Shown here in pieces: positions 1 to 64,000 of a stretch of 64,000 nt of DNA. The first letter of the stretch is position 1. Every line of letters begins with the position of its first letter. The position numbers and the translations under genes are program-made. Under the pieces are notes generated by a model. That model searched no databases. It was not told the DNA's origin and saw nothing but the letters and a program-made list of their open reading frames with translations. Source of the stretch: Spirochaetia bacterium (GTDB lineage: Bacteria > Spirochaetota > Spirochaetia > DSM-16054 > Sediminispirochaetaceae); assembly GCA_034520965.1 (NCBI GenBank), contig JAXHMY010000008.1, positions 32,001 to 96,000 of the forward strand, in the 5' to 3' direction.

Positions 1-290
1 ACCGGCAGGCAGAGAACTTTGTGCAGAAACCCGGCTACGGCGAAGTGGCGTTCAGTAACCGATTTAGCAATTTCCATGCCTCTTTCAGTCAGGACAATAT
101 ACGAGTTTTTCTCATAGTTGACCAGGCCGCGTTCCTTAAGTGCCTTTAAGGCCGAGGTAACCGAGGGCATCTGTACATTCAGGGCGGCAGCGATATCTTT
201 TACACGGGCTACCCGATTCTGTGTTTCCAGGGTGAGGATTGTTTCAAGATAATCTTCCATACTCGGTGAAAGTGGTACATCCGGGGTCAT
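1..290 (-). CDS. DtxR/MntR family metal-dependent transcriptional regulator (3' end outside window)
   Basis: Manual translation from ATG at 290: MTPDVPLSPSMEDYLETILTLETQNRVARVKDIAAALNVQMPSVTSALKALKERGLVNYEKNSYIVLTERG..., the typical DtxR HTH. Not in the ORF track because it is truncated. Confidence 0.9.
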   Translation of the reverse strand, partial: MTPDVPLSPSMEDYLETILTLETQNRVARVKDIAAALNVQMPSVTSALKALKERGLVNYEKNSYIVLTERGMEIAKSVTERHFAVAGFLHKVLCLP

Positions 291-348
291 ACTATTTCAC
301 TATACCCGACTTTGAAGTTTTCAGCAATGAGCATTCAACATATCAGAA

Positions 349-376
349 TTGACATTCTCTTATACTCTCTTATAAT
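349..376 (+). promoter_or_regulatory. sigma70-type promoter for the diguanylate cyclase
   Basis: TTGACA (349-354), 16-bp spacer, TATAAT (371-376). Confidence 0.65.
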
Positions 377-499
377 AAAATAGAGGAGTGAGAAATACTG
401 CGAGATGTTTCTCTCCCATGTGATGTGCCGAATTGGTTCAAGCCGCACGCAGAAAAGCGCGGAAAAGCGCAGCAACAAGCGCAGAAAAGGAACAAGTAG

Positions 500-2179
500 T
501 TGGAGTTATCCGAAGAAGTTAGAAGGCAATTAACTGCTCTCAGCGACGATTTTACTCATCAGCTGCCCAGCCGTGTAAAAGAGCTGCAGAAAGCTCTTTT
601 AACACTCAAAGAAACTGCCGATATAGAGGATATGAAGAACTTTCGACTCATGGTACATAAGCTTGCCGGCTCTGCCGCAACCTTTGGGCACGAGAACCTT
701 TCACTTGAAGCGAAGGAATTTGAGGCATATCTTGAAGGTTTTATTGAGGATGCGAATGCTCCCGCCCACAGTGAATGGGAAAAAGTTGAGCGGTATTTAG
801 AGCAATTGAAAACTGAAATCGGGGACGTTGATGATCTGGAGGAGCTGCAAGCTCCGGAGGAGTTAGAAGAACCTCTTACGACAGATCAAGAAGTTCAAGA
901 ACTATACTATCCTAAAAACATCTATCTCTTTGGTTTTTCAATCGATTTGGTGGTAGATCTCTCCAAACAGTTGGGTTTTTACGGGTATACGGTAAAAGTT
1001 CTCCCTGGGCTGGAAGAATTAGAAAAGGCCCTGGAATCCGGCAGTTCTCAGCTCATTTTTGTCCATACCCGGCAGTTTGGAGCGGCTGAGTGGTTTCAGA
1101 ACCGGCTGTCGCGACTTAAGAAGCGGTTTGTAAAAGAGCTGTATGTGGTGTTTATCTCAGAGGAAGATACTTTTGATCTGCGTCTATGCTCGGTCCGGGC
1201 CGGAGGAGATGCCTTTTATGTGCTGCCCCTGGATATCGGCCAGTTGATGGATAAAATTGAATCGCTTGTAAACCATGAAAAAGAGAATCCCTACCATGTG
1301 TTAATTGTAGATGATGACCAGGAGCAGGTTGCCTACTATGCGCTTTTACTGCAGCAGGCAGGTATGATCACTTCGGTGGCCTCCGACCCTATGAAAGTAT
1401 TAAGTGTTTTGGTGGAATCCAAACCCGACCTTATCCTTATGGATATTTATATGCCCGGCTGCAGTGGCACCGAGCTTACCCGTCTGTTGCGCCAGCATGA
1501 TGCGTTTATCACCATTCCCATCATTTTTTTAACCTTCGAATCATCAAGGGAGCGTCAGCTTTCGGCCATCCGGCAGGGGGGCGACGATTTTCTCACCAAG
1601 CCTATTAAAGCCGAGAACTTAATTTCGGTGGTAAGCCTGCGAGCCCAGCGTAATCGAAACTTGCGTTACTTTATGGAGCGGGATTCACTCACCGGACTTC
1701 TCAATCATTCCAACCTAAAAGAACAGTTGCAGCGTGAGGTAATGCGCTGCAGCCGTACTATTTTGCCCCTTAGCTTTGCAATGATCGATGCCGACCATTT
1801 TAAGAACGTAAATGATACCTACGGGCATCTTACCGGAGATCGTGTACTTAAATCGCTGGCGCGTATTTTGCAGGATCGGCTGCGGAGGACTGATATCCTC
1901 GGGCGTTACGGCGGTGAAGAGTTTGGGGTGATACTCCTGAATACCGATGCTGAGAAAGCAGTTGCGATTATGGATGAAATTAGGGCCAACTTTTCTCGGG
2001 TTATTCACCATGCAGAAAACCAGGAGTTTAGTGTCACCTTCTCGTGTGGAATAGCCTCTTTTCCATCAATAAAAAATGCGGCACAACTGAACGAGGCTTC
2101 CGACGAGGCTCTTTATGCCGCCAAAGAATCCGGCCGTAACCGGGTTATGCACTTTGATAAAATCTCAAAGCTCACTTAA
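500..2179 (+). CDS. Hpt-REC-REC-GGDEF diguanylate cyclase
   Basis: Hpt motif HKLAGSAATFG, receiver motifs VDDD / LMDIYMP / FLTKP, GGEEF with upstream RxxD (RRTD) I-site. Confidence 0.92.
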   Translation: MELSEEVRRQLTALSDDFTHQLPSRVKELQKALLTLKETADIEDMKNFRLMVHKLAGSAATFGHENLSLEAKEFEAYLEGFIEDANAPAHSEWEKVERYLEQLKTEIGDVDDLEELQAPEELEEPLTTDQEVQELYYPKNIYLFGFSIDLVVDLSKQLGFYGYTVKVLPGLEELEKALESGSSQLIFVHTRQFGAAEWFQNRLSRLKKRFVKELYVVFISEEDTFDLRLCSVRAGGDAFYVLPLDIGQLMDKIESLVNHEKENPYHVLIVDDDQEQVAYYALLLQQAGMITSVASDPMKVLSVLVESKPDLILMDIYMPGCSGTELTRLLRQHDAFITIPIIFLTFESSRERQLSAIRQGGDDFLTKPIKAENLISVVSLRAQRNRNLRYFMERDSLTGLLNHSNLKEQLQREVMRCSRTILPLSFAMIDADHFKNVNDTYGHLTGDRVLKSLARILQDRLRRTDILGRYGGEEFGVILLNTDAEKAVAIMDEIRANFSRVIHHAENQEFSVTFSCGIASFPSIKNAAQLNEASDEALYAAKESGRNRVMHFDKISKLT

Positions 2180-2208
2180 GCTGCCGGCACTAAGCTTAAC
2201 TATACTAA

Positions 2209-2913
2209 TTAAACTCCATATCCTCGTTTGAGCTGAATTTTCCACTCCAAAGTCCACTCCACATGCTCCCACCATCGGCGAAAATCCGGGCTGCAGCGCA
2301 GCGAGTACATTCCAATTCGTGTAGATTCCAGGCTTCTACCAGGTGAAAAATGCAGGCTGAGCTGTGCTATCTGCTGTGCGGCAGTCTGCAGCATATCGGC
2401 CCGCTCCCTGTCTTCAGACTCAGCTCTTTCCCCTTTCGCTTTTTCCGGTTCATTGGCCGCCAAAAAAATTCCCTCCGCCGCCGGAATCGGAGAAGCTCTC
2501 TCCGGAATGGGGGGGCCGGCTCCCTCTATAATCGTGGAGGCCGGTACCGGTGTTCGCCCCGCGGCATTAATCAGTTTCTGGAGCAAGTTCTCCGGCTGTA
2601 CAACTACACTTATATACAGGTGGCCGGCCCACAACTTTACTTCTCCAAACTCAATCCGAGGTGTATCGGGCGTCTGTGGTGCTTTGCCTGTGCTTTTCGT
2701 CACGGCATTATCCAAACCGCCGGCCCCGGTAGAAAAGCGGGCATACCCGCCGCTGTCTAACGGGCTATCGAACCAGGCCAGAGGAATCACCGGCTCAAAT
2801 GCCAGGGCGGAGGCCAGCCCCTGCGTCTGAAACAGCCGCTGCCGCAGGGCCTGCAGCTTCAGACGGGTCTGTTGATTGGGAATGATGGAAAGAAGGTAGA
2901 ATTCCTGCGTCAT
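2209..2913 (-). CDS. hypothetical protein
   Basis: Long ORF filling the gap between the DGC and the intergenic repeat; start chosen at MTQEFY; no recognisable motif. Confidence 0.55.
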   Translation of the reverse strand: MTQEFYLLSIIPNQQTRLKLQALRQRLFQTQGLASALAFEPVIPLAWFDSPLDSGGYARFSTGAGGLDNAVTKSTGKAPQTPDTPRIEFGEVKLWAGHLYISVVVQPENLLQKLINAAGRTPVPASTIIEGAGPPIPERASPIPAAEGIFLAANEPEKAKGERAESEDRERADMLQTAAQQIAQLSLHFSPGRSLESTRIGMYSLRCSPDFRRWWEHVEWTLEWKIQLKRGYGV

Positions 2914-2949
2914 TATTTGCAAAAGATGACACAATAAATTACATTGGTC

Positions 2950-3112
2950 AAATAGAAGGAGCTATTCTCATTTTGGATAGTGTAATTACACTATCCAAAA
3001 TGAGAATGCCTCCAAACGTTTAGATATATAAAAGTTTGCAAAGAAATTGATGCGAATTTTAAATTTGGAAGTCAGAAGACTTCCAAATTTAGAATCGCTG
3101 AAATAGAAGGAG
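2950..3112. mobile_element. MITE-like palindromic element, family 1 copy A, including flanking direct repeats
   Basis: Perfect 44-bp palindrome at 2964-3007, second hairpin at 3060-3091, direct repeat AAATAGAAGGAG at 2950-2961 and 3101-3112; inverted homologue near 26281-26373. Confidence 0.75.
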
Positions 3113-3121
3113 TACTGCTCG

Positions 3122-3892
3122 ATGAAAAGAAAAGTTCAGAGGATATCCAGTTACATCACCGATCAACTGCAAATGATCGACGGCGTGGTTGCCATCACTC
3201 TGCATGAGTCAGCCGAAAGTGATATAAACGATCCCTATTTTTTCCTGAGTCTGGATGTCTATTACCAGGGCGCTCTGCCGGACGCCGGTCGGCGTCAAAG
3301 TCTGTTTGAAGATGCCGGAGGCTTTGAAACCTCCTCCTACTCGACGAAGGACCGTTTTTTTATGGAAAAACTGCCCGTACGAATAGAATATAAGCATATC
3401 ACCCGGGTCGAACATCTGCTGCAGAACGTAGACGAGAACTTATGGGCCTTTCGAGAAACCGGTACCTATATGTTTTACCGGCTGGCCAAGGGTGCGGTCT
3501 TGTATGAAAACGGCGACTGGCTCAATCAAATTCGGAGCCAACTCAGTCAGCTGCCGTACAATTTTTGGGAAGCCCTGCGGGAGGCCTACTTTTACCGCGC
3601 CGAGCACTACCTGGTCGATCTAAAATCGGCGGTACTGCAAAAGGACGACATGTTTTATCTTATCTCCCTCTCCGGATTCATAAAAAGCATCTGTAGTTTT
3701 CTCTTTGCCCTGAACCGCCGCTTCGAGCCCTCGGGCCGGCAGCTGTTTCAGCAGACCCTCGCCCTCGATACCCTGCCGGAGAATTTCCGCGGCCGCTTTC
3801 ACAGCATTCTGCGGGAAGACCCCGAGTATCCCCCCGAGCGTAAGCAGGAAATTGCGGAGCTCATGACTCGCAGTATGATAAACTTGATGTAA
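3122..3892 (+). CDS. nucleotidyltransferase-like / DUF4037-like protein
   Basis: 256-aa ORF with SD AAGGAG; degenerate NTase-like N-terminus and C-terminal 'LFALNRRFEP' helical domain. Confidence 0.6.
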   Translation: MKRKVQRISSYITDQLQMIDGVVAITLHESAESDINDPYFFLSLDVYYQGALPDAGRRQSLFEDAGGFETSSYSTKDRFFMEKLPVRIEYKHITRVEHLLQNVDENLWAFRETGTYMFYRLAKGAVLYENGDWLNQIRSQLSQLPYNFWEALREAYFYRAEHYLVDLKSAVLQKDDMFYLISLSGFIKSICSFLFALNRRFEPSGRQLFQQTLALDTLPENFRGRFHSILREDPEYPPERKQEIAELMTRSMINLM

Positions 3893-3902
3893 GGGGTCCC
3901 AG

Positions 3903-5700
3903 GTGAAAGCCTACCAATATCTTTTTATAATAATGCTCTTACTCAGCCTTACGGGCTGTCGGGACCATACGGTCCAGAGCATCGCTCTGGGCTTGGACCT
4001 GCCCGTGGGGCAGGGCGCGCTCCGCTTAATGCAAACGCCTATCGTTCCGGCCGAGCAGGAAGGGCAGCTCCTGGATATAGAGGGGCGCCTCCAATCTCCG
4101 GTGTACGAAGTGGAATATCCGGAAGATTTCTCCGCCCCCTCCACTGCGGTAGCCCTGCGCCTCGAATACCGCTCCGCCATCGACCTGCAGTTACGCCTTG
4201 CCTTCGAAGCAGGGGAGACCCAGTACAACACCCTTCCCTCCGGCGACGGAAGCCCTGTAATTGCAGTAGTGCCGCTGGCCGCCGGCCTCCCCCGGCAGTT
4301 TCAATTCCAAGCGGCGGGCATCGGCACCCTCGACTCCGCCGGTACACGCGAAAAAGGCACCGTCGGCGAACTCTTTCAGGTAGAGGACCTTGCATTGCAT
4401 GAACTCCCTTCACCCGACAAAGATGTGCCGGGCCTTGAAATCTCTTTGCCGGATCCCGGCGGGCAATCGCCCCTGTACCAGCACCGCTACCGCCTCGATT
4501 ACAGCTACCGGCGCGAAGTACTTCCCGCCGGCGCTTCAAGCAGCGCGGGATCCGCCGGCAGCGGCCAGGTGGAGCAGGGGGAGCCGTCGGAGCAGATTTC
4601 CCAGGAGCTAGTTCCACTTCAGGTAAGTACGGCGGAAAACTCGGCCTCTTTTCGGCTGTTTGCCAAAGAAGGAAACCACTCTATCTATTTTTACTCCCAG
4701 GACCTTGAGTTTGACCCCACAGAGTTTACTGTTCAGACCAACCTGCCGGGGTTTCAGCTGCAGCAGGTATCCCGGCAAAGGGTATCGCGAGGGGCGGCGG
4801 ATACGCCTCCTCCGATTCCGGCGGATATGGGCACCATTCTGCGGTACCGACAGCAGGCCTGGCGTCGCAGCGATTGGGAGCTGTTCTCGTGGAACCTGTT
4901 TCCCTCAATTCTCTTGTTCGATTTTAGGGATTACCAAATCCAGGCGGCCTTTCTGAAACGCCTGGCCTTTTTTGTAGAGAAAAAGGGCAGCACCGGCACT
5001 CTCTTATCCAACCGGGTGCTTGAGCCGCTCCACGGATGGAATGCCCATGACTACCGTGCGGCGGATCTGGCAGCTTTTTTTCAGACAGCCCGGGAACAGA
5101 GCTTTTCTCTGAACCCGGAAGAACAGCTGCTGCGGCGTATTCTGCTGGAGCAGGGCGTAATTCGCGAGGTAGACGGGGAGTTCCGCCCCGGAACTGGAGG
5201 CTTCATCTCCCTATCCCGGCAGAGCAGCAGCCGGCTGCGCTACATTTTTGCCACCCACGAGGGCTACCACGGCCTCTATTTCGCCTCCTCCCGGTATCGT
5301 CAGGCGGTTCACGAGGTATGGACTGCACTTAGCGAGGATGAGCGGCAGTTCTGGAAACTGTTTTTAGACTGGAAAAGTTACAATACCGAGGATGCCTACC
5401 TGCTGGAGAACGAGTTTCAGGCCTATCTCATGCAGCAGCACCGCTCTTATGTGGATACCTACTTTAAAGAGTACATTATACCGCGGTTTCTCTCGTTTTA
5501 TCCGGAGTACCGGGAGCAGGCGGACTACTTCTTCAGCTCACTATGGGGAACATTTCAGCCGTTCCGCCCGGTTAATCGAAGAGGCTGCCCGGTCACTGGT
5601 TGGAATTTCCGCCGGAGACCTGGTCTGCATCCGGGAATCGGATAATGCGACCGGAAAAATTAGTCTCCGCCCAGCTAATGTCTTTACACTCTTGTACTAA
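3903..5700 (+). CDS. hypothetical lipoprotein with HExxH motif (apparent frameshift near 5540)
   Basis: Lipobox-like LTGC after hydrophobic signal; THEGYHG motif; C-terminus continues in the 5392..5700 frame. Confidence 0.6.
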
Positions 5701-5757
5701 TCTGCTATGTTTGCCATACTTCACTGCAGAGTAATAAACTGAAGGTAGGAATCAAAT

Positions 5758-5985
5758 ATGGCGCGAAGATGTGAAATATGTGGAAAAGGAACAGTAGCGG
5801 GACATAGCGTACCCCGAAAAGGACAGCCAAAGAAACAAGGCGGTGCAGGACAACATATAGGTGTAAAATCCAAACGTGTGTTTCGACCCAATATTATAAA
5901 GGTAAAAGCCCTAGTTGGAACACAGAAGCGGACAATCAATGTATGCACACGCTGCCTGCGAGGCGGGAAGGTTGTCAAAGTCTAA
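5758..5985 (+). CDS. rpmB: 50S ribosomal protein L28
   Basis: MARRCEICGK...KRVFRPNI...VCTRCLR. Confidence 0.96.
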   Translation: MARRCEICGKGTVAGHSVPRKGQPKKQGGAGQHIGVKSKRVFRPNIIKVKALVGTQKRTINVCTRCLRGGKVVKV

Positions 5986-6003
5986 ATCCGAATAAGATCG
6001 GAT

Positions 6004-6034
6004 AAAGAGCCCTTCCAAAGGGGCTCTTTTTTTT
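6004..6034 (+). terminator. Rho-independent terminator after rpmB
   Basis: AGAGCCC/GGGCTCT stem followed by a T-run. Confidence 0.8.
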
Positions 6035-6102
6035 GCTGCGCCCTTTTAGGCGCCGCCTCGTAAGGGGCAAAACATGTTGCTACATATGTAAGGAGAGACG
6101 TT

Positions 6103-8577
6103 ATGAAGCGCTGGACGGTACACGCTTTCGAGGGAACTTCATGTTGTTCTGCCGACGGGATGGCGAATATTCTGGAGGTGTTTCGGCAGCACCGCAAGGG
6201 CCCGGTGTGTGTGGTTGTCTCGCCGAAAAACGATATACCTCCTGCGCTGCTTTCGTTGGTCGACCAGGCGATTGTTCGTGAAGAATCGCTCTGGGGTACC
6301 ATGGAAGCCCTCAGTCAGCAGATGTCGAGTTTAGCGGACCAACTTGTACCGCCGGACTACCGGCAGGATCTTGAGGCGGCCATTCGTGAGGATTTCCGAA
6401 ATATAGAAGATATCCTCAGAGCAGTATGGCTGGTTCGTGACTCTTCTCCCCGTACCCGTGAGTATATCAGCGGGCTTGGAGCGGTGTGGATTGCCCAGGT
6501 TTTTCATTCTCGCCTTAAGGCGGAGGGGTATTCCGCAAAATGGCTGGATACCCGCAAAATTATCAGCGTCCAACCCCAGGATTATGGAATCGAGGTGCAG
6601 TACGAGGATACCGGTCGTGCCCTCGGAGAGGTGTTTGATCAGGACAGCAATGAGGACTTTCTAGTGGTCACCGGAGGCCTCGGCCGGACTCTCGAAGGTG
6701 CGGCAACCTCCCTTGGCAAGGACGGCGCCGAACTTACCGCTACAATACTTGGAAACCTGCTCGATGCCGAAAAAATTACCCTGTGGAAAAACGTCGACGG
6801 GGTGATGAGTGCGGACCCGCAGAAGGTTCCCGGTGCCGAAATAATTCCGGAGCTCACCTATCAGGAAGCCACAGAGCTGGCCTATTTCGGTGCGGAAATA
6901 CTCCATCCGCCGGCCATGACACCGGCCATGATGAAGGGGATACCCCTGGCAATCCGCAACATCGACCATCCCCAGGCTCCTGGCACGGTTATCTCTTCTA
7001 AGGTAACATCATCCTCCAATAAGCCTGTGAAGGGCTTTTCAATAGTAAATGAAGTCTCCCTGCTGAATATAGAAGGGGCGGGAATGATCGGGGTGCCCGG
7101 CATATCCTCCCGTCTTTTTGCCTCGCTAAACAAGCAGGGAATCTCTGTAATCCTCATTAGTCAGGCATCTTCGGAACATTCGATTTGTTGCGCCATACCG
7201 GCCCATCAAGCCCGCCGAGCGCGGCAGATTGCCCGTGAGGCCTTTGCCGCCGAGCTGGAAAGTTACCGAATTAACTCGATCGAAGTAGAAGAGGAGTGCG
7301 CAATTCTGGCGGCGGTGGGCGACCAGATGTCCGGAATACCCGGTATTTCCGCCAAATTTTTTGGAGCTCTCGGAAAAGCCGGAGTGAATGTCCGGGCGAT
7401 TGCCCAGGGCTCCTCCGAACGGAATATCAGTGCCGTTATCGGCGCCAAAGATGCTGCCCGGGCACTGCGGGCGGTGCATGCCGGATTTTACCTGTCCAAC
7501 CAAACCTTGAGTATCGGAATCATCGGCCCGGGGCTTATCGGCAGCACCCTGCTCGATCAAATAGCCGGAGAATCCGAGCGCCTCAACCGCGAGTTCGGTA
7601 TCGATTTACGAGTGAGGGCTATCACCGATTCTAAAAAAATGACCCTGGCGAAAACCGGTATCGATATAGTCGACTGGAAGAAGGCCCTGACCGAGCGCTC
7701 CGAACCAACCCGTATGGATGCCTTTATCGCTCACGTAGATGCCGAGTATTTTCCCCATTCGGTGGTGATCGACTGCACCACCTCCGCCGACCTGCCCAAG
7801 TATTATGCGGGTTGGCTGCTGCGCGGCCTGCATATAATCACTCCGAATAAGAAGGCCGGCACCGCCCCTATGCCTGAATACCGGCAGATTATGAGCGAGG
7901 CAAAACAGCGGCAGCGTCATTTCTTATACGAAACAACTGTGGGGGCCGGACTCCCGATCATCGGGACCCTGCGTGACCTCATACAAACCGGAGATAAAAT
8001 CAAGCGTATAGAAGGGGTGTTTTCAGGAACCCTGGCGTACCTGTTTTGGAAGTTTAACGGAAGCGCTCCCTTCAGCGGCCTGGTTCAAGAGGCCAAGGAC
8101 TTGGGCTTTACCGAACCCGACCCCCGGGATGATCTGTCCGGAATGGACATTGTCCGTAAAACCGTAATCCTGGCCCGTGAGATTGGCTGGGATGTAGAGG
8201 TAGACCAGGTTCCGGTGCACAGTCTGGTTCCCAAAGAGCTGGAAGATGTGCCGGTTGAAGATTTTTTGGGAAAACTCTCCATGCTGGATGAAGAGATGAA
8301 CCGACTGTACGCGGAAGCTGAAAAAGAGGGCAATGTGCTCAAGTACGCCGGCATTATTGAGGCTGACGGCAGCTGCAAGGTAGAACTGCGCCCGTACCCC
8401 AAGGATCACCCCTTCGCCCGGATTACCGGCAGTGACAACATTGTGGCCTTTACCACCGAGCGGTACAACTCCCAGCCCCTGGTAGTGCAAGGGCCCGGCG
8501 CCGGACCGCAGGTAACTGCGGGAGGCGTGTTTGCCGATCTGCTCCGGCTGGCCGCCTACCTTGGGGCAAAGCTGTGA
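6103..8577 (+). CDS. thrA: bifunctional aspartate kinase/homoserine dehydrogenase (AK motifs degenerate)
   Basis: AK-ACT-ACT-HSDH architecture: SQASSEHSI, AIAQGSSERNIS, GPGLIG, TPNKK, YETTVGAGLP, TEPDPRDDLSG, GPGAG. Confidence 0.92.
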   Translation: MKRWTVHAFEGTSCCSADGMANILEVFRQHRKGPVCVVVSPKNDIPPALLSLVDQAIVREESLWGTMEALSQQMSSLADQLVPPDYRQDLEAAIREDFRNIEDILRAVWLVRDSSPRTREYISGLGAVWIAQVFHSRLKAEGYSAKWLDTRKIISVQPQDYGIEVQYEDTGRALGEVFDQDSNEDFLVVTGGLGRTLEGAATSLGKDGAELTATILGNLLDAEKITLWKNVDGVMSADPQKVPGAEIIPELTYQEATELAYFGAEILHPPAMTPAMMKGIPLAIRNIDHPQAPGTVISSKVTSSSNKPVKGFSIVNEVSLLNIEGAGMIGVPGISSRLFASLNKQGISVILISQASSEHSICCAIPAHQARRARQIAREAFAAELESYRINSIEVEEECAILAAVGDQMSGIPGISAKFFGALGKAGVNVRAIAQGSSERNISAVIGAKDAARALRAVHAGFYLSNQTLSIGIIGPGLIGSTLLDQIAGESERLNREFGIDLRVRAITDSKKMTLAKTGIDIVDWKKALTERSEPTRMDAFIAHVDAEYFPHSVVIDCTTSADLPKYYAGWLLRGLHIITPNKKAGTAPMPEYRQIMSEAKQRQRHFLYETTVGAGLPIIGTLRDLIQTGDKIKRIEGVFSGTLAYLFWKFNGSAPFSGLVQEAKDLGFTEPDPRDDLSGMDIVRKTVILAREIGWDVEVDQVPVHSLVPKELEDVPVEDFLGKLSMLDEEMNRLYAEAEKEGNVLKYAGIIEADGSCKVELRPYPKDHPFARITGSDNIVAFTTERYNSQPLVVQGPGAGPQVTAGGVFADLLRLAAYLGAKL

Positions 8578-8702
8578 ACCCCGGCAGTTTTGGAACCCGG
8601 AATTCCTAGCGCGGAGCGACCACACTTCAGAAAACACAGCTTTTTTTCCTAAAACCGCCGGATTGGTATAGACCTTTAGGCAAAAAATTGAAAAAGTGTT
8701 GT

Positions 8703-8730
8703 TTGACAGCGGTAAATTCCGTTGTACAAT
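8703..8730 (+). promoter_or_regulatory. sigma70-type promoter of the BMP ABC operon
   Basis: TTGACA (8703-8708), 16-bp spacer, TACAAT (8725-8730); SD AAGGAG upstream of ATG 8768. Confidence 0.55.
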
Positions 8731-8767
8731 GAACATTGTTAAACACACTAAAAAAGGAGTGGGTAGA

Positions 8768-9871
8768 ATGAAGAAAGCTCTAACAGTTTTACTTGTTTTC
8801 ATGCTTGCATTTTCACTATTTGCAGGTGGTCAGCAGGAAGGTGCCGGTCAGGGCACAGATGGCGGTGATGAACCGTTTAAAGTTGCGTTTGTGTATATTG
8901 GTATTCCCGGAGATCTGGGATGGACCTACGAACACGATCGTGGTCGAGAATATATGGTTGAACAGCTTGGTGATGCAGTTGAAACAACCTATATTGAAAA
9001 TGTACCCGAGGGTCCAGACGCTGCCAGAATCATGCGTCAGTATGCCCAGCAAGGCTACGACATGATTTTTGCGACCTCCTTCGGATATATGGATCCAATG
9101 CTGGAAGTTGCCCAGGAGTTTCCGGATGTATACTTTGAGCACTGCTCTGGATATAAAACTGCCGACAACATGTCCACCTACTTCGGTCGCATGTATCAGC
9201 CGCGCTACCTCTCCGGACTGGTTGCCGGTAACGCTACCGAGACCAACGTTATTGGTTATGTAGCCGCCTTCCCGATTCCCGAAGTTATCCGCGGTATAAA
9301 TGGTTTTACCCTGGGCGTACAGGAAGTGAATCCCGATGCAACTGTAAAAGTTGTATGGACCAACACCTGGTACGATCCGGTTAAAGAGCGTGAAGCTGCG
9401 GTTGCACTGCTGGACAGCGGTGCCGATGTAATCGCCCAGCACCAGGATACCACCGAACCACAGAAAGCAGCTGAAGAGCGCGGCGAAGTGAGTATCGGTT
9501 ATGATTCGGACATGGGTCAGTTTGTGGGTGATACCGTGCTGACAAGCCCCGTTTGGAACTTCGGCCCCTATTATACCCGTGTAGTGAGAGAAGCCATGAA
9601 CGACGAGTGGGAAACCCACCAGTTCTGGGGCGGAATTAAAACAGATGTAGTTCAACTTGCCGAGATGAGTTCCATGGTTCCCCAGGATGTACGCGATCTG
9701 GTAGATGCCGAGCGTGAAAAAATCGTAAGCGGCGAGTGGGATGTATTCTGGGGTCCGGTTAAAAACAGAAAGGGCGAAGTAGTAGTAGCAGAAGGCGAAA
9801 AAATGACTGATCAGGAAATGCTGAACATGAACTTTTTTGTCGAAGGCGTTGAAGGAACCCTAGACGAGTAG
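8768..9871 (+). CDS. BMP family ABC transporter substrate-binding protein (purine/nucleoside)
   Basis: Signal peptide, GDLGWTYEHD, FATSFGY, WTNTWYDP, IAQHQD. Confidence 0.92.
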   Translation: MKKALTVLLVFMLAFSLFAGGQQEGAGQGTDGGDEPFKVAFVYIGIPGDLGWTYEHDRGREYMVEQLGDAVETTYIENVPEGPDAARIMRQYAQQGYDMIFATSFGYMDPMLEVAQEFPDVYFEHCSGYKTADNMSTYFGRMYQPRYLSGLVAGNATETNVIGYVAAFPIPEVIRGINGFTLGVQEVNPDATVKVVWTNTWYDPVKEREAAVALLDSGADVIAQHQDTTEPQKAAEERGEVSIGYDSDMGQFVGDTVLTSPVWNFGPYYTRVVREAMNDEWETHQFWGGIKTDVVQLAEMSSMVPQDVRDLVDAEREKIVSGEWDVFWGPVKNRKGEVVVAEGEKMTDQEMLNMNFFVEGVEGTLDE

Positions 9872-9908
9872 CATACTCGCCCGGGAATAGAACACTTAGT
9901 AATCATAT

Positions 9909-9930
9909 AGCCCGGCCAATCGGCCGGGCT
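9909..9930 (+). terminator. intra-operon stem-loop after the SBP gene (partial terminator or mRNA stabiliser)
   Basis: AGCCCGGCC-AATC-GGCCGGGCT perfect 9-bp stem with weak U tract. Confidence 0.5.
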
Positions 9931-9969
9931 GTCTTAAAAGTCAAAATCTTTATAATATTGAGTACACAT

Positions 9970-11534
9970 ATGGAAACCGAAAAGAAGCCTATTTTGGAGA
10001 TGCGCGGTATAACTAAGCGTTTTCCCGGAGTAGTCGCCAATGACCACGTAGACCTTGAACTCTTTCCCGGTGAAGTGTTGGCACTACTCGGAGAAAACGG
10101 GGCCGGCAAAAGCTCTCTCATGAACGTATTAGCCGGATTGTACCGCCCGGATGAAGGGGCCATTTTTATCCGGGGAGAGAAAGTACAAATTGATTCACCC
10201 CGTGATGCCATGAATCTGGGCGTCGGTATGGTGCACCAGAACTTTATGGTGGTTGATACCATGACGGTGGCGGAAAATATCATCCTCGGATTAAAAGAGG
10301 TTTCAATGATCCCGGATATGGGAAAAATAAGTGAACGTATTCGGGAGATTTCCTCACACTACAATCTGAAGGTGGATCCAGACGCCTATATCTGGCAGCT
10401 TGGAGTAGGCGAGCAGCAGCGGGTTGAAATTCTGAAGCAGATCTACCGGGGTGCAGAGATTCTTATTCTCGATGAGCCCACCGCCGTGCTTACCCCGCAA
10501 GAGTCGGAGGAACTTAACAATATACTCCGTCAGATGACAAGCGAAGGAAAAGCAGCCGTATTTATTACCCATAAAATGGAAGAGGTTATTGCCTTTTCCG
10601 ACTGGGTCCGTGTATTGCAGGGCGGAAAGTTGGTTACGGTAAAACGAACCGCTGAAACAAACCCGCAGGAGCTTGCCCGTCTGATGGTCGGCCGCGAAGT
10701 GTTGTTTAGAATAGACAAGACACCGGCAGAGCCGAAGGACGTCATTTTAGATGTAGAGAATGTAGAAGCCAACGACGAGAAGGGTATGCCGGCACTGAAG
10801 GGCTTTCCCTGCAGGTTCGGCAGGGTGAAATAGTGGGTATCGCCGGAGTCGCCGGAAACGGGCAGCGGGAGCTGACCGAAGTAATCACCGGGCTTCACCC
10901 TGTCTTGAACGGAAGTATTAAAATAAACGGAAAAGATATGACCAACCGCTCTCCCCTGGCCATTATCCGCTCGGGAGTAAGCCATATACCCTCGGATAGA
11001 ATCGCGATGGGAGTTGTCGGTGATATGAGTGTGGCCAATAACCTGGTGATGAAGGGTTACCGCCGTGCACCAATTACCCATGGAGGGTTGCTCGATCCGC
11101 GCCGGATCCTCGACTTTGCAAAACGAATGATTGATTCCTTTAAAATTGCAACTCCCACCCCTGCTACTCATGTAAAGTTTTTATCAGGGGGAAATATCCA
11201 AAAGACCATTTTGGCCCGCGAAATTGACTCCTGCGGCGGGGTACTGGTAGCTGCATATCCCTCCCGCGGTTTGGATGTGGGGGCAACCGAGGCGGTGCGG
11301 AACGAAATGGTGCGGCAGCGAGACAGGGGCAGCGGGGTGCTGCTGGTCTCGGAGGATCTGGATGAGCTTTTATCGGTGGCCGACAAAATTGTGGTAATGT
11401 TTGAGGGGCAGTCCATGGGCGAGCTTAATTCCGCCAATGCGGGTGTGGAGATGCTCGGATTGATGATGTCCGGGGTAAGCAAGAGCAAGGCTGAAAAAGA
11501 GTATTACGGGAGTGATCATGCAACTGGTGTTTGA
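9970..11534 (+). CDS. nucleoside ABC transporter ATP-binding protein (two ATPase domains; frameshift near 10805)
   Basis: GENGAGKS, LILDEPT in the first ORF; GIAGVAGNGQ, LSGGNIQK, VSEDLDE in the second; one added T joins them. Confidence 0.9.
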
Positions 11535-12618
11535 AAAACGAAAAGCTGTATCGCGTCGGGCTATAGTTCTGGTGCCGATACTCTCTTTTATAGTGTCTCT
11601 GATATTAACGGGTTTTTTACTGATGGCATTCAAGGCAAACCCCTTAAGAACATACATGGCTATGTTCATAGGCGCCTTCGGAAGCTGGAGCAATTTTACT
11701 GAAACCCTGGTGAAGGCAACTCCTCTCATGTTTACCGGCTTAGGTGTGACCATCGCATTCAAACTGCGGTTCTGGAACATCGGTGCTGAGGGGCAGCTTG
11801 TCTTTGGCGGCGTGGCTGCAGCTTGGGTTGCTCTTTTCTGGTCGCCCTTTTTGCCGGCCTGGTCACTGCTACCCATGGTTATGCTGGTCGGAATGATGGC
11901 CGGGGCCATGTGGGCCGGCATACCGGCGCTGCTGAAAACCCGCCTGAACGTAGATGAAACTTTAGTGACCCTCATGATGAACTATATTGCCATACTGTTT
12001 GCCGAAGGGCTCTATTACGGAGCATGGCGCGACCCTGAGGGCTATGGGTTTCCGGGTACGAAACTCTTTCCTGAGGCGGCCTGGCTGCCGCGGTTTTCCG
12101 GGCGTGCCCATGTGGGACTGTTTATAGCAATCGGTATAGGTCTGCTCTTGTGGGTGGCGATGAACCGTACTAAATGGGGCTTTGAGCTGAATATGATCGG
12201 AAAAAACCAGAAAGCCGCCCGCTGTCTTGGGGTGAATGTGAAGCGGAATATACTGGTAGCACTGCTTATCTCGGGGGCATTGTCCGGCCTGGCCGGAGTA
12301 AGTGAAGTTACCGCCATCTCCCACCGCCTTCAACAGGGATTGACGATGGGCTACGGATACACGGCAATTATTGTGGCCTGGCTTAGCCAGCTTAACCCGA
12401 TTGCCGGCCTGTTTGTAGCTATATTAATGGCGGGGCTGCTGGTAGGCGGCGACCAGGTACAGATGATGATGGGGCTGCCGGCTGCGATGGGGCTGGTACT
12501 GCAGGGAATGATACTATTTCCGATGCTCGCCGGTTCGCTGTTTACCGAATACCGCTTAAAGCGCATCGATCCTAGAAACAGTCGAGTAGCAGAGAGTAAC
12601 GAGGAGCTTTCCGTATGA
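11518..12618 (+). CDS. nucleoside ABC transporter permease
   Basis: Hydrophobic; WNIGAEGQ, GYGYTAIIVAWL. Confidence 0.92.
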   Translation: MQLVFEKRKAVSRRAIVLVPILSFIVSLILTGFLLMAFKANPLRTYMAMFIGAFGSWSNFTETLVKATPLMFTGLGVTIAFKLRFWNIGAEGQLVFGGVAAAWVALFWSPFLPAWSLLPMVMLVGMMAGAMWAGIPALLKTRLNVDETLVTLMMNYIAILFAEGLYYGAWRDPEGYGFPGTKLFPEAAWLPRFSGRAHVGLFIAIGIGLLLWVAMNRTKWGFELNMIGKNQKAARCLGVNVKRNILVALLISGALSGLAGVSEVTAISHRLQQGLTMGYGYTAIIVAWLSQLNPIAGLFVAILMAGLLVGGDQVQMMMGLPAAMGLVLQGMILFPMLAGSLFTEYRLKRIDPRNSRVAESNEELSV

Positions 12619-13568
12619 TACCACTTATTACTTCAATTATTGCGATAACCTTGAGTGCGGGTACTTCACTGGTCTATGCCACCATCGGCGAAATTTATAC
12701 CGAGCGGTCCGGGATTCTTAACCTTGGTATTGAGGGTATGATGCTCATGAGTGCCGTGACCGCCTTTGCCACCGCCTTTCATACCGGAAGTCTGCTGTTG
12801 GCGGTACTGATGGCGATGCTGGTAGGAATGTTGCTGGCTCTGATTCACGCCTTTCTGTCGATTACCATGCACGCGAATCAAGTTGTCAGCGGTTTAAGCA
12901 TTACCCTGTTCGGTACCGGATTAGCCAGCTTCCTCGGGCAGCGTTTAGGCCCGGAGAGCAATGGATTTAATTTGAGCGGTATGAGTGCGGTTAAGTTTAC
13001 CCGTTTGCAGGTTGAAGGGCTGGGAGACATTCCTCTGTTGGGAGCGGTTTTTAACCAGGATCCGCTTACCTATATCGTGTACTTGCTTATACCGGTGGCC
13101 TGGTACTTTATGTATAAAACCAAATTCGGCCTTAATCTGCGTTCGGTGGGTGAGAACCCGCAGACGGCGGACGCCATGGGGCTGAATGTGACGAAAATTC
13201 GCTATCTTTATACCATCTTTGGTGGTATGCTGGTAGGAATCGGGGGGGCACACCTGTCACTTGCTTATACCCCCGGATGGTCGGAAAACATTACCGGCGG
13301 GCGCGGCTGGATCGTAATCGCACTGGTAATCTTTTCCATGTGGAATCCTTCCAGGGCTATACTGGGAGCGATTCTGTTTGGTGGAATAAATGCGGTGCAG
13401 TTCAGGCTGCAGGCCTCGGGAACCGATATCCCCTCTGCATACCTGAATATGGCCCCCTACGTAGCTACCATCTTGGTCTTGGTGTTGGTAACTGTGTGGG
13501 AATCCCACAACCGGAAGGTTGGACCTCCCGCTGCGCTGGGCACTTCGTACATGCGCGAAGACAAATAG
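12615..13568 (+). CDS. nucleoside ABC transporter permease
   Basis: ERSGILNLGIEGMM, GENPQTAD, GRGWIVIA. Confidence 0.92.
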   Translation: MIPLITSIIAITLSAGTSLVYATIGEIYTERSGILNLGIEGMMLMSAVTAFATAFHTGSLLLAVLMAMLVGMLLALIHAFLSITMHANQVVSGLSITLFGTGLASFLGQRLGPESNGFNLSGMSAVKFTRLQVEGLGDIPLLGAVFNQDPLTYIVYLLIPVAWYFMYKTKFGLNLRSVGENPQTADAMGLNVTKIRYLYTIFGGMLVGIGGAHLSLAYTPGWSENITGGRGWIVIALVIFSMWNPSRAILGAILFGGINAVQFRLQASGTDIPSAYLNMAPYVATILVLVLVTVWESHNRKVGPPAALGTSYMREDK

Positions 13569-13594
13569 GCGAGGGGTTCACCCCAAAAGGAGGC

Positions 13595-13627
13595 ACAGGT
13601 CTTCGCTTTTGCGAAGACCTGTTTTTT
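13595..13627 (+). terminator. Rho-independent terminator between convergent genes
   Basis: ACAGGTCTTCGC-TTTT-GCGAAGACCTGT perfect 12-bp stem followed by Ts. Confidence 0.85.
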
Positions 13628-14745
13628 ATAAGTGTCGAATATAGCAGCGCCGCCGTTTGTTAAGGCGGGTTTCAAAATTTTTCATAATCGTAATGATGTT
13701 TGAATTATCTTCCAGCTCGCCGCAGGTTTGTACATACTCTATGCCGTAGTCTATACACTCCCGATAAAGTTCCGAAAGGAGAATTGCATTCAGTCCTCGG
13801 TTTTGGTAATCAGGGCGTGCACCAATCAGGTAAAATACCAATTCCTCCGGCTTTTTAAGGGTTTTGAGCAAATGCAGAAAACCGAATGGAAACAGCCGGC
13901 CGCCGGATTTTTGCAGAGGCTTCGTAAGGCGCGGCAGGGCAATTGCAAAACCCACCACCTCGTCGTTTTGATTGCTTAAGAGTTTTATGAAATCGGGATT
14001 TGTAAAAGTTAAATACTGTTTTATATAGCTCGTCCACTTGTGCGTCGGTAAGCTCTACCACCCCGTATAAGTCTGCGTAAGAGGCATTCAGGGCATCGAA
14101 GATCCCCTTCCCATAGGGCAGTGCGTCTTTCATACGATCAAAATGCAGCAGCTTAAGCTTATTCCGTTCTAACACCAGGTCTTTCATCCGGGTAAACTTT
14201 TCCCCTATCTGTTCCGGCACCTTAATTTCAAACTGCAGCCAGTCGACATCCTTTCTATACCCAAGCTGTTCTATAAGAGTCGGATAATAGGCATGGTTAT
14301 AAATCATCGGAAGCGTCCCCCGCTCTTTGAAGCCCTCAACCAATAATCCCTCTTTATCGAAATCGGTAAAACCCAAGGGCCCATGAACGGCTTCCAGCCC
14401 CTGCTCTCCGGCCCATGTCTCTACAGCTTCAAACAGGGCTTGGACTACATCCTGACGATTGACCGTATCGAACCAACCAAAACGCAGATATTTTTGCTTC
14501 CACTTTGCAATAAATTTATCATTGCGAATAGCTGCAATTCTGCCTAGCACTTGCCCATCCTCATAGGCGAGCCAATAGCGAGCTTCGCAGTGCTCAAAAG
14601 AGGGATTTTTGTGTTTCGAGAGGGTGTTTATCTCGTCAAAAAAAAGCGGTGGAACCCAATAGGGGTTATCTCTATAAAGAGAATAGGGGAATTTTACAAA
14701 AGTTTTAAGGTCACGGCGGCTTACAACCTCTTTCAGCTTTACCAT
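13626..14745 (-). CDS. GNAT-fold N-acyltransferase, YghO/bacterial ceramide synthase (bCerS)-like; frameshift near 14030
   Basis: FVKFPYSLY..NPYWVPPL, KNPSFEH, GRIAAI, RFGWFD, GPLGFTD..KEGLLVEGF, YNHAYY; C-terminal LIGARPDYQNRGL and ELEDN; about 372 aa when joined. Confidence 0.8.
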
Positions 14746-15011
14746 AGAACGTTTACCTACTTGCAGTGCACATATGCAGAATCATTAAGTCCGTAATAGT
14801 ATGCAATGGAACCTGGTGGAGTGTCTATCTTTTTTTTATAAATAAATATACATGAACAGGCCACAAAGCTGTATAAATTTCCATAATCATTATCCTGCTT
14901 ATTGACCAAATAGTGCTAAAAGGGTAATTTTTTGCATAGAGTACAAGGTGTGGTAGTCCCTTCAGCGGACCTTCTACCTGCTCTGAATAAATTTTAAGGA
15001 AGGACAAATTA

Positions 15012-15829
15012 ATGACATTTCGAAGAAGCTTTCGCATTGCAGTGTATAGTATCGCTCTACTTCTGTTGACCACGGGAGTCTGGGCCGGAGGATCTCAGGA
15101 ATCGGACCAGACCACTTTAGCTAAAATCCAAGAGCAAGGCAGTTTTGTACTTGGTCTTGACGACAGTTTTCCTCCCATGGGCTTTCGCGGAGAGTCGGGT
15201 GACATTGTTGGATTTGATATTGATCTGGGTCGTGAAGTAGCCAAGCGGATGGGGGTAGAGCTCGAATTGCGCCCGGTTGACTGGGACGGGGTTATTCTTA
15301 GCCTGAACAAGGGCGATATCGATATGATCTGGAACGGTATGACTATTACCGAGAGCCGACAGGAGAAAATCGATTTTTCTAACCCCTATCTGGCGAACCG
15401 GCAAATCATAATAGTTGCGGACGATTCAAATTTGACTTCGAAAGCGGACCTCGCCGGCAAAACCGTAGGAGTTCAGATGGGCAGCAGCAGTGAAGAAGCT
15501 ATTAGCGGTGAACCCGAGGTGAGAGAAAGCTTCAAGGAGCTGACAAAAAGTATGCAGATAACGTAGTGGCTCTGCTGGACCTCAAGGCCGGACGCACCGA
15601 TGCGGTTGTGGTGGACGAAATTATGGGCCGTTACTACATCGGCAAAAGGCCCGGTGAGTACAAGGTGCTGAACGAAGACTTTGGGCGTGAAGAATACGGA
15701 ATCGGCTTCCGTCAAGAGGATGATGCCTTTCGCAAGAAAGTGGATGCAATTTTAAAAGAAATGAATGAAGATGGAACCACCGCTGAAATATCAAAAAAGT
15801 GGTTTGGCGAAGACATCGTTCTAAAATAA
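15012..15829 (+). CDS. polar amino acid ABC transporter substrate-binding protein (frameshift near 15548)
   Basis: GLDDSFPPMGF, GFDIDL, IDFSNPY; continues LKAGRTDAVVVDE...EEYGIGFR. Confidence 0.9.
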
Positions 15830-15849
15830 GCTTCAAAAAGGAAAACTGA

Positions 15850-16491
15850 TTGGATTATATCCTCTCAATAACGGGCCACATCCTTGAGGGATGTGGCCTT
15901 ACTCTACAAATTTATTTTGTTACAATAATTGGAGCAGTTCCTTTAGCCATCCTGTTTGCTCTTGGCCGGACATCCGGCCCTAAAGCGCTGGATAGAGCCC
16001 TGGGAATCTACGCCTGGATCTTCAGAGGCACTCCTCTGCTGCTCCAGTTGTTCTTCTTTTATTATGGTTTAACCATCTTTGGTATTTCACTACCCCCCTT
16101 CGGAGCTGCTGCACTGACATTTATACTTAATTATGCCGCCTACATGATGGAAATTTTTCGCTCCGGTATTCAATCCATCGATAAGGGGCAGTATGAAGCC
16201 GCCCATGCACTTAATTTGAGTTACTGGCAGACTATGCGGCGTATTATTCTGCCCCAGGCACTCAAGAGAACCCTGCCCCCATCGGCCAACGAGGCGATTA
16301 CTCTGGTAAAAGACACCGCCCTGGTGGTGGTAATTGGAATGGGTGAGATGCTGCGTTCGGCAAAAGAGATTTTTACCCGAGATTTCAGCATTACCCCCTT
16401 TGTAATAGCTGCTATTTTTTATCTACTGCTGACTAGCGTTGTTATCAATGTGTTTCGGACATTGGAGAAAAAGCTGGAGGTGTACGACTAA
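15850..16491 (+). CDS. polar amino acid ABC transporter permease
   Basis: [35 protein letters not shown]. Confidence 0.95.
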
Positions 16492-17249
16492 TGGTAATAG
16501 TGAAGCTAAGCAATGTTCACAAATATTTCGGAGATATTAAAGCGGTGGATGGGGTAGATCTCGAAGTGAAGGCCGGTGAGGTTGTTTCAATAATCGGTCC
16601 CTCCGGTTCAGGAAAAAGCACCCTCCTGCGCTGTATCAATCAGCTCGAGTCGGTAGACTATGGGCGGGTAGAGATTGAAGGGCAAGCCGTAGTCGAAGTG
16701 GATAGCAGCGGAAAGCGCAGTCACCTGGATAAAAGTGAAGTTCTGAAGGCCCAGAAGAAGCTGGGAATGGTATTCCAGCACTTCAACCTCTTTCCTCATA
16801 AGACGGTTTTGGAGAATATTATCGAAGCCCCAATGCTGGTTAATAAGGAGCCGCGGAAAAGCGCTGTCGAGCGGGCGGAGAAACTGCTGAAGCAAGTGGG
16901 CTTGGCGGATAAGCACAACGCCTATCCCTCCCAGATTTCCGGCGGTCAAAAACAGCGGGTTGCAATAGCTCGGACTCTGGGAATGGAGCCGGATATACTG
17001 CTCTGCGATGAACCTACCTCAGCCCTCGATCCTGAGCTGGTGGGAGAGGTTTTAGCGGTACTGCGGGACCTTGCCAAGGCGAACATGACCATGCTGGTGG
17101 TAACCCATGAGATGGCCTTTGCCCGTGAAATATCCAACCGGGTGATTTTCATGGACCAAGGAAAGGTGTTGGAAGACGGAAGCCCTGAGAAGATATTCAA
17201 GACCCCCGAGCACCCCCGTATCCGAGATTTCATCAGTAGGATGATCTGA
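16491..17249 (+). CDS. polar amino acid ABC transporter ATP-binding protein (GlnQ family)
   Basis: [40 protein letters not shown]. Confidence 0.95.
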
Positions 17250-18528
17250 TTAATGGTTCAAACCATGGGGAATTGAAGCAGGGAGTCGAATTACCCCCTC
17301 TATTAGAGTGTACCCACACTTTATTTTAGAGGAGGCCTGCCAATGCTTATCCCCCCATTTTGTCCCCATTCCGAATGTGAATATCACACCCAGCCACCTG
17401 ACCACGGGCGCTGGTACTACACCAATGGCAGCTACGAGACCCTGGCCCATGGCTCGGTCACCCGATTCAAATGCCTCGGATGCGGAGGAGGCTTTAGCGA
17501 GCAAACCTTCCGCCTGGACTACTATGTAAAGAGAAAGCTCGACTATCAGGTTATTTTCGATCACCTGACCAATTGCGGAGGAGTGCGTAAAACCGCCCGT
17601 ATAATGGAGGTCAGCCACCAAGCGATCATCAACCGCTTAGGCCGCCTCGCCCGCCAGGCCATCGCGCTGCAGGCCGATGTCCTCCAGGACTATGTTCCCT
17701 GCGAGGACCTGGTCACCGACGGGTTCGAGAGCTTTGTCAGCGATCAGTATCCAGCCGAATAACATTCACATCCTGGCCGGCAAGCGTTCACAGTTCTTTA
17801 TCACCTTCGACTATGCCCATTTGCGGCGCAAGGGAAAGATGACCGAGCTGCAGAAGGACGAGCGTGACCAGCGGGAGAGGCACTACATCCGCAAGAGGAT
17901 ATCCATCAGTCAGTCCTTCCTGCAGATTGTCGATCTGATCGAGCAATACGCACAGAAGCGGCGGTTTACCTGCCTCTACAGCGATGAGAAGCTTAGAGTA
18001 TCAAAGATTGGTCATGGGTTCGGATGTGCTCCAGAGCCTAAAAAGCGAGGGGAGGTTTGAGCATGTGAGAATCTCCTCCCTTTTGGCGCGCACCATCGAC
18101 AATCCACTTTTTTCTGTCAACTATCTGGACAGGCAATTCAGGAAGGATAATGCCAATCATGTGCGCGAGACGGTGCGCTTCTCCCAGAATGTGAATAACT
18201 GCCTTGAGCGCATGGCCGTCTACCAGCTGTATCAAAACTATTTTAAGCCCTTTCGCATCGGAGATCCATTTCTTCAGAACTTCTCCCATGCCGAGGTGGC
18301 CGGTGTGCCACGGGGTAAAATCGCAAGAGGGCTGCGGGGCATCTTTACCATGCGCAAGTTCTACACGCATGTAAAGCTCAACTGGTCGCAGCTGATGGTG
18401 TGGGCACGGATGACCGGAACCCTGGATAAGTTCGACGGGATGTACTGGCCCAAATATGTGTGGATGTAACCTCCCTTACTCGCAGCCGGCGTGTGGAAAT
18501 TCGCATCCCCCATGGTTTGAACCATTAA
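17250..18528 (+). mobile_element. insertion sequence, IS1/IS1595-like, with perfect terminal inverted repeats and TTAA flanks
   Basis: TTAA-TGGTTCAAACCATGGGG (17250-17270) and CCCCATGGTTTGAACCA-TTAA (18508-18528) enclose a transposase-like gene. Confidence 0.88.
17343..18469 (+). pseudogene. transposase (Zn ribbon, HTH, DDE-like), split by two apparent +1 frameshifts near 17752 and 17995
   Basis: CPHSEC...FKCLGC, GVRKTARIMEVSHQAI (HTH), VTDGFESF, LYSDEK, RETVRFS; about 374 aa when joined. Confidence 0.75.
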
Positions 18529-18628
18529 ACAATCTTTACTAAAATTCTCGATAATTACTTGCCTCTGCTTAGGTGAGATTACTATATTTCATAGAGACAG
18601 TAAGTTCTTATATGAAAAGGAGTCTAAA

Positions 18629-19177
18629 ATGATAACGAAGAAGATGGAAGCTGCCCTGAACGAGCAGATTAACAAGGAAATGTATTCCGCCTACCTGTAT
18701 ATGGCGATGTCCGCCGATGCCACCGAGAAAGGTTTGGACGGCTTTGCCCGCTGGTTTATGGTGCAGTACCACGAAGAAATGTTTCATGCAATGAAGTTCT
18801 ACCAGTATATAGTCGCTCAAGATGGCAAGGTTGTCCTGAAGGGAATTAAGGAACCGCCCGCCACTTTTTCAGGTATCCAGGAGATGTTTGAGAGTACCCT
18901 GGAACATGAACAGTTTATCACTAAAAGCATCAATGAGTTGGTCGACCTGGCTATCGCGGAGAAAGACCACGCCACTCACCACTTTTTGAACTGGTATGTG
19001 GAAGAGCAGGTTGAGGAAGAGAAAAACGACCACGACATTCTGGCAAAACTGGCAATGCTTTCCGATTCCAAAAAGGGACCCGGAATTTATATGTTGGATA
19101 AGGAGATAGGATCTCGAGCTCTTACAATACCTTCAGACTTTAGCGTTGAAGGCTTTGCAGAGGGCGTAGAGTCCTAG
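18629..19177 (+). CDS. ftnA: non-heme ferritin
   Basis: LNEQINKEMYSAYLY, EEMFHAMK, LNWYVEEQVEEE. Confidence 0.95.
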   Translation: MITKKMEAALNEQINKEMYSAYLYMAMSADATEKGLDGFARWFMVQYHEEMFHAMKFYQYIVAQDGKVVLKGIKEPPATFSGIQEMFESTLEHEQFITKSINELVDLAIAEKDHATHHFLNWYVEEQVEEEKNDHDILAKLAMLSDSKKGPGIYMLDKEIGSRALTIPSDFSVEGFAEGVES

Positions 19178-20802
19178 GAATCTTTTTGACAAATATAACC
19201 CCGCCGTACACCGCGGCGGGGTTTTTTCAGGCTCCCCGCCGCCTCAAGACACTTCACCGCCGCTTTTACCTCATCCTTTGACCACTCCCGCATGCTTCCG
19301 AAACCGAAAAAATGCCTGTATCCCCGCCGCAGCTCGCCGATAGAGTTTTCTCCGCACAGAATTTCGGCTGCCTCACCGCAGTTGAACCGCCGCGGATATA
19401 CATGAAAGAAGTTGAGGATCTCCCGAAAGCCCATCGGCTCCGTCGGGCGGCTATGGAGGCAGGTATCACATCCGCTGCAAGCCGGAGCCGGACTTCCCAT
19501 GGCCGCCATCAATGCCTCCCGCACACATGCATGGCTATTACTCAAGGCTTCAAGCAGCCGGCTGTAACGCCTGTCGCTGCTTCCGGCCGCAGCTGCTGTA
19601 TCGTAGGCATCGTACAGCACCACGGAGTAGGCCGGTTTTGTATCACGTCCGCCCCGGCCGGATTCCTGCAGAAACGCCTCCACCGACCGGCTGACATTAA
19701 AGTGAATTACACTCCGTACATCTGCTTTATCTACCCCCATTCCGAAGGCATTTGTCGCTGTAAGGATTCCATCGTCGGAGTGGAAGAACCACTTTTGAAT
19801 GCGCTGTTTCTCCTCCCGCTCAAGCCCGGCGTGGTAAAAGAAGATCTCCCCAGAGCCCAGCGATCGGCGCAGCTGCATGGCACAGCGCTGAGCCTGCTTA
19901 CGGGTAGCACAGAAGACTATAGCCGGCCGGGGCAGGGCATAGCGGTACTCCGGGTCCAAAAGGCGGCGCAGGTCGTGCATTTTGCACAGGCTCTCGATTA
20001 CATGATAGCTGATATTCGGCCGGTCGGGATTGGCCCGGATAACGTGCAGGGGCAACGCATCCACGGTTTCCTTCGGATCAGAGGCGGGGTGAGCAGCAGT
20101 TTCGGGCCCGGCAAAGAGGGCCTGTAAATCGGTCTCTATTTCCTCCGAGGCGGTAGCGGTAAAGGCACTGACTATGTGAGGACGGCAGGCTTGGATAATC
20201 TCGGGGACCCGCAGAAGGGACTCTCTGAACTGTACTCCCCAAGTGGGAATAGTGTGGGCCTCATCAAGCACCACATGGGCTACCGGGAGGGCGCGCAGAT
20301 GCTCGAGACTCCGGGGCTGGATCAAGGTCTCCGGGTTGGACAGCAGGAATTTTAGCTCCCTCCCCGCCGCCCTCCGCCAAATTTCCTCTTTTTCCTGGCG
20401 GTCCTGCCCTCCGGACAAAAGAGCGGCGGGGATTCCCTGCTCATCCAGACGGCGCAGCTGGTCGGCCATGAGGGAGAGAAGCGGAAATATGAGCAGGGTG
20501 ATATCGGCCAGCAAGACCCCGGGCAGCATAAAGCAGAGGCTTTTTCCGGCCCCCGTGGGCAGGACCACCAGTTGTTGGCGGGGAGGGCCGTCGGTAATCT
20601 CCTGCTCTTCTTGATCCCCCTGTTCCGGGAGTTCCTGTGCCTCAAAATAGCCGGCCGCCTCCAACACGTTACTGATAACCAGCCGCTGGTAGGGGAACAG
20701 GTAGGGAATGCCGAAGTGCTCCCGGGCGGCTTGGCTTACCGGGTCTTCCCACTCAAGGTTTTGTCTGCCTGCGGCGCGAGAATCTTGGTGTAAGGCTTTC
20801 AT
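19174..20802 (-). CDS. RecQ family ATP-dependent DNA helicase
   Basis: LPTGAGKSLCF, LDEAH, TATA, YHAGL, AFGMGVDK, QESGRGGRD, C-terminal CSGCDTC; start uncertain (ORF extends to 20856). Confidence 0.9.
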   Translation of the reverse strand: MKALHQDSRAAGRQNLEWEDPVSQAAREHFGIPYLFPYQRLVISNVLEAAGYFEAQELPEQGDQEEQEITDGPPRQQLVVLPTGAGKSLCFMLPGVLLADITLLIFPLLSLMADQLRRLDEQGIPAALLSGGQDRQEKEEIWRRAAGRELKFLLSNPETLIQPRSLEHLRALPVAHVVLDEAHTIPTWGVQFRESLLRVPEIIQACRPHIVSAFTATASEEIETDLQALFAGPETAAHPASDPKETVDALPLHVIRANPDRPNISYHVIESLCKMHDLRRLLDPEYRYALPRPAIVFCATRKQAQRCAMQLRRSLGSGEIFFYHAGLEREEKQRIQKWFFHSDDGILTATNAFGMGVDKADVRSVIHFNVSRSVEAFLQESGRGGRDTKPAYSVVLYDAYDTAAAAGSSDRRYSRLLEALSNSHACVREALMAAMGSPAPACSGCDTCLHSRPTEPMGFREILNFFHVYPRRFNCGEAAEILCGENSIGELRRGYRHFFGFGSMREWSKDEVKAAVKCLEAAGSLKKPRRGVRRGYICQKDS

Positions 20803-20980
20803 ACTTAGAGAGAGAAGAAAAATACAGCTGTGCTTCAGGTTCTGTACTTTTTTCATGCTAATCCGTAACCAATGACCGGTTACCGGGCTGACCTGGGGCT
20901 GACTCGATGGCGCTGCAGCACGGCGCAGGAGAACTGGGCTCTGCGCCCGGGGCTAATAGAAGTGCATTTTTTATAGGGTA

Positions 20981-21009
20981 TTGACACAGCATTGCTAAGC
21001 CACTAGTCT
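20981..21009 (+). promoter_or_regulatory. sigma70-type promoter of the SDR-SPT operon
   Basis: TTGACA (20981-20986), 17-bp spacer, TAGTCT (21004-21009); SD AGGAG before ATG 21038. Confidence 0.6.
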
Positions 21010-21037
21010 ACACAAGTTCTTAATAGGAGAGGCAGGG

Positions 21038-21883
21038 ATGTATAAGTTTGCATTTCACAACGCTTTAATCACCGGCGGGTCCAGTGGAATCGGTTTGGCA
21101 ACGGCGCAAAAATTGGTAGAGAGCGGGGTGAATGTAATGTTGGTAGCCCGGGATTATGAGCGGCTTGGGGCGGCCAAGAGGCGGTTAGAGGAACGTGCGG
21201 CCGAGGGAGCTGAGGTTTTAGTTGTGGCGGTGGATGTGTCCGACCGAAAAATGCTAGAAAATGTGCTGGCCCCGCTAATAATGAATGGCATCCCGCCGGA
21301 TTTAGTGGTAAACTGCGCAGGGATGGCGTATCCAAACTATTTTGAACAGATTGACTCCGAAATTTTCGATAAAACAGTGCAGATTAACTTAACGGGTACC
21401 TGGAATATCCTCAAATGCGTGGTTCCGACCATGGGGCCGGGGGGCCATATTGTGAATGTATCCTCGGTGGCCGGTTTGGTGGGTACCTTTGGGTACACCG
21501 CCTACAGTGCGAGCAAGTTTGCTGTAATTGGGCTGAGTGAGGCTCTGCGGAACGAGCTGTCCCAGAAGGGTATTGGCGTGTCGGTGCTGTGTCCGGCAGA
21601 TACGGATACCCCTCAACTGGAGTTTGAAAACCGTACCAAGCCGCCGGAAACCCGGGCTATTTCCGGGAATGCCGGCGTGATGAAGCCTGAACAGGTGGCC
21701 GAGGCACTGCTTGCGGGAGTGCGGAAGAAGAGATTCTTAATTGTTCCCGGTGCGCAGGCGAAGCTGGTGTACCTGGCAAAACGCTTGGTTCCGGGATTAT
21801 TATATAGAATAATGGATCGGGAAGCAAAGAAATCGTTAATAGTTTCGCATGCCGCTGTACGGCATGCGAAACGACGAAAATAG
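21038..21883 (+). CDS. short-chain dehydrogenase/reductase, 3-ketodihydrosphingosine reductase (KDSR/TSC10)-like
   Basis: TGGSSGIG, VAR, NCAG, VSS, GYTAYSASKFA, and PADTDTPQLEFENRTKPPETRAIS...KPEQVA resembling the KDSR C-terminal signature. Confidence 0.8.
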   Translation: MYKFAFHNALITGGSSGIGLATAQKLVESGVNVMLVARDYERLGAAKRRLEERAAEGAEVLVVAVDVSDRKMLENVLAPLIMNGIPPDLVVNCAGMAYPNYFEQIDSEIFDKTVQINLTGTWNILKCVVPTMGPGGHIVNVSSVAGLVGTFGYTAYSASKFAVIGLSEALRNELSQKGIGVSVLCPADTDTPQLEFENRTKPPETRAISGNAGVMKPEQVAEALLAGVRKKRFLIVPGAQAKLVYLAKRLVPGLLYRIMDREAKKSLIVSHAAVRHAKRRK

Positions 21884-21905
21884 CCGTATCCGGCTATTTT
21901 CTTAA
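21837..21905. repeat. double-hairpin dispersed repeat, family 2 copy A
   Basis: GTTTCGCATGCCG/CGGCATGCGAAAC and GAAAATAGCCG/CGGCTATTTTC stems; near-identical copy at 28484-28552. Confidence 0.85.
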
Positions 21906-21925
21906 AAGCATAGGAGTGGGTGCAT

Positions 21926-23154
21926 ATGGAAAACAAACAGCAGGTTGCTGAGATGAACAAAAACATTTTTGACAAATGCTACGACTTTAAGGAAGCTGCA
22001 GAGGCACGTACTTCGGGTATTTATCCTTTTTTTAAGCCGATTGAGCGCAGTCAAGGGACAAAGGTGTATATTGAAGGCCGCGAGATGTTAATGGCCGGCT
22101 CAAATAACTATCTGGGTTTGGCCAACGATCCCCGCCTAAAAGAGGCCGCGGAGAAGGCGGTGGAGCGCTACGGAACCAGCTGCTCCGGTTCTCGCTTTAT
22201 GAACGGCACTTTAGATTTGCATGAGCAGTTTGAGGAGAAGCTGGCCGAGTTTGTGGGAAAAAAGTCGGCGGTCTGTTTTACCACCGGATATCAGACGAAT
22301 TAGGGGCGATATCCGCGTTAGTGAATCGGGGAGAACATGTGATCACCGATAAGCTGAACCACGCCTCTATTATGGACGGGATTTTTCTTACTTTTGGTAT
22401 TCATAAACAGGTAAACCTGCACCGCTACAAACATAACAATATGGAAGAGCTTGAAAAAGTTCTTAGCAAGATTCCTAAGGAAGAGGCAAAACTCATTGTC
22501 ACGGATGGTGTCTTTTCGATGGAGGGGGATATCGTACGTCTGCCGGAGATGAAACGGCTGGCCGATAAGTACAATGCCGGGGTGTATCTGGACGAGGCCC
22601 ATGCAATCGGTGTGATCGGGAAGAGCGGCCGGGGGACCTGTGAATACTACGGCGATTCCGACCTGGCGGATTTGATTATGTGTACTTTCTCTAAATCCTT
22701 CGGCTCGATCGGCGGCTTTGTGGCCGGAGAGCCTTCGGTAGTCGATTACATTAAGCATTTTGCTCGACCTCTGATTTTTAGCGCCTCCATGCCGCCGGCC
22801 AACATTGCCGCGGCAATGCAGGCACTTGAAATTATGAAGATAGAGCCCGAACGGATTCAACGGCTGCAGGTAATAGCCGACAAAATGATCTCCGGCTTCC
22901 GGTCCCTCGGTTTTAATGTGGGAACGGCGGAAACCCCGATTGTTCCGCTTATTATAGGCGACAATAACAAGACCTTTGCCTTCTGGAAGGTACTCTTTGA
23001 GCGGGGCATTTATGTGAATCCGGTGATTAGCCCGGCGGTACCACCCAACCGTTCGCTGATTCGCACCTCCTATATGGCCATTCACTCGGATGAGGAGTTG
23101 GACTTCTTTCTAGAGGTGGCCGCGGAGGAAGGCAAAAAACTGGGAATAATTTAA
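21926..23154 (+). CDS. spt: serine palmitoyltransferase-like PLP-dependent alpha-oxoamine synthase (frameshift near 22300)
   Basis: [28 protein letters not shown](L)[22 protein letters not shown]-lysine motif TFSKS, FSAS; one added T joins both ORFs (about 409 aa). Confidence 0.75.
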
Positions 23155-23209
23155 ATTCCTGTTGTGATAGATTTTGTAAACAAGAATTATTGGAGTTAGT
23201 GAGGAAGAG

Positions 23210-24397
23210 ATGAGTGAAGAATTATCGTATATTTTAGTAAGCCCTTATACAATTGCTAAAAGCCGGACCGGAGGAGTTATTTCGAGGCTTCTCTCCCGCC
23301 TTGATTTAGAACTGGTTGGAGCCCAGATGTTTGCACCGACTAAGGAGTTAGCAGAAGAGTATGCGGAGCTTATCCGTACCAGCGGTACCTTTACCCGTAA
23401 AATAACCGGTGAATTGTTAAGCAACTATGTACTGGAAAGCTTTTCCCCTTCTACCCGGCGACACAGAGTGCTGATGCTGCTGTTCCGAGGAGAGAACGCG
23501 ACTCGGAAGCTTTCCGATATCGCCGGAGCAATTTATCCGGAGAACCGCGGTGTCGAGTCGCTCACCGGTGAAACGATCAGGGATACCTACGCCGATCTTA
23601 TTATGGATCATGACGAGCCCGATAAGGTGCGCTATTTTGAACCGGCTGTGCTTACTCCGCGAACTCAAGAAGTGGCTCTGCGCAACATGAAGCTGTTTGC
23701 CGACTTTATTAAAGATGAACCAACAATAATTCATAATATGCAGTATCCGGACCCGAAGCAGATAGAGCGGACTCTGGTTATTATTAAACCCGACAACTGG
23801 CGCTACGCAAGCTCGAGGCCGGGGACAATTATCGATATGTTCAGCCGCACGGGGCTGCGTATTATCGGTGTGAAGGTACATCGGATGTCGGTGAGCGAGG
23901 CTCTGGAGTTCTACGGTCCGGTAAAGAACGTACTGCGGGACAAGTTGGCACCTGTATTCGGGAAAAAGGCGGGGGAATTGCTGGAAAATGAGTTTGGATT
24001 GAAACTCAGTGATCAGACTGTCCGTTTTCTTACCGAGTCTTTCGGTGTTGAATACGCTGAAGATCAGTTTTCTCAAATAGTTGAGTTTATGTCCGGCCAT
24101 AAGCCCGAGGAGGTGCCGGTTGATGAGCTGAACGAACATGGAAATGTAAAGTGTATGGCCCTGATATATGAGGGGGAAAATGCTGTCCAGCGGATACGCG
24201 AGGTTCTTGGACCTACGGACCCAATGAAAGCTCCCGGTGGAACGGTACGGCGTGAGTTTGGACGGGATGTGATGGTAAATACAGCCCATGCCTCTGATGC
24301 ACCGGAAAATGCACAGCGGGAAATGAAAGTTATTAAGCTGGAGCAGAACAGCTGTTTTCAGATTCTAAATGACTATATTAAGAGCCAAGAAGCTTAA
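23210..24397 (+). CDS. ndk: nucleoside-diphosphate kinase, long two-domain type
   Basis: ERTLVIIKPD, LGPTDP..APGGTVRREFG, NTAHASD (catalytic His); N-terminal degenerate NDK-like repeat. Confidence 0.88.
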   Translation: MSEELSYILVSPYTIAKSRTGGVISRLLSRLDLELVGAQMFAPTKELAEEYAELIRTSGTFTRKITGELLSNYVLESFSPSTRRHRVLMLLFRGENATRKLSDIAGAIYPENRGVESLTGETIRDTYADLIMDHDEPDKVRYFEPAVLTPRTQEVALRNMKLFADFIKDEPTIIHNMQYPDPKQIERTLVIIKPDNWRYASSRPGTIIDMFSRTGLRIIGVKVHRMSVSEALEFYGPVKNVLRDKLAPVFGKKAGELLENEFGLKLSDQTVRFLTESFGVEYAEDQFSQIVEFMSGHKPEEVPVDELNEHGNVKCMALIYEGENAVQRIREVLGPTDPMKAPGGTVRREFGRDVMVNTAHASDAPENAQREMKVIKLEQNSCFQILNDYIKSQEA

Positions 24398-25677
24398 TGG
24401 AAATTTTCGATGTAGTAATTGTGGGAAGCGGACCGGCAGGTTTAGGGGCCGCTTTCGCCCTGCTTGAGAAACGCCCGGGTTTATCTATTTTGATTCTCGA
24501 CCGCGAACAGTACTCTACCGGCGGTTTGCGGAATGACTGCAAGATGAACTTTACCTTTCCAATTGGCTTTCCCCAGGAAAATTGGGAGCGGGAAGAGGCT
24601 GAGCACTACCTCGAACTGGTCAAAGCGGTACTGAAACCGAATATTTTGCCAAAAAAGAATCTACTCACCTACCAGAAGCGGGCGGAACGGCTTGGGGTTG
24701 AGCTGCTGAATGTACAGCAAACCCACCTGGGTACCGACGGAGGCTTGGAACTGATAAAGCAGCTTACCGCCCGGCTGCAGGAAAAGGATGTGAAGTTTGC
24801 CCTGAAGGAGGAGATGCACGGGATTTCCGAGTCGGAGCACGTAATTCACACCGATACACGCACTGTTGGATTTAAGTCGCTTATTGTTGCCCCCGGCCGG
24901 CAGGGCTTCCGCTTTCTGCAGAAGGTTATGGATGATCTGAACGTTTCCTATGTCGATCATATTGTGGATATCGGAGTGCGGATAGAAACCCGGGTCGAGC
25001 ACTACCCGATAGTCACCGATTATTACGATCCGAAGTTTATGTTTCCCGGCAAGGTGCGCACCTTCTGTACGAATAGCGGGAACGCGTATGTGGTCCAGGA
25101 GCGCTACCACACTCAGCATAACGAGGTGTATCACTCGGTAAACGGACATGCCTACTCAAAAAAGAGGGGCAGCGGGAACGGGCTTGCTAATTTTGCTATG
25201 CTGAAGACGGTGAGGCTGACCGAGCCCTTGGCCAGCGGTCAGCAGTTTGCCGAAATTCTGGGTATGCAGGCGGATGTACTGGGCGGCGGGCGCCCCCTGA
25301 TGCAGCGGGTCGGCGATTTTCGGCTTGGAAAACGCTCGAAAGAGAGTACCTTCAACGGTGACCTGTACGACTATCAGCCGACCCTGAAAACAGCCTGTCC
25401 CGGAGATATAAGCCTTGCAATGCCCTCGAAGATTCTGCGCGGCATTTGGAAGTCGATGAAGCAGCTGGATACCATTATTCCCGGGATTCTGCATCCCAGT
25501 ACCATTATGTACTACCCGAAGATAAAACTGTATGCCAATAAGCCCCAATATATGGATAAACATTTTCAGGTAGTAAAAGATGTCTATTTTGCCGGAGACG
25601 GGGCAGGGACCAGCCGCGGCATCACCGCCGCATGGGCCAGCGGGATACGGGTGGCCGAAGGTATTCTAAGTAAATAA
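24397..25677 (+). CDS. FAD-dependent oxidoreductase
   Basis: VIVGSGPAG, HLGTD, VDIGVRIE, RTFCTN, VNGHA, AGDGAGTSRG. Confidence 0.85.
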   Translation: MEIFDVVIVGSGPAGLGAAFALLEKRPGLSILILDREQYSTGGLRNDCKMNFTFPIGFPQENWEREEAEHYLELVKAVLKPNILPKKNLLTYQKRAERLGVELLNVQQTHLGTDGGLELIKQLTARLQEKDVKFALKEEMHGISESEHVIHTDTRTVGFKSLIVAPGRQGFRFLQKVMDDLNVSYVDHIVDIGVRIETRVEHYPIVTDYYDPKFMFPGKVRTFCTNSGNAYVVQERYHTQHNEVYHSVNGHAYSKKRGSGNGLANFAMLKTVRLTEPLASGQQFAEILGMQADVLGGGRPLMQRVGDFRLGKRSKESTFNGDLYDYQPTLKTACPGDISLAMPSKILRGIWKSMKQLDTIIPGILHPSTIMYYPKIKLYANKPQYMDKHFQVVKDVYFAGDGAGTSRGITAAWASGIRVAEGILSK

Positions 25678-25694
25678 CTCAGAGTATGTTATAA

Positions 25695-26201
25695 TCAGCT
25701 TTTACTGTACTCTTTGGCCAGTTCAATATATTCGGCCGTATTGCGCCTAATGGCATCTACTTCTTCCTGGGTGAGCTCGCGGGCGACTTTGGCCGGAGAG
25801 CCGATCAGCAGCGAACGAGGAGGAAACTTTTTGTGCTGAGTCACCAGTGCCCCGGCCCCTACAATACTTTCTTCTCCAATTTCCGCCCCGTCGAGCACTA
25901 TCGCTCCCATTCCGATTAGGCAATTATCGCCGATGCTGCAGGCGTGGATGATCGCATTATGACCTATAGTTACATTATCTCCAATTTTAACCGGAAGATC
26001 ATCGGCCACATGCAGCACAGTATTGTCCTGCACGTTGCTGCCCTTTCCAATGTATACCGGAGCCAGATCACCGCGAATTGAAACATGAAACCAAAATGAA
26101 CTGTCCTCCCCGGCATAGACTTCTCCGGCAATTTCAGCACTTTCGGCCACAAAGGCGGCCTGCTTTAGATTAGGCGTGTGTTCCTTATAAGTGTAAATCA
26201 T
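25695..26201 (-). CDS. gamma carbonic anhydrase family protein
   Basis: Hexapeptide repeats, RGD, NVQDNTVLH, TIGHNAIIH. Confidence 0.93.
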   Translation of the reverse strand: MIYTYKEHTPNLKQAAFVAESAEIAGEVYAGEDSSFWFHVSIRGDLAPVYIGKGSNVQDNTVLHVADDLPVKIGDNVTIGHNAIIHACSIGDNCLIGMGAIVLDGAEIGEESIVGAGALVTQHKKFPPRSLLIGSPAKVARELTQEEVDAIRRNTAEYIELAKEYSKS

Positions 26202-26274
26202 AGCGATGCTCCTTTTCAGTGTTCATTTTTTTGGCTTGACAGTGTGTACTGTAATATACAAAATAACAAAAACC

Positions 26275-26383
26275 TTGTGGAGAATTCGCATCAAATTCTT
26301 TGCAAATTTTTATATATCTTAACTTTTGGAGGCATTCTCAATTTGGATAGTCTATCCAAATTGAGAATTGCTGTTGTGGAGAA
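26275..26383. mobile_element. MITE-like palindromic element, family 1 copy B (inverted, one hairpin missing), including flanking direct repeats
   Basis: 26281-26350 matches the reverse complement of about 2991-3060; palindrome at 26334-26368; direct repeat TTGTGGAGAA at 26275-26284 and 26374-26383. Confidence 0.72.
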
Positions 26384-26389
26384 AAAAGA

Positions 26390-27529
26390 ATGAAAATTTT
26401 AATAGCTCCGGATTCTTTTAAGGGCAGCAACAGTAGTTTGAAGGTAGCGGAAGCAATTGAAGAAGGCGTGTGTCGTGTGTTTCCCGAAGCCGTGGTGGAA
26501 AAGGTTCCCATTGGCGATGGCGGCGAGGGGACAGTGGACGCTTTGGTTGAAGCAAATGAGGGCGAGATAATTACGCTTCAAGTGAACGGGCCCTTGGGCC
26601 ACCCGGTAGATTCCTTTTACGGGATTGTGGATGAGGGAACAGCGGTAATAGAGATGGCCGCCGCCTCGGGCTTAGATCTGCTGCCGGAACATCAGCGTGA
26701 CGTACTCCGAGCCTCCACCTATGGAACCGGTCAGCTTATTATGCATGCCCTTGAACAGGGAGTTGAAGAGATAATCCTGGCGATCGGCGGCAGCGCTACC
26801 AATGACGGTGGTACAGGGATGGCTGCCGCTTTAGGGTATCGGTTTTTAGATGACAAGGGCGAAGAACTGCCCCCCGGCGGGGCGGCGCTACAAAAATTGG
26901 CGAGTATCGATGACTCCCGGGTTGATCCACGGGTCCGGAAGGCTCGATTCAGGGTTGCTTGTGATGTAAATAATCCACTGTTAGGTGAACGGGGAGCCAG
27001 CGCAGTGTATGGTCCTCAGAAGGGGGCCGGACCCCAGGATGTTCAGACACTGGATGCGGCACTAAAGCAACTATCGAAGGTTGTGGAGCTGCAATTTGGG
27101 CAGAAGGTAGATGAGACTCCAGGAGCCGGTGCAGCCGGGGGCCTGGGATATGGACTGCTAGTATTTTGTGGTGCCACCCTAGAGAAGGGTATTGATATTG
27201 TACTCGATGCGGTAAATTTTGATGAGCGCTTAGAGAATAAAGATATGGTCATTACCGGCGAAGGTAAAATCGACGGCCAAACCGCCTATGGTAAAGTTCC
27301 CATAGGAATTGCATATCGGGCAAAGCAGAAGGGCGTACCGGTTCTGGTGATAGCAGGCGACATCGGAGATGGCATAGAAGCGGTGTATGATAAGGGTATC
27401 GATGCAGTTATGAGCACCGTCAATCGCGCCATGAGCCTTGAAGAGGCGATGGGAAACAGCAGGGCGCTGCTGATTGACGGTGCCGAACGTGCCATGCGAA
27501 TGATACGGATGGGCATGGACCTCTGCTGA
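26390..27529 (+). CDS. glycerate kinase (GlxK/GarK family)
   Basis: IAPDSFKGS, DGGEGT, IGGSATNDGG, GAGAAGG, TGEGKID. Confidence 0.95.
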   Translation: MKILIAPDSFKGSNSSLKVAEAIEEGVCRVFPEAVVEKVPIGDGGEGTVDALVEANEGEIITLQVNGPLGHPVDSFYGIVDEGTAVIEMAAASGLDLLPEHQRDVLRASTYGTGQLIMHALEQGVEEIILAIGGSATNDGGTGMAAALGYRFLDDKGEELPPGGAALQKLASIDDSRVDPRVRKARFRVACDVNNPLLGERGASAVYGPQKGAGPQDVQTLDAALKQLSKVVELQFGQKVDETPGAGAAGGLGYGLLVFCGATLEKGIDIVLDAVNFDERLENKDMVITGEGKIDGQTAYGKVPIGIAYRAKQKGVPVLVIAGDIGDGIEAVYDKGIDAVMSTVNRAMSLEEAMGNSRALLIDGAERAMRMIRMGMDLC

Positions 27530-27563
27530 ACGCTGCTATGGCTTGTTCAGCTGCTCAAGCCGT

Positions 27564-28454
27564 TCAGCTGCTAAGACCGTTTAGCTGTTCAAAAACTTTG
27601 TAAAGGCCTTGGGTCCCTAGGTTTTCCAATCCCAACGCCATCGCACTGGTATAAAATTGCTGTGCCAGTGCGAGACCCGGCAGGGCAATGCCCATCCGCC
27701 GTGCCTCATCCAGGGCGATACGCATATCCTTCACGAAATGTTTGATAAAAAAGCCTGGGTCGTAATTTCCGTCGGCAATTCTTGTTCCGAGATTGTTAAT
27801 AGACCAGGAAGATGCTGCGCCCTTTCCAATAACCCCGATTACTTCGTGCAAATTCATACCGGCTTTGTACGCATACAGAAGCGACTCTACAACCCCAATC
27901 ATTGTACTGGCAATGAGAATCTGGTTGCTCATTTTGGTATGCTGTCCCTTTCCAGGGCCGCCCATATAGGCGATATTTTCTCCCATAATGGCAAAAAAAG
28001 GTTGTACCTTATCGAAATTAGCTTGTTCCCCGCCTACCATAATGGCTAAAGTACCCTTGCGAGCGCCGACATCGCCGCCTGAAACCGGAGCATCCAGGGT
28101 ATAAAGTCCCTGCTTGACTGCAATGTTGTGTATATGCTCGGCCAGGGCGGGGGTCGAGGTAGTCATGTCGATAATGTAGCTGCCTTTCCGGGCGTTTTGA
28201 ATAACTCCTGATTCTCCCAGCATTACCTCTTCGAGATCCTGTGGATAGCCCACAATAGTAAAAATGTAATCGCTTTGTGCAGCCACCTCAGCCGGACTAC
28301 TGCACCACTGTGCTCCAGCATCCACTAATCCTTTGGCTTTCGCTTGAGTTCGGTTATATACATTTACATTGTACCCAGCCTGGAGCAGGTGTCCGCACAT
28401 GCTGCTTCCCATTACTCCTGTTCCTATCCATCCAACTGTTTCCTTTTTGACCAT
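27564..28454 (-). CDS. 2-hydroxy-3-oxopropionate reductase / 3-hydroxyisobutyrate dehydrogenase family protein
   Basis: GWIGTGVMG, DAPVSGGDVGA, TKMSNQ, FVKDM. Confidence 0.9.
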   Translation of the reverse strand: MVKKETVGWIGTGVMGSSMCGHLLQAGYNVNVYNRTQAKAKGLVDAGAQWCSSPAEVAAQSDYIFTIVGYPQDLEEVMLGESGVIQNARKGSYIIDMTTSTPALAEHIHNIAVKQGLYTLDAPVSGGDVGARKGTLAIMVGGEQANFDKVQPFFAIMGENIAYMGGPGKGQHTKMSNQILIASTMIGVVESLLYAYKAGMNLHEVIGVIGKGAASSWSINNLGTRIADGNYDPGFFIKHFVKDMRIALDEARRMGIALPGLALAQQFYTSAMALGLENLGTQGLYKVFEQLNGLSS

Positions 28455-28483
28455 TTTGAACCTCCAAAATCATATTTACTCTG

Positions 28484-28552
28484 TAATAGTTTTGCATGCC
28501 CCTTTGCGGCATGCAAACCGACGAAAATAGCCGTATTCGACTATTTTCTTAA
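28484..28552. repeat. double-hairpin dispersed repeat, family 2 copy B
   Basis: Same length and orientation as 21837-21905, with few substitutions. Confidence 0.85.
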
Positions 28553-28620
28553 TATTAAATTTGCTATAGTCTATATTACTATATTATCTTACCACGTTTT
28601 GAGAGCCAAGGGGGGGGAGC

Positions 28621-29031
28621 ATGGAAAAAATTACTCAAGAAATAAGAAAAGCGCATATGCTGGCAGTAGAGGCGCGTGGTCATGCATATGCTCCTTACTC
28701 AGGGTTCCAGGTAGGCGCCGCACTGATAGCAGAAGATGGAACGGTGTTTACCGGCTGTAATGTTGAGAATGCAAGCTATGGTGCTACTATCTGTGCTGAG
28801 CGGGGAGCAGTAATGGCTGCACATGCAGAGGGACAGCGGCGGTTCCGCGCCCTGATTGTAGTGACCTCTGCAGTGCCCCCTTCAGTCCCGTGTGCACTTT
28901 GTTTACAGGTTTTAGCTGAGTTTTGTCCGCTTGATTTTCCGGTGTATACCGCCGGAATTGAAGAGATAGGCAACAAGGTAACATTGGGCGAACTACTTCC
29001 ACATCCCTTTAACGAGGTCCCTTCTAATTAA
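28621..29031 (+). CDS. cdd: cytidine deaminase
   Basis: AYAPYSGFQVGAA, GCNVENASY, CAE, PCALC. Confidence 0.95.
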   Translation: MEKITQEIRKAHMLAVEARGHAYAPYSGFQVGAALIAEDGTVFTGCNVENASYGATICAERGAVMAAHAEGQRRFRALIVVTSAVPPSVPCALCLQVLAEFCPLDFPVYTAGIEEIGNKVTLGELLPHPFNEVPSN

Positions 29032-29036
29032 GCTGT

Positions 29037-30640
29037 ATGGATAAATTATTAGAGTTCTTTGAGACACTGCTTTTATATGTGATCTACCCAAGGACAGAAG
29101 ACCGTGATAGGCGGTTGGAGCTGCGAAGAATTTGGCGTGAGCTTCGCTACATGAAACTTGACTATATTGATCAACACGGGAAAAAGATAGGCTCAAGCTA
29201 CGCCTCAAAACAATATTCCCTTTACAAATTAATTAGCACCCTCAGAAAAACTCTACAGCTTCCTGCTCAACGTCAGGAATTGTTGCAGGAATCTGATCTA
29301 TTGGAATACCTAGTCTTACATCAATGCGATCCTCAAATCCGGCGAGGGCTGAACGGTTTCTCCTACGAGTCGCTTTTAGACCGAATCACTCATGCCTCAG
29401 ACCGTGAAGCAGCATGGAAATCGGTGGAGCGGGAGTGGGCTGAAATTGTAAGGCATATCTCCGGGCTTGCACAGCAGAAGCTTAATAATGATCTTTTTCA
29501 GATGGAACTCCTGTATGGATTGATGGAGTTTGATTTTCCATCCCTTTTTAAATTGTTTGACTCGTCCTTTGGTGAAGGCCAGCCTCAGCAAATCCCCAGG
29601 TTTAGCGATGTTTTAGCGGCATTGCTGAATCAATACTTACTTGATTTCTATTTTATCACTGCCCATTTAAGGGTTACCCCGAATTTACGAATGTTACTTA
29701 TTAACCTGTTTGAGTATTACAATGAGGAAGAAACCAGCCCTCTATCGGCAGTGCGGGAGAGCATTGACTACATTGAACTACTCTTTGAAAACGAACTCTC
29801 TGAAAGTACCCACCGCTCACTCATTCAACTAAGTCAGCAAGATACAGATTTCGAACCGGAGGCGGCATCTGTAAGTCATAATTACGTTGAAGAAGTACAG
29901 ACAAAGCTTAGAAAACGTTATGAAAGTAGTCGCGACCTTGTAAAAAGGGAATTGGCCGAAGCTCAGCTCAAAGACAGCATCGGAGATTTACTTTCGGGCC
30001 ATGCTTTAGTTGATCTTCACGGATACACCCGTGAGAATGAAGAACCTTTTCTTGATCTCGGGCTGAATGGCTTTCTATATACGCTGCCTCTACAGGTAGT
30101 AAAAACATACTACCTGTCCATCTTTTCAAAGGGGCTGCTTGGTTCACTGCGGAAAATCTATGAGGATGGACATTACGAAAACAGGGAGTTTCAGCAGGGA
30201 TATGGCGAAGCTCTTCGAGAGTTTTCTGCAGTTGCGAGTCGGATAGATCACTTTGAAACTCAACTTCAACAGCAAAGCGGTGCATCCATTGAAGGTATGC
30301 AAAAAATGGCCCGCCTTAGTGGTTCTTCTTTACAGAATTTTGAGGTGATAGAGACGTTTTTAAATGACGTGAATCGGAAGGCCGTAAAAATACTGGTCTG
30401 TACCGGAAAATCGGCGGAAGAACTCCACAGGCGAATAGGAGCGATTATCGGTGACCATCGGTCTGCAAATCCCAAGTTTATATCCAACATAAGGGTAATC
30501 GGCGGTGACAGAAATCGTGATATTCTCATCCGGGTAGACCAAGCGTACCAAGAGCTGGGCTACTGCTAAAAATTATGCGAAGCTATACAGTCATAGGTGA
30601 AGTACCTTTAGCAGATGACACCTGTGAAAGAAGTGCGTAG
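29037..30640 (+). CDS. helical hypothetical protein (possibly DUF5312-like); probable frameshift near 30560
   Basis: 510-aa ORF stops at 30569; an alternative frame continues LLKIMRSYTV... to a stop at 30640. Confidence 0.55.
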
Positions 30641-30655
30641 TTCATTCTTCTTTTA

Positions 30656-31651
30656 TTAAGAAAATATTTTAGCCACTGATGTAACCGCTGAAGTATCAAT
30701 GGATCCCCCCAAATTGGAGAGAACAAGACTGCTTCCATATGCGGCAGCTTCGGCGGCTGTTCTGTCTGTCGTTCCATGCAGTATTCCCGACAGATAAAAA
30801 GCTGCGTACGCATCACCGGCACCGGTAGAGTCAAGTACCTCGGTTTTATGAGGGGGTATCTCCAGAAAACCGGTCCTATGATAGATGGAAGAGCCCGCAG
30901 CCCCTTTTTTTACTACAAGAGTACCATTGGCAAGTTTCGACCTAATTTCCTCGTACCCTATTTCCAGGGAACCAATTTCTTCTTCAGTACCGAATAAGTA
31001 GGTAGTATGTGGGAGCACCGTGCTTACTATAAAGTCTCTGTTGTGCCTTACCAGTGGCGGAGCCCCTAAATCTACTGCTATCGTTGCTCCCGAGTAACGC
31101 TGCCAGTCACATACCTCTTGCAGCAGTCGGTGCCGTGGAAGCAAAAATCCTTCTACATATATGAGATGCGGATCTAACTTTTTCAGTAAGCCCTCCTCAG
31201 GGTCCTGCAGTTTTACGGCTGCCGCTGGATTGACGATTAACAACCTCTGTGCACTCTGGTAGAGGTATAGGCTGCGTCCGCAGGGCTGATCATTATAAGT
31301 GTGGGTGTAATCAATAATCCCATGGTTCTTCATCTCTTGATAAAAAAATTCTGCTGTGAGAGGGGGGGTATGTAAAATAGGAGTCTCTCTACCGCCTAAA
31401 GCACCGATAAAACCTGCGGAATGACCAAGTTGGGTTAAAATACGGATTGTATTAAAGGCACCTCCACCGGGAATAACCAGTTTGGGCTTTACGCAGGTGA
31501 GAAGTTGTTCAAACACCGAATCTTCTACATGGAAGGTTTGGCCCCAGGCAGCAGAGTCTACGTAGTGTCGTATACAGGATAGTTGCCGATTATCAATAGA
31601 GGAATACATATCAAAGATCGGATTACCTATACCGAGTAGTGTAGTGTTCAT
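30656..31651 (-). CDS. PfkB family carbohydrate/adenosine kinase
   Basis: GIGNPIFD, PGGGAFN, DSTGAGDAY. Confidence 0.9.
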   Translation of the reverse strand: MNTTLLGIGNPIFDMYSSIDNRQLSCIRHYVDSAAWGQTFHVEDSVFEQLLTCVKPKLVIPGGGAFNTIRILTQLGHSAGFIGALGGRETPILHTPPLTAEFFYQEMKNHGIIDYTHTYNDQPCGRSLYLYQSAQRLLIVNPAAAVKLQDPEEGLLKKLDPHLIYVEGFLLPRHRLLQEVCDWQRYSGATIAVDLGAPPLVRHNRDFIVSTVLPHTTYLFGTEEEIGSLEIGYEEIRSKLANGTLVVKKGAAGSSIYHRTGFLEIPPHKTEVLDSTGAGDAYAAFYLSGILHGTTDRTAAEAAAYGSSLVLSNLGGSIDTSAVTSVAKIFS

Positions 31652-31720
31652 CTTGCCTATTATAGAGTTCCTTTTCTTTCTTGACCACAGGGGGCAAACT
31701 CCCGTACTCTAACACAGGAG

Positions 31721-32332
31721 GTGAGTGTGGGGGACTTAAAATATTTTCAGGAAATACCGACCGAGCGGCTTAGAGAGCAGATTGTAGAGCAGCTCAAGCT
31801 TCACTACGCACATGACAACTTATCGGTTGAGGAATTTGAGCAGCGGCTTGAGCGTGCTTCCGCGGTAGAAGAAAAGTTGGCCTTGTTGGAAATTGTAAAT
31901 GACTTACCGTCAATTTCGGAGAGCAGCTATACTGCCGAAATGAGCGGGGAGAGGTATGCCTCCCTAAATATGGGAGAGGTTCGACAGCAGCAGAATCTAG
32001 TGGCTATCTTCAGTGGCACTGAACGCAAGGGAGTTTGGTACCCAGCTCGAAATATTAAAATTTTTGCTACCTTCGGCGGAATCGACTTAGATTTTACCCA
32101 GGCTATGCTCCCGCCGGGAGATACCTATATTGATGCAATGTGTGTCTTTGGCGGAGTGGATATTATTGTACCGGAAGGGGTGAATGTAGAGGTCAGCGGA
32201 GTACCTATATTCGGAGGAATCGATAATAAATATGGCGATCGCCGCCTGCCGGGTGCTCCAACCCTGCATGTAAACGGCTTCGCGCTATTTGGCGGGATAG
32301 ATGTAAAACCTGCTAAAAAACGACGCCGATAA
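31721..32332 (+). CDS. DUF1707 plus LiaF-like C-terminal domain protein
   Basis: REQIVEQLKLHYAHDNLSVEEFEQRLE followed by repeated FGG motifs (FGGIDLD, FGGVDI). Confidence 0.75.
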   Translation: MSVGDLKYFQEIPTERLREQIVEQLKLHYAHDNLSVEEFEQRLERASAVEEKLALLEIVNDLPSISESSYTAEMSGERYASLNMGEVRQQQNLVAIFSGTERKGVWYPARNIKIFATFGGIDLDFTQAMLPPGDTYIDAMCVFGGVDIIVPEGVNVEVSGVPIFGGIDNKYGDRRLPGAPTLHVNGFALFGGIDVKPAKKRRR

Positions 32333-32428
32333 ACAATCTTACCGGCATATATGCCTGTAATAGCTGTTTCAGTGTTTTCTTGGCCGACGAATGGCTAAGT
32401 AAGTGGTTATATGGTAAATTTAATACGG

Positions 32429-33373
32429 TTAGCTGTCGAGCTCTGGAAAGGGAGATCTCCATTGCCAGCCTGTTTGCCCTGTACTTCGATAGTGTTCGAG
32501 GCGTCGAATGGTCAGCTCGGCAAATATTGGGTCAATATCACTGGTATAGCAGCTGCGCTGCAGTCGCTCGGCAGCAATTAAGCTGGTGCCGCTGTGACAA
32601 AAAAGATCGCCCACTACCTGTGCTTCCGGTGCAGAATTAAGTAATCGTTCAATAGCACGAAGTGGTTTTTGGGCGAACGCTCCCGGAACATTTTCCTCCA
32701 TCCGGTAAAAAACCTGTTGAATATCGAGCCATACATTGCCGGGTCGAATCGTGTCGGATAAGCTGCGCTGCATATTTTCAGTTCGGATACCCTGCACCGT
32801 TTTATAATACCCTTTTAATACTTTGGGGATGTCGGTATAGCATACTTGAAACTGGGGATCCGCTTTTACATAGTAAAGCAGCTCCTGGCGCACTGCCATC
32901 CAGTTTTTCTGCGTACCGTAACCGCGCTGGTTTCTCAGTGTGATAAAACTGCGCGATTTAAGTGAGGTGAATTCCCGCATCATTAACATAAAATCCGGCA
33001 GAGGCTGGAACCCGTTTTTCTGATCCGCACCCAGCCATATATAAAAGTGGGCGTTTGGGGCAAGTACCTCAATCGCATTCATAACCCAGGCTTTTGAAAA
33101 GTCTATATACCCATCAAGGGATTGTGCTGAGAGGGCTGAGGTCTGCTTTCCGCCAACAGAAAAGTTATAGGGCGGATCATTGACCATCAGGTCCACGTTG
33201 CGGCCATCAAACAAGCGGTTGAGGTCCTCTTTTTTGGCTGCATCAAGCACTCCTACTCGGTGGCGCCCTTCAGGATCCTCCCACACCTCGCCTTTTTCTA
33301 AACGGCAATACTGTAATAGTCTCTCTCGTAGTTCCGGGTTACTGTCAAGTCGAGGGAGGGTCTCTGAAGTCAT
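32429..33373 (-). CDS. site-specific N6/N4 DNA methyltransferase (beta class), orphan
   Basis: DPPY motif IV precedes AQKP and motif I-like DLFCHSGTS. Confidence 0.85.
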   Translation of the reverse strand: MTSETLPRLDSNPELRERLLQYCRLEKGEVWEDPEGRHRVGVLDAAKKEDLNRLFDGRNVDLMVNDPPYNFSVGGKQTSALSAQSLDGYIDFSKAWVMNAIEVLAPNAHFYIWLGADQKNGFQPLPDFMLMMREFTSLKSRSFITLRNQRGYGTQKNWMAVRQELLYYVKADPQFQVCYTDIPKVLKGYYKTVQGIRTENMQRSLSDTIRPGNVWLDIQQVFYRMEENVPGAFAQKPLRAIERLLNSAPEAQVVGDLFCHSGTSLIAAERLQRSCYTSDIDPIFAELTIRRLEHYRSTGQTGWQWRSPFPELDS

Positions 33374-33407
33374 GATCCCACTTTACCTGAAATCCCTGGG
33401 CTGTGCA

Positions 33408-34673
33408 TCACAGGGAGACTGAGGCTTCTGGGAAGCGCAGGGTAGCAAAATAATCATCTATCGTCTCAGCCCTCCGAATCATCCGAAAGCTTCCATCATC
33501 ATGGAGCAGCACCTCCGCTGAGCGCAGTTTCCCATTGTAGTTAAATCCCATTGCATACCCGTGGGCTCCGGCCTCATGCAGTGCTACTAAATCACCCTCT
33601 TCCAACTTCGGCAGGGAGCGGTCGACGGCAAACTTGTCATTGTTCTCGCAGAGCGATCCGGTCACGTCGTAGACATGGTCATGAGGTTGATCCTCTTTGC
33701 CGGGAACCGAAATATGATGGTAGGCCCCGTAGACCGCCGGACGCATCAAATTAGCCATGGACGCATCCAAGCCTGCATAGTCCTTGTACTTCTTGCTTAG
33801 GTGGCGGACTCTGCTTATCAGATAGCCGTGAGGTCCGGTTATAACCCGGCCGCACTCCATGACAATCCGCATCGGATCCAGGCCGGCGGGTTTAAGAATC
33901 TCTTCATACAGTTTCTGCACTCCCCGAGACACGTATTCAAGGTCTACTGGTTCTTCTTCGGGTTTATAGGGAATACCGACACCCCCTCCGAGATTGATCA
34001 TTTCGATCCGTACTCCGACCTCTCTCTGCAGATCCGCCGCCAGTTGAAAAAGCATACGGGCGGTTTCAATAAAGTAGTCCGGATTCAGCTCGTTGGAAGC
34101 TACCATGGTGTGCAGGGCAAACTTTTTAACTCCCTTCTCTTTCATAATTCGATAGGCCTCAAAAATCTGCTCATGGGTAAGGCCGTATTTTGCCTCAGTC
34201 GGTTCCCCGATAATTGCATTACCGGTACGCCGGTCACCGGGATTGTAGCGGAAACAGATAGTGTTGGGAATTCCGGCATGCTGCTCCAGATAATCAATAT
34301 GGGTAATATCATCGAGGTTGATTATTGCACCCAGATCTTTCGCGCGCTGATACTCTTTTGCTGGGGTATCATTCGAGCTAAACATAATATCTTCTCCACA
34401 GATACCGACTTTATCGGTCATCTCCAGTTCCGGCAGGGAGCTGCAGTCGGAGCCGAAGCCCTCTTCTTTCAATAGCTGCATGATGGAGGGGTTAGGACAG
34501 GCCTTTACAGCAAAGTAGTTTTTAAAGCCTCCGGGAACCCAGTCGAAGGCCTTGTTCATGTAGCGGGCTGTTTCTCGTATAGCCTTCTCGTCGTATAGGT
34601 GAAAGGGAGTCGGAATTTCAGCCGCGATCTCCTCTAATTTTTCTCGGGAAAATGGAAGTGTCTTGTCACTCAT
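33408..34673 (-). CDS. lysA: diaminopimelate decarboxylase
   Basis: PTPFHLYDE, FAVKA, NLGGG, ECGR, GSLCENND, MGFNYN. Confidence 0.95.
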   Translation of the reverse strand: MSDKTLPFSREKLEEIAAEIPTPFHLYDEKAIRETARYMNKAFDWVPGGFKNYFAVKACPNPSIMQLLKEEGFGSDCSSLPELEMTDKVGICGEDIMFSSNDTPAKEYQRAKDLGAIINLDDITHIDYLEQHAGIPNTICFRYNPGDRRTGNAIIGEPTEAKYGLTHEQIFEAYRIMKEKGVKKFALHTMVASNELNPDYFIETARMLFQLAADLQREVGVRIEMINLGGGVGIPYKPEEEPVDLEYVSRGVQKLYEEILKPAGLDPMRIVMECGRVITGPHGYLISRVRHLSKKYKDYAGLDASMANLMRPAVYGAYHHISVPGKEDQPHDHVYDVTGSLCENNDKFAVDRSLPKLEEGDLVALHEAGAHGYAMGFNYNGKLRSAEVLLHDDGSFRMIRRAETIDDYFATLRFPEASVSL

Positions 34674-34703
34674 GGATTATTCTCTCCTTCAAGGTCTATG
34701 TAG

Positions 34704-35933
34704 TTATAACGTAAGGTTGTCTGTAATAGTGGTAACCGCCGCTCCAATATCTTCGCGGTGACCGAAAGCGCTCAGCCGGAAGTACCCTTCGCCCCCCGGA
34801 CCGAATCCAACACCAGGTGTACCGATAACACCCGTCTCCTGCAGCAGCTTATCAAAAAACTCCCATGAGCCCAGGTTATTGGGGGCTTTCAGCCAGATGT
34901 ACGGGGCGTTATCTCCGCCGAAGGCGGTCATGCCGATGGACTGCATGCCCCGACGTATAATACGGGCATTTTCCATATAGTACTCGACCAGCTCGCGACT
35001 TTCTTTCAAGCCCTGCTCGGTAAACACCGACAAGGCTCCTTCCTGCACAATATTGGAGGCGCCGTTAAAGAAGGTGCTCTGACGACGGTTCCACATGCTG
35101 CGGACCTCATCCGGGCGACTGTCTTCGACGGTAAGAGCAGAAGGCACCACCGACCAACCGAGCCGCACTCCGGTGAAGCCGGCGAACTTGGAAAGGCTGT
35201 TAATCTCGATGGCACACTCTTCGGCCCCTTCGACTTCATAAATTGTCTTTGGAAGAGCATCATCCTCAATATATTCTGAGTATGAGGCATCGTAGATAAT
35301 CACCGCTTTCTGTTTCCGGGCATAGTCGACAAAGCTTTTTAGTTGAGCATGGGTGGCAACCGCGCCGGTCGGGTTGTTCGGGCTGCAGAGGTAGATTATA
35401 TCCGCTTTTTCGCTCGGTGGAGCGGGAATAAAGCCGTTCTCTTCGTTACAGGGCATGTACAGCAGGCCTTTGTAACGTCCCTCTTCAGGGATATGCTCGC
35501 CGGTTCGGCCGCTAATGACATTCGAGTCGACATATACAGGGTAGGCAGGATCCTGCACCGCCACTACATTATCAAGTGAAAAAATCGACTGAATATTCCC
35601 CGAGTCGGGTTTGGCGCCGTCACTGATAAAAAATTCCTTCGGGTCCAGATGTACCTTGCGCCTCTGATAGTATTCCGCCAGTTTTTCTCGAAGGCGGCTG
35701 TCTCCCTGCTCATCTCCATAGCCGCTGTAGGTCTCACGCTTTGCCAGTTTATCTACTCCCCGGTGCAGCCCTTCAAGAACCGTTGCGGTGAGAGGTTCGG
35801 TGGTGTTTCCTATTCCCAGCTTTCGGATCTTGGTTTTTGGATATTCCTGCACATATGCTTCGGTTCTGCGTGCAATCTCAGGAAAAAGATAGCCCGCTGC
35901 TAATTTTCGGTAGTTGCTGTTAATTCTCGCCAT
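34704..35933 (-). CDS. dapL: LL-diaminopimelate aminotransferase
   Basis: GYLFPEI, CSPNNPTG, SLSKFAGFTGVRLG, TPGVGFG..GEGYFRLSAF. Confidence 0.95.
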   Translation of the reverse strand: MARINSNYRKLAAGYLFPEIARRTEAYVQEYPKTKIRKLGIGNTTEPLTATVLEGLHRGVDKLAKRETYSGYGDEQGDSRLREKLAEYYQRRKVHLDPKEFFISDGAKPDSGNIQSIFSLDNVVAVQDPAYPVYVDSNVISGRTGEHIPEEGRYKGLLYMPCNEENGFIPAPPSEKADIIYLCSPNNPTGAVATHAQLKSFVDYARKQKAVIIYDASYSEYIEDDALPKTIYEVEGAEECAIEINSLSKFAGFTGVRLGWSVVPSALTVEDSRPDEVRSMWNRRQSTFFNGASNIVQEGALSVFTEQGLKESRELVEYYMENARIIRRGMQSIGMTAFGGDNAPYIWLKAPNNLGSWEFFDKLLQETGVIGTPGVGFGPGGEGYFRLSAFGHREDIGAAVTTITDNLTL

Positions 35934-36152
35934 TCATTCTGCTCCTTTGTGAGTTATGGGCTGGGTACTAAGCGGTGTCAATGCCCTCATTAGTAAAACT
36001 ACACTAGCAAAACCTGCAAGCGGCATATTTCTGCGCATGCAGAGAACTTTTGCCTGCAGGTAAAGTGTAGCCCTGGTGTGTGCAGGGTGCCCGGATTTCT
36101 GATACCCGGATTTCTCATAAGAGCTAAGCTCTCGAAAGCCAAGCTCCAGTTA

Positions 36153-37052
36153 TTATTGCGCCTTGGGTGCTCCAATTCTATCCAGAATCCCTTCTAAAGT
36201 ATTGTAGTGGGACTCGTCGGAGAAACTGCACATAGGAAGACGGAAGCTTTCTTCACACCATCCACGCATAGCCATGGCAGTTTTGATGGGAATCGGGTTC
36301 GTCTCTAAAAAGAGCGCCTTAAAGAACTCCATCAAGCGGTCTTCTTCCTTCTGCGCCTGGTCAAAGTTACCATCCAATGCGGCATGCACAAAATCAACCA
36401 TTTGACGGGGGATAAGGTTAGAAGCCACAGATACTACTCCATCACCGCCGGCCCGTAATAGACTCAAAGTCATATTGTCGTCGCCCGAGAGTACACTAAA
36501 ACCGTTGGAACGATTTTGAATGACCTCTTTCATTTGGTCAAGACTGCCGGAGGCTTCCTTGACGCCCTGAATATTGTCACAGTCGTTCATAAGTTTTACC
36601 AGTGTAGGAGTTTCAACATTTATTCCTGTCCGGCCTTTAATATTATATACCAGCACGGGTAGATCAACTGCATCTGCAATAGCCTTAAAATGAAGATAGA
36701 GGCCTCGTTGGGTTGGCTTATTGTAATATGGGTTTACCTGCAGCAGCGCATCGACTCCTGCCTCCTGGGCGTGTTTTGAGAGTCTGATGGCTTCGCTGGT
36801 AGCGTTACTTCCGGTTCCCGCAATAACCGGTACTCGTCCATTTGCATACTTTACCGTTAATTCGATAACTTGGTCGTGTTCTTCATGTGAAAGGGTGGGG
36901 CTCTCACCGGTGGTTCCACAGGGAACTAGTCCGTCGATTCCATTTTGAATTTGGTCTTCGATAATGCGTTGTAGTCCTGCTTCATCCACATTTCCTGTTT
37001 TAGTAAATGGGGTTATTATGGCTGTATATACACCTCTAAATGGTCGGTTCAT
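36153..37052 (-). CDS. dapA: 4-hydroxy-tetrahydrodipicolinate synthase
   Basis: GTTGES, PYYNKP, YNI.GRT, GVKEASG, SGDD, TNPIPIK. Confidence 0.97.
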   Translation of the reverse strand: MNRPFRGVYTAIITPFTKTGNVDEAGLQRIIEDQIQNGIDGLVPCGTTGESPTLSHEEHDQVIELTVKYANGRVPVIAGTGSNATSEAIRLSKHAQEAGVDALLQVNPYYNKPTQRGLYLHFKAIADAVDLPVLVYNIKGRTGINVETPTLVKLMNDCDNIQGVKEASGSLDQMKEVIQNRSNGFSVLSGDDNMTLSLLRAGGDGVVSVASNLIPRQMVDFVHAALDGNFDQAQKEEDRLMEFFKALFLETNPIPIKTAMAMRGWCEESFRLPMCSFSDESHYNTLEGILDRIGAPKAQ

Positions 37053-37179
37053 ACTCTTCTCCTTGTTTATTAAGTGATCTTATGTACATTCTAACTCATA
37101 TGTGGTATAATGTCTATATGTTAACATCAAGTTTTTATTGTAACATATTGTTTAATAAATGGAGTAGGCAGGTATATAG

Positions 37180-37845
37180 ATGGAATCGGTAAGCAGTATG
37201 GTTAAAAAGCTGCTGAAGCAAAAACCCTTCTTATTGGAGGCTTTCGAAAGAGGTATTCTTAGTTATGGGAGTTTAGCTGAAGAGTTTAAACCCCTTATTG
37301 AACAATCTCTGAATAAAGAAGTAAAGGAATCGGCCATTGTTATGGCCTTGCGGCGGTATGCGGATGATGTCCAGCGCAATACACCGGTAATACGTGAAAA
37401 CCGCCTGTCTTGTGAAATTGTGATGAAGACTAATATATGCGATTTTAATATGCGCAAAACCGAGAACTTACTGCCGAGGTTGAAAGAGTTGTACGGAATT
37501 GTAAATCTGGGTCGTGGAGACTTTCTAAATGTAACCATCGGGAATGATGAGATCAGTATTGCGGTGAGTGACAAATATGAGAAAGAAGTACGAGATTTTT
37601 TAGGAGAGCAGGAAAACCTCGATTTTAGAGACGGATTGGTTTCTCTTACCCTCATTTTTTCAGGCGACTTTTTGCATACCCCCGGGGTTGTGTTTCAGGC
37701 GCTCAGAAAATTAGCCTGGGAAAATATTAATGTGTACGAAATTATTTCGACTATGACTGAGCTCACTGTAGTGATAGAGCGCTATGATTCCACAAGGGGA
37801 TATGAGGCGCTGCAGGAGTTTATTGAACGTCCGATTAAGTGGTAG
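37180..37845 (+). CDS. ACT-domain protein with N-terminal helical (HTH-like) region; putative regulator
   Basis: ILSYGSLAE...AIVMALRRY N-terminus; C-terminal ACT TPGV...NINVYEIISTMTEL. Confidence 0.7.
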   Translation: MESVSSMVKKLLKQKPFLLEAFERGILSYGSLAEEFKPLIEQSLNKEVKESAIVMALRRYADDVQRNTPVIRENRLSCEIVMKTNICDFNMRKTENLLPRLKELYGIVNLGRGDFLNVTIGNDEISIAVSDKYEKEVRDFLGEQENLDFRDGLVSLTLIFSGDFLHTPGVVFQALRKLAWENINVYEIISTMTELTVVIERYDSTRGYEALQEFIERPIKW

Positions 37846-37846
37846 C

Positions 37847-38038
37847 TTAAGTCATAGTGGTATTCGCTTCGTCCTTGTTCAGGGGACGGGGCTCCACTTT
37901 AATTTCTATGGTGCCGTCGGCATCGGTGTCATGAAGTGCATCAACTATGCCGACAATAATATTTTCCATAATTTGGTGTACAAACTTATTAGTGGGCACC
38001 CTTTTCCCGTTCACTTTAATACTCACTTTGCGTTCCAT
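37847..38038 (-). CDS. small protein resembling the C-terminal domain of long MobB proteins
   Basis: VSIKVNGKRVPTNKFV..IMENIIVGIV; overlaps the end of mobB. Confidence 0.55.
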   Translation of the reverse strand: MERKVSIKVNGKRVPTNKFVHQIMENIIVGIVDALHDTDADGTIEIKVEPRPLNKDEANTTMT

Positions 38039-38544
38039 ATTTCCTCCAAAAATTTAACTATAAGTTCAGGCTCCTCAGCCGGTAAAATTTGGGTATTTCC
38101 ACTTAGGGCGGTAGGACCTATCCCAGTATGAGATCCGTCGTGTTCTGCGGTCGCAATATAGGCAGTAAGTGTTTCTTTTGGAAATTTTGTTTCCGGCAGT
38201 TGTTCTGCAGAGCTGATTAGTTCGAAGCAGGGTATTCCCGGCAGCATGATTCCCTCTATGAGCAGAATTTCACAGTTCTGAAAAGCAGATAGCAGTTGTT
38301 CAAAGGAGGGGGTGGATTTGAATCTGATAAACCCTCCATGATCAGATAAATAGGCAACCTGTTCTGCTCCGTTTTGGAAAAAGAGATCGGTATCCTTGCC
38401 TGCTGTTTCAAAACTGGGGGGTGAATGACCCCGTTTAATGGTTCCAACTTTTAGTCCTCGAGCGGTGTACAAGCTTGTAAGTTGTGTGATGAGATGGGTT
38501 TTACCGGTATTTGACCAACCAACGAAAGATGCTGCATACTGCAT
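38023..38544 (-). CDS. mobB: molybdopterin-guanine dinucleotide biosynthesis protein B
   Basis: VGWSNTGKT Walker A, VGTIK, GKDT, ILLIEG. Confidence 0.8.
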   Translation of the reverse strand: MQYAASFVGWSNTGKTHLITQLTSLYTARGLKVGTIKRGHSPPSFETAGKDTDLFFQNGAEQVAYLSDHGGFIRFKSTPSFEQLLSAFQNCEILLIEGIMLPGIPCFELISSAEQLPETKFPKETLTAYIATAEHDGSHTGIGPTALSGNTQILPAEEPELIVKFLEEIWNAK

Positions 38545-38587
38545 ACTATACAGAACAGTGTAGGTTTTAAGGAGAAATATTGCAATT

Positions 38588-39097
38588 GTGCGACGCATAA
38601 TTATAATCACCGGACCGGTGAACAGCGGAAAAACAAGTTATCTGCACAGGTTAACCACCAATTATAAGCGGGAAGGGTATATCGTTGGAGGAATAACGGC
38701 CGAGGCTTTATATGAAAAGGGTCGGAAAATCGGCTACGACGTATGTGATCTTATTTCAAAACAGTGCTGTCCATTAGTAAGGAGCTCGGAAACAGCTGAT
38801 CATATGAAGGCAGCCGCAGGCGTCCAGCATGTCGGTCGCTTTGTGCTGCTTGAATCGGGCTTGGACTTTACCCGTCGCTGCATACAAGCTGCGGCCGGCG
38901 TTGATATAGTCTGTCTTGATGAAGTTGGTCCTTTAGAAATGGACGGCAGAGGCCATAGGCAGGTGTTGGATACGCTGCTTGCGGATTTTAAGGGTACTCT
39001 TCTGGTGGTTGCCCGGGACATAGTGTCGGATGCACTGATGATTATGGCAGAGAAGCAGGGGTGGATAGCTGAAAAACAATTCCCGAGTTCGTCCTAG
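38588..39097 (+). CDS. nucleoside triphosphatase (THEP1/DUF2478-like)
   Basis: ITGPVNSGKT, VGRF, LDEVGPLE. Confidence 0.8.
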   Translation: MRRIIIITGPVNSGKTSYLHRLTTNYKREGYIVGGITAEALYEKGRKIGYDVCDLISKQCCPLVRSSETADHMKAAAGVQHVGRFVLLESGLDFTRRCIQAAAGVDIVCLDEVGPLEMDGRGHRQVLDTLLADFKGTLLVVARDIVSDALMIMAEKQGWIAEKQFPSSS

Positions 39098-39148
39098 CGT
39101 GCGGCGGTTAACCGCCGCCACGCTACCAAAATGCCAACGGCATTTTGG

Positions 39149-39373
39149 CTAACGGCGCTTTATGCGTACTCTAAACTGAGTTTCTGCGATATCACATGCG
39201 ATTTTAACAGAGTCTTCGGGATTACGGGTTGAGACAAGTTCAACCATACCTTCATTCGGTCGAATTGTGATGCTTTTGATGGAATCGACCGTTTGTAATG
39301 CTTTTTTGAAGGTGTCGGCATTTGCAGCACTCAATTTGTCTATAAGATAATAGTAAGTTTTTTCCTTGGCCAT
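39149..39373 (-). CDS. small hypothetical protein (HMA/ferredoxin-like fold possible, no CxxC)
   Basis: ORF from MAKEK with purine-rich upstream sequence. Confidence 0.55.
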   Translation of the reverse strand: MAKEKTYYYLIDKLSAANADTFKKALQTVDSIKSITIRPNEGMVELVSTRNPEDSVKIACDIAETQFRVRIKRR

Positions 39374-39593
39374 AATTAGACTATACACATCCTTTTTGAA
39401 GGTGTCAAAGACTTTTAATTTGTCACAGCTTTGTAAGAGCTTTTCAAGCCCACATGACTATAATTTTCATCAAAGACCAAATAAAGTCGCTTACCTGTGA
39501 AAATACATCAAAATATTTGAAAAAACTTGAAAACTCGCCACAATAGCGTTACTCTTTCTTTGTAAACTATAAAACTTAGTTAGGAGTTGATCT

Positions 39594-40193
39594 ATGAAAA
39601 AGAGTATTTTACTGATTACCGTTGTACTCGCCGTAGCTTTGCTATTCTCCTGTGCTGGTGACAAAGAAAGTGCACCGCAACAGCCTGAGCAGGAAAAAAC
39701 AGATACGTCAAATTTACCGGATTTTGTTATGAACCCACCACTAGCTTCGGATGCAATCTACGGGGTTGGGTATGCAAAACAGTCCTCTCTGCCCCTCTCT
39801 ATAAAAGTAGCAGAGGCCAATGCACGAGCGGATATAGCGAACCAGATTGATGCACAAATTAAGAGTGCTGTAACCTCTTACGCCCAGGAATCAGGAGTTG
39901 GAGATGATACACAGTTAATTGAGTTTGCCGAAACCATTACACGTCAGGTAACTGATACTACCCTCAATGGTGCGATTACTCAGCAGCGTCATCCAATGGA
40001 AGACGGTGGTGTATGGATCCTGATGGTCTACAACAAAGAGAGTATGCTTAGTTCCTTTGAAGAAGCTGCCAAGAGTTTTGAGCGCAGCGAAGGGGCGGAA
40101 TTTGCAGAGTTCAAAGCCGATCAGGCTTTAGAGCGTTTGGAGTATGAAACCGAGAATAACCCGACCAAGTCGAACCCGGTAAAGGGAGAGTAA
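39594..40193 (+). CDS. LPP20-like lipoprotein
   Basis: Lipobox LFSC; IYGVGYA...AEANARADIA. Confidence 0.75.
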   Translation: MKKSILLITVVLAVALLFSCAGDKESAPQQPEQEKTDTSNLPDFVMNPPLASDAIYGVGYAKQSSLPLSIKVAEANARADIANQIDAQIKSAVTSYAQESGVGDDTQLIEFAETITRQVTDTTLNGAITQQRHPMEDGGVWILMVYNKESMLSSFEEAAKSFERSEGAEFAEFKADQALERLEYETENNPTKSNPVKGE

Positions 40194-40214
40194 CTCCGAA
40201 ATAAACTCTTTATT

Positions 40215-40253
40215 AAAGAAGGCCCCTTACAGCATGTAAGGCGGCCTTCTTTT
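40215..40253 (+). terminator. Rho-independent terminator
   Basis: AAGAAGGCC..CTTAA-like stem pairing with GTAAG.CGGCCTTCTT, followed by Ts. Confidence 0.7.
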
Positions 40254-40420
40254 GTTATGTGCCACCAAACCAACCTACGAAAGGTCTTGAATTTGAAAAC
40301 AGGCGTTTCAAAACAGGTTTTTTTGAAATGCTTGGATTTTTGAAAACGCATGGTTAGAAATTGTTATGAATGTTTGCTATACTCTTATCCAGCACATATA
40401 CAAAATAAAGAGAGTATTAA

Positions 40421-41314
40421 ATGCTTCATAAGATACTTCATATTTGCAAGCTTTTTGTGCCGGCAATATTTTTCATAACGATACTGCTTTCCTGCACCAG
40501 CGGTGCTTTCCAGGCCGGCTCCAAAACAGATGCAGCGGATTCTGTCGAGAGCAGTAATTCGAATCAAGTATCCGAAAATATAGAGTCAGAGCGGCCCCCG
40601 GTTATAGAAGTATCAGGGCTTATCGATTTTAACCAGTCCCCATATCGCAATCTGTTAAACACGGTTCCGGATAAAGGGAACCCGACTTTTTTTGCGGCAG
40701 TCCCTAGAATGGCCAATCGTGAAAATGAGTACAGAATGGGGCATATGCTGCTTGCCCGGCAAGCTGCAATGTATCGAGAGGCTGCGGTAAGCGCAAAGTT
40801 TCTCACCCAAAGCAATAATCGCGATATGGGATATCGCGAACAGGTGGATGTGGACATAGATAAAAGCTTGGTACGGTCAGTGGTAGATAAAATCAAGATT
40901 ACCAATCACTATCAGGATGCACACGGTTCGTATTTTTCTGGAGTTTTAAAGAATATTACAATTTCTGAATTCAATGTGCAGACTGAAGTTGTGGGAAATG
41001 TCCCGCAATGGTTTATCGACCCGCCTTCTTATGAGGGGTTTATCGTGGCGGTAGGTACATCCGGACGGCACATGTTCATTGCAGAATCTTTCCTCCAGTC
41101 GGATCGCCAAGCCTTGGCAGCTATTGCGAAGCAGCTTAATATCGAAGTGAAGCATAAAAGGGATGATTTAGAGAAAGAGTACCAGGGGAGTGCATATCAG
41201 CAGTTGAATCTGCAGATCACCGATACAACTGTGCACGGTTTTTATGTTATTGATAGATGGGTTTCAAAAGATGGAAACACCTACTATAGCTTGGCTGTAT
41301 GTCCCGTCAAATAA
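40421..41314 (+). CDS. lipoprotein with C-terminal LPP20-like domain
   Basis: Lipobox LLSC; PQWF..PP..GFIVAVG...QALAAIAKQ. Confidence 0.65.
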   Translation: MLHKILHICKLFVPAIFFITILLSCTSGAFQAGSKTDAADSVESSNSNQVSENIESERPPVIEVSGLIDFNQSPYRNLLNTVPDKGNPTFFAAVPRMANRENEYRMGHMLLARQAAMYREAAVSAKFLTQSNNRDMGYREQVDVDIDKSLVRSVVDKIKITNHYQDAHGSYFSGVLKNITISEFNVQTEVVGNVPQWFIDPPSYEGFIVAVGTSGRHMFIAESFLQSDRQALAAIAKQLNIEVKHKRDDLEKEYQGSAYQQLNLQITDTTVHGFYVIDRWVSKDGNTYYSLAVCPVK

Positions 41315-41330
41315 AGGGGAGAGGGAAACC

Positions 41331-42039
41331 ATGAAAAGATGTAAAGGTTTGTATACAAGTGCAGCAGCCCTCTTGTTGTTCCTGGTCGGTATCGGATTTA
41401 CAAGGGAGTTTGCTTGGAGAGAAGGGCAACCTCAGTGATCTTGTACTCAATGCAGTTCGGCAGCACGCCGACTCACTGCGTATTAGTTTAACCAGGGAGA
41501 CAGTTGAACTGCAGATAGGCGAGCCTTTGACAATTGAAGGAACCCTGCGCAGTAGTCTGACATCCCACTCGGGCCCCATTAAAATTGTGCTCAAAGACAA
41601 GGTGGGTCAAAAGCTTACCGAGACGACTACAGATTCCCGGGGGCAGTTTTTACTGCAGCTCCCGGAAGGTCTTTCGACGGCTGGGGACTCCACACTTATA
41701 ATTTTTCCTGAGGTAAATGCATTCGAGGAGCTTGAAAGTCAGGAGCTTGATTCTGCATATGAGGAACTTGCTGTAAAAGTAAACATGGTTCCTGCGGGAT
41801 TGCTTTGTAGAGGACTTTCCAAAGTACATCGAGGAGCCCCGGATATGGCACAGGCGTGGGCGGTGGTAAGTCTTGAGTATAACGGGCGCTCTATTTACAG
41901 TTACGAAAGCGATGCAGTAAAAGATGGGGGCATTAATCCGGCTCAAGCGCATAGTCGAGTCCTCTCAAAACTTCTTAAAAACTTGGAAAGTGAAGAAGTT
42001 CTGTTCAGCAACATCAAAAAAGCCCTGGAGGAAATATAA
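41331..42039 (+). CDS. hypothetical exported protein (frameshift near 41390-41400)
   Basis: SD plus ATG 41331 encodes a signal-peptide-like MKRCKGLYTSAAALLLFLVGIG; the body is in the 41359..42039 frame. Confidence 0.5.
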
Positions 42040-42041
42040 TT

Positions 42042-42746
42042 TTGAACGAATTACTATGGATTGTACTTTTATTTGTGAACTTCGGAGCAATTCTGTTGGC
42101 CTATCGAATTTGGGGACGACTGGGATTGTTTATTTGGATCCCTGTTGCAGTGATGGTGGCTAACGTTCAGGTGACCAAGACTATCGAACTTTTTGGTATT
42201 ACCGCCACTTTAGGAAATATTGTATATGCTTCAAGTTTTCTGGTAACCGATATTCTCAACGAAAATTACGGAAAGAAAGAGGCCGGCCGGGCGGTGGTGA
42301 TTGGGTTCTTTTCACTGATAATGTTTACGCTTTTAATGAACCTTGCACTGTTTTTTGTGCCTTCGGCAGAAGATTTTGCCCATGAGAGCCTTGTAACTGT
42401 TTTTGGTTTTCTCCCGCGTATAATGTTGGCCAGTCTCATTGCGTACGGAGTGTCCCAGGGTCATGACATCTGGGCCTTTAATCTGTGGAAGAAAAAATGG
42501 CCTGCCACAAAGTATCTCTGGCTGCGAAATAACCTTAGCACTATGGTGAGTCAGTTGTTGGATTCCCTTATTTTTACTTTAATCGCTTTTTACGGAGTTT
42601 TCTCAACTGGAGTACTTCTAGAGATTATGATAACCACCTACGTACTGAAATGGATTGTTGCAGCCTTGGATACGCCCTTTGTCTACCTTGGCAAGTACAT
42701 GTTTAAACGTTATGAGAATCTCTCCATCTCTAACGCGCTGTTTTAG
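42042..42746 (+). CDS. queuosine precursor transporter (YhhQ/VUT family)
   Basis: ANVQVTK, LVTDILNENYG, RIMLASLIAY..SQ..D, WLRNNLST..SQ..DS, DTPFVY. Confidence 0.9.
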   Translation: MNELLWIVLLFVNFGAILLAYRIWGRLGLFIWIPVAVMVANVQVTKTIELFGITATLGNIVYASSFLVTDILNENYGKKEAGRAVVIGFFSLIMFTLLMNLALFFVPSAEDFAHESLVTVFGFLPRIMLASLIAYGVSQGHDIWAFNLWKKKWPATKYLWLRNNLSTMVSQLLDSLIFTLIAFYGVFSTGVLLEIMITTYVLKWIVAALDTPFVYLGKYMFKRYENLSISNALF

Positions 42747-42750
42747 AGGT

Positions 42751-43545
42751 TCAAAGGGTAATATGTTTTTTTATGTTGGCTATGCTGCCTCTTGTGCCGC
42801 AAAGCATATGGTGCTCTGCGGTCTGACGATGGACCATAGTTGCATACTGCACAGAGTTTCCATTGACATACTCTAAAGTGTAGGAGCGGCTCTGAATTAT
42901 ACTGTGAGCAGCGGCAATGTCCCAGATGTAGGCGGGTGGAATCAAGGCCCCCAAGACCACCGGGTGTATAAGGGGGCTTATGATGTGGAGAATTGAGCTG
43001 CCTATACTTCTGATTTTACCTGGAAAAGGGGAAAAATCGTATTTTCGATGCACCTTTGAGCCGACCATCAACTGGGTACCGGGAACATTATTTGCAGCAT
43101 CAGAAGTGGTGGGCATACCATCGATTTTTAACTTGTTCCCCGGCAGCAGACGTAAGAACACCCCGTAATCCGGATCGCTGCCCCATCTGGGTGCAGAAAT
43201 AATACCGCCAATCGGTTCCAGTTCTGCATCTAATATTCCAACTGCTACACACCATCCGGGCATACCCTGACTGAATGTGTCGGTGCCGTCTATCGGATCT
43301 ATGGTAAAGGTAAAATCACGGCCTGAACGAAACTCGCTGGGGAACTCTTCACTTACAATATTTGCATCGGGAAATTCCTGTCGGATTACAGTGGTCAGCT
43401 GTTTCTCAATTGCTAAATCAACTTCTGTCAATACAGAACCGTCTTCCTTATAGCTGCGCACTACTTCCCGTTGTTGGGATCGAGCCATTTGCCCTGCTTT
43501 ATATACCTCGGTTACTATTTGTTCAAAATTATGCACGTTATCCAC
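42751..43545 (-). CDS. inositol monophosphatase family protein
   Basis: SEE, IDPIDGT, WDIAAA. Confidence 0.88.
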   Translation of the reverse strand: MDNVHNFEQIVTEVYKAGQMARSQQREVVRSYKEDGSVLTEVDLAIEKQLTTVIRQEFPDANIVSEEFPSEFRSGRDFTFTIDPIDGTDTFSQGMPGWCVAVGILDAELEPIGGIISAPRWGSDPDYGVFLRLLPGNKLKIDGMPTTSDAANNVPGTQLMVGSKVHRKYDFSPFPGKIRSIGSSILHIISPLIHPVVLGALIPPAYIWDIAAAHSIIQSRSYTLEYVNGNSVQYATMVHRQTAEHHMLCGTRGSIANIKKHITL

Positions 43546-43642
43546 CTCGTTTTTAGTATAGGAGAATTGTTGGCTAAAGACAATCGTTTCAGTAAATTCA
43601 GTAAATTCTAATGGCTCCAGTGGTCGTGCAATTGTCGTTTTG

Positions 43643-44551
43643 CTATTTGTCGTTGTCTTTATTTTGAGGGACTTTATTTTGAGGCTTAAATAAAAGTGAG
43701 AAGGTTGCTTCGGAGAACATAAGTGCTATGCCGGCCACCACCACCAGTACCCCGGCTAATTGAAGCCTTGTCAGAGAGAAACCGGGCAATGAGAGTTTGA
43801 GGAGCAGCAGCGGGTTGAGAATAAGGGTAATGTTGTGGAACGCAACCAGGGTAGAGGCTCGGGCGTGTTTGTAGAAACCGATTTGAGTAAAGGAAAAGGC
43901 GATTGCCCCAAAGAGAAAACTGGCGAGAAAAATGATCCAGCCTGCCGTGTTATGGGGAATCAACTGGATATGGGTACCAAAGCTCTGTCCAATTCCTTTT
44001 AAGATCGGGTCCATGGCAGCTGCACAGCCGGTGAGCGTCCCGAACAGCAGCCCTAAGGTTCGCTTCCAGCGCATTTTAACCGCCAGACCAAGCAGCAGAA
44101 AATTGAGCGGAAAATAGATAGCCAGGAAATACAACACCGTATTCAGCTCAACTGCGCTCATGGGGGGGACGTCATTAGTGCTGCGGCTGAGTCCAATCAA
44201 TATTGTTCCGGCTGCAATAATAAAGGCTCCGAGGTGCTGCAGTACAGTGTGTTTTTCATGCAGTATGTGTTCGGAGAATAGCATCAGCACTACCAGTCCA
44301 AAGCCGAACATGCTGGTATAATAGGAGGTTGGCGCATAGAGATTGGCTATCAGAACCCACAGAAAAGCAAGATTGTTGAGGATTATACCGCTAAAGTAAG
44401 CAATCTTCTTGCCTCGCTGATGGGCTATCGGATGGCTCCGGTCCTGTTCCGGGCGCAGGGCATCAATACCATATTTCTGTAGGCCCTTTGAGATATGTAT
44501 TTGTGTAGTGGCGATTATACCTATAAGCGAGGCAATTAGTGTCGGTTCCAT
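43643..44551 (-). CDS. multi-pass membrane protein (DMT superfamily-like)
   Basis: About 9 hydrophobic segments; start chosen at MEPTL. Confidence 0.6.
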   Translation of the reverse strand: MEPTLIASLIGIIATTQIHISKGLQKYGIDALRPEQDRSHPIAHQRGKKIAYFSGIILNNLAFLWVLIANLYAPTSYYTSMFGFGLVVLMLFSEHILHEKHTVLQHLGAFIIAAGTILIGLSRSTNDVPPMSAVELNTVLYFLAIYFPLNFLLLGLAVKMRWKRTLGLLFGTLTGCAAAMDPILKGIGQSFGTHIQLIPHNTAGWIIFLASFLFGAIAFSFTQIGFYKHARASTLVAFHNITLILNPLLLLKLSLPGFSLTRLQLAGVLVVVAGIALMFSEATFSLLFKPQNKVPQNKDNDK

Positions 44552-44678
44552 ATTTCTTCTTTTATTGTTCAGCACTATATCCCGTTAGAGGAGTGATGTA
44601 AATATCTTTATTTGTTATTCTTAACGCAGTTATTATTAACACAATGTTCAAGCGAAATTGAGCTAAAAAGGACACAAC

Positions 44679-45875
44679 ATGCGTACAAGCAAACTAGTAT
44701 TATTGACAGTTTTTTTAGTCGTACCTAGCCTTAGTGCGGCTTTCTCCAGTAATGTGGAACCCCAGATCATGTCAAAGGCAGCGGCAGTGTATGATTTTGA
44801 AACCGGCACCCTTCTGTATCAGAAAAATGGGGATATTCGAATTCCTCCCGCTTCGATGACCAAACTGATGACACTGCACCTCACCTATCGGGCGATTGAG
44901 GAAGGGCTGCTCAATTTGGATACACGCATCAAGGTCGAGGCGGGGGATGATTTTTCCAATATGCCCCGTAGATCCTCTCTTATGTTTATTGAGGAAGGGC
45001 AGGAGGTAAGCGTACTGCAGCTTATGCGAGGGCTCGCGGTTCCTTCCGGCAATGATGCAGCTCACATGCTGGCCCGTGTGGTTTCCGGCTCGGTAGAAGA
45101 ATTTGTGGAAGAGATGAACCGCGAAGCCGAAAAAATGGGATATGATAATATACACTTCGAAGATCCGGCAGGTTTAAGCGCGCAGAGTTATGTAACCGCT
45201 AAGGAGTTTGGACTGTTTTGTCTTGATTATATCCGTAGTCATCCGGACTCCCTTGAACTACTGCACAGCCAGGAAGAGTTTATTTATCCCACCGCCAAGA
45301 TATTACAGGAAGGTGCCCACTCGAGTTATGGACCGATTACTCAAGAAAATTATAATATTCTGATCGGTCGCCATCCATGGGTTGATGGGTTGAAAACTGG
45401 CTACATTGATGAGTCGGGCTATAATATTGCGCTGACCGCAACGGCGGGCGACCGTCGAGTGGTGACAGTAATTTTAGGCGGTCCGGGTGAAAATATACGC
45501 GAAGGAGCATTTACCCGTGCAATTGACGGGGTAAATCTGCTCTCCTACGGTTTCTATCATTTTACCCGGGTGGAACCAAAATTCCCAAGTCTGCAGGAAC
45601 TACGGGTATGGGGGGGCACCCGAAAAACCGTGCACCCTCAGCTGCATGCGCCCGAAGCCCTTGTGTTGCCACTGGATGTTGCTGCAACCCTAGAAGTGCG
45701 GCATGAACTTGACCTACCCTTATCTGCGCCGTTGATGGGCGGGGAAGAGATAGGCCGTACCTTAATTACAAGTGGCCAAAAGGACATTCGCAGCTACCCG
45801 ATTCTGATCAAAGAACCGGTGGAAGAGGGGACTTGGTGGCAGCAGCTGGCAGATTCACTACTGCAGCTGCGATGA
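44679..45875 (+). CDS. D-alanyl-D-alanine carboxypeptidase (PBP5/6 family)
   Basis: PASMTK (SxxK), SGND (SxN), GLKTG (KTG). Confidence 0.93.
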   Translation: MRTSKLVLLTVFLVVPSLSAAFSSNVEPQIMSKAAAVYDFETGTLLYQKNGDIRIPPASMTKLMTLHLTYRAIEEGLLNLDTRIKVEAGDDFSNMPRRSSLMFIEEGQEVSVLQLMRGLAVPSGNDAAHMLARVVSGSVEEFVEEMNREAEKMGYDNIHFEDPAGLSAQSYVTAKEFGLFCLDYIRSHPDSLELLHSQEEFIYPTAKILQEGAHSSYGPITQENYNILIGRHPWVDGLKTGYIDESGYNIALTATAGDRRVVTVILGGPGENIREGAFTRAIDGVNLLSYGFYHFTRVEPKFPSLQELRVWGGTRKTVHPQLHAPEALVLPLDVAATLEVRHELDLPLSAPLMGGEEIGRTLITSGQKDIRSYPILIKEPVEEGTWWQQLADSLLQLR

Positions 45876-45898
45876 GCTGCAGTAGTGCCGGCGAGCTC

Positions 45899-46258
45899 CT
45901 AGTAGGGAAATTTTTCATCCGGTCGTCGCTCTGGAATAGCTTCGGGGAATTTTCCCGAAGCGGCGAACTGATGCGAGAGGAACAAGCCGCAGTAGCACTG
46001 CCCATATTCTGCAATGTCGTCAGAAGAGTAGTCGCAGGGGCACATAATGTCCCGGTCATGCTCACGGTCACCATAGCTGTCACGACAGGGGCATTGAAAG
46101 AATCCGAATCGCTGGTAGTTCTGAAGTAGCCCTTGAGCTAAATCATCTAGAAAATGCTCATCCGGAACCACTGCCCAGTTGTACTGCCGGGCGGCCCGAT
46201 GTATAAAATCAAGGACATCCTCAAGGGTTTTGTCATTCTTCTGTTCATTATGCTTCAT
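45899..46258 (-). CDS. ferredoxin:thioredoxin reductase catalytic-subunit family protein
   Basis: CPCR...CPC...GQCYCGLF, IPERR. Confidence 0.9.
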   Translation of the reverse strand: MKHNEQKNDKTLEDVLDFIHRAARQYNWAVVPDEHFLDDLAQGLLQNYQRFGFFQCPCRDSYGDREHDRDIMCPCDYSSDDIAEYGQCYCGLFLSHQFAASGKFPEAIPERRPDEKFPY

Positions 46259-46270
46259 CTACATATATCC

Positions 46271-46576
46271 TCAGCTATCGATGCCTAGAGATCTGCTCCA
46301 CGCTTTTTCAATAAACCCAAGTTGATAATCGGCGTTATCTACGATCAGCGTAGGATACAGTCCTCTTTGTCCGAATTTTTCTTTAAATTCACTGGATAGC
46401 TGTTTTTTTTGCTCGGGAGACAGTGTGTCGACATAGATGTATCTATATTCGATATCCTTATTGTTCAGATACTCCATTCCACGCTTACAAAAAGCGCAGG
46501 TAGAGAGTGCCAATAAAATTACATCCTTGTCCTTCCAGGAGCCTTCGTGTTTTTCAAATGGTACCCAATCAAACAT
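46271..46576 (-). CDS. glutaredoxin-like protein
   Basis: LSTCAFC, YPTLIV; SD GGAGG before MFDW. Confidence 0.85.
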   Translation of the reverse strand: MFDWVPFEKHEGSWKDKDVILLALSTCAFCKRGMEYLNNKDIEYRYIYVDTLSPEQKKQLSSEFKEKFGQRGLYPTLIVDNADYQLGFIEKAWSRSLGIDS

Positions 46577-46696
46577 GTTGTGCTTCCTCCTTATGTTATT
46601 TATTAGTGTTTGGATAATGAAAGTCAAGCCGGTTAATCAAAAAATAGAAAAACATCACAGTTAGAATGCCCAAGATATCGTTGTCCAGGGATTCGC

Positions 46697-47710
46697 TTAC
46701 ATCCTGATGTGAGTCGGGTTGATCGAACTCAGATCAGGTGCACCGGTCATTATCATTACCTGTTCCAGTTCCGACTGTAGGGTTCGCAATGTAGTAGAAA
46801 CAGCTTCGGCGCCGCCGCCTATAGCTGCAATTGCAAGGGGACGGCCTATCATAACCGCAGTTGCACCAAGCGCAAGCATTTTGAATACATCCGCACCGGA
46901 GCGGATACCTCCGTCTACCAGAACCGGGATAGAGTTATCGACTGCTTTTACAATTCCGGGCAGAACTTCGGCTGTACCGGGAGTGTGATCGAGTACTCGT
47001 CCTCCGTGATTAGAAACAACAATTGCGGACGCCCCTGCATCAACCGCTATTTGGGCTTCGTCGGGGGTCATAATTCCCTTCAGGATAAACTGCATCTTTG
47101 ACCTGCTGATTAACTGTCTAATTTCTGTAGGCATTTTTGGATACACCGGTTGCCCAAGCTCTTTGAGCGTAATTAAACCGGCCGCATCAATATCCATTCC
47201 GCATATCTCTGCTCCGATACTGTTCAGTTGTGCAATTCGCTGTAAAAGTTGGGTATCCTCCCAGGGTTTAATAAATGGAATGCCCCCTGAGGGATAAGTT
47301 TTAAGAGTGTCAATAGCAGCTTCGAAAATCTCCGGAACTTCCCCATCTCCGGTCCCACCAAGAGTTCCGGCTTGGGCCGCACCGCCTACCATCGCCGCAA
47401 TGTACTCTTTCTCATGCAGATCTCTGGTCATATTGTAGTGGACCCCTCCCAACGGACTGATGAGGATCGGCATACTTAGTGAGCGGTTCAACAGCTTAAT
47501 TCTCGTTTCGGGGCTGTGAACCGAGTGGATAGTTCGCATATTTATTTTGACCCGGCTGAGAGCCTCGAGGTTCTCCATAAAAGCAGAACCCGTGCCGGTA
47601 CCGCCCATTCCAGGAACTTCTCCCTTGCAGGCACGGCCGTCGCACACCGGGCACACCCGGCAGAAACCCCGCATTCGCTCTCGAGCGGTGGTAAAAACCT
47701 GTTTATCCAT
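46697..47710 (-). CDS. FMN-dependent alpha-hydroxy acid oxidase/dehydrogenase with N-terminal Cys cluster
   Basis: CRVCPVCDGRAC, LKGI, VSNHGGRVLD, DGGIRSG.D. Confidence 0.9.
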   Translation of the reverse strand: MDKQVFTTARERMRGFCRVCPVCDGRACKGEVPGMGGTGTGSAFMENLEALSRVKINMRTIHSVHSPETRIKLLNRSLSMPILISPLGGVHYNMTRDLHEKEYIAAMVGGAAQAGTLGGTGDGEVPEIFEAAIDTLKTYPSGGIPFIKPWEDTQLLQRIAQLNSIGAEICGMDIDAAGLITLKELGQPVYPKMPTEIRQLISRSKMQFILKGIMTPDEAQIAVDAGASAIVVSNHGGRVLDHTPGTAEVLPGIVKAVDNSIPVLVDGGIRSGADVFKMLALGATAVMIGRPLAIAAIGGGAEAVSTTLRTLQSELEQVMIMTGAPDLSSINPTHIRM

Positions 47711-48677
47711 GAGCCTTGTTATACACCCGCCAAGTGGTCTCGATTATTTCTTCAGCACTGCTGTACTGGGCCTTCCAATTGAGCAGCTGTGATGCCAGCT
47801 TGGCCGAGGCCACCAGTTTAGCAGGATCCCCGGCGCGTCGTTCTACTATGTTCAGTGGTATTTTTAAACCTGTAATTCTACGGGCCGATTCGACAATTTC
47901 CAGAACGCTCAAACCTGTTTCGCTGCCAAGATTGACCACCATGCTTTTCCTGGATGCAAAGACCTGTTCCGCAGCCTTTACATGGGCCTCGGCTAAATCG
48001 GTTACATGGATGTAGTCGCGAACTCCGGTTCCGTCCTTTGTGTCATAATCATCGCCGAACACAAGCAGCTCTTCCCGCGCTCCTACTGCTACTTCCATAA
48101 CAACCGGAATAAGGTTGGCGGGGTTTTTTTCTATACCGTTGATGCGCCCCTGCGGATCGTAGCCGGCGGCATTGAAGTAACGCAGGGAGGCGTATTTGAG
48201 ACCACGCAGTTGATCGTACCAGCCCAGATTGCGCTCTATGTCAAGTTTAGTAAAGCCGTAATAATTGCTGGGGTTGGTTGGGTGCGTCTCATCTACCGGC
48301 AGATATTCCGGTTCGCCGTACACGGCGGCTGAGGAGGAAAGCACAAAGGTGTGTATATCGTGCTGGGCCGCAGCTATCATGAGGTTAAGCGATCCGCTGA
48401 TGTTGTTGATTGAGTATTTTTCAGGGCTTACCATTGATTCTCCGGCAGCCTTAAAAGCAGCCAGATGAATTACGGCATCCCAGCCCTCTGCACAAACTGC
48501 AGATAATCTCTGCTGATCTAATATATCCCCTTCAAAAAACTGCGCATCCGTATGTATATTTGTACGCAATCCGCTGGACAGATTGTCAAATACTCCAACT
48601 TGATGTCCCTTCTCTAAGAAGGCTATTGAAACGTGGCTGCCGATGTAACCGGCCCCTCCGACTAAAAGTACACGCAT
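47703..48677 (-). CDS. galE: UDP-glucose 4-epimerase
   Basis: GGAGYIGSH, SSSAAVYG, YGFTK, LRYFNAAG, GVRDYIHV. Confidence 0.95.
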   Translation of the reverse strand: MRVLLVGGAGYIGSHVSIAFLEKGHQVGVFDNLSSGLRTNIHTDAQFFEGDILDQQRLSAVCAEGWDAVIHLAAFKAAGESMVSPEKYSINNISGSLNLMIAAAQHDIHTFVLSSSAAVYGEPEYLPVDETHPTNPSNYYGFTKLDIERNLGWYDQLRGLKYASLRYFNAAGYDPQGRINGIEKNPANLIPVVMEVAVGAREELLVFGDDYDTKDGTGVRDYIHVTDLAEAHVKAAEQVFASRKSMVVNLGSETGLSVLEIVESARRITGLKIPLNIVERRAGDPAKLVASAKLASQLLNWKAQYSSAEEIIETTWRVYNKAHG

Positions 48678-48720
48678 AGGCATCTCCAGGCTATTATATA
48701 TAACCTTTATACCTGAAAAA

Positions 48721-48954
48721 TTAGCTGGATGCAATGGAGGCGTCGTAGCCCAAATTCTGTACTAATTTGACTAGTTTGTTCAGCTGTTCATCTTGGGATT
48801 CTTCATCATGGATGCTCATATCTACCCGAACCTCATGCAGACCTGCTTCTACCTTAATCTCTTCTATTCCGGAAAGTTTCCGACCGTAATGTTCGATAGA
48901 GTAGGCGCATGATGGGCAGGTTGCCCCTTGTAAATTCAGTTTTCTCTGTATCAT
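48721..48954 (-). CDS. heavy-metal-associated (CopZ-like) protein
   Basis: GATCPSC, LGY. Confidence 0.8.
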   Translation of the reverse strand: MIQRKLNLQGATCPSCAYSIEHYGRKLSGIEEIKVEAGLHEVRVDMSIHDEESQDEQLNKLVKLVQNLGYDASIASS

Positions 48955-49007
48955 GTTTTAAATATACTATTCATACTTAAATATGACAAATATACTAATG
49001 AAAATTC

Positions 49008-49049
49008 AGAAAAAGGCTGCCTAAGACAATTTTTCAGGCAGCCTTCTCT
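49008..49049 (-). terminator. probable terminator after PGM/PMM
   Basis: AAGGCTGCCT/AGGCAGCCTT stem with a T tract on the minus strand. Confidence 0.6.
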
Positions 49050-49076
49050 ATTTCAAATCTTCAAATCTCCAAACTT

Positions 49077-50421
49077 CTAATCTTCAAATTGTTTTAAGAC
49101 GCTTCGGATTTCATCCAATCGCTGCTCGAGCTGCTGCTGGTCCGGGGCTTCCACCACCAGACGTAGATAGGGCTCGGTATTTGAGGGACGTACATTGAAC
49201 CACCAGTCGGGGTATTCAATTCGATAGCCGTCAAAGTCAAGCAGTGCGGAGGGCTTTTTTTGTGCGCTAAAATGCTCCTTTAAGGCCTCCATAGCAGCCT
49301 TTTTTTCTTCAATTCGAAAGTTGATTTCGCCGGAGTTGGCATAGACCTTAATTTCGTCAATGAGTTGGCTTAGGCTGACTCCCTCTTTTTTTACTTCCAG
49401 TACTACCTGCAGTACCAGCAAGCTGGCGAGAATGCCCGAGTCACAATTATAAAAATCGCGGAAATAGTAGTGCCCGGCCAGTTCTCCACCAAAGACGGCA
49501 TTCAACTCGCGCATCTTCAGCTTGGCATAGGCGTGCCCTACTTTCCACGTATGGGGAGTTCCGCCTAACTTCTCAATATACTCCGAGACTGAGCGGGACG
49601 TACGTATGTCCTGCAGCACCGGACCCTTTTCCCGTTCAAGGTAGTAACGACCGAGTACGGCAATAATGAGGTCCGGAGAAATAAAGCTGCCCTTTTCATC
49701 TACAAACATAACCCGGTCGGCATCACCGTCATAGATAATTCCAATGATCGCTGCTGTTCTTCATAACCCCGTCTTTAAGGTCGCGTACATTCTCCTCTTC
49801 CAAGGGATTTGGCGCATGGTTGGGAAATGTACCGTCCAGGGTGTCGAACAGATAGTGCGGCTCTTCGCCCAGCAAGTCTTTTATCAATAAGGCAGCCATC
49901 CCGTTGGAACAGTCTATCGTCAGATTCAGGGAAGAAAGTTCCTCCGGCACGTACTGCTTCAAGAACTGAACATACGCATCTTTAACTGCAAAGGGTACGA
50001 TAGTGCCTCTTTTTTCTGCAGGCTCGACTATACCGTTGCTGATCAACTGTTCAAGGTCGGCAAGCCCTGAATAATAACCGACAGGGAGGGCACCGCTGCG
50101 GGACACCTTTAGTCCGTTGTACTCTTTGGGATTATGACTGGCCGTTATTTGTACCGATGCATCAAAGTTAAAATGAGCGGTCCCGAAATAGACCATGGGG
50201 GTAGTGGCAAGTCCCATATCGTAGATGTCGGCCCCGGCATCATTTACTCCGCGGCTGAGGGCCTCAAAGATCTCCTCGGTGCTGCTGCGTACATCCCGCC
50301 CTACCAAAACCTTGTTGGTATTCAGTAAACGGGGGAGAAAAAAACCGATTTTATATACGTCTTCGGCAGTAAAATCCTGGTTGTATATTCCGCGAATATC
50401 GTAAGCCTTAAATGCTTTCAT
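49077..50421 (-). CDS. phosphomannomutase/phosphoglucomutase (frameshift near 49745)
   Basis: FKAYDIRG, ITASHNP, DGDADR recovered across the shift, GGELAGH, VRPSNTEP. Confidence 0.92.
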
Positions 50422-50433
50422 ACTAACTCCTTA

Positions 50434-50884
50434 TTATCGGGGCAAAAAACTGTCTAAATTACCTGTGTCATACATTTCACAAAACCACGCACTCTTGTCA
50501 GCAAAATGAATTGCATACACTGTTCGATCAATCAATCGCTGAAGTTTGTGAGGAGATTTTACCTGCTCTATAGAGCGTTTACCCTGCAATACCCGCACTG
50601 CGTCACGTCGGGCTACCGGTTGAAGGGCTGTAACTGAGTCTAGAGCAGCATATAGTTTAGTCTTTTTGTAGGTGCTGCGTGAAGAACCTATCAAACGATT
50701 GATGGGTCGCTCAGAAGCAAAATCTTCAAAGATAAGATTGCTGCCTACAATATAGAGTAGTCCCCCCTTTGTCATAATTCTACCGTTGTGCTGCTGAAGT
50801 AAAAAGGCGTAGGTCTTCCATTCCAGGGATTCCCTCATTTTCGAGTTCTAAGCGTTTTAAGAAATCAGTAGTTTCACTGCTCAT
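50434..50884 (-). CDS. hypothetical protein (probable frameshift near 50830)
   Basis: ATG at 50884 directly after the OsmC stop reads MSSETTDFLKRLELENEG, then shifts into the 50434..50838 frame. Confidence 0.5.
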
Positions 50885-50885
50885 G

Positions 50886-51305
50886 TTAGATGTATCTAAT
50901 CTCGTAATCGACGGTGATAGCTTTTTTCAGTAGGGCACTTACTCCGCAGTACCGTTCCTGACTGAGGTTGACCGCTTTCTCGACTTTCTTTTCATCCAGA
51001 TTGTCGGATTTTTTAAACTCGTATATTACTTTGATGCTTGAATAGTGCTTTGGATGCTCCTCGGTAACCTCCGCTTCTACTTCGATGTTGAAATACGTGT
51101 GGGGCTGCTGCATCTTTTTTAAAAGTGAAACAACATCCATTCCGCTGCAGCCTGCCAGTGAGGCCAATAGCAACGGCTTAGGCCGCGGTCCATTGTCTTC
51201 GCCGCCCACCGTTTCATCGGCATCCATTAGAATTTTGTGGCCGCTGACCTCTGATTCAAAGGCCATCCCCTCTTTCCATGTACAATTTAAGCTGTGGTGT
51301 GACAT
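50886..51305 (-). CDS. OsmC/YhfA family protein
   Basis: GPRPKPLLLASLAGCSGMDV, RYCGV; SD GGAGG. Confidence 0.9.
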   Translation of the reverse strand: MSHHSLNCTWKEGMAFESEVSGHKILMDADETVGGEDNGPRPKPLLLASLAGCSGMDVVSLLKKMQQPHTYFNIEVEAEVTEEHPKHYSSIKVIYEFKKSDNLDEKKVEKAVNLSQERYCGVSALLKKAITVDYEIRYI

Positions 51306-51386
51306 AATTCCTCCTTTGTGATTACTAAATATAGCAATAAATCCAAGCGAAGGCAAAAAAGCTGGTGCAGTCACTTTAGTTCATTT

Positions 51387-51662
51387 TTACAAAACCTGTA
51401 TTACTTCGGGAAGATTCTTGAGTTTTTCATAAAGAATCTGCATCTGCTCCGAATTTTGTATGTAGACAGTGGTAGTAAAACTCATGTATTTTTCCCTTCC
51501 GCTGCTTTTGTGTTTCCACTCTTTAGGTGACAGCAGCAGGTCATGGAAAACCGACTCAAGCTTGGCTTGTTCCCACTGGCTTGAATCGGGCATGTCCGTA
51601 ATTATTTTCATCACGGTACGGGCTGGATAGTGGGGGTGTTGATTATCGGAAAATGATGACAT
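51387..51662 (-). CDS. DUF493/YbeD-like protein
   Basis: HYP...MKII, SSGREKYMSFT, LYEKLKNLPEVIQVL. Confidence 0.75.
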   Translation of the reverse strand: MSSFSDNQHPHYPARTVMKIITDMPDSSQWEQAKLESVFHDLLLSPKEWKHKSSGREKYMSFTTTVYIQNSEQMQILYEKLKNLPEVIQVL

Positions 51663-51700
51663 ACTATACTCCTCTAATACAGGATACTAGTTGGATTAAT

Positions 51701-52654
51701 ATGGATACAATACAGCTGCAGAAAGATTTTGGCAAACTTCTAAAAAAAAATCACCAGGAATTCAGAAATTTATTTTCCTCAATGGAAACCGACTGCTACC
51801 GTGTGTATAACTGGAATATCTCCGAAATACCCTGGCTAATAGACATCTATAGTAACTACCTGCACATCTCTTCGCTGGCTCAAACTCACCAGCCGGATTT
51901 GCTGGATGCTGAATCCGAGCTTTTAGAAACCGCCTCGCGAATGCTGTATGTGCCGCTGGAACGGATTTTTTTTAAGCACCGCTTTGTGCAAGGGCGCCAG
52001 GTCCAACATGAAAAACTGGATCAGTCGGGACACACCTTGACAGTAAAAGAACAGGGACTTCTGTTCAAAGTAAATCTTTTGGATTATCTGGATACTGGTT
52101 TATTTATAGATCTCAGGATTAGCCGGCAGCTTGTGCGTGAGGCAGCTGCCGGGATGCGGGTATTAAATCTGTTTGCATATACCGGTGCATTTACCGTGTA
52201 CGCGGCTGCTGGAGCCGCAGCTAGGACTGTGTCGGTAGACTTGTCGGCACCCTATATGCGTTGGGCTCAGGATAATATGGAACTGAACGGGCTCTCGGGA
52301 GATATGCACTCTTTTATTAACTCTGATGTGCGCGAATATCTGCAGACGGCAATTGAAAGCGGTGAGCAATATGACCTGATAATTTTGGATCCGCCTACTT
52401 TCTCCAACAGCCGCAAAACAGAGGGAACCTTCGATCTTCAGAGGGATTATGTGTGGTTTATCGGGCAGTGCCTAAAACTGCTTTCTAAGGACGGGAGTCT
52501 GCTGTTTTCTACAAACTATCACAAGTTTCATTTTGATCCGGGACGGCTGCACGGAGCCGAGGTACAAAATACTACTTCAACCACAATTCCGCCGGATTTT
52601 AACGGCAAGCGCAGGCCTCACCGCAGCTGGGTAATCCGGCGAAAAACCAGGTAA
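51701..52654 (+). CDS. class I SAM-dependent rRNA methyltransferase (RlmK/RlmI family)
   Basis: DCYRVY, DYLDTGLFID.R, VLNLFAYTG, LDPPTFSNS, FSTN. Confidence 0.88.
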   Translation: MDTIQLQKDFGKLLKKNHQEFRNLFSSMETDCYRVYNWNISEIPWLIDIYSNYLHISSLAQTHQPDLLDAESELLETASRMLYVPLERIFFKHRFVQGRQVQHEKLDQSGHTLTVKEQGLLFKVNLLDYLDTGLFIDLRISRQLVREAAAGMRVLNLFAYTGAFTVYAAAGAAARTVSVDLSAPYMRWAQDNMELNGLSGDMHSFINSDVREYLQTAIESGEQYDLIILDPPTFSNSRKTEGTFDLQRDYVWFIGQCLKLLSKDGSLLFSTNYHKFHFDPGRLHGAEVQNTTSTTIPPDFNGKRRPHRSWVIRRKTR

Positions 52655-52678
52655 TTCGCCGGACTTCAAACCGCTGCA

Positions 52679-54382
52679 CTATTTTTCCATCTTCTTTTTA
52701 AGTTTGGCCCAAGTGTCCCTCATAGAAACGGTGCGGTTGAAAACCGGCCGGCCGGGAGCGGAGTGCTTTATGTCTACGCAAAAGTAACCCTTGCGCAAAA
52801 ATTGATAAAAGCTTCCAGGTTCGGCGTTTTTTAGCGAGGGTTCCAGTTTCGCATTGTCGACTATCTGCAGCGATTCGGGATTCATTTCATCTAAAAAATC
52901 ACCGGTGGCTTCTCCAGGGTTTTCAGTAGTAAAAAGATGGTCGTATATTCGCACTTCCGCCTCTAAGGCATGGCGCGCCGACACCCAGTGGCTCGTTCCC
53001 TTTACTTTACGCCCATCATCGGTCCAGCCTCCGCGTGAAGCCGGATCATAGGTGCAGTGTATCTCTTCTATCTCCCCACTGTCGGGATTCTTATTGTAGT
53101 CAACGCAGGTAATGTAATAGGCATGTTTCAAGCGGACTTCTCTACCGGGGGCCAGTCTAAAAAACTTCTTGGGAGGTTCTTCCATGAAGTCTTCACGTTC
53201 TATATACAGCTCACGACTAAAGGGAATTTGCCGGCTGCCGGCGGAGGCGTCCTCGGGGTTGTTCTCTGCGTCCAGCCACTCCTCCTGATCTTCAGGGTAG
53301 TTGTCGATTATCACTTTTACCGGATCGATGACCCCCATCACCCGCTGAGCCCTCTGGTTTAGATCCTCCCGCAGGCAATGCTCTAAAAGGGCAATGTCGA
53401 TTGTGCTATTGGCCTTGGCTACCCCGATTCGGTCTGCAAAATCACGAATCGACTCGGGAGTGTAGCCCCGGCGGCGAAAGCCGGAAATTGTCGGCATACG
53501 CGGATCGTCCCATCCATCTACATGTCCTTCTTGGACAAGTTTTAGGAGTTTCCGCTTGCTCATCACCGTATAATTCAAATTAAGCCGGGCAAATTCGTAC
53601 TGCCGTGGTTGATGTTCAATCCCGGAAGCCTCTACCACCCAGTCGTATAATGGACGGTGGTCTTCAAACTCCAGAGTACAAATAGAGTGGGTAATCCCCT
53701 CGATTGCATCAGAAAGGGGGTGGGTAAAGTCATACATGGGGTAAATCGTCCAAGTTTCGCCGGTACGATGGTGTTTTACTTTCTTTATACGGTAGAGGGT
53801 AGGGTCGCGCATATTCAGGTTTCCGGAAGCCATGTCTATCTTTGCTCGCAGCACATAAGCTCCTTCTTCGAATTCCCCTGCTCTCATCCGTTTGAACAAA
53901 TCCAGACTCTCTTCGATAGGCCTTGACCGATCGGGGCTCTCTTTTCCCGGCTCTTTTAAGGTTCCCCGGTACTTCCGAATATCCTCCGGTGAGAGGCTGT
54001 CTATATAGGCCTTTCCAGCCCTGATGAGGGTAACCGCATATTCGTACAACTGTTCAAAATAATCCGAAGCAAAATACTCGTGGCTGTCCCAGTCGAAGCC
54101 GAGCCAATGCACGTCCTCCTTAATTGAATCGATATATTCGACCTCTTCTTTTTCAGGATTGGTATCATCAAAGCGCAGGTGGCAGCGGCCCTTGTATTTC
54201 TCAGCCAGACCAAAATTGAGGCAGATCGATTTTGCATGCCCGATATGGAGGTAGCCGTTCGGTTCAGGGGGGAAACGGGTCACCACCTGCCCGCCATGCT
54301 TTCCCTCTTCCAAATCTTTTACGATAACCCGTTCAATAAAATTAAGGGAAGTTTCATTTTTAGTTGTGTCCATATTATCCAC
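52679..54382 (-). CDS. glnS: glutamine--tRNA ligase
   Basis: [27 protein letters not shown]. Confidence 0.97.
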
Positions 54383-54565
54383 CTCTTTCGTTATGTGCCT
54401 GTATTAATAATTGATGTTATGATTCTTGCTGTGCTGATAGTAGCATACTGGAAAAAAAAAGTAAGGCGTCTGTATATCTATAAAAAACAGTGCCCGGATT
54501 TGGACTACCCTGTACCCATAAACGACCTTGGTTGCGTTCTAAACCGGGCCATATTCTTATAATCT

Positions 54566-55690
54566 TTATCCAATGTGGGTAACCTTAAATAGAAGGCCGG
54601 GCTTATAAAAGGTAACGCAGTTTCTCCCGTTCTCCTTTGAGTAATATAGTGCTTTATCAGCCTGTTCGATAAGTTTCAGCGGTGCGGCATACCGGGTTGA
54701 GTTAATATGGTTTACTCCAATACTCACCGTGATTTTCAAGGTCTTTTCCATGTAATGCACTTCCATAAGCTCAATTTCTTTGCGAACTCGTTCGGCCACA
54801 TGAAATGCAGCCTCCTTCGTGCTCTCGGGAAGCAAAATGATAAACTCTTCGCCCCCAAAGCGGGCAATTACATCCTCCTGCCGCAGTGTATGTTCCAGGT
54901 TTCGGGATAGATGGAACAGCACCTTGTCACCGGCCAGGTGGCCGTGGAGGTCGTTGAGCTGTTTAAAGTGGTCTATATCCAGCAGAAGAATGGATATGCT
55001 GTTGTTATGACGCCGGACTTTAGCTAACTCTTCACTAAGCCGTTTTTGAAAGAAAGAGTGATTATACAGCTGGGTCTTGAAATCGGTTACGCTGCTGCGG
55101 TAGTGAATTACATTTTGAAAGCTTAAGGATGCAAACTTCAATAGGCGGTCGATATATATTATCTCTTCATCAGAATACTCACCGTCTATTATCTTCTTAC
55201 CGACAATAATCATGCCGTAAAGCTCATCCGGACCGCTGATGGGTATAATTATTTCAGGATTAAGCGGTTTGAGCTGCTCCGCCGCAGCTTTACTCTGAAC
55301 TGAGTATTCAAACAGTGAGAAACTGATGGTTCCCGGATAAGAGGAAAAGTATCGGTTGTAAGACTCCAGGGAATGAATTGGAGCAGGGGATTCAACCCGT
55401 TTTAAATTATGATAACAAATTGTGCGCGGCTTTTGATCATCCCCATGCAGCTTCAGGACAAACTGGAGAAAACTCGGTACAAATCGGTCTACCAGATTTG
55501 AGGTGATATATTCAATCAGGCTGTCGCCGCTGTCTTGATTGAATATTTCAATTGCATCCGAGAGCAATTCCTCCAGATCGTGGATCCGGCGTTTGGAATG
55601 GGCCAGGTAATTAAAAATACCTAAAGAGTTCAGCAGATCGTAGTGCTTTATAGCCTCAGGGCTTTTCATAAAATCGTCAACGTATTTCAT
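54566..55690 (-). CDS. GAF-like/GGDEF diguanylate cyclase
   Basis: LDIDHFK..ND..GH..GD, RQED I-site, RFGGEEF, ADKALY. Confidence 0.92.
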   Translation of the reverse strand: MKYVDDFMKSPEAIKHYDLLNSLGIFNYLAHSKRRIHDLEELLSDAIEIFNQDSGDSLIEYITSNLVDRFVPSFLQFVLKLHGDDQKPRTICYHNLKRVESPAPIHSLESYNRYFSSYPGTISFSLFEYSVQSKAAAEQLKPLNPEIIIPISGPDELYGMIIVGKKIIDGEYSDEEIIYIDRLLKFASLSFQNVIHYRSSVTDFKTQLYNHSFFQKRLSEELAKVRRHNNSISILLLDIDHFKQLNDLHGHLAGDKVLFHLSRNLEHTLRQEDVIARFGGEEFIILLPESTKEAAFHVAERVRKEIELMEVHYMEKTLKITVSIGVNHINSTRYAAPLKLIEQADKALYYSKENGRNCVTFYKPGLLFKVTHIG

Positions 55691-55720
55691 AGTTGGTTTT
55701 ATCTAAAATACCCCAAATTC

Positions 55721-55921
55721 TTATACTTCACAAGTAGGTTCTTGGGCGTCACCGCTGGGATCACTATTTTTTATTATCTGTGCTAAATCAGGAAAAACGG
55801 CCTTATAATTGTAGTCGAGTATATAGTGCCCCAGATCAAAGACCCCTTTATTGTGATAGTCAATAAGGCGGGAATCGGCGGCTGCGTGGCTGAACTGGGG
55901 CTTTGTAAACTCACGATGCAT
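55721..55921 (-). CDS. small hypothetical protein
   Basis: 66-aa ORF with an SD (AAGGAG) at the end of the upstream gene; operon-like spacing. Confidence 0.45.
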   Translation of the reverse strand: MHREFTKPQFSHAAADSRLIDYHNKGVFDLGHYILDYNYKAVFPDLAQIIKNSDPSGDAQEPTCEV

Positions 55922-55930
55922 TCTAAGAAC

Positions 55931-56860
55931 TCACTCTCCTTGAATCATTTCTTGAGTAAACTGTGTATATTCTACCAAATTTGAGTCGTTCTGCAAATCG
56001 AATGCATGGGTTAAGCAATACAGTTCATAGGTAAATCGGTATAACTGTTGCAAGGACGGCGTGAAATCCGATATATAAGGCCTAAGGCTCTGCAGCTGCT
56101 GATATGCAGCGCTATAGTTCTGGCGATACAGGTGAAAACGAACCAAGCTAAGGGTTAAAACCGCTTTTTCGATGGTACTGTTTTGTTGATCCCTGAGCTG
56201 GTTTTTTATGAGCGGAGCTATAAGGTGATCGTTGCCCGATTGCCCGTCATGAATATAAAATTCTGCCAAATGCAGAGCAGCCCCTTCCTGCTGCAATCTC
56301 TGTTCGCGCTGTACAGAAAAAAGCTCGGGTTGGCGAACTGCATGCTCTTCCAGTATAAAAATGGTGTCATGAATATTCTGCAGTGGTAAGGCTTCCCGGC
56401 TGAGGAACTCTCCGCGCCCTTTGAGCGGTGATTTAGTGATTGGGCTATAAATAGCATTACTGTGCCACTCAAGCTGAGGAGCTGTAACAGAGCTAAATTT
56501 CGGAATGATACAGAGAGTTCCGTGTTCAAAGTAATTGGACACCTCGATACGCTCAACTGCAGCCTCCTGCTCACAGGTTTTCCATAAGGCGCATATCAGT
56601 TGATATTTGGACTTGAGGCTCATGTTGTGAACCAGCTCAAGCGGCAAGATCAATCCGCTGTAAAGACTGTGGACCGCACAATACGCATTTAAGTGGTCCA
56701 CAGGGTTTAATGCTGTCGAGGACGGAAAAACATCTACCTTGCAGTGAGCGCTCTTCCGAAGGGCTTTGGAACCCTTGTAGGAGCTGAGACAACTGATGTT
56801 GAACAGTAGAATACTTGCCGTCAATAAAATAAGTGCGGGGTATCGCATAATCTCCTCCAT
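55931..56860 (-). CDS. hypothetical lipoprotein
   Basis: Signal-peptide-like N-terminus with ISC; helical C-terminus. Confidence 0.55.
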   Translation of the reverse strand: MEEIMRYPALILLTASILLFNISCLSSYKGSKALRKSAHCKVDVFPSSTALNPVDHLNAYCAVHSLYSGLILPLELVHNMSLKSKYQLICALWKTCEQEAAVERIEVSNYFEHGTLCIIPKFSSVTAPQLEWHSNAIYSPITKSPLKGRGEFLSREALPLQNIHDTIFILEEHAVRQPELFSVQREQRLQQEGAALHLAEFYIHDGQSGNDHLIAPLIKNQLRDQQNSTIEKAVLTLSLVRFHLYRQNYSAAYQQLQSLRPYISDFTPSLQQLYRFTYELYCLTHAFDLQNDSNLVEYTQFTQEMIQGE

Positions 56861-56994
56861 AATTCTGTGATAGATTAGTGCTGTATTAATAGAGGAGAAA
56901 AACGTATTCCTGCTTCAGAAAAAATTAAAAAAAATATAAAAACACAGGCCATCCTATATTGAGGTTCTTTCAAAATGCTAATTTTGGAAGAACC

Positions 56995-58287
56995 TCACAT
57001 CGTAGTCTGATATTGCATAGGAACTTTCACTTTAATTTCAGTGCCCCGTCCTAGAGATGAGCTAATGGAAAATTCGCCATTCAGCATCTTCGTCCGCTCT
57101 TCCATACTGGTCAGACCGAGGTGAGTTTCGGTTTGGTTTGCCTGAGCAAAGCCATGGGAAGGGTTGAAACCTCGGCCGTTGTCCTGGATACGAAGGAGTA
57201 AGTGGGGGGATGAGGCTATTAAACGGACGGAAATTTTGGTAGCTGTGGAGTGTTTGCGGATGTTCTGCAGCGCTTCCTGGGTAATCCGGTACAGGTTTAT
57301 TTCAGTGGTGTAGTCGCTCTGCAGTGAATTCACTCCTACCGGAAAAAAGCGCACCTGGCTTCCGGTTTGTACAGCCAGGTTATTGCACAAACCGCGGACA
57401 GCTCCAACCAAACCTATGTGGTCTAAATTATAAGGCCTGATTTCACCGGATATACGCCGGGTTGCCTGAATTATCTCCTGCATCATACTTGATATGCTGC
57501 TGAGTTCGCTGATAGGTACCCCTTTGGAGTTATCGAAAGTATAGACCATATTATCAATATTCATTTTCATAGATGCTAAATCCTGGACTATATCATCATG
57601 AAGGTCGTAGGAAATTTGCTTGCGCTCATCTTCCTGCATACGCAAAAGCGACTGAGTCAGCATTCTGATACGCTCTTCGGCTATATGCTTTTGTCGGCTA
57701 GAGAGCAGGAACATGAGAAAGCCCAGCAGCAGCAATACGAGGGTAGTCAAAATAAGATTATTAAACAGTTGGAACCTATTCAACTGTTCTAAACTGTAGG
57801 CCCGGATAGTTTCATCCAAACGGATTAGATCCTGTTCAAAACTTCGCATGAGGAGAGTAGGTGAAAAGAGAGAAGGAAATTCTGTGTGTTTTGCAAGTGC
57901 CAGCTTGTTAATGAGGCTATGAACATCACGCAGGACAAAGGGCCACTTGATATAGAGAGCGTGCAAGGTAGTTTCCAGTTCTTCAACTCTAAGCTTTGCT
58001 GCGAACAGCTCGTCACTAAGAAAGTTTTTCTGCAGGATAGTTTCAAACCTGGATAGCTTGGTGAGTAATTGTGAGTACGAAGAGGGGCCATAAGAACTTT
58101 GATACAGCTCCTCTTTCAGATCAATCCAGGAGATATACAGCTTTGAAACCCTTCGCTCCTGCTTGGTGATGGATCGCTGCACATGGGACGTATAGAAATA
58201 AATCCCCACCAACATCACGAAGGCAGTAAACAGGGTAAAACCTGCCATTAAAAACTGTTTATAATTATGTGTCTGCCGTGTTCTCAT
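56995..58287 (-). CDS. membrane sensor histidine kinase (HisKA_3/NarX-like)
   Basis: Two TM helices, ERKQISYDLHD, QEALQNIRKH, DNGRGF, GLTSMEER. Confidence 0.93.
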   Translation of the reverse strand: MRTRQTHNYKQFLMAGFTLFTAFVMLVGIYFYTSHVQRSITKQERRVSKLYISWIDLKEELYQSSYGPSSYSQLLTKLSRFETILQKNFLSDELFAAKLRVEELETTLHALYIKWPFVLRDVHSLINKLALAKHTEFPSLFSPTLLMRSFEQDLIRLDETIRAYSLEQLNRFQLFNNLILTTLVLLLLGFLMFLLSSRQKHIAEERIRMLTQSLLRMQEDERKQISYDLHDDIVQDLASMKMNIDNMVYTFDNSKGVPISELSSISSMMQEIIQATRRISGEIRPYNLDHIGLVGAVRGLCNNLAVQTGSQVRFFPVGVNSLQSDYTTEINLYRITQEALQNIRKHSTATKISVRLIASSPHLLLRIQDNGRGFNPSHGFAQANQTETHLGLTSMEERTKMLNGEFSISSSLGRGTEIKVKVPMQYQTTM

Positions 58288-58305
58288 GCAGTCGTTTTAA
58301 GCACT

Positions 58306-58749
58306 TTAGATCTCCAGATTATTCATTTTTTTTACCCGCTGAAGATGCCGTCCTCCGGCAAATTCGGCATCGATAAAGGAGTCTAATATTTTTTCGACAG
58401 GTTCGGTATAGTCAATTCTACCGCCAAAGGCGATAAAGTTTACATTATTGTGTTCACGGGCCATTTGGGCGGCAAAGCTGTTCTGCAGCATTGCACAGGT
58501 TATGCCCTTCATTTTATTGGCGCTGATGGAAATACCTATGCCCGTCCCGCAGCATACGATTCCAAAATCGTAACCACCCCGACGGAATTCTTTCACTGCA
58601 TCAACAGCTTTATCCGGATAATCAACCGATTCTTCCGAAAAGACCCCCACGTCTTTTACCTCAAAGCCCCGCTTCTCTAGGTGTTCGATAATTACTTTTT
58701 TTATGTGTAAAGCTCCATGGTCTATTCCGATTACTACTTTCGCTGCCAT
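58306..58749 (-). CDS. rpiB: ribose 5-phosphate isomerase B
   Basis: IDHG, VDYPD, CGTGIG...ANK, AREHNN, GGRH. Confidence 0.95.
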   Translation of the reverse strand: MAAKVVIGIDHGALHIKKVIIEHLEKRGFEVKDVGVFSEESVDYPDKAVDAVKEFRRGGYDFGIVCCGTGIGISISANKMKGITCAMLQNSFAAQMAREHNNVNFIAFGGRIDYTEPVEKILDSFIDAEFAGGRHLQRVKKMNNLEI

Positions 58750-58759
58750 CTGATGCCTC

Positions 58760-58889
58760 CTGACAGTTATTCTAATGACTTACTCAAGTTGCGGCAACAG
58801 TTATCAGTGATGTAGATGTAGCGGGAATCCTCATCAAACCGGTTGATCCTTCGACCTTGCTTGAATATATTGAAGACAGTCTTACCTAG
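58760..58889 (+). pseudogene. fragment resembling the C-terminal half of a receiver (REC) domain
   Basis: Manual translation: LTVILMTYS, then after a shift DVDVAGILIKPVDPSTLLEYIEDSLT-stop. Confidence 0.4.
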
Positions 58890-58909
58890 AGCATAGAGAG
58901 GGTATGTAA

Positions 58910-59782
58910 ATGATTGATATAAGCCCAATAAGAGCAGACCTCTTAAAAGCGCAAAAAAATGAAATTACCGAGTATCTCATCTACAATAAACTATCAACTA
59001 GACAAAAGGACCGTCGAAACAGGGTTACCCTGCAGAAAATTAGCAGTGAGGAGTATCAGCATTATGAATTTTGGCGGGAGTACACAGGAGTAGAACTCAA
59101 GCCTAGGCGCCTCAAAATTTGGTTCTATCTGCTGATCACACGGCTGTTTGGACTTACCTTCGGAGTCAAACTGATGGAATTGGGAGAAGAAACCGCACAA
59201 ATTAATTACCAGAAAATCCAAGAATACATTCCACCTGCTAAGAAGATCATAGCGGACGAAGATTCCCATGAAAAAGCTTTAATCAATATCATCGAGGAAG
59301 AGCGCCTCTCATATGTTGGTTCGATTGTGCTGGGGCTAAACGATGCCCTGGTCGAGTTAACCGGAACCCTGGCCGGATTATCTTTTGCATTACAAAACAA
59401 CCGTCTCATTGCAGTGGTTGGATTGATTACGGGAATTGCGGCTGCATTATCAATGGCCGCCTCGGAGTACCTCTCTAAACGGTCTGAAGGCAAGCATAGC
59501 CGGGCTTTGCGCTCTTCTTTATACACCGGAGTAGCGTATATCGGAACCGTTTTTTTGCTTGTAATACCCTTCTTCCTGCTTCCGATGTATCAAATTGCGC
59601 TGCCGGTTACCCTGGGTATTGGTTTATTAATTATACTTGTATTCAATTTTTATATTTCTGTTGCCAAGGATTACAACTTTTTGCATCGCTTTGGAGAAAT
59701 GGCTGCCATTAGTTTAGGGGTTGCATTTGTTTCATTTATTATTGGATTTGTCATACGCTCTGTATTTGGCGTTGATGTCTAA
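58910..59782 (+). CDS. ferritin-like/rubrerythrin domain fused to a VIT1/CCC1 transporter
   Basis: EE..H motifs (SEEYQH, DEDSH); VLGLNDALVE, LSMAASEYLS. Confidence 0.88.
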   Translation: MIDISPIRADLLKAQKNEITEYLIYNKLSTRQKDRRNRVTLQKISSEEYQHYEFWREYTGVELKPRRLKIWFYLLITRLFGLTFGVKLMELGEETAQINYQKIQEYIPPAKKIIADEDSHEKALINIIEEERLSYVGSIVLGLNDALVELTGTLAGLSFALQNNRLIAVVGLITGIAAALSMAASEYLSKRSEGKHSRALRSSLYTGVAYIGTVFLLVIPFFLLPMYQIALPVTLGIGLLIILVFNFYISVAKDYNFLHRFGEMAAISLGVAFVSFIIGFVIRSVFGVDV

Positions 59783-59882
59783 GTAAAGGAAAGACTTTCA
59801 TTTTTGCAGCTTCTGGGGGTTTGCTTTTTTCTGCAAAGGTTAGTATTTTAGTAGTGAATACGCAACACATACGGAGTTATCT

Positions 59883-60635
59883 ATGCCACTACTTACAATT
59901 CGCAACCTGGCCTCTACAGTGTATGACGCTGCCGAGGAACAGAATAAACAAATCTTAAACGGAGTCGACCTGGATATTAACCCCGGTGAGATCCATATGC
60001 TGATGGGGACTAACGGTTCAGGAAAATCAACTCTGGCCCACGCCTTGATGGGCCACCCACATCATACAATAACCGCCGGGTCGGTTCAATTCCAAGATAA
60101 AGATCTGCTGGCGATGAAGCCCGACGAAAGGGCCAGAGCCGGCCTGTATTTAGCCTTCCAATATCCGGCGGCGATCCCCGGGCTCCCGGTGGCAACCTTT
60201 TTAAAGAAAGCAACTGAAGCCCGTCGGAATGAAGAGATCAGCGTGCGGGAGTTTCAAAAGGAACTCCGCGGATTGATGGGTGAGCTGGAAATTCCTAAGT
60301 CCTTCCTGGGGCGCTCATTGCATGACGGCTTTTCCGGGGGCGAGAAGAAGCGAATGGAGGTTCTGCAGCTGAACCTGCTGAAGCCGAGTTTGGCCATCCT
60401 CGATGAAACAGACTCCGGATTAGATATTGATGCTCTTAAACTGCTGTTCTCTAATATAAGAGAAAAAACCAGTGAGGGAAGATCTTTACTGATCATAAGT
60501 CATTACGATCGAATTTTAGACTACATAACTCCGGATTATGTGCATATCATGCAGGCCGGCAAGCTTGTCCGCAGTGGCGGGGTCGAGTTGAGTCGCTTTA
60601 TCCACAGTGAAGGCTTCGAAGCGGCTGTCCACTAG
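59883..60635 (+). CDS. sufC: Fe-S cluster assembly ATPase
   Basis: [37 protein letters not shown]. Confidence 0.96.
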
Positions 60636-60648
60636 GGAGTTATGTAAT

Positions 60649-62076
60649 ATGAATAATACACAGCGAGAACATTTAAGCAGCATCAATAGTGACTATGAAG
60701 AACTGTATGGATTTAAGGCTTCCTCCGAATACATGGAGTCTGCTACCCGAGGCTTAAGTGAAGATGTGGTCAGGGAAATTTCGAAAATGAAAAACGAACC
60801 GCAATGGATGCTTGATTTCAGGCTCGAAGCTCTGGCGACTTTTTATAGGATGCCCGATCCTCAGTGGATAGATGCTTCCGTTTTTTCTTCAATCAACTAT
60901 GACAACCTTTTTTACTATGCCCGGGCAACGGACAAACAGTTTAACGATTGGGATGACGTCCCTGAGCATATTAAGGAGACCTTCGATAAGCTTGGTGTTC
61001 CCGAAGCTGAAAAGAAATTTTTAGCCGGGGCATCAGCTCAGTTTGAATCAGAAGTGGTCTATCATCACATGCAGGAAGAGCTTGAGAAGCAGGGTGTGAT
61101 TTTCATGGACATCGATTCAGGCCTGCAGCAGCATGAGGAGTTGTTTCGACGCTATTTTGCAAGCCAAGTGCCCATGGACGACAATAAGTTTGCTGCACTT
61201 AACTCGGCCGCATGGTCGGGGGGGAGCTTTATCTATATTCCCCCTGGAGTAAAAGTGGATATTCCTTTACAGGCCTACTTCCGGATTAATGCCGAAAGCA
61301 TGGGCCAGTTTGAGCGGACTTTAATTATTGCCGATAAGGGTGCCTCAGTTCATTACATCGAAGGCTGTACTGCTCCGGTATACTCCAGCGATTCCTTTCA
61401 TACCGGCGTGATCGAATTGTTTGCGATGGAGGGGGCGTCCCTTCGGTACACCACCATCCAAAACTGGTCGAACAATGTGCTGAACTTGGTTACCCAACGG
61501 GCCGTTGCCCATAAAGATGCCAAAGTAGAATGGATGGACGGTAATCTGGGTGCCCGGACCACTATGAAATACCCCGCAGTCTCACTGATAGGGGAAGGGG
61601 CGCGAGGCCGGGTGCTCTCAATCGGCTACGCGAATGATATCCAACGCCAGGATGCGGGGGCTAAAGTAATTCATGCCGCCCCGCATACATCCTCCTCGAT
61701 TACCGCCAAGTCTATTTCCCATAACGGCGGACGCAGCTCCTATCGCGGCCTGGTCAAAGTACTTCCCGGGGCCAGTGATGTAACCTCAAATGTCAATTGT
61801 GACGCTCTGCTGCTTGATGATCGGTCCCGTTCGGATACCTACCCGACCATCGATGTGCAGGAGAACCGGCAGGTGAACGTGGCTCATGAGGCAAGCGTGG
61901 GAAAGATAAGTGACGAAGCCCTGTTTTATCTAATGAGCAGGGGAATTGCCGAAGAAGAGGCCTTGTTTATGATTGTAAATGGCTTTATTGAAGAGTTTGC
62001 GAAGGAGCTCCCGATGGAATATGCGGTAGAACTCAACCGGTTGATTCAACTGGAAATGGAAGGAGCGGTAGGTTGA
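60649..62076 (+). CDS. sufB: Fe-S cluster assembly protein
   Basis: [43 protein letters not shown]. Confidence 0.96.
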
Positions 62077-63311
62077 TGGCAGCAGATACATTACAAGTTA
62101 ATAATATACAAAAGGAAGCGCAGGCACAGATAGCTTCTCTTCCCGCTCCAGGAGCTCCGGATGAAGCCTGGCGCAGGGTTCCCCTGGGACCGATTTCAGC
62201 TTTGCTCCAAAATCAGAGCGCAGCCTCACAGGTAAAGAGCGGAAGGGTTGATATTTATGCCGATAATACCCTTTTATCACCCCTCGATACTTCGGGCGGA
62301 GGAGTAAGCCCTGTAGTCAAGAGATGGCGAGAACTGGAAGCTCTGCGGCAGGAGCACCGGCTGGAGCGGCCGAATGACATTGAGCAGAACCAACTGTTTG
62401 CATACCCTCTTGCATATGCTCAAAGTATCTACCAATTGAAAATTGCTGCCGAGGACTCTACTGAAACTATTCAAATTGATATCCGCCTCAATGCCAATGA
62501 AACTGACGGAGTTTCGACTCCGATTTATTATTTCCCAGTGTTGCTGATTCATGCTGAAAAAAACAGCTCGGCTTCGGTTCAGATCAAGCTTCATTTAGGC
62601 GAAGAAAATCAAACGGCGGTGATGCTGTCCCGTACAGTTTTAATACTTGAAGATGGCGCCTCAGTTGACTATCAGGATGCTGCTGCGGCTACGAATAGAA
62701 TTACTGCCGGCTATCAACTGGAACAGGCGTATCTTGGAAGGGATGCCCAACTGCGGATAGGACGGGAGATCGGCAGTTTTGAAACGGGTATGCACGATGG
62801 TCGCTATGCATTGCTGGGGCGAGGGGCCCGCTTGGAGGAATATACTCTCATGCAAGCGGGAGATATCGGCAGCAGCGATCGCAGTTTTTGTGGTCAAAAG
62901 TCTGTGGTTGAGCAGTATGCCCCCCATACTATGAGTAATGTGGAAACCCGTTCAATTTTAGGAGCAGCAGCCCACGGCATGTTTGTGGGTACCATTAAGA
63001 TTCCTACCGGAGCACCCGGTTCTAGCGGTCATGAGCAGCACCGAAGCTTGCTGCTCAGTCCGCAGAGTCGAATAGAGTCGCTCCCGGAGCTTGAAATAGT
63101 TGAGAATGATGTAAGCTGCAGCCATGGTTCAACGGTAACCGAGCTTGACCCCGAATCCCGCTATTATCTTGAATCGCGGGGTATTAGCCGGGAAGATACT
63201 CGAGTTTTGTTGACCGCTGCATTTACCGATCAGCTTAGATCGCGCATGCCCGGTGCACAGTTCGAACTGAATGAGTTAGCATATGTAGAGGAGGAGAGTA
63301 GCAGTGAGTGA
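62076..63311 (+). CDS. sufD: Fe-S cluster assembly protein
   Basis: EAWR, PELEIVENDVSCSHGSTV, YLESRGI; position after sufB. Confidence 0.88.
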   Translation: MAADTLQVNNIQKEAQAQIASLPAPGAPDEAWRRVPLGPISALLQNQSAASQVKSGRVDIYADNTLLSPLDTSGGGVSPVVKRWRELEALRQEHRLERPNDIEQNQLFAYPLAYAQSIYQLKIAAEDSTETIQIDIRLNANETDGVSTPIYYFPVLLIHAEKNSSASVQIKLHLGEENQTAVMLSRTVLILEDGASVDYQDAAAATNRITAGYQLEQAYLGRDAQLRIGREIGSFETGMHDGRYALLGRGARLEEYTLMQAGDIGSSDRSFCGQKSVVEQYAPHTMSNVETRSILGAAAHGMFVGTIKIPTGAPGSSGHEQHRSLLLSPQSRIESLPELEIVENDVSCSHGSTVTELDPESRYYLESRGISREDTRVLLTAAFTDQLRSRMPGAQFELNELAYVEEESSSE

Positions 63312-63741
63312 TAGTTTATACCGGGATATTTTGCTTGATCATTATAAATCCAAGAAACATAGATTTGAAATTGTAGACCCAACTAGCAAAGAAGAGGGGA
63401 AAAACCCGCTTTGTGGCGACACTATAACCTTGTTCACCAAAATGAACGGGACGCACATTGAAAAGGTAAGTTACGACGGCCACGGCTGTTCTATTTCTAT
63501 GGCCTCCAGCAGTATGCTCTGTGAGGCCCTGGAGGGGCATACTGTGGATGAGGCCTTGGAGAGGATCCAGCAATTTAAGGAGATGCTGCTTACCGATCAT
63601 GAGGTAGAGTTCCCGGATGATATAGCCGACCTAGAGGCGATGTCCGGGGTGAAGCAGTATCCGGTGCGGATAAAATGTGCGTTGTTGGTGTGGAATACTG
63701 CAGAGCAAATGCTCAAGGAGTCACAGCCGGATGTACAGTAA
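63304..63741 (+). CDS. sufU: SUF system NifU-family protein
   Basis: LYRDILLDHY, NPLCGD, GCSISMASSS, PVRIKCALL. Confidence 0.93.
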   Translation: MSDSLYRDILLDHYKSKKHRFEIVDPTSKEEGKNPLCGDTITLFTKMNGTHIEKVSYDGHGCSISMASSSMLCEALEGHTVDEALERIQQFKEMLLTDHEVEFPDDIADLEAMSGVKQYPVRIKCALLVWNTAEQMLKESQPDVQ

Positions 63742-64000
63742 AGAAGAACTGCTTGTGAAGCTGCGGCCGGTAGAGGACCCTGAAATCGGATTCTCGATCG
63801 TAGATATGGGGCTGATTTATGAGCTCTATCAGGATGAAGAGGAAAGGGTGCATGTAAAGATGACACTTACCACTCCTATGTGTCCTATCGGCCCTTCAAT
63901 CGGCGAGAACGTGAAACAGACGCTCCTATCGGATCCTCATATTCCTGAAGTTGATTTTGAGTGGACCTTTAGCCCCCCTTGGGACCCTAAGACGATGGCA
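63731..64000 (+). CDS. metal-sulfur cluster assembly factor (SufT/DUF59), truncated by window end
   Basis: Manual translation: MYSKEELLVKLRPVEDPEIGFSIVDMGLIY...MTLTTPMCP...FSPPWDP. Confidence 0.9.
   Translation, partial: MYSKEELLVKLRPVEDPEIGFSIVDMGLIYELYQDEEERVHVKMTLTTPMCPIGPSIGENVKQTLLSDPHIPEVDFEWTFSPPWDPKTMA

Follow-up and report, generated by a model that had tools for sequence, protein, structure and literature searches.

A conserved gene pair in Spirochaetia predicted to encode a serine-palmitoyltransferase-like synthase and a KDSR-family reductase

The window analyzed here, a stretch of 64,000 nucleotides from a Spirochaetia genome, carries a two-gene operon that is real and conserved and whose activity is predicted from homology. 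Its first gene most likely encodes a KDSR-family short-chain dehydrogenase/reductase (SDR) that acts on 3-ketosphinganine, and its second gene most likely encodes a serine-palmitoyltransferase (SPT)-like PLP enzyme that is predicted to condense serine with an acyl group. We consider it fairly probable that the operon builds a sphingoid base in the eukaryotic order, with the KDSR-type enzyme replacing CerR. By its homology, the soluble PLP enzyme would make 3-ketosphinganine from L-serine and a long-chain acyl-CoA or acyl-ACP. As family membership and gene pairing suggest, the SDR would then use NADPH to reduce the 3-keto group in the cytoplasm, giving sphinganine and filling the role that CerR has in other bacteria. 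More tentatively, a nearby bCerS-family GNAT might N-acylate sphinganine to dihydroceramide. A hybrid route of this kind (SPT, KDSR, bacterial CerS) was put forward in a preliminary description of the window, and phylogeny, synteny, and a search that found no CerR lend it support.

Layout and conservation of the gene pair

The SDR gene (21038–21883, + strand, 281 amino acids) is preceded by an AGGAG ribosome-binding site (21025–21029, +) that is invariant in six of six aligned sequences, and by a likely sigma-70-type promoter (20981–21009, +) composed of TTGACA, a 17-nucleotide spacer, and TAGTCT. The promoter proposed earlier held up in part: its boxes are present and kept in relatives, but a consensus scan that demanded at least four of six matches per box gave no call, as the −10 element TAGTCT scores 3. 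Boxes and AGGAG are kept in four of the five aligned relatives with a variable spacer, and both boxes are found in L016, L017, L018, and L025 but are absent from L004. The end of the SDR gene carries an insertion, a REP-like double hairpin repeat (21846–21905, no strand assigned), which provides the last codons and the stop. This repeat occurs at 34 genomic sites and forms two hairpins (−32.2 kcal/mol). In run X1, one contig lacks 63 bases at the repeat.

The synthase gene follows in two parts on the + strand. The 5′ part (21926–22303) has 125 codons before a stop that results from a frame change, and its best model is NF047600; the 3′ part (22303–23154) has 283 codons and contains NHAS, DEAH, and TFSKS. 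Contigs of RNA run X21 lie on both the SDR and the synthase genes, and because they are from a relative and are assembled contigs only, the run gives no co-transcription or expression level. Downstream are a nucleoside-diphosphate-kinase (NDK)-like gene and a gene for an FAD-dependent oxidoreductase (23210–25677, +). Family-level relatives also have the NDK-like gene 3′ of the pair, whereas L007, L013, and L034 do not. We dropped both neighbors as candidate pathway members because their association with the pair is not kept outside the family, and they probably lie outside the pathway.

The pairing first noticed in this single window recurs in synteny in many families of the class. Among 40 relatives, 22 carry this SPT, 19 of these 22 also carry the SDR, and the two genes adjoin (≤100 bp) in 17 of the 19. 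Three-gene runs of bCerS, SDR, and SPT occur in G279 and G204, and one protein (P0277) is a fusion of an alpha-oxoamine synthase (AOS) with the SDR. The KDSR-type family as a whole is not tied to SPT, because its members are also present beside other synthases or without any. Of the 36 KDSR-type genomes found among 250 genomes of the phylum, 20 lack an SPT-like gene that scores at least 425 bits. In eight SPT-less genomes the SDR resides 3 to 4 kb from a different, lower-scoring synthase, and in L019, L020, L091, and L093 it is located beside epimerase-type genes at a locus without a synthase. In family f60 and in the fusion P0277, the partner of the KDSR type belongs to a second clade of synthases, distinct from the SPT group. 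Neither reductase was detected, at the thresholds used, in 22 of 55 SPT-bearing genomes of the phylum.

Family placement of the reductase and the synthase

The SDR motifs reported previously (TGGSSGIG, NCAG, YSASKFA, and PADTDTPQLEFENRTKPPETRAIS...KPEQVA) are all present in the open reading frame, and its catalytic residues are N117, S143, Y156, and K160. Comparison with KDSR of Saimiri (P0501) gave 43% identity over 230 amino acids (E = 2e-53), and the two proteins have in common the segment PxDTDTP...ENRTKPxETRxIS...KPEQVA. A profile built from 14 animal KDSRs scored the SDR at 216 bits versus 103 bits for the next SDR of the genome; the SDR is a reciprocal best match and the top match in the genome for all four animal KDSRs tried. 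In a quick, unrooted tree of animal and prokaryotic rows, none of them fungal or plant, it shares a clade of 60 rows with the animal KDSRs (SH-aLRT 98), in agreement with the affinity proposed earlier.

When the search profile covers the C-terminal 171 residues, no single-domain PDB entry scores higher than the fungal enzyme TSC10 (8jat; 90 versus 82 bits), which ranks only fifth and sixth in full-length PDB sequence searches. A fold search with the SDR model (pLDDT 94) gave tied top SDR folds with Z of about 30, and 8JAT was not among the matches listed. No KDSR, bCerS, or CerR model was matched in a search of NCBIfam and Pfam. Protein Atlas clusters named "3-dehydrosphinganine reductase family protein" are all bacterial and named automatically, and we treat them as a lead only; JGI homologs carry the same automatic label, which was given no evidential weight.

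A basic residue after the second strand of an SDR is read as specifying an NADP-type cofactor, and the SDR has R38 at this position, as in mammalian KDSR. Relative to the eukaryotic enzymes (mammalian KDSR/FVT1 and fungal TSC10, PDB 8JAT), the SDR is 40 to 43% identical to animal KDSRs and shares their post-catalytic signature and clade. Unlike them, it lacks a hydrophobic anchor: no N-terminal membrane anchor was found by hydropathy (best 19-residue value 1.3 versus 2.9) or in the model. It is also placed in prokaryotic branches rather than the animal branch. The KDSR family assignment stands; the earlier term "eukaryote-like" was too strong, as animal KDSRs constitute one branch of a large, mostly prokaryotic family with a Promethearchaeota protein among its members. 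Acquisition of the SDR from a eukaryote is unsupported, since it sits among prokaryotic rows of the unrooted tree.

Other bacterial SDRs that reduce 3-keto long-chain bases have been described, namely BT_0972 of Bacteroides thetaiotaomicron and the 3-ketocapnine reductases of Bacteroidota (PMC9278070, PMC11211663). According to these sources, they are 16 to 30% (the range for candidates) or 21 to 27% similar to eukaryotic KDSR/Tsc10p, and the synthase is not clustered with them. The spirochaete SDR is much nearer to animal KDSR and is in an operon with the SPT-like gene. Bacterial sphingolipid clusters with a KDSR-like reductase are not new, as one has been proposed for Pseudomonas (PMC12134224). 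In the description of P. fluorescens MYb115 given there, a polyketide synthase (SgaA), an AOS (SgaB), and a KDSR-homologous SDR (SgaC) proposed from context to reduce 3-KDS resemble the spirochaete pair in their SDR-synthase clustering. The MYb115 cluster is, unlike the spirochaete pair, described as PKS-fed.

As the preliminary description had anticipated, the synthase clusters among SPTs, separately from BioF and Kbl. Its best PDB and NCBIfam matches are the SPT of Sphingobacterium multivorum (SmSPT; PDB 3A2B, 8GUH) and NF047600 (SerpalmtaseCFB), respectively. Among solved structures, SmSPT scores 413 bits, BioF/Kbl 284, and the cysteate acyltransferase 207, a lead of 129 bits over every other solved family member; the full ranking against BioF, Kbl, HemA, and the cysteate enzyme reads 413 versus 284, 207, and 193 bits. 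NF047600 gives 512 bits versus 389 for the BioF/Kbl model. The curated NF047600 cut-off of 640 bits is not reached by three intact relatives (512 to 515 bits) or by any of 251 phylum genomes. A tree from which HemA and cysteate acyltransferase were left out places the synthase in a clade of 35 rows (99/97) together with Bacteroides and Parabacteroides proteins and all proteins from spt clusters, with BioF and Kbl outside. Tree and scores rule out a Kbl or BioF identity, and a sulfonolipid (cysteate) route was rejected on the acyltransferase score of 207 versus 413 bits. The genome also carries a separate Kbl-like gene, which adjoins an epimerase-type gene on C3.

Like SmSPT, the synthase is a soluble, single-gene AOS. 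It keeps the PLP-site residues His138, Asp210, His213, Thr241, and Lys244 (SmSPT numbering) along with Asn52, Gly80, Ser81, Ser185, and Ser243, and departs at Ser53, Ala79, Leu84, and Met271. The majority of the substrate-site positions are thereby conserved as well, though most of the kept residues are generic for this enzyme family. In contrast to SmSPT, it reads CTFSKS rather than GTFSKS and is partnered with a KDSR-type gene. GIYPFF and TFSKS are found as reported, in different frames because the synthase changes frame at 22301–22303. The use of TFSKS to tell SPT from BioF and Kbl was rejected, as the bioF gene of a bioA-bioF-bioD operon in L100 also encodes it.

Frame changes, acyltransferase, and search for CerR

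The synthase reading frame meets a stop at 22301–22303; from 22303 onward the gene runs on in a different frame, with one base missing. The bCerS/YghO-family double GNAT acyltransferase gene (13626–14745, − strand) changes frame near 14031–14034; the preliminary description noted a bCerS-like gene at this place, where a GNAT-family gene is confirmed, but had noticed neither this frameshift nor that of the synthase. Both changes are most likely assembly errors, because the genes are intact in relatives (409-amino-acid synthase in L016–L018, 372-amino-acid GNAT in L018 and L025; in L018 the SDR, synthase, and GNAT genes lie at 8001–8825, 8832–10061, and 1948–3066) and 19 of 177 tested orthologs (11%) are frame-changed genome-wide. 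An extra base at 22305 is present in contigs of runs X2, X3, and X21. That the changes are real and the pathway is dead in this strain seems very improbable. Such a reading would fit the fact that both broken genes belong to one pathway, that the GNAT break falls outside any homopolymer, and that X1, the closest run, has no inserted base at 22305 among the contigs listed. It is opposed by the genome-wide rate and by an amino-acid-binding protein gene of the same region that is likewise frame-changed (3 of 14 genes in the region versus 0/8, 0/11, 0/8, and 0/5 in four relatives). The only stops are those caused by the shifts, identity is 82 to 88% on either side of each break (88% between the synthase 5′ part and residues 1–127 of the intact L018 protein), and L025, which is a much closer relative, has the genes in unbroken form.

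The GNAT gene lies outside the operon, 6.3 kb upstream of the pair on the opposite strand, and the distance is similar (5 to 9 kb) in L017, L018, and L080. It is a homolog of spt-cluster GNATs in Roseomonas, Sphingomonas, Streptomyces, and E. coli, references that were picked by synteny and do not include the characterized Caulobacter protein. It is only 28 to 29% identical to proteobacterial cluster bCerS and belongs to a different subclade, and no solved structure matching it by sequence was found. A bCerS-family gene is present in 16 of 16 family-level relatives, and the cultured species Sediminispirochaeta bajacaliforniensis has the GNAT (P0153). Acylation by this GNAT is the weakest of the three proposed steps, because bCerS-like genes occur without SPT (seven of eight genomes of genus g29) and four pair-bearing genomes (G021, G126, G251, and G039, two of them single-contig) have no bCerS match.

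As in the Caulobacter-type pathway (Spt, bCerS, CerR), SPT-like and bCerS-family genes are close together here. Unlike in that pathway, CerR was not found, and the pair has neither an acyl carrier protein gene nor an acyl-AMP ligase gene next to it. A search of the genome for CerR, using a profile of nine genes (six from spt/bCerS clusters, Caulobacter CerR not included), gave a best score of 79 bits versus 203 to 344 for held-out members. The genome is 86% complete, and a cerR gene could be missing from the assembly. No CerR of 215 bits or more was found in any of the 16 family-level relatives. CerR occurs in 25 of the 250 phylum genomes, and the two reductases were found together in no genome of either the 40-genome or the 250-genome sample. 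The nominal hypergeometric P for this exclusion (0.0007) is not to be trusted because kin are non-independent and thresholds were fixed after the scores were known. One genome, G017, has an orthologous SPT gene within a cerR-bCerS-spt cluster and no KDSR-type match.

Order of the steps and implications

How the steps of bacterial ceramide synthesis follow one another is a matter of dispute (PMC11087976). A Caulobacter-like, acylate-first order, with SPT and bCerS acting before the SDR reduces 3-oxo-ceramide as a substitute for CerR, appears quite unlikely for this operon. The characterized bCerS is described as preceding the reductase (PMC11087976), the KDSR type and CerR never co-occur in our samples, and the SDR gene lies between bCerS and SPT in G279 and G204, all of which would suit that order. 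However, characterized KDSR-family enzymes are reported to use the free ketobase (PMC9278070), and complete genomes without a bCerS match keep the SDR-SPT pair, which counts against acylation first because no oxo-ceramide would be available to reduce.

It is also unlikely that a different alpha-oxoamine is made and reduced, whether from alanine or glycine (yielding 1-deoxy bases), from some other amino acid, or from an unusual acyl donor, or that the free base is the endpoint and the acceptor of the GNAT is unrelated. The synthase score under the curated SPT cut-off, its substitutions close to the substrate site, the non-SPT partners in f60 and P0277, and the four pair-bearing genomes without bCerS are compatible with such products, and SmSPT itself is reported to bind Ala, Gly, Thr, and homoserine (PMC10196870). 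Against this are the orthologous synthase in the canonical cluster of G017, the lead of the Sphingobacterium enzyme over other solved members (206 bits over the cysteate enzyme), and the bCerS-family gene in all family-level relatives. We favor the synthesis of a sphingoid base with reduction before any acylation.

We found no paper on sphingolipid production in the spirochaete class, and lists of predicted producers may include Spirochaetota; if the proposal is true, the class would join the sphingolipid producers. LpxC was found in none of 41 genomes of the class, and by analogy with Sphingomonas, sphingolipids could be important for an LpxC-less outer membrane. Class members without SPT also lack LpxC, which weakens this link. 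As a broader and doubtful possibility, the KDSR family may be old, mainly prokaryotic, and swappable with CerR beside SPT, with eukaryotic KDSR as one branch, and many LpxC-less Spirochaetia may make dihydroceramide in the eukaryotic order, with the help of a ceramide synthase of bacterial type, for use as outer-membrane lipids. An operon of SPT and a KDSR-family gene without CerR would make a reduce-first route testable with two small soluble enzymes. The finding also has a bearing on how eukaryotic KDSR arose, given that animal KDSRs are nested in a prokaryotic family with a Promethearchaeota member. If the broader possibility is true, the second step of eukaryotic sphingolipid synthesis would have direct prokaryotic orthologs, beyond convergent analogs.

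Reading frames at the locus

The window lies on one contig (C8) of a 3.35-Mb genome that comprises nine contigs and is 85.9% complete. Because the closest loci that have record titles are assigned to uncultured Sediminispirochaeta sp. (L016–L018, with SDR identities of 67–72% and the same gene order as the window) and to a Spirochaetia bacterium (L025), the label "spirochaete-like" used in a preliminary description is right. A single ORF (21038–21883) encodes the SDR, a short-chain dehydrogenase/reductase of the KDSR family, and bears every motif quoted for it in that description. Of the promoter proposed for the pair, both boxes are kept in four of five aligned relatives, but a consensus scan gave no call.

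The synthase, an SPT-like PLP enzyme, begins at 21926 and runs for 125 codons to a stop at 22301–22303, after which it continues in another frame up to 23154. The bCerS/YghO-family acyltransferase (GNAT) on the minus strand at 13626–14745 likewise shifts frame near 14031–14034. Each is one ORF in relatives (409 and 372 aa, respectively). Frame changes affect three of 14 genes in the window region, versus 0/8, 0/11, 0/8, and 0/5 in four relatives, and 19 of the 177 orthologs found here (65% identity and 80% cover) when 400 kb of a genome from the same genus, holding 285 ORFs, was compared, a count made without a genome-wide control. Contigs from sequencing runs X2, X3, and X21 carry an extra base at 22305, which is absent among the matches listed for the closest run, X1. 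The frame changes in the synthase and GNAT were likely caused by assembly error. Two further genes, for an ABC ATPase (9958–11534) and for an amino-acid-binding protein (15012–15829), are also frame-split, in agreement with a high indel rate in the assembly.

A REP-like double-hairpin repeat (21846–21905), found in 34 places in the genome and missing in a strain of run X1, is inserted at the end of the SDR gene; a T run follows its second hairpin, which could affect read-through into the synthase. An insertion sequence with terminal inverted repeats (17247–18533) has about 10 genome copies (86–96% identity) and an empty site in run X2, and its two ORF pieces have no Pfam match. A nucleoside-diphosphate-kinase-like protein (23210–24397) has 395 aa, about three times the usual length, and is about 90% conserved within the genus.

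Identity of the two enzymes

The SDR is 43% identical to Saimiri KDSR over 230 residues, and the KDSR segment cited in the preliminary description matches closely. All four animal KDSRs tried have it as their best match in the genome. With a profile built from 14 animal KDSRs, it reaches 216 bits and the next SDR 103. When a profile is made from the C-terminal 171 residues of the SDR, fungal TSC10 ranks first, by a narrow margin, among single-domain PDB chains. A quick tree was made from 71 rows, with an ingroup picked by resemblance to the query family. In it, the 10 animal KDSRs that carry names make up a single branch of a 60-row clade (SH-aLRT 98), whose other rows are bacterial, archaeal, or unnamed; 11 other SDRs fall outside. 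The family is a large one: 150 representatives (50% identity) exceed 266 bits, and 84 of these bear PxDTDTP. The SDR has no membrane anchor, and a fold search with it gave no discrimination. In the 17 long matches scanned, fusion partners of this family include an alpha-oxoamine synthase (in the 744-aa protein P0277), an AMP-binding enzyme, an epimerase, a lactone oxidase, and a transporter.

Intact relatives of the synthase score 512–515 bits with NF047600, the model for CFB-type SPT (cut-off 640), and 387–389 bits with the BioF/Kbl model. In PDB, Sphingobacterium multivorum SPT ranks first (413 bits), followed by BioF/Kbl (284), sphingomonad SPTs (259–268), and cysteate acyltransferase (207). 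Among residues named in PMC10196870, Asn52, Gly80, Ser81, Phe83, His138, Ser185, Asp210, His213, Thr241, Ser243, and Lys244 are kept, and Ser53, Ala79, Leu84, and Met271 are changed. In a midpoint-rooted tree of 45 rows, with an X placed at the frame break of the window protein and references named by annotation and synteny rather than by assay, the protein falls in a 13-row spirochaete clade (100/100). This clade nests in a 35-row group (99/97) with Bacteroides, Parabacteroides, and every spt-cluster protein; BioF and Kbl lie outside this group, as does a second synthase of the same genome. The phylogeny proposed as a check places the enzyme with SPTs. The TFSKS motif offered as an SPT hallmark fails to tell SPT from BioF. 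The second synthase, on contig C3, adjoins an epimerase-type gene in an arrangement like a kbl-tdh pair, where tdh is our own reading.

Distribution of the pair, CerR, and the acyltransferase

SPT-like and KDSR-family genes form a real, conserved operon. Among 40 class relatives, the synthase (at least 466 bits) occurs in 22, the SDR in 21, and both in 19; all score thresholds in this work were chosen once the scores had been seen, wherever the ranked values showed a gap. Synteny, suggested as a check in the preliminary description, is found in 17 of these 19, where the two lie within 100 bp; in the loci read, the order is SDR then synthase. LpxC has no match in 41 of 41 class genomes (G000–G040).

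Across 250 phylum genomes, the synthase (at least 425 bits) occurs in 55, the SDR (at least 250 bits; best 8–10 candidates per genome scored) in 36, and both in 16; bCerS, SDR, and SPT genes are consecutive in G279 and G204. Twenty of the 36 SDR-bearing genomes have no high-scoring synthase, which argues against a strict SDR–SPT link. In eight of these, the SDR lies 3–4 kb from a lower-scoring synthase placed outside the SPT group; one other has a contig-cut synthase, and others have the SDR beside epimerase-type genes. Family f60 (L040–L043) has a second module, in which a KDSR-type SDR occurs with a gene of 610 aa and a divergent alpha-oxoamine synthase that does not fall in the SPT group; in L040 and L041, a bCerS-family gene adjoins it. 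The product of this module could be a different amino-lipid. The KDSR-family protein P0448, whose name assigns it to a Promethearchaeota archaeon, clusters with the f60 SDRs. Priestia megaterium plasmids carry an SPT-like gene (L097, 6007–7221) with 50% identity to the spirochaete protein and no adjoining bCerS or reductase gene.

bCerS and CerR, the latter the usual reductase of the bacterial ceramide pathway, were reportedly defined in a 2022 paper. Our CerR profile was built from nine reductases traced from a Streptomyces spt-bCerS-reductase operon, six of them inside such clusters. The search for cerR that had been suggested found none in the 85.9% complete genome, where the best score was 79 bits versus 203–344 for held-out members. 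CerR scores of at least 215 bits occur in 3/40 class relatives, 0/16 family relatives, and 25/250 phylum genomes (best 8–10 candidates scored in each), and none of the 40 or 250 genomes combines CerR with the KDSR type. The 55 SPT-bearing phylum genomes divide into 16 with the KDSR type, 17 with CerR, and 22 with neither, counts in which related genomes are not independent. G017 offers the clearest single case: its synthase belongs to the same clade as the window's but lies in a cerR-bCerS-spt cluster, and the genome has no KDSR-type match.

GNAT does belong, as described, to the bCerS family: members of that family sit in the spt clusters of Roseomonas, Sphingomonas, Streptomyces, and E. coli and share 28–29% identity with it. 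Identity is higher with the copy from the G017 cluster (42%) and with a Prevotella protein (41%). The gene is present in 16/16 family relatives and, in three loci, lies at a distance of 5–9 kb from the pair. However, its frame change and a weakened link to the ceramide step qualify the earlier claim: the family occurs without SPT in seven of eight genomes of genus g29, and G021, G039, G126, and G251 have the pair and no bCerS match. An E. coli strain (L070, 752–8531) has a complete cluster of yghO, acyl-AMP ligase, reductase, ACP, SPT-like, and lptFG genes.

Proposed route and its alternatives

We favor, with some reserve, a route in which the SPT-like enzyme would make 3-ketosphinganine, the SDR would reduce it to sphinganine with NADPH, and GNAT would acylate the sphinganine. 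GNAT genes without SPT, together with pairs without bCerS, weaken the acylation step, and there is a small but real chance that the free base is the end product or that another amino acid is used; the cerR-bCerS-spt cluster around the G017 synthase, the score lead of Sphingobacterium SPT, and the constant presence of GNAT in the family speak against this. Acylation first, with the SDR replacing CerR, is unlikely: the two reductases do not co-occur in either sample, but pairs without bCerS favor the free ketobase as the SDR substrate. That the pathway is dead in this strain, as the broken frames might suggest, is very improbable given their likely origin in assembly error.

The bacterial step order is disputed, with Caulobacter CerR put in the periplasm (PMC11087976), and both routes are drawn for Prevotella (PMC10865984). 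Reduction of 3-keto bases by bacterial SDRs is known, from enzymes distant from eukaryotic KDSR (PMC9278070, PMC11211663); SgaC, a KDSR-homologous SDR proposed in a PKS-fed Pseudomonas cluster, is a precedent for a KDSR-type bacterial reductase (PMC12134224). Spt-like genes have been extended to 38 phyla in a study that brings up the idea of other proteins taking the place of bCerS or CerR (PMC11334938); "spiroch" is absent from the main texts of the article and its preprint, but its supplement may list the phylum. Our literature search, which left most subscription journals outside, returned no paper that reports spirochaetes making sphingolipids de novo or that describes SPT-KDSR operons.

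Judging from sequence, the SPT-like and KDSR-family operon would be a variant of a known pathway type. The proposal is easily tested, and the phylum and its choice of enzyme would be surprising, although the reductase already has its precedent in print.
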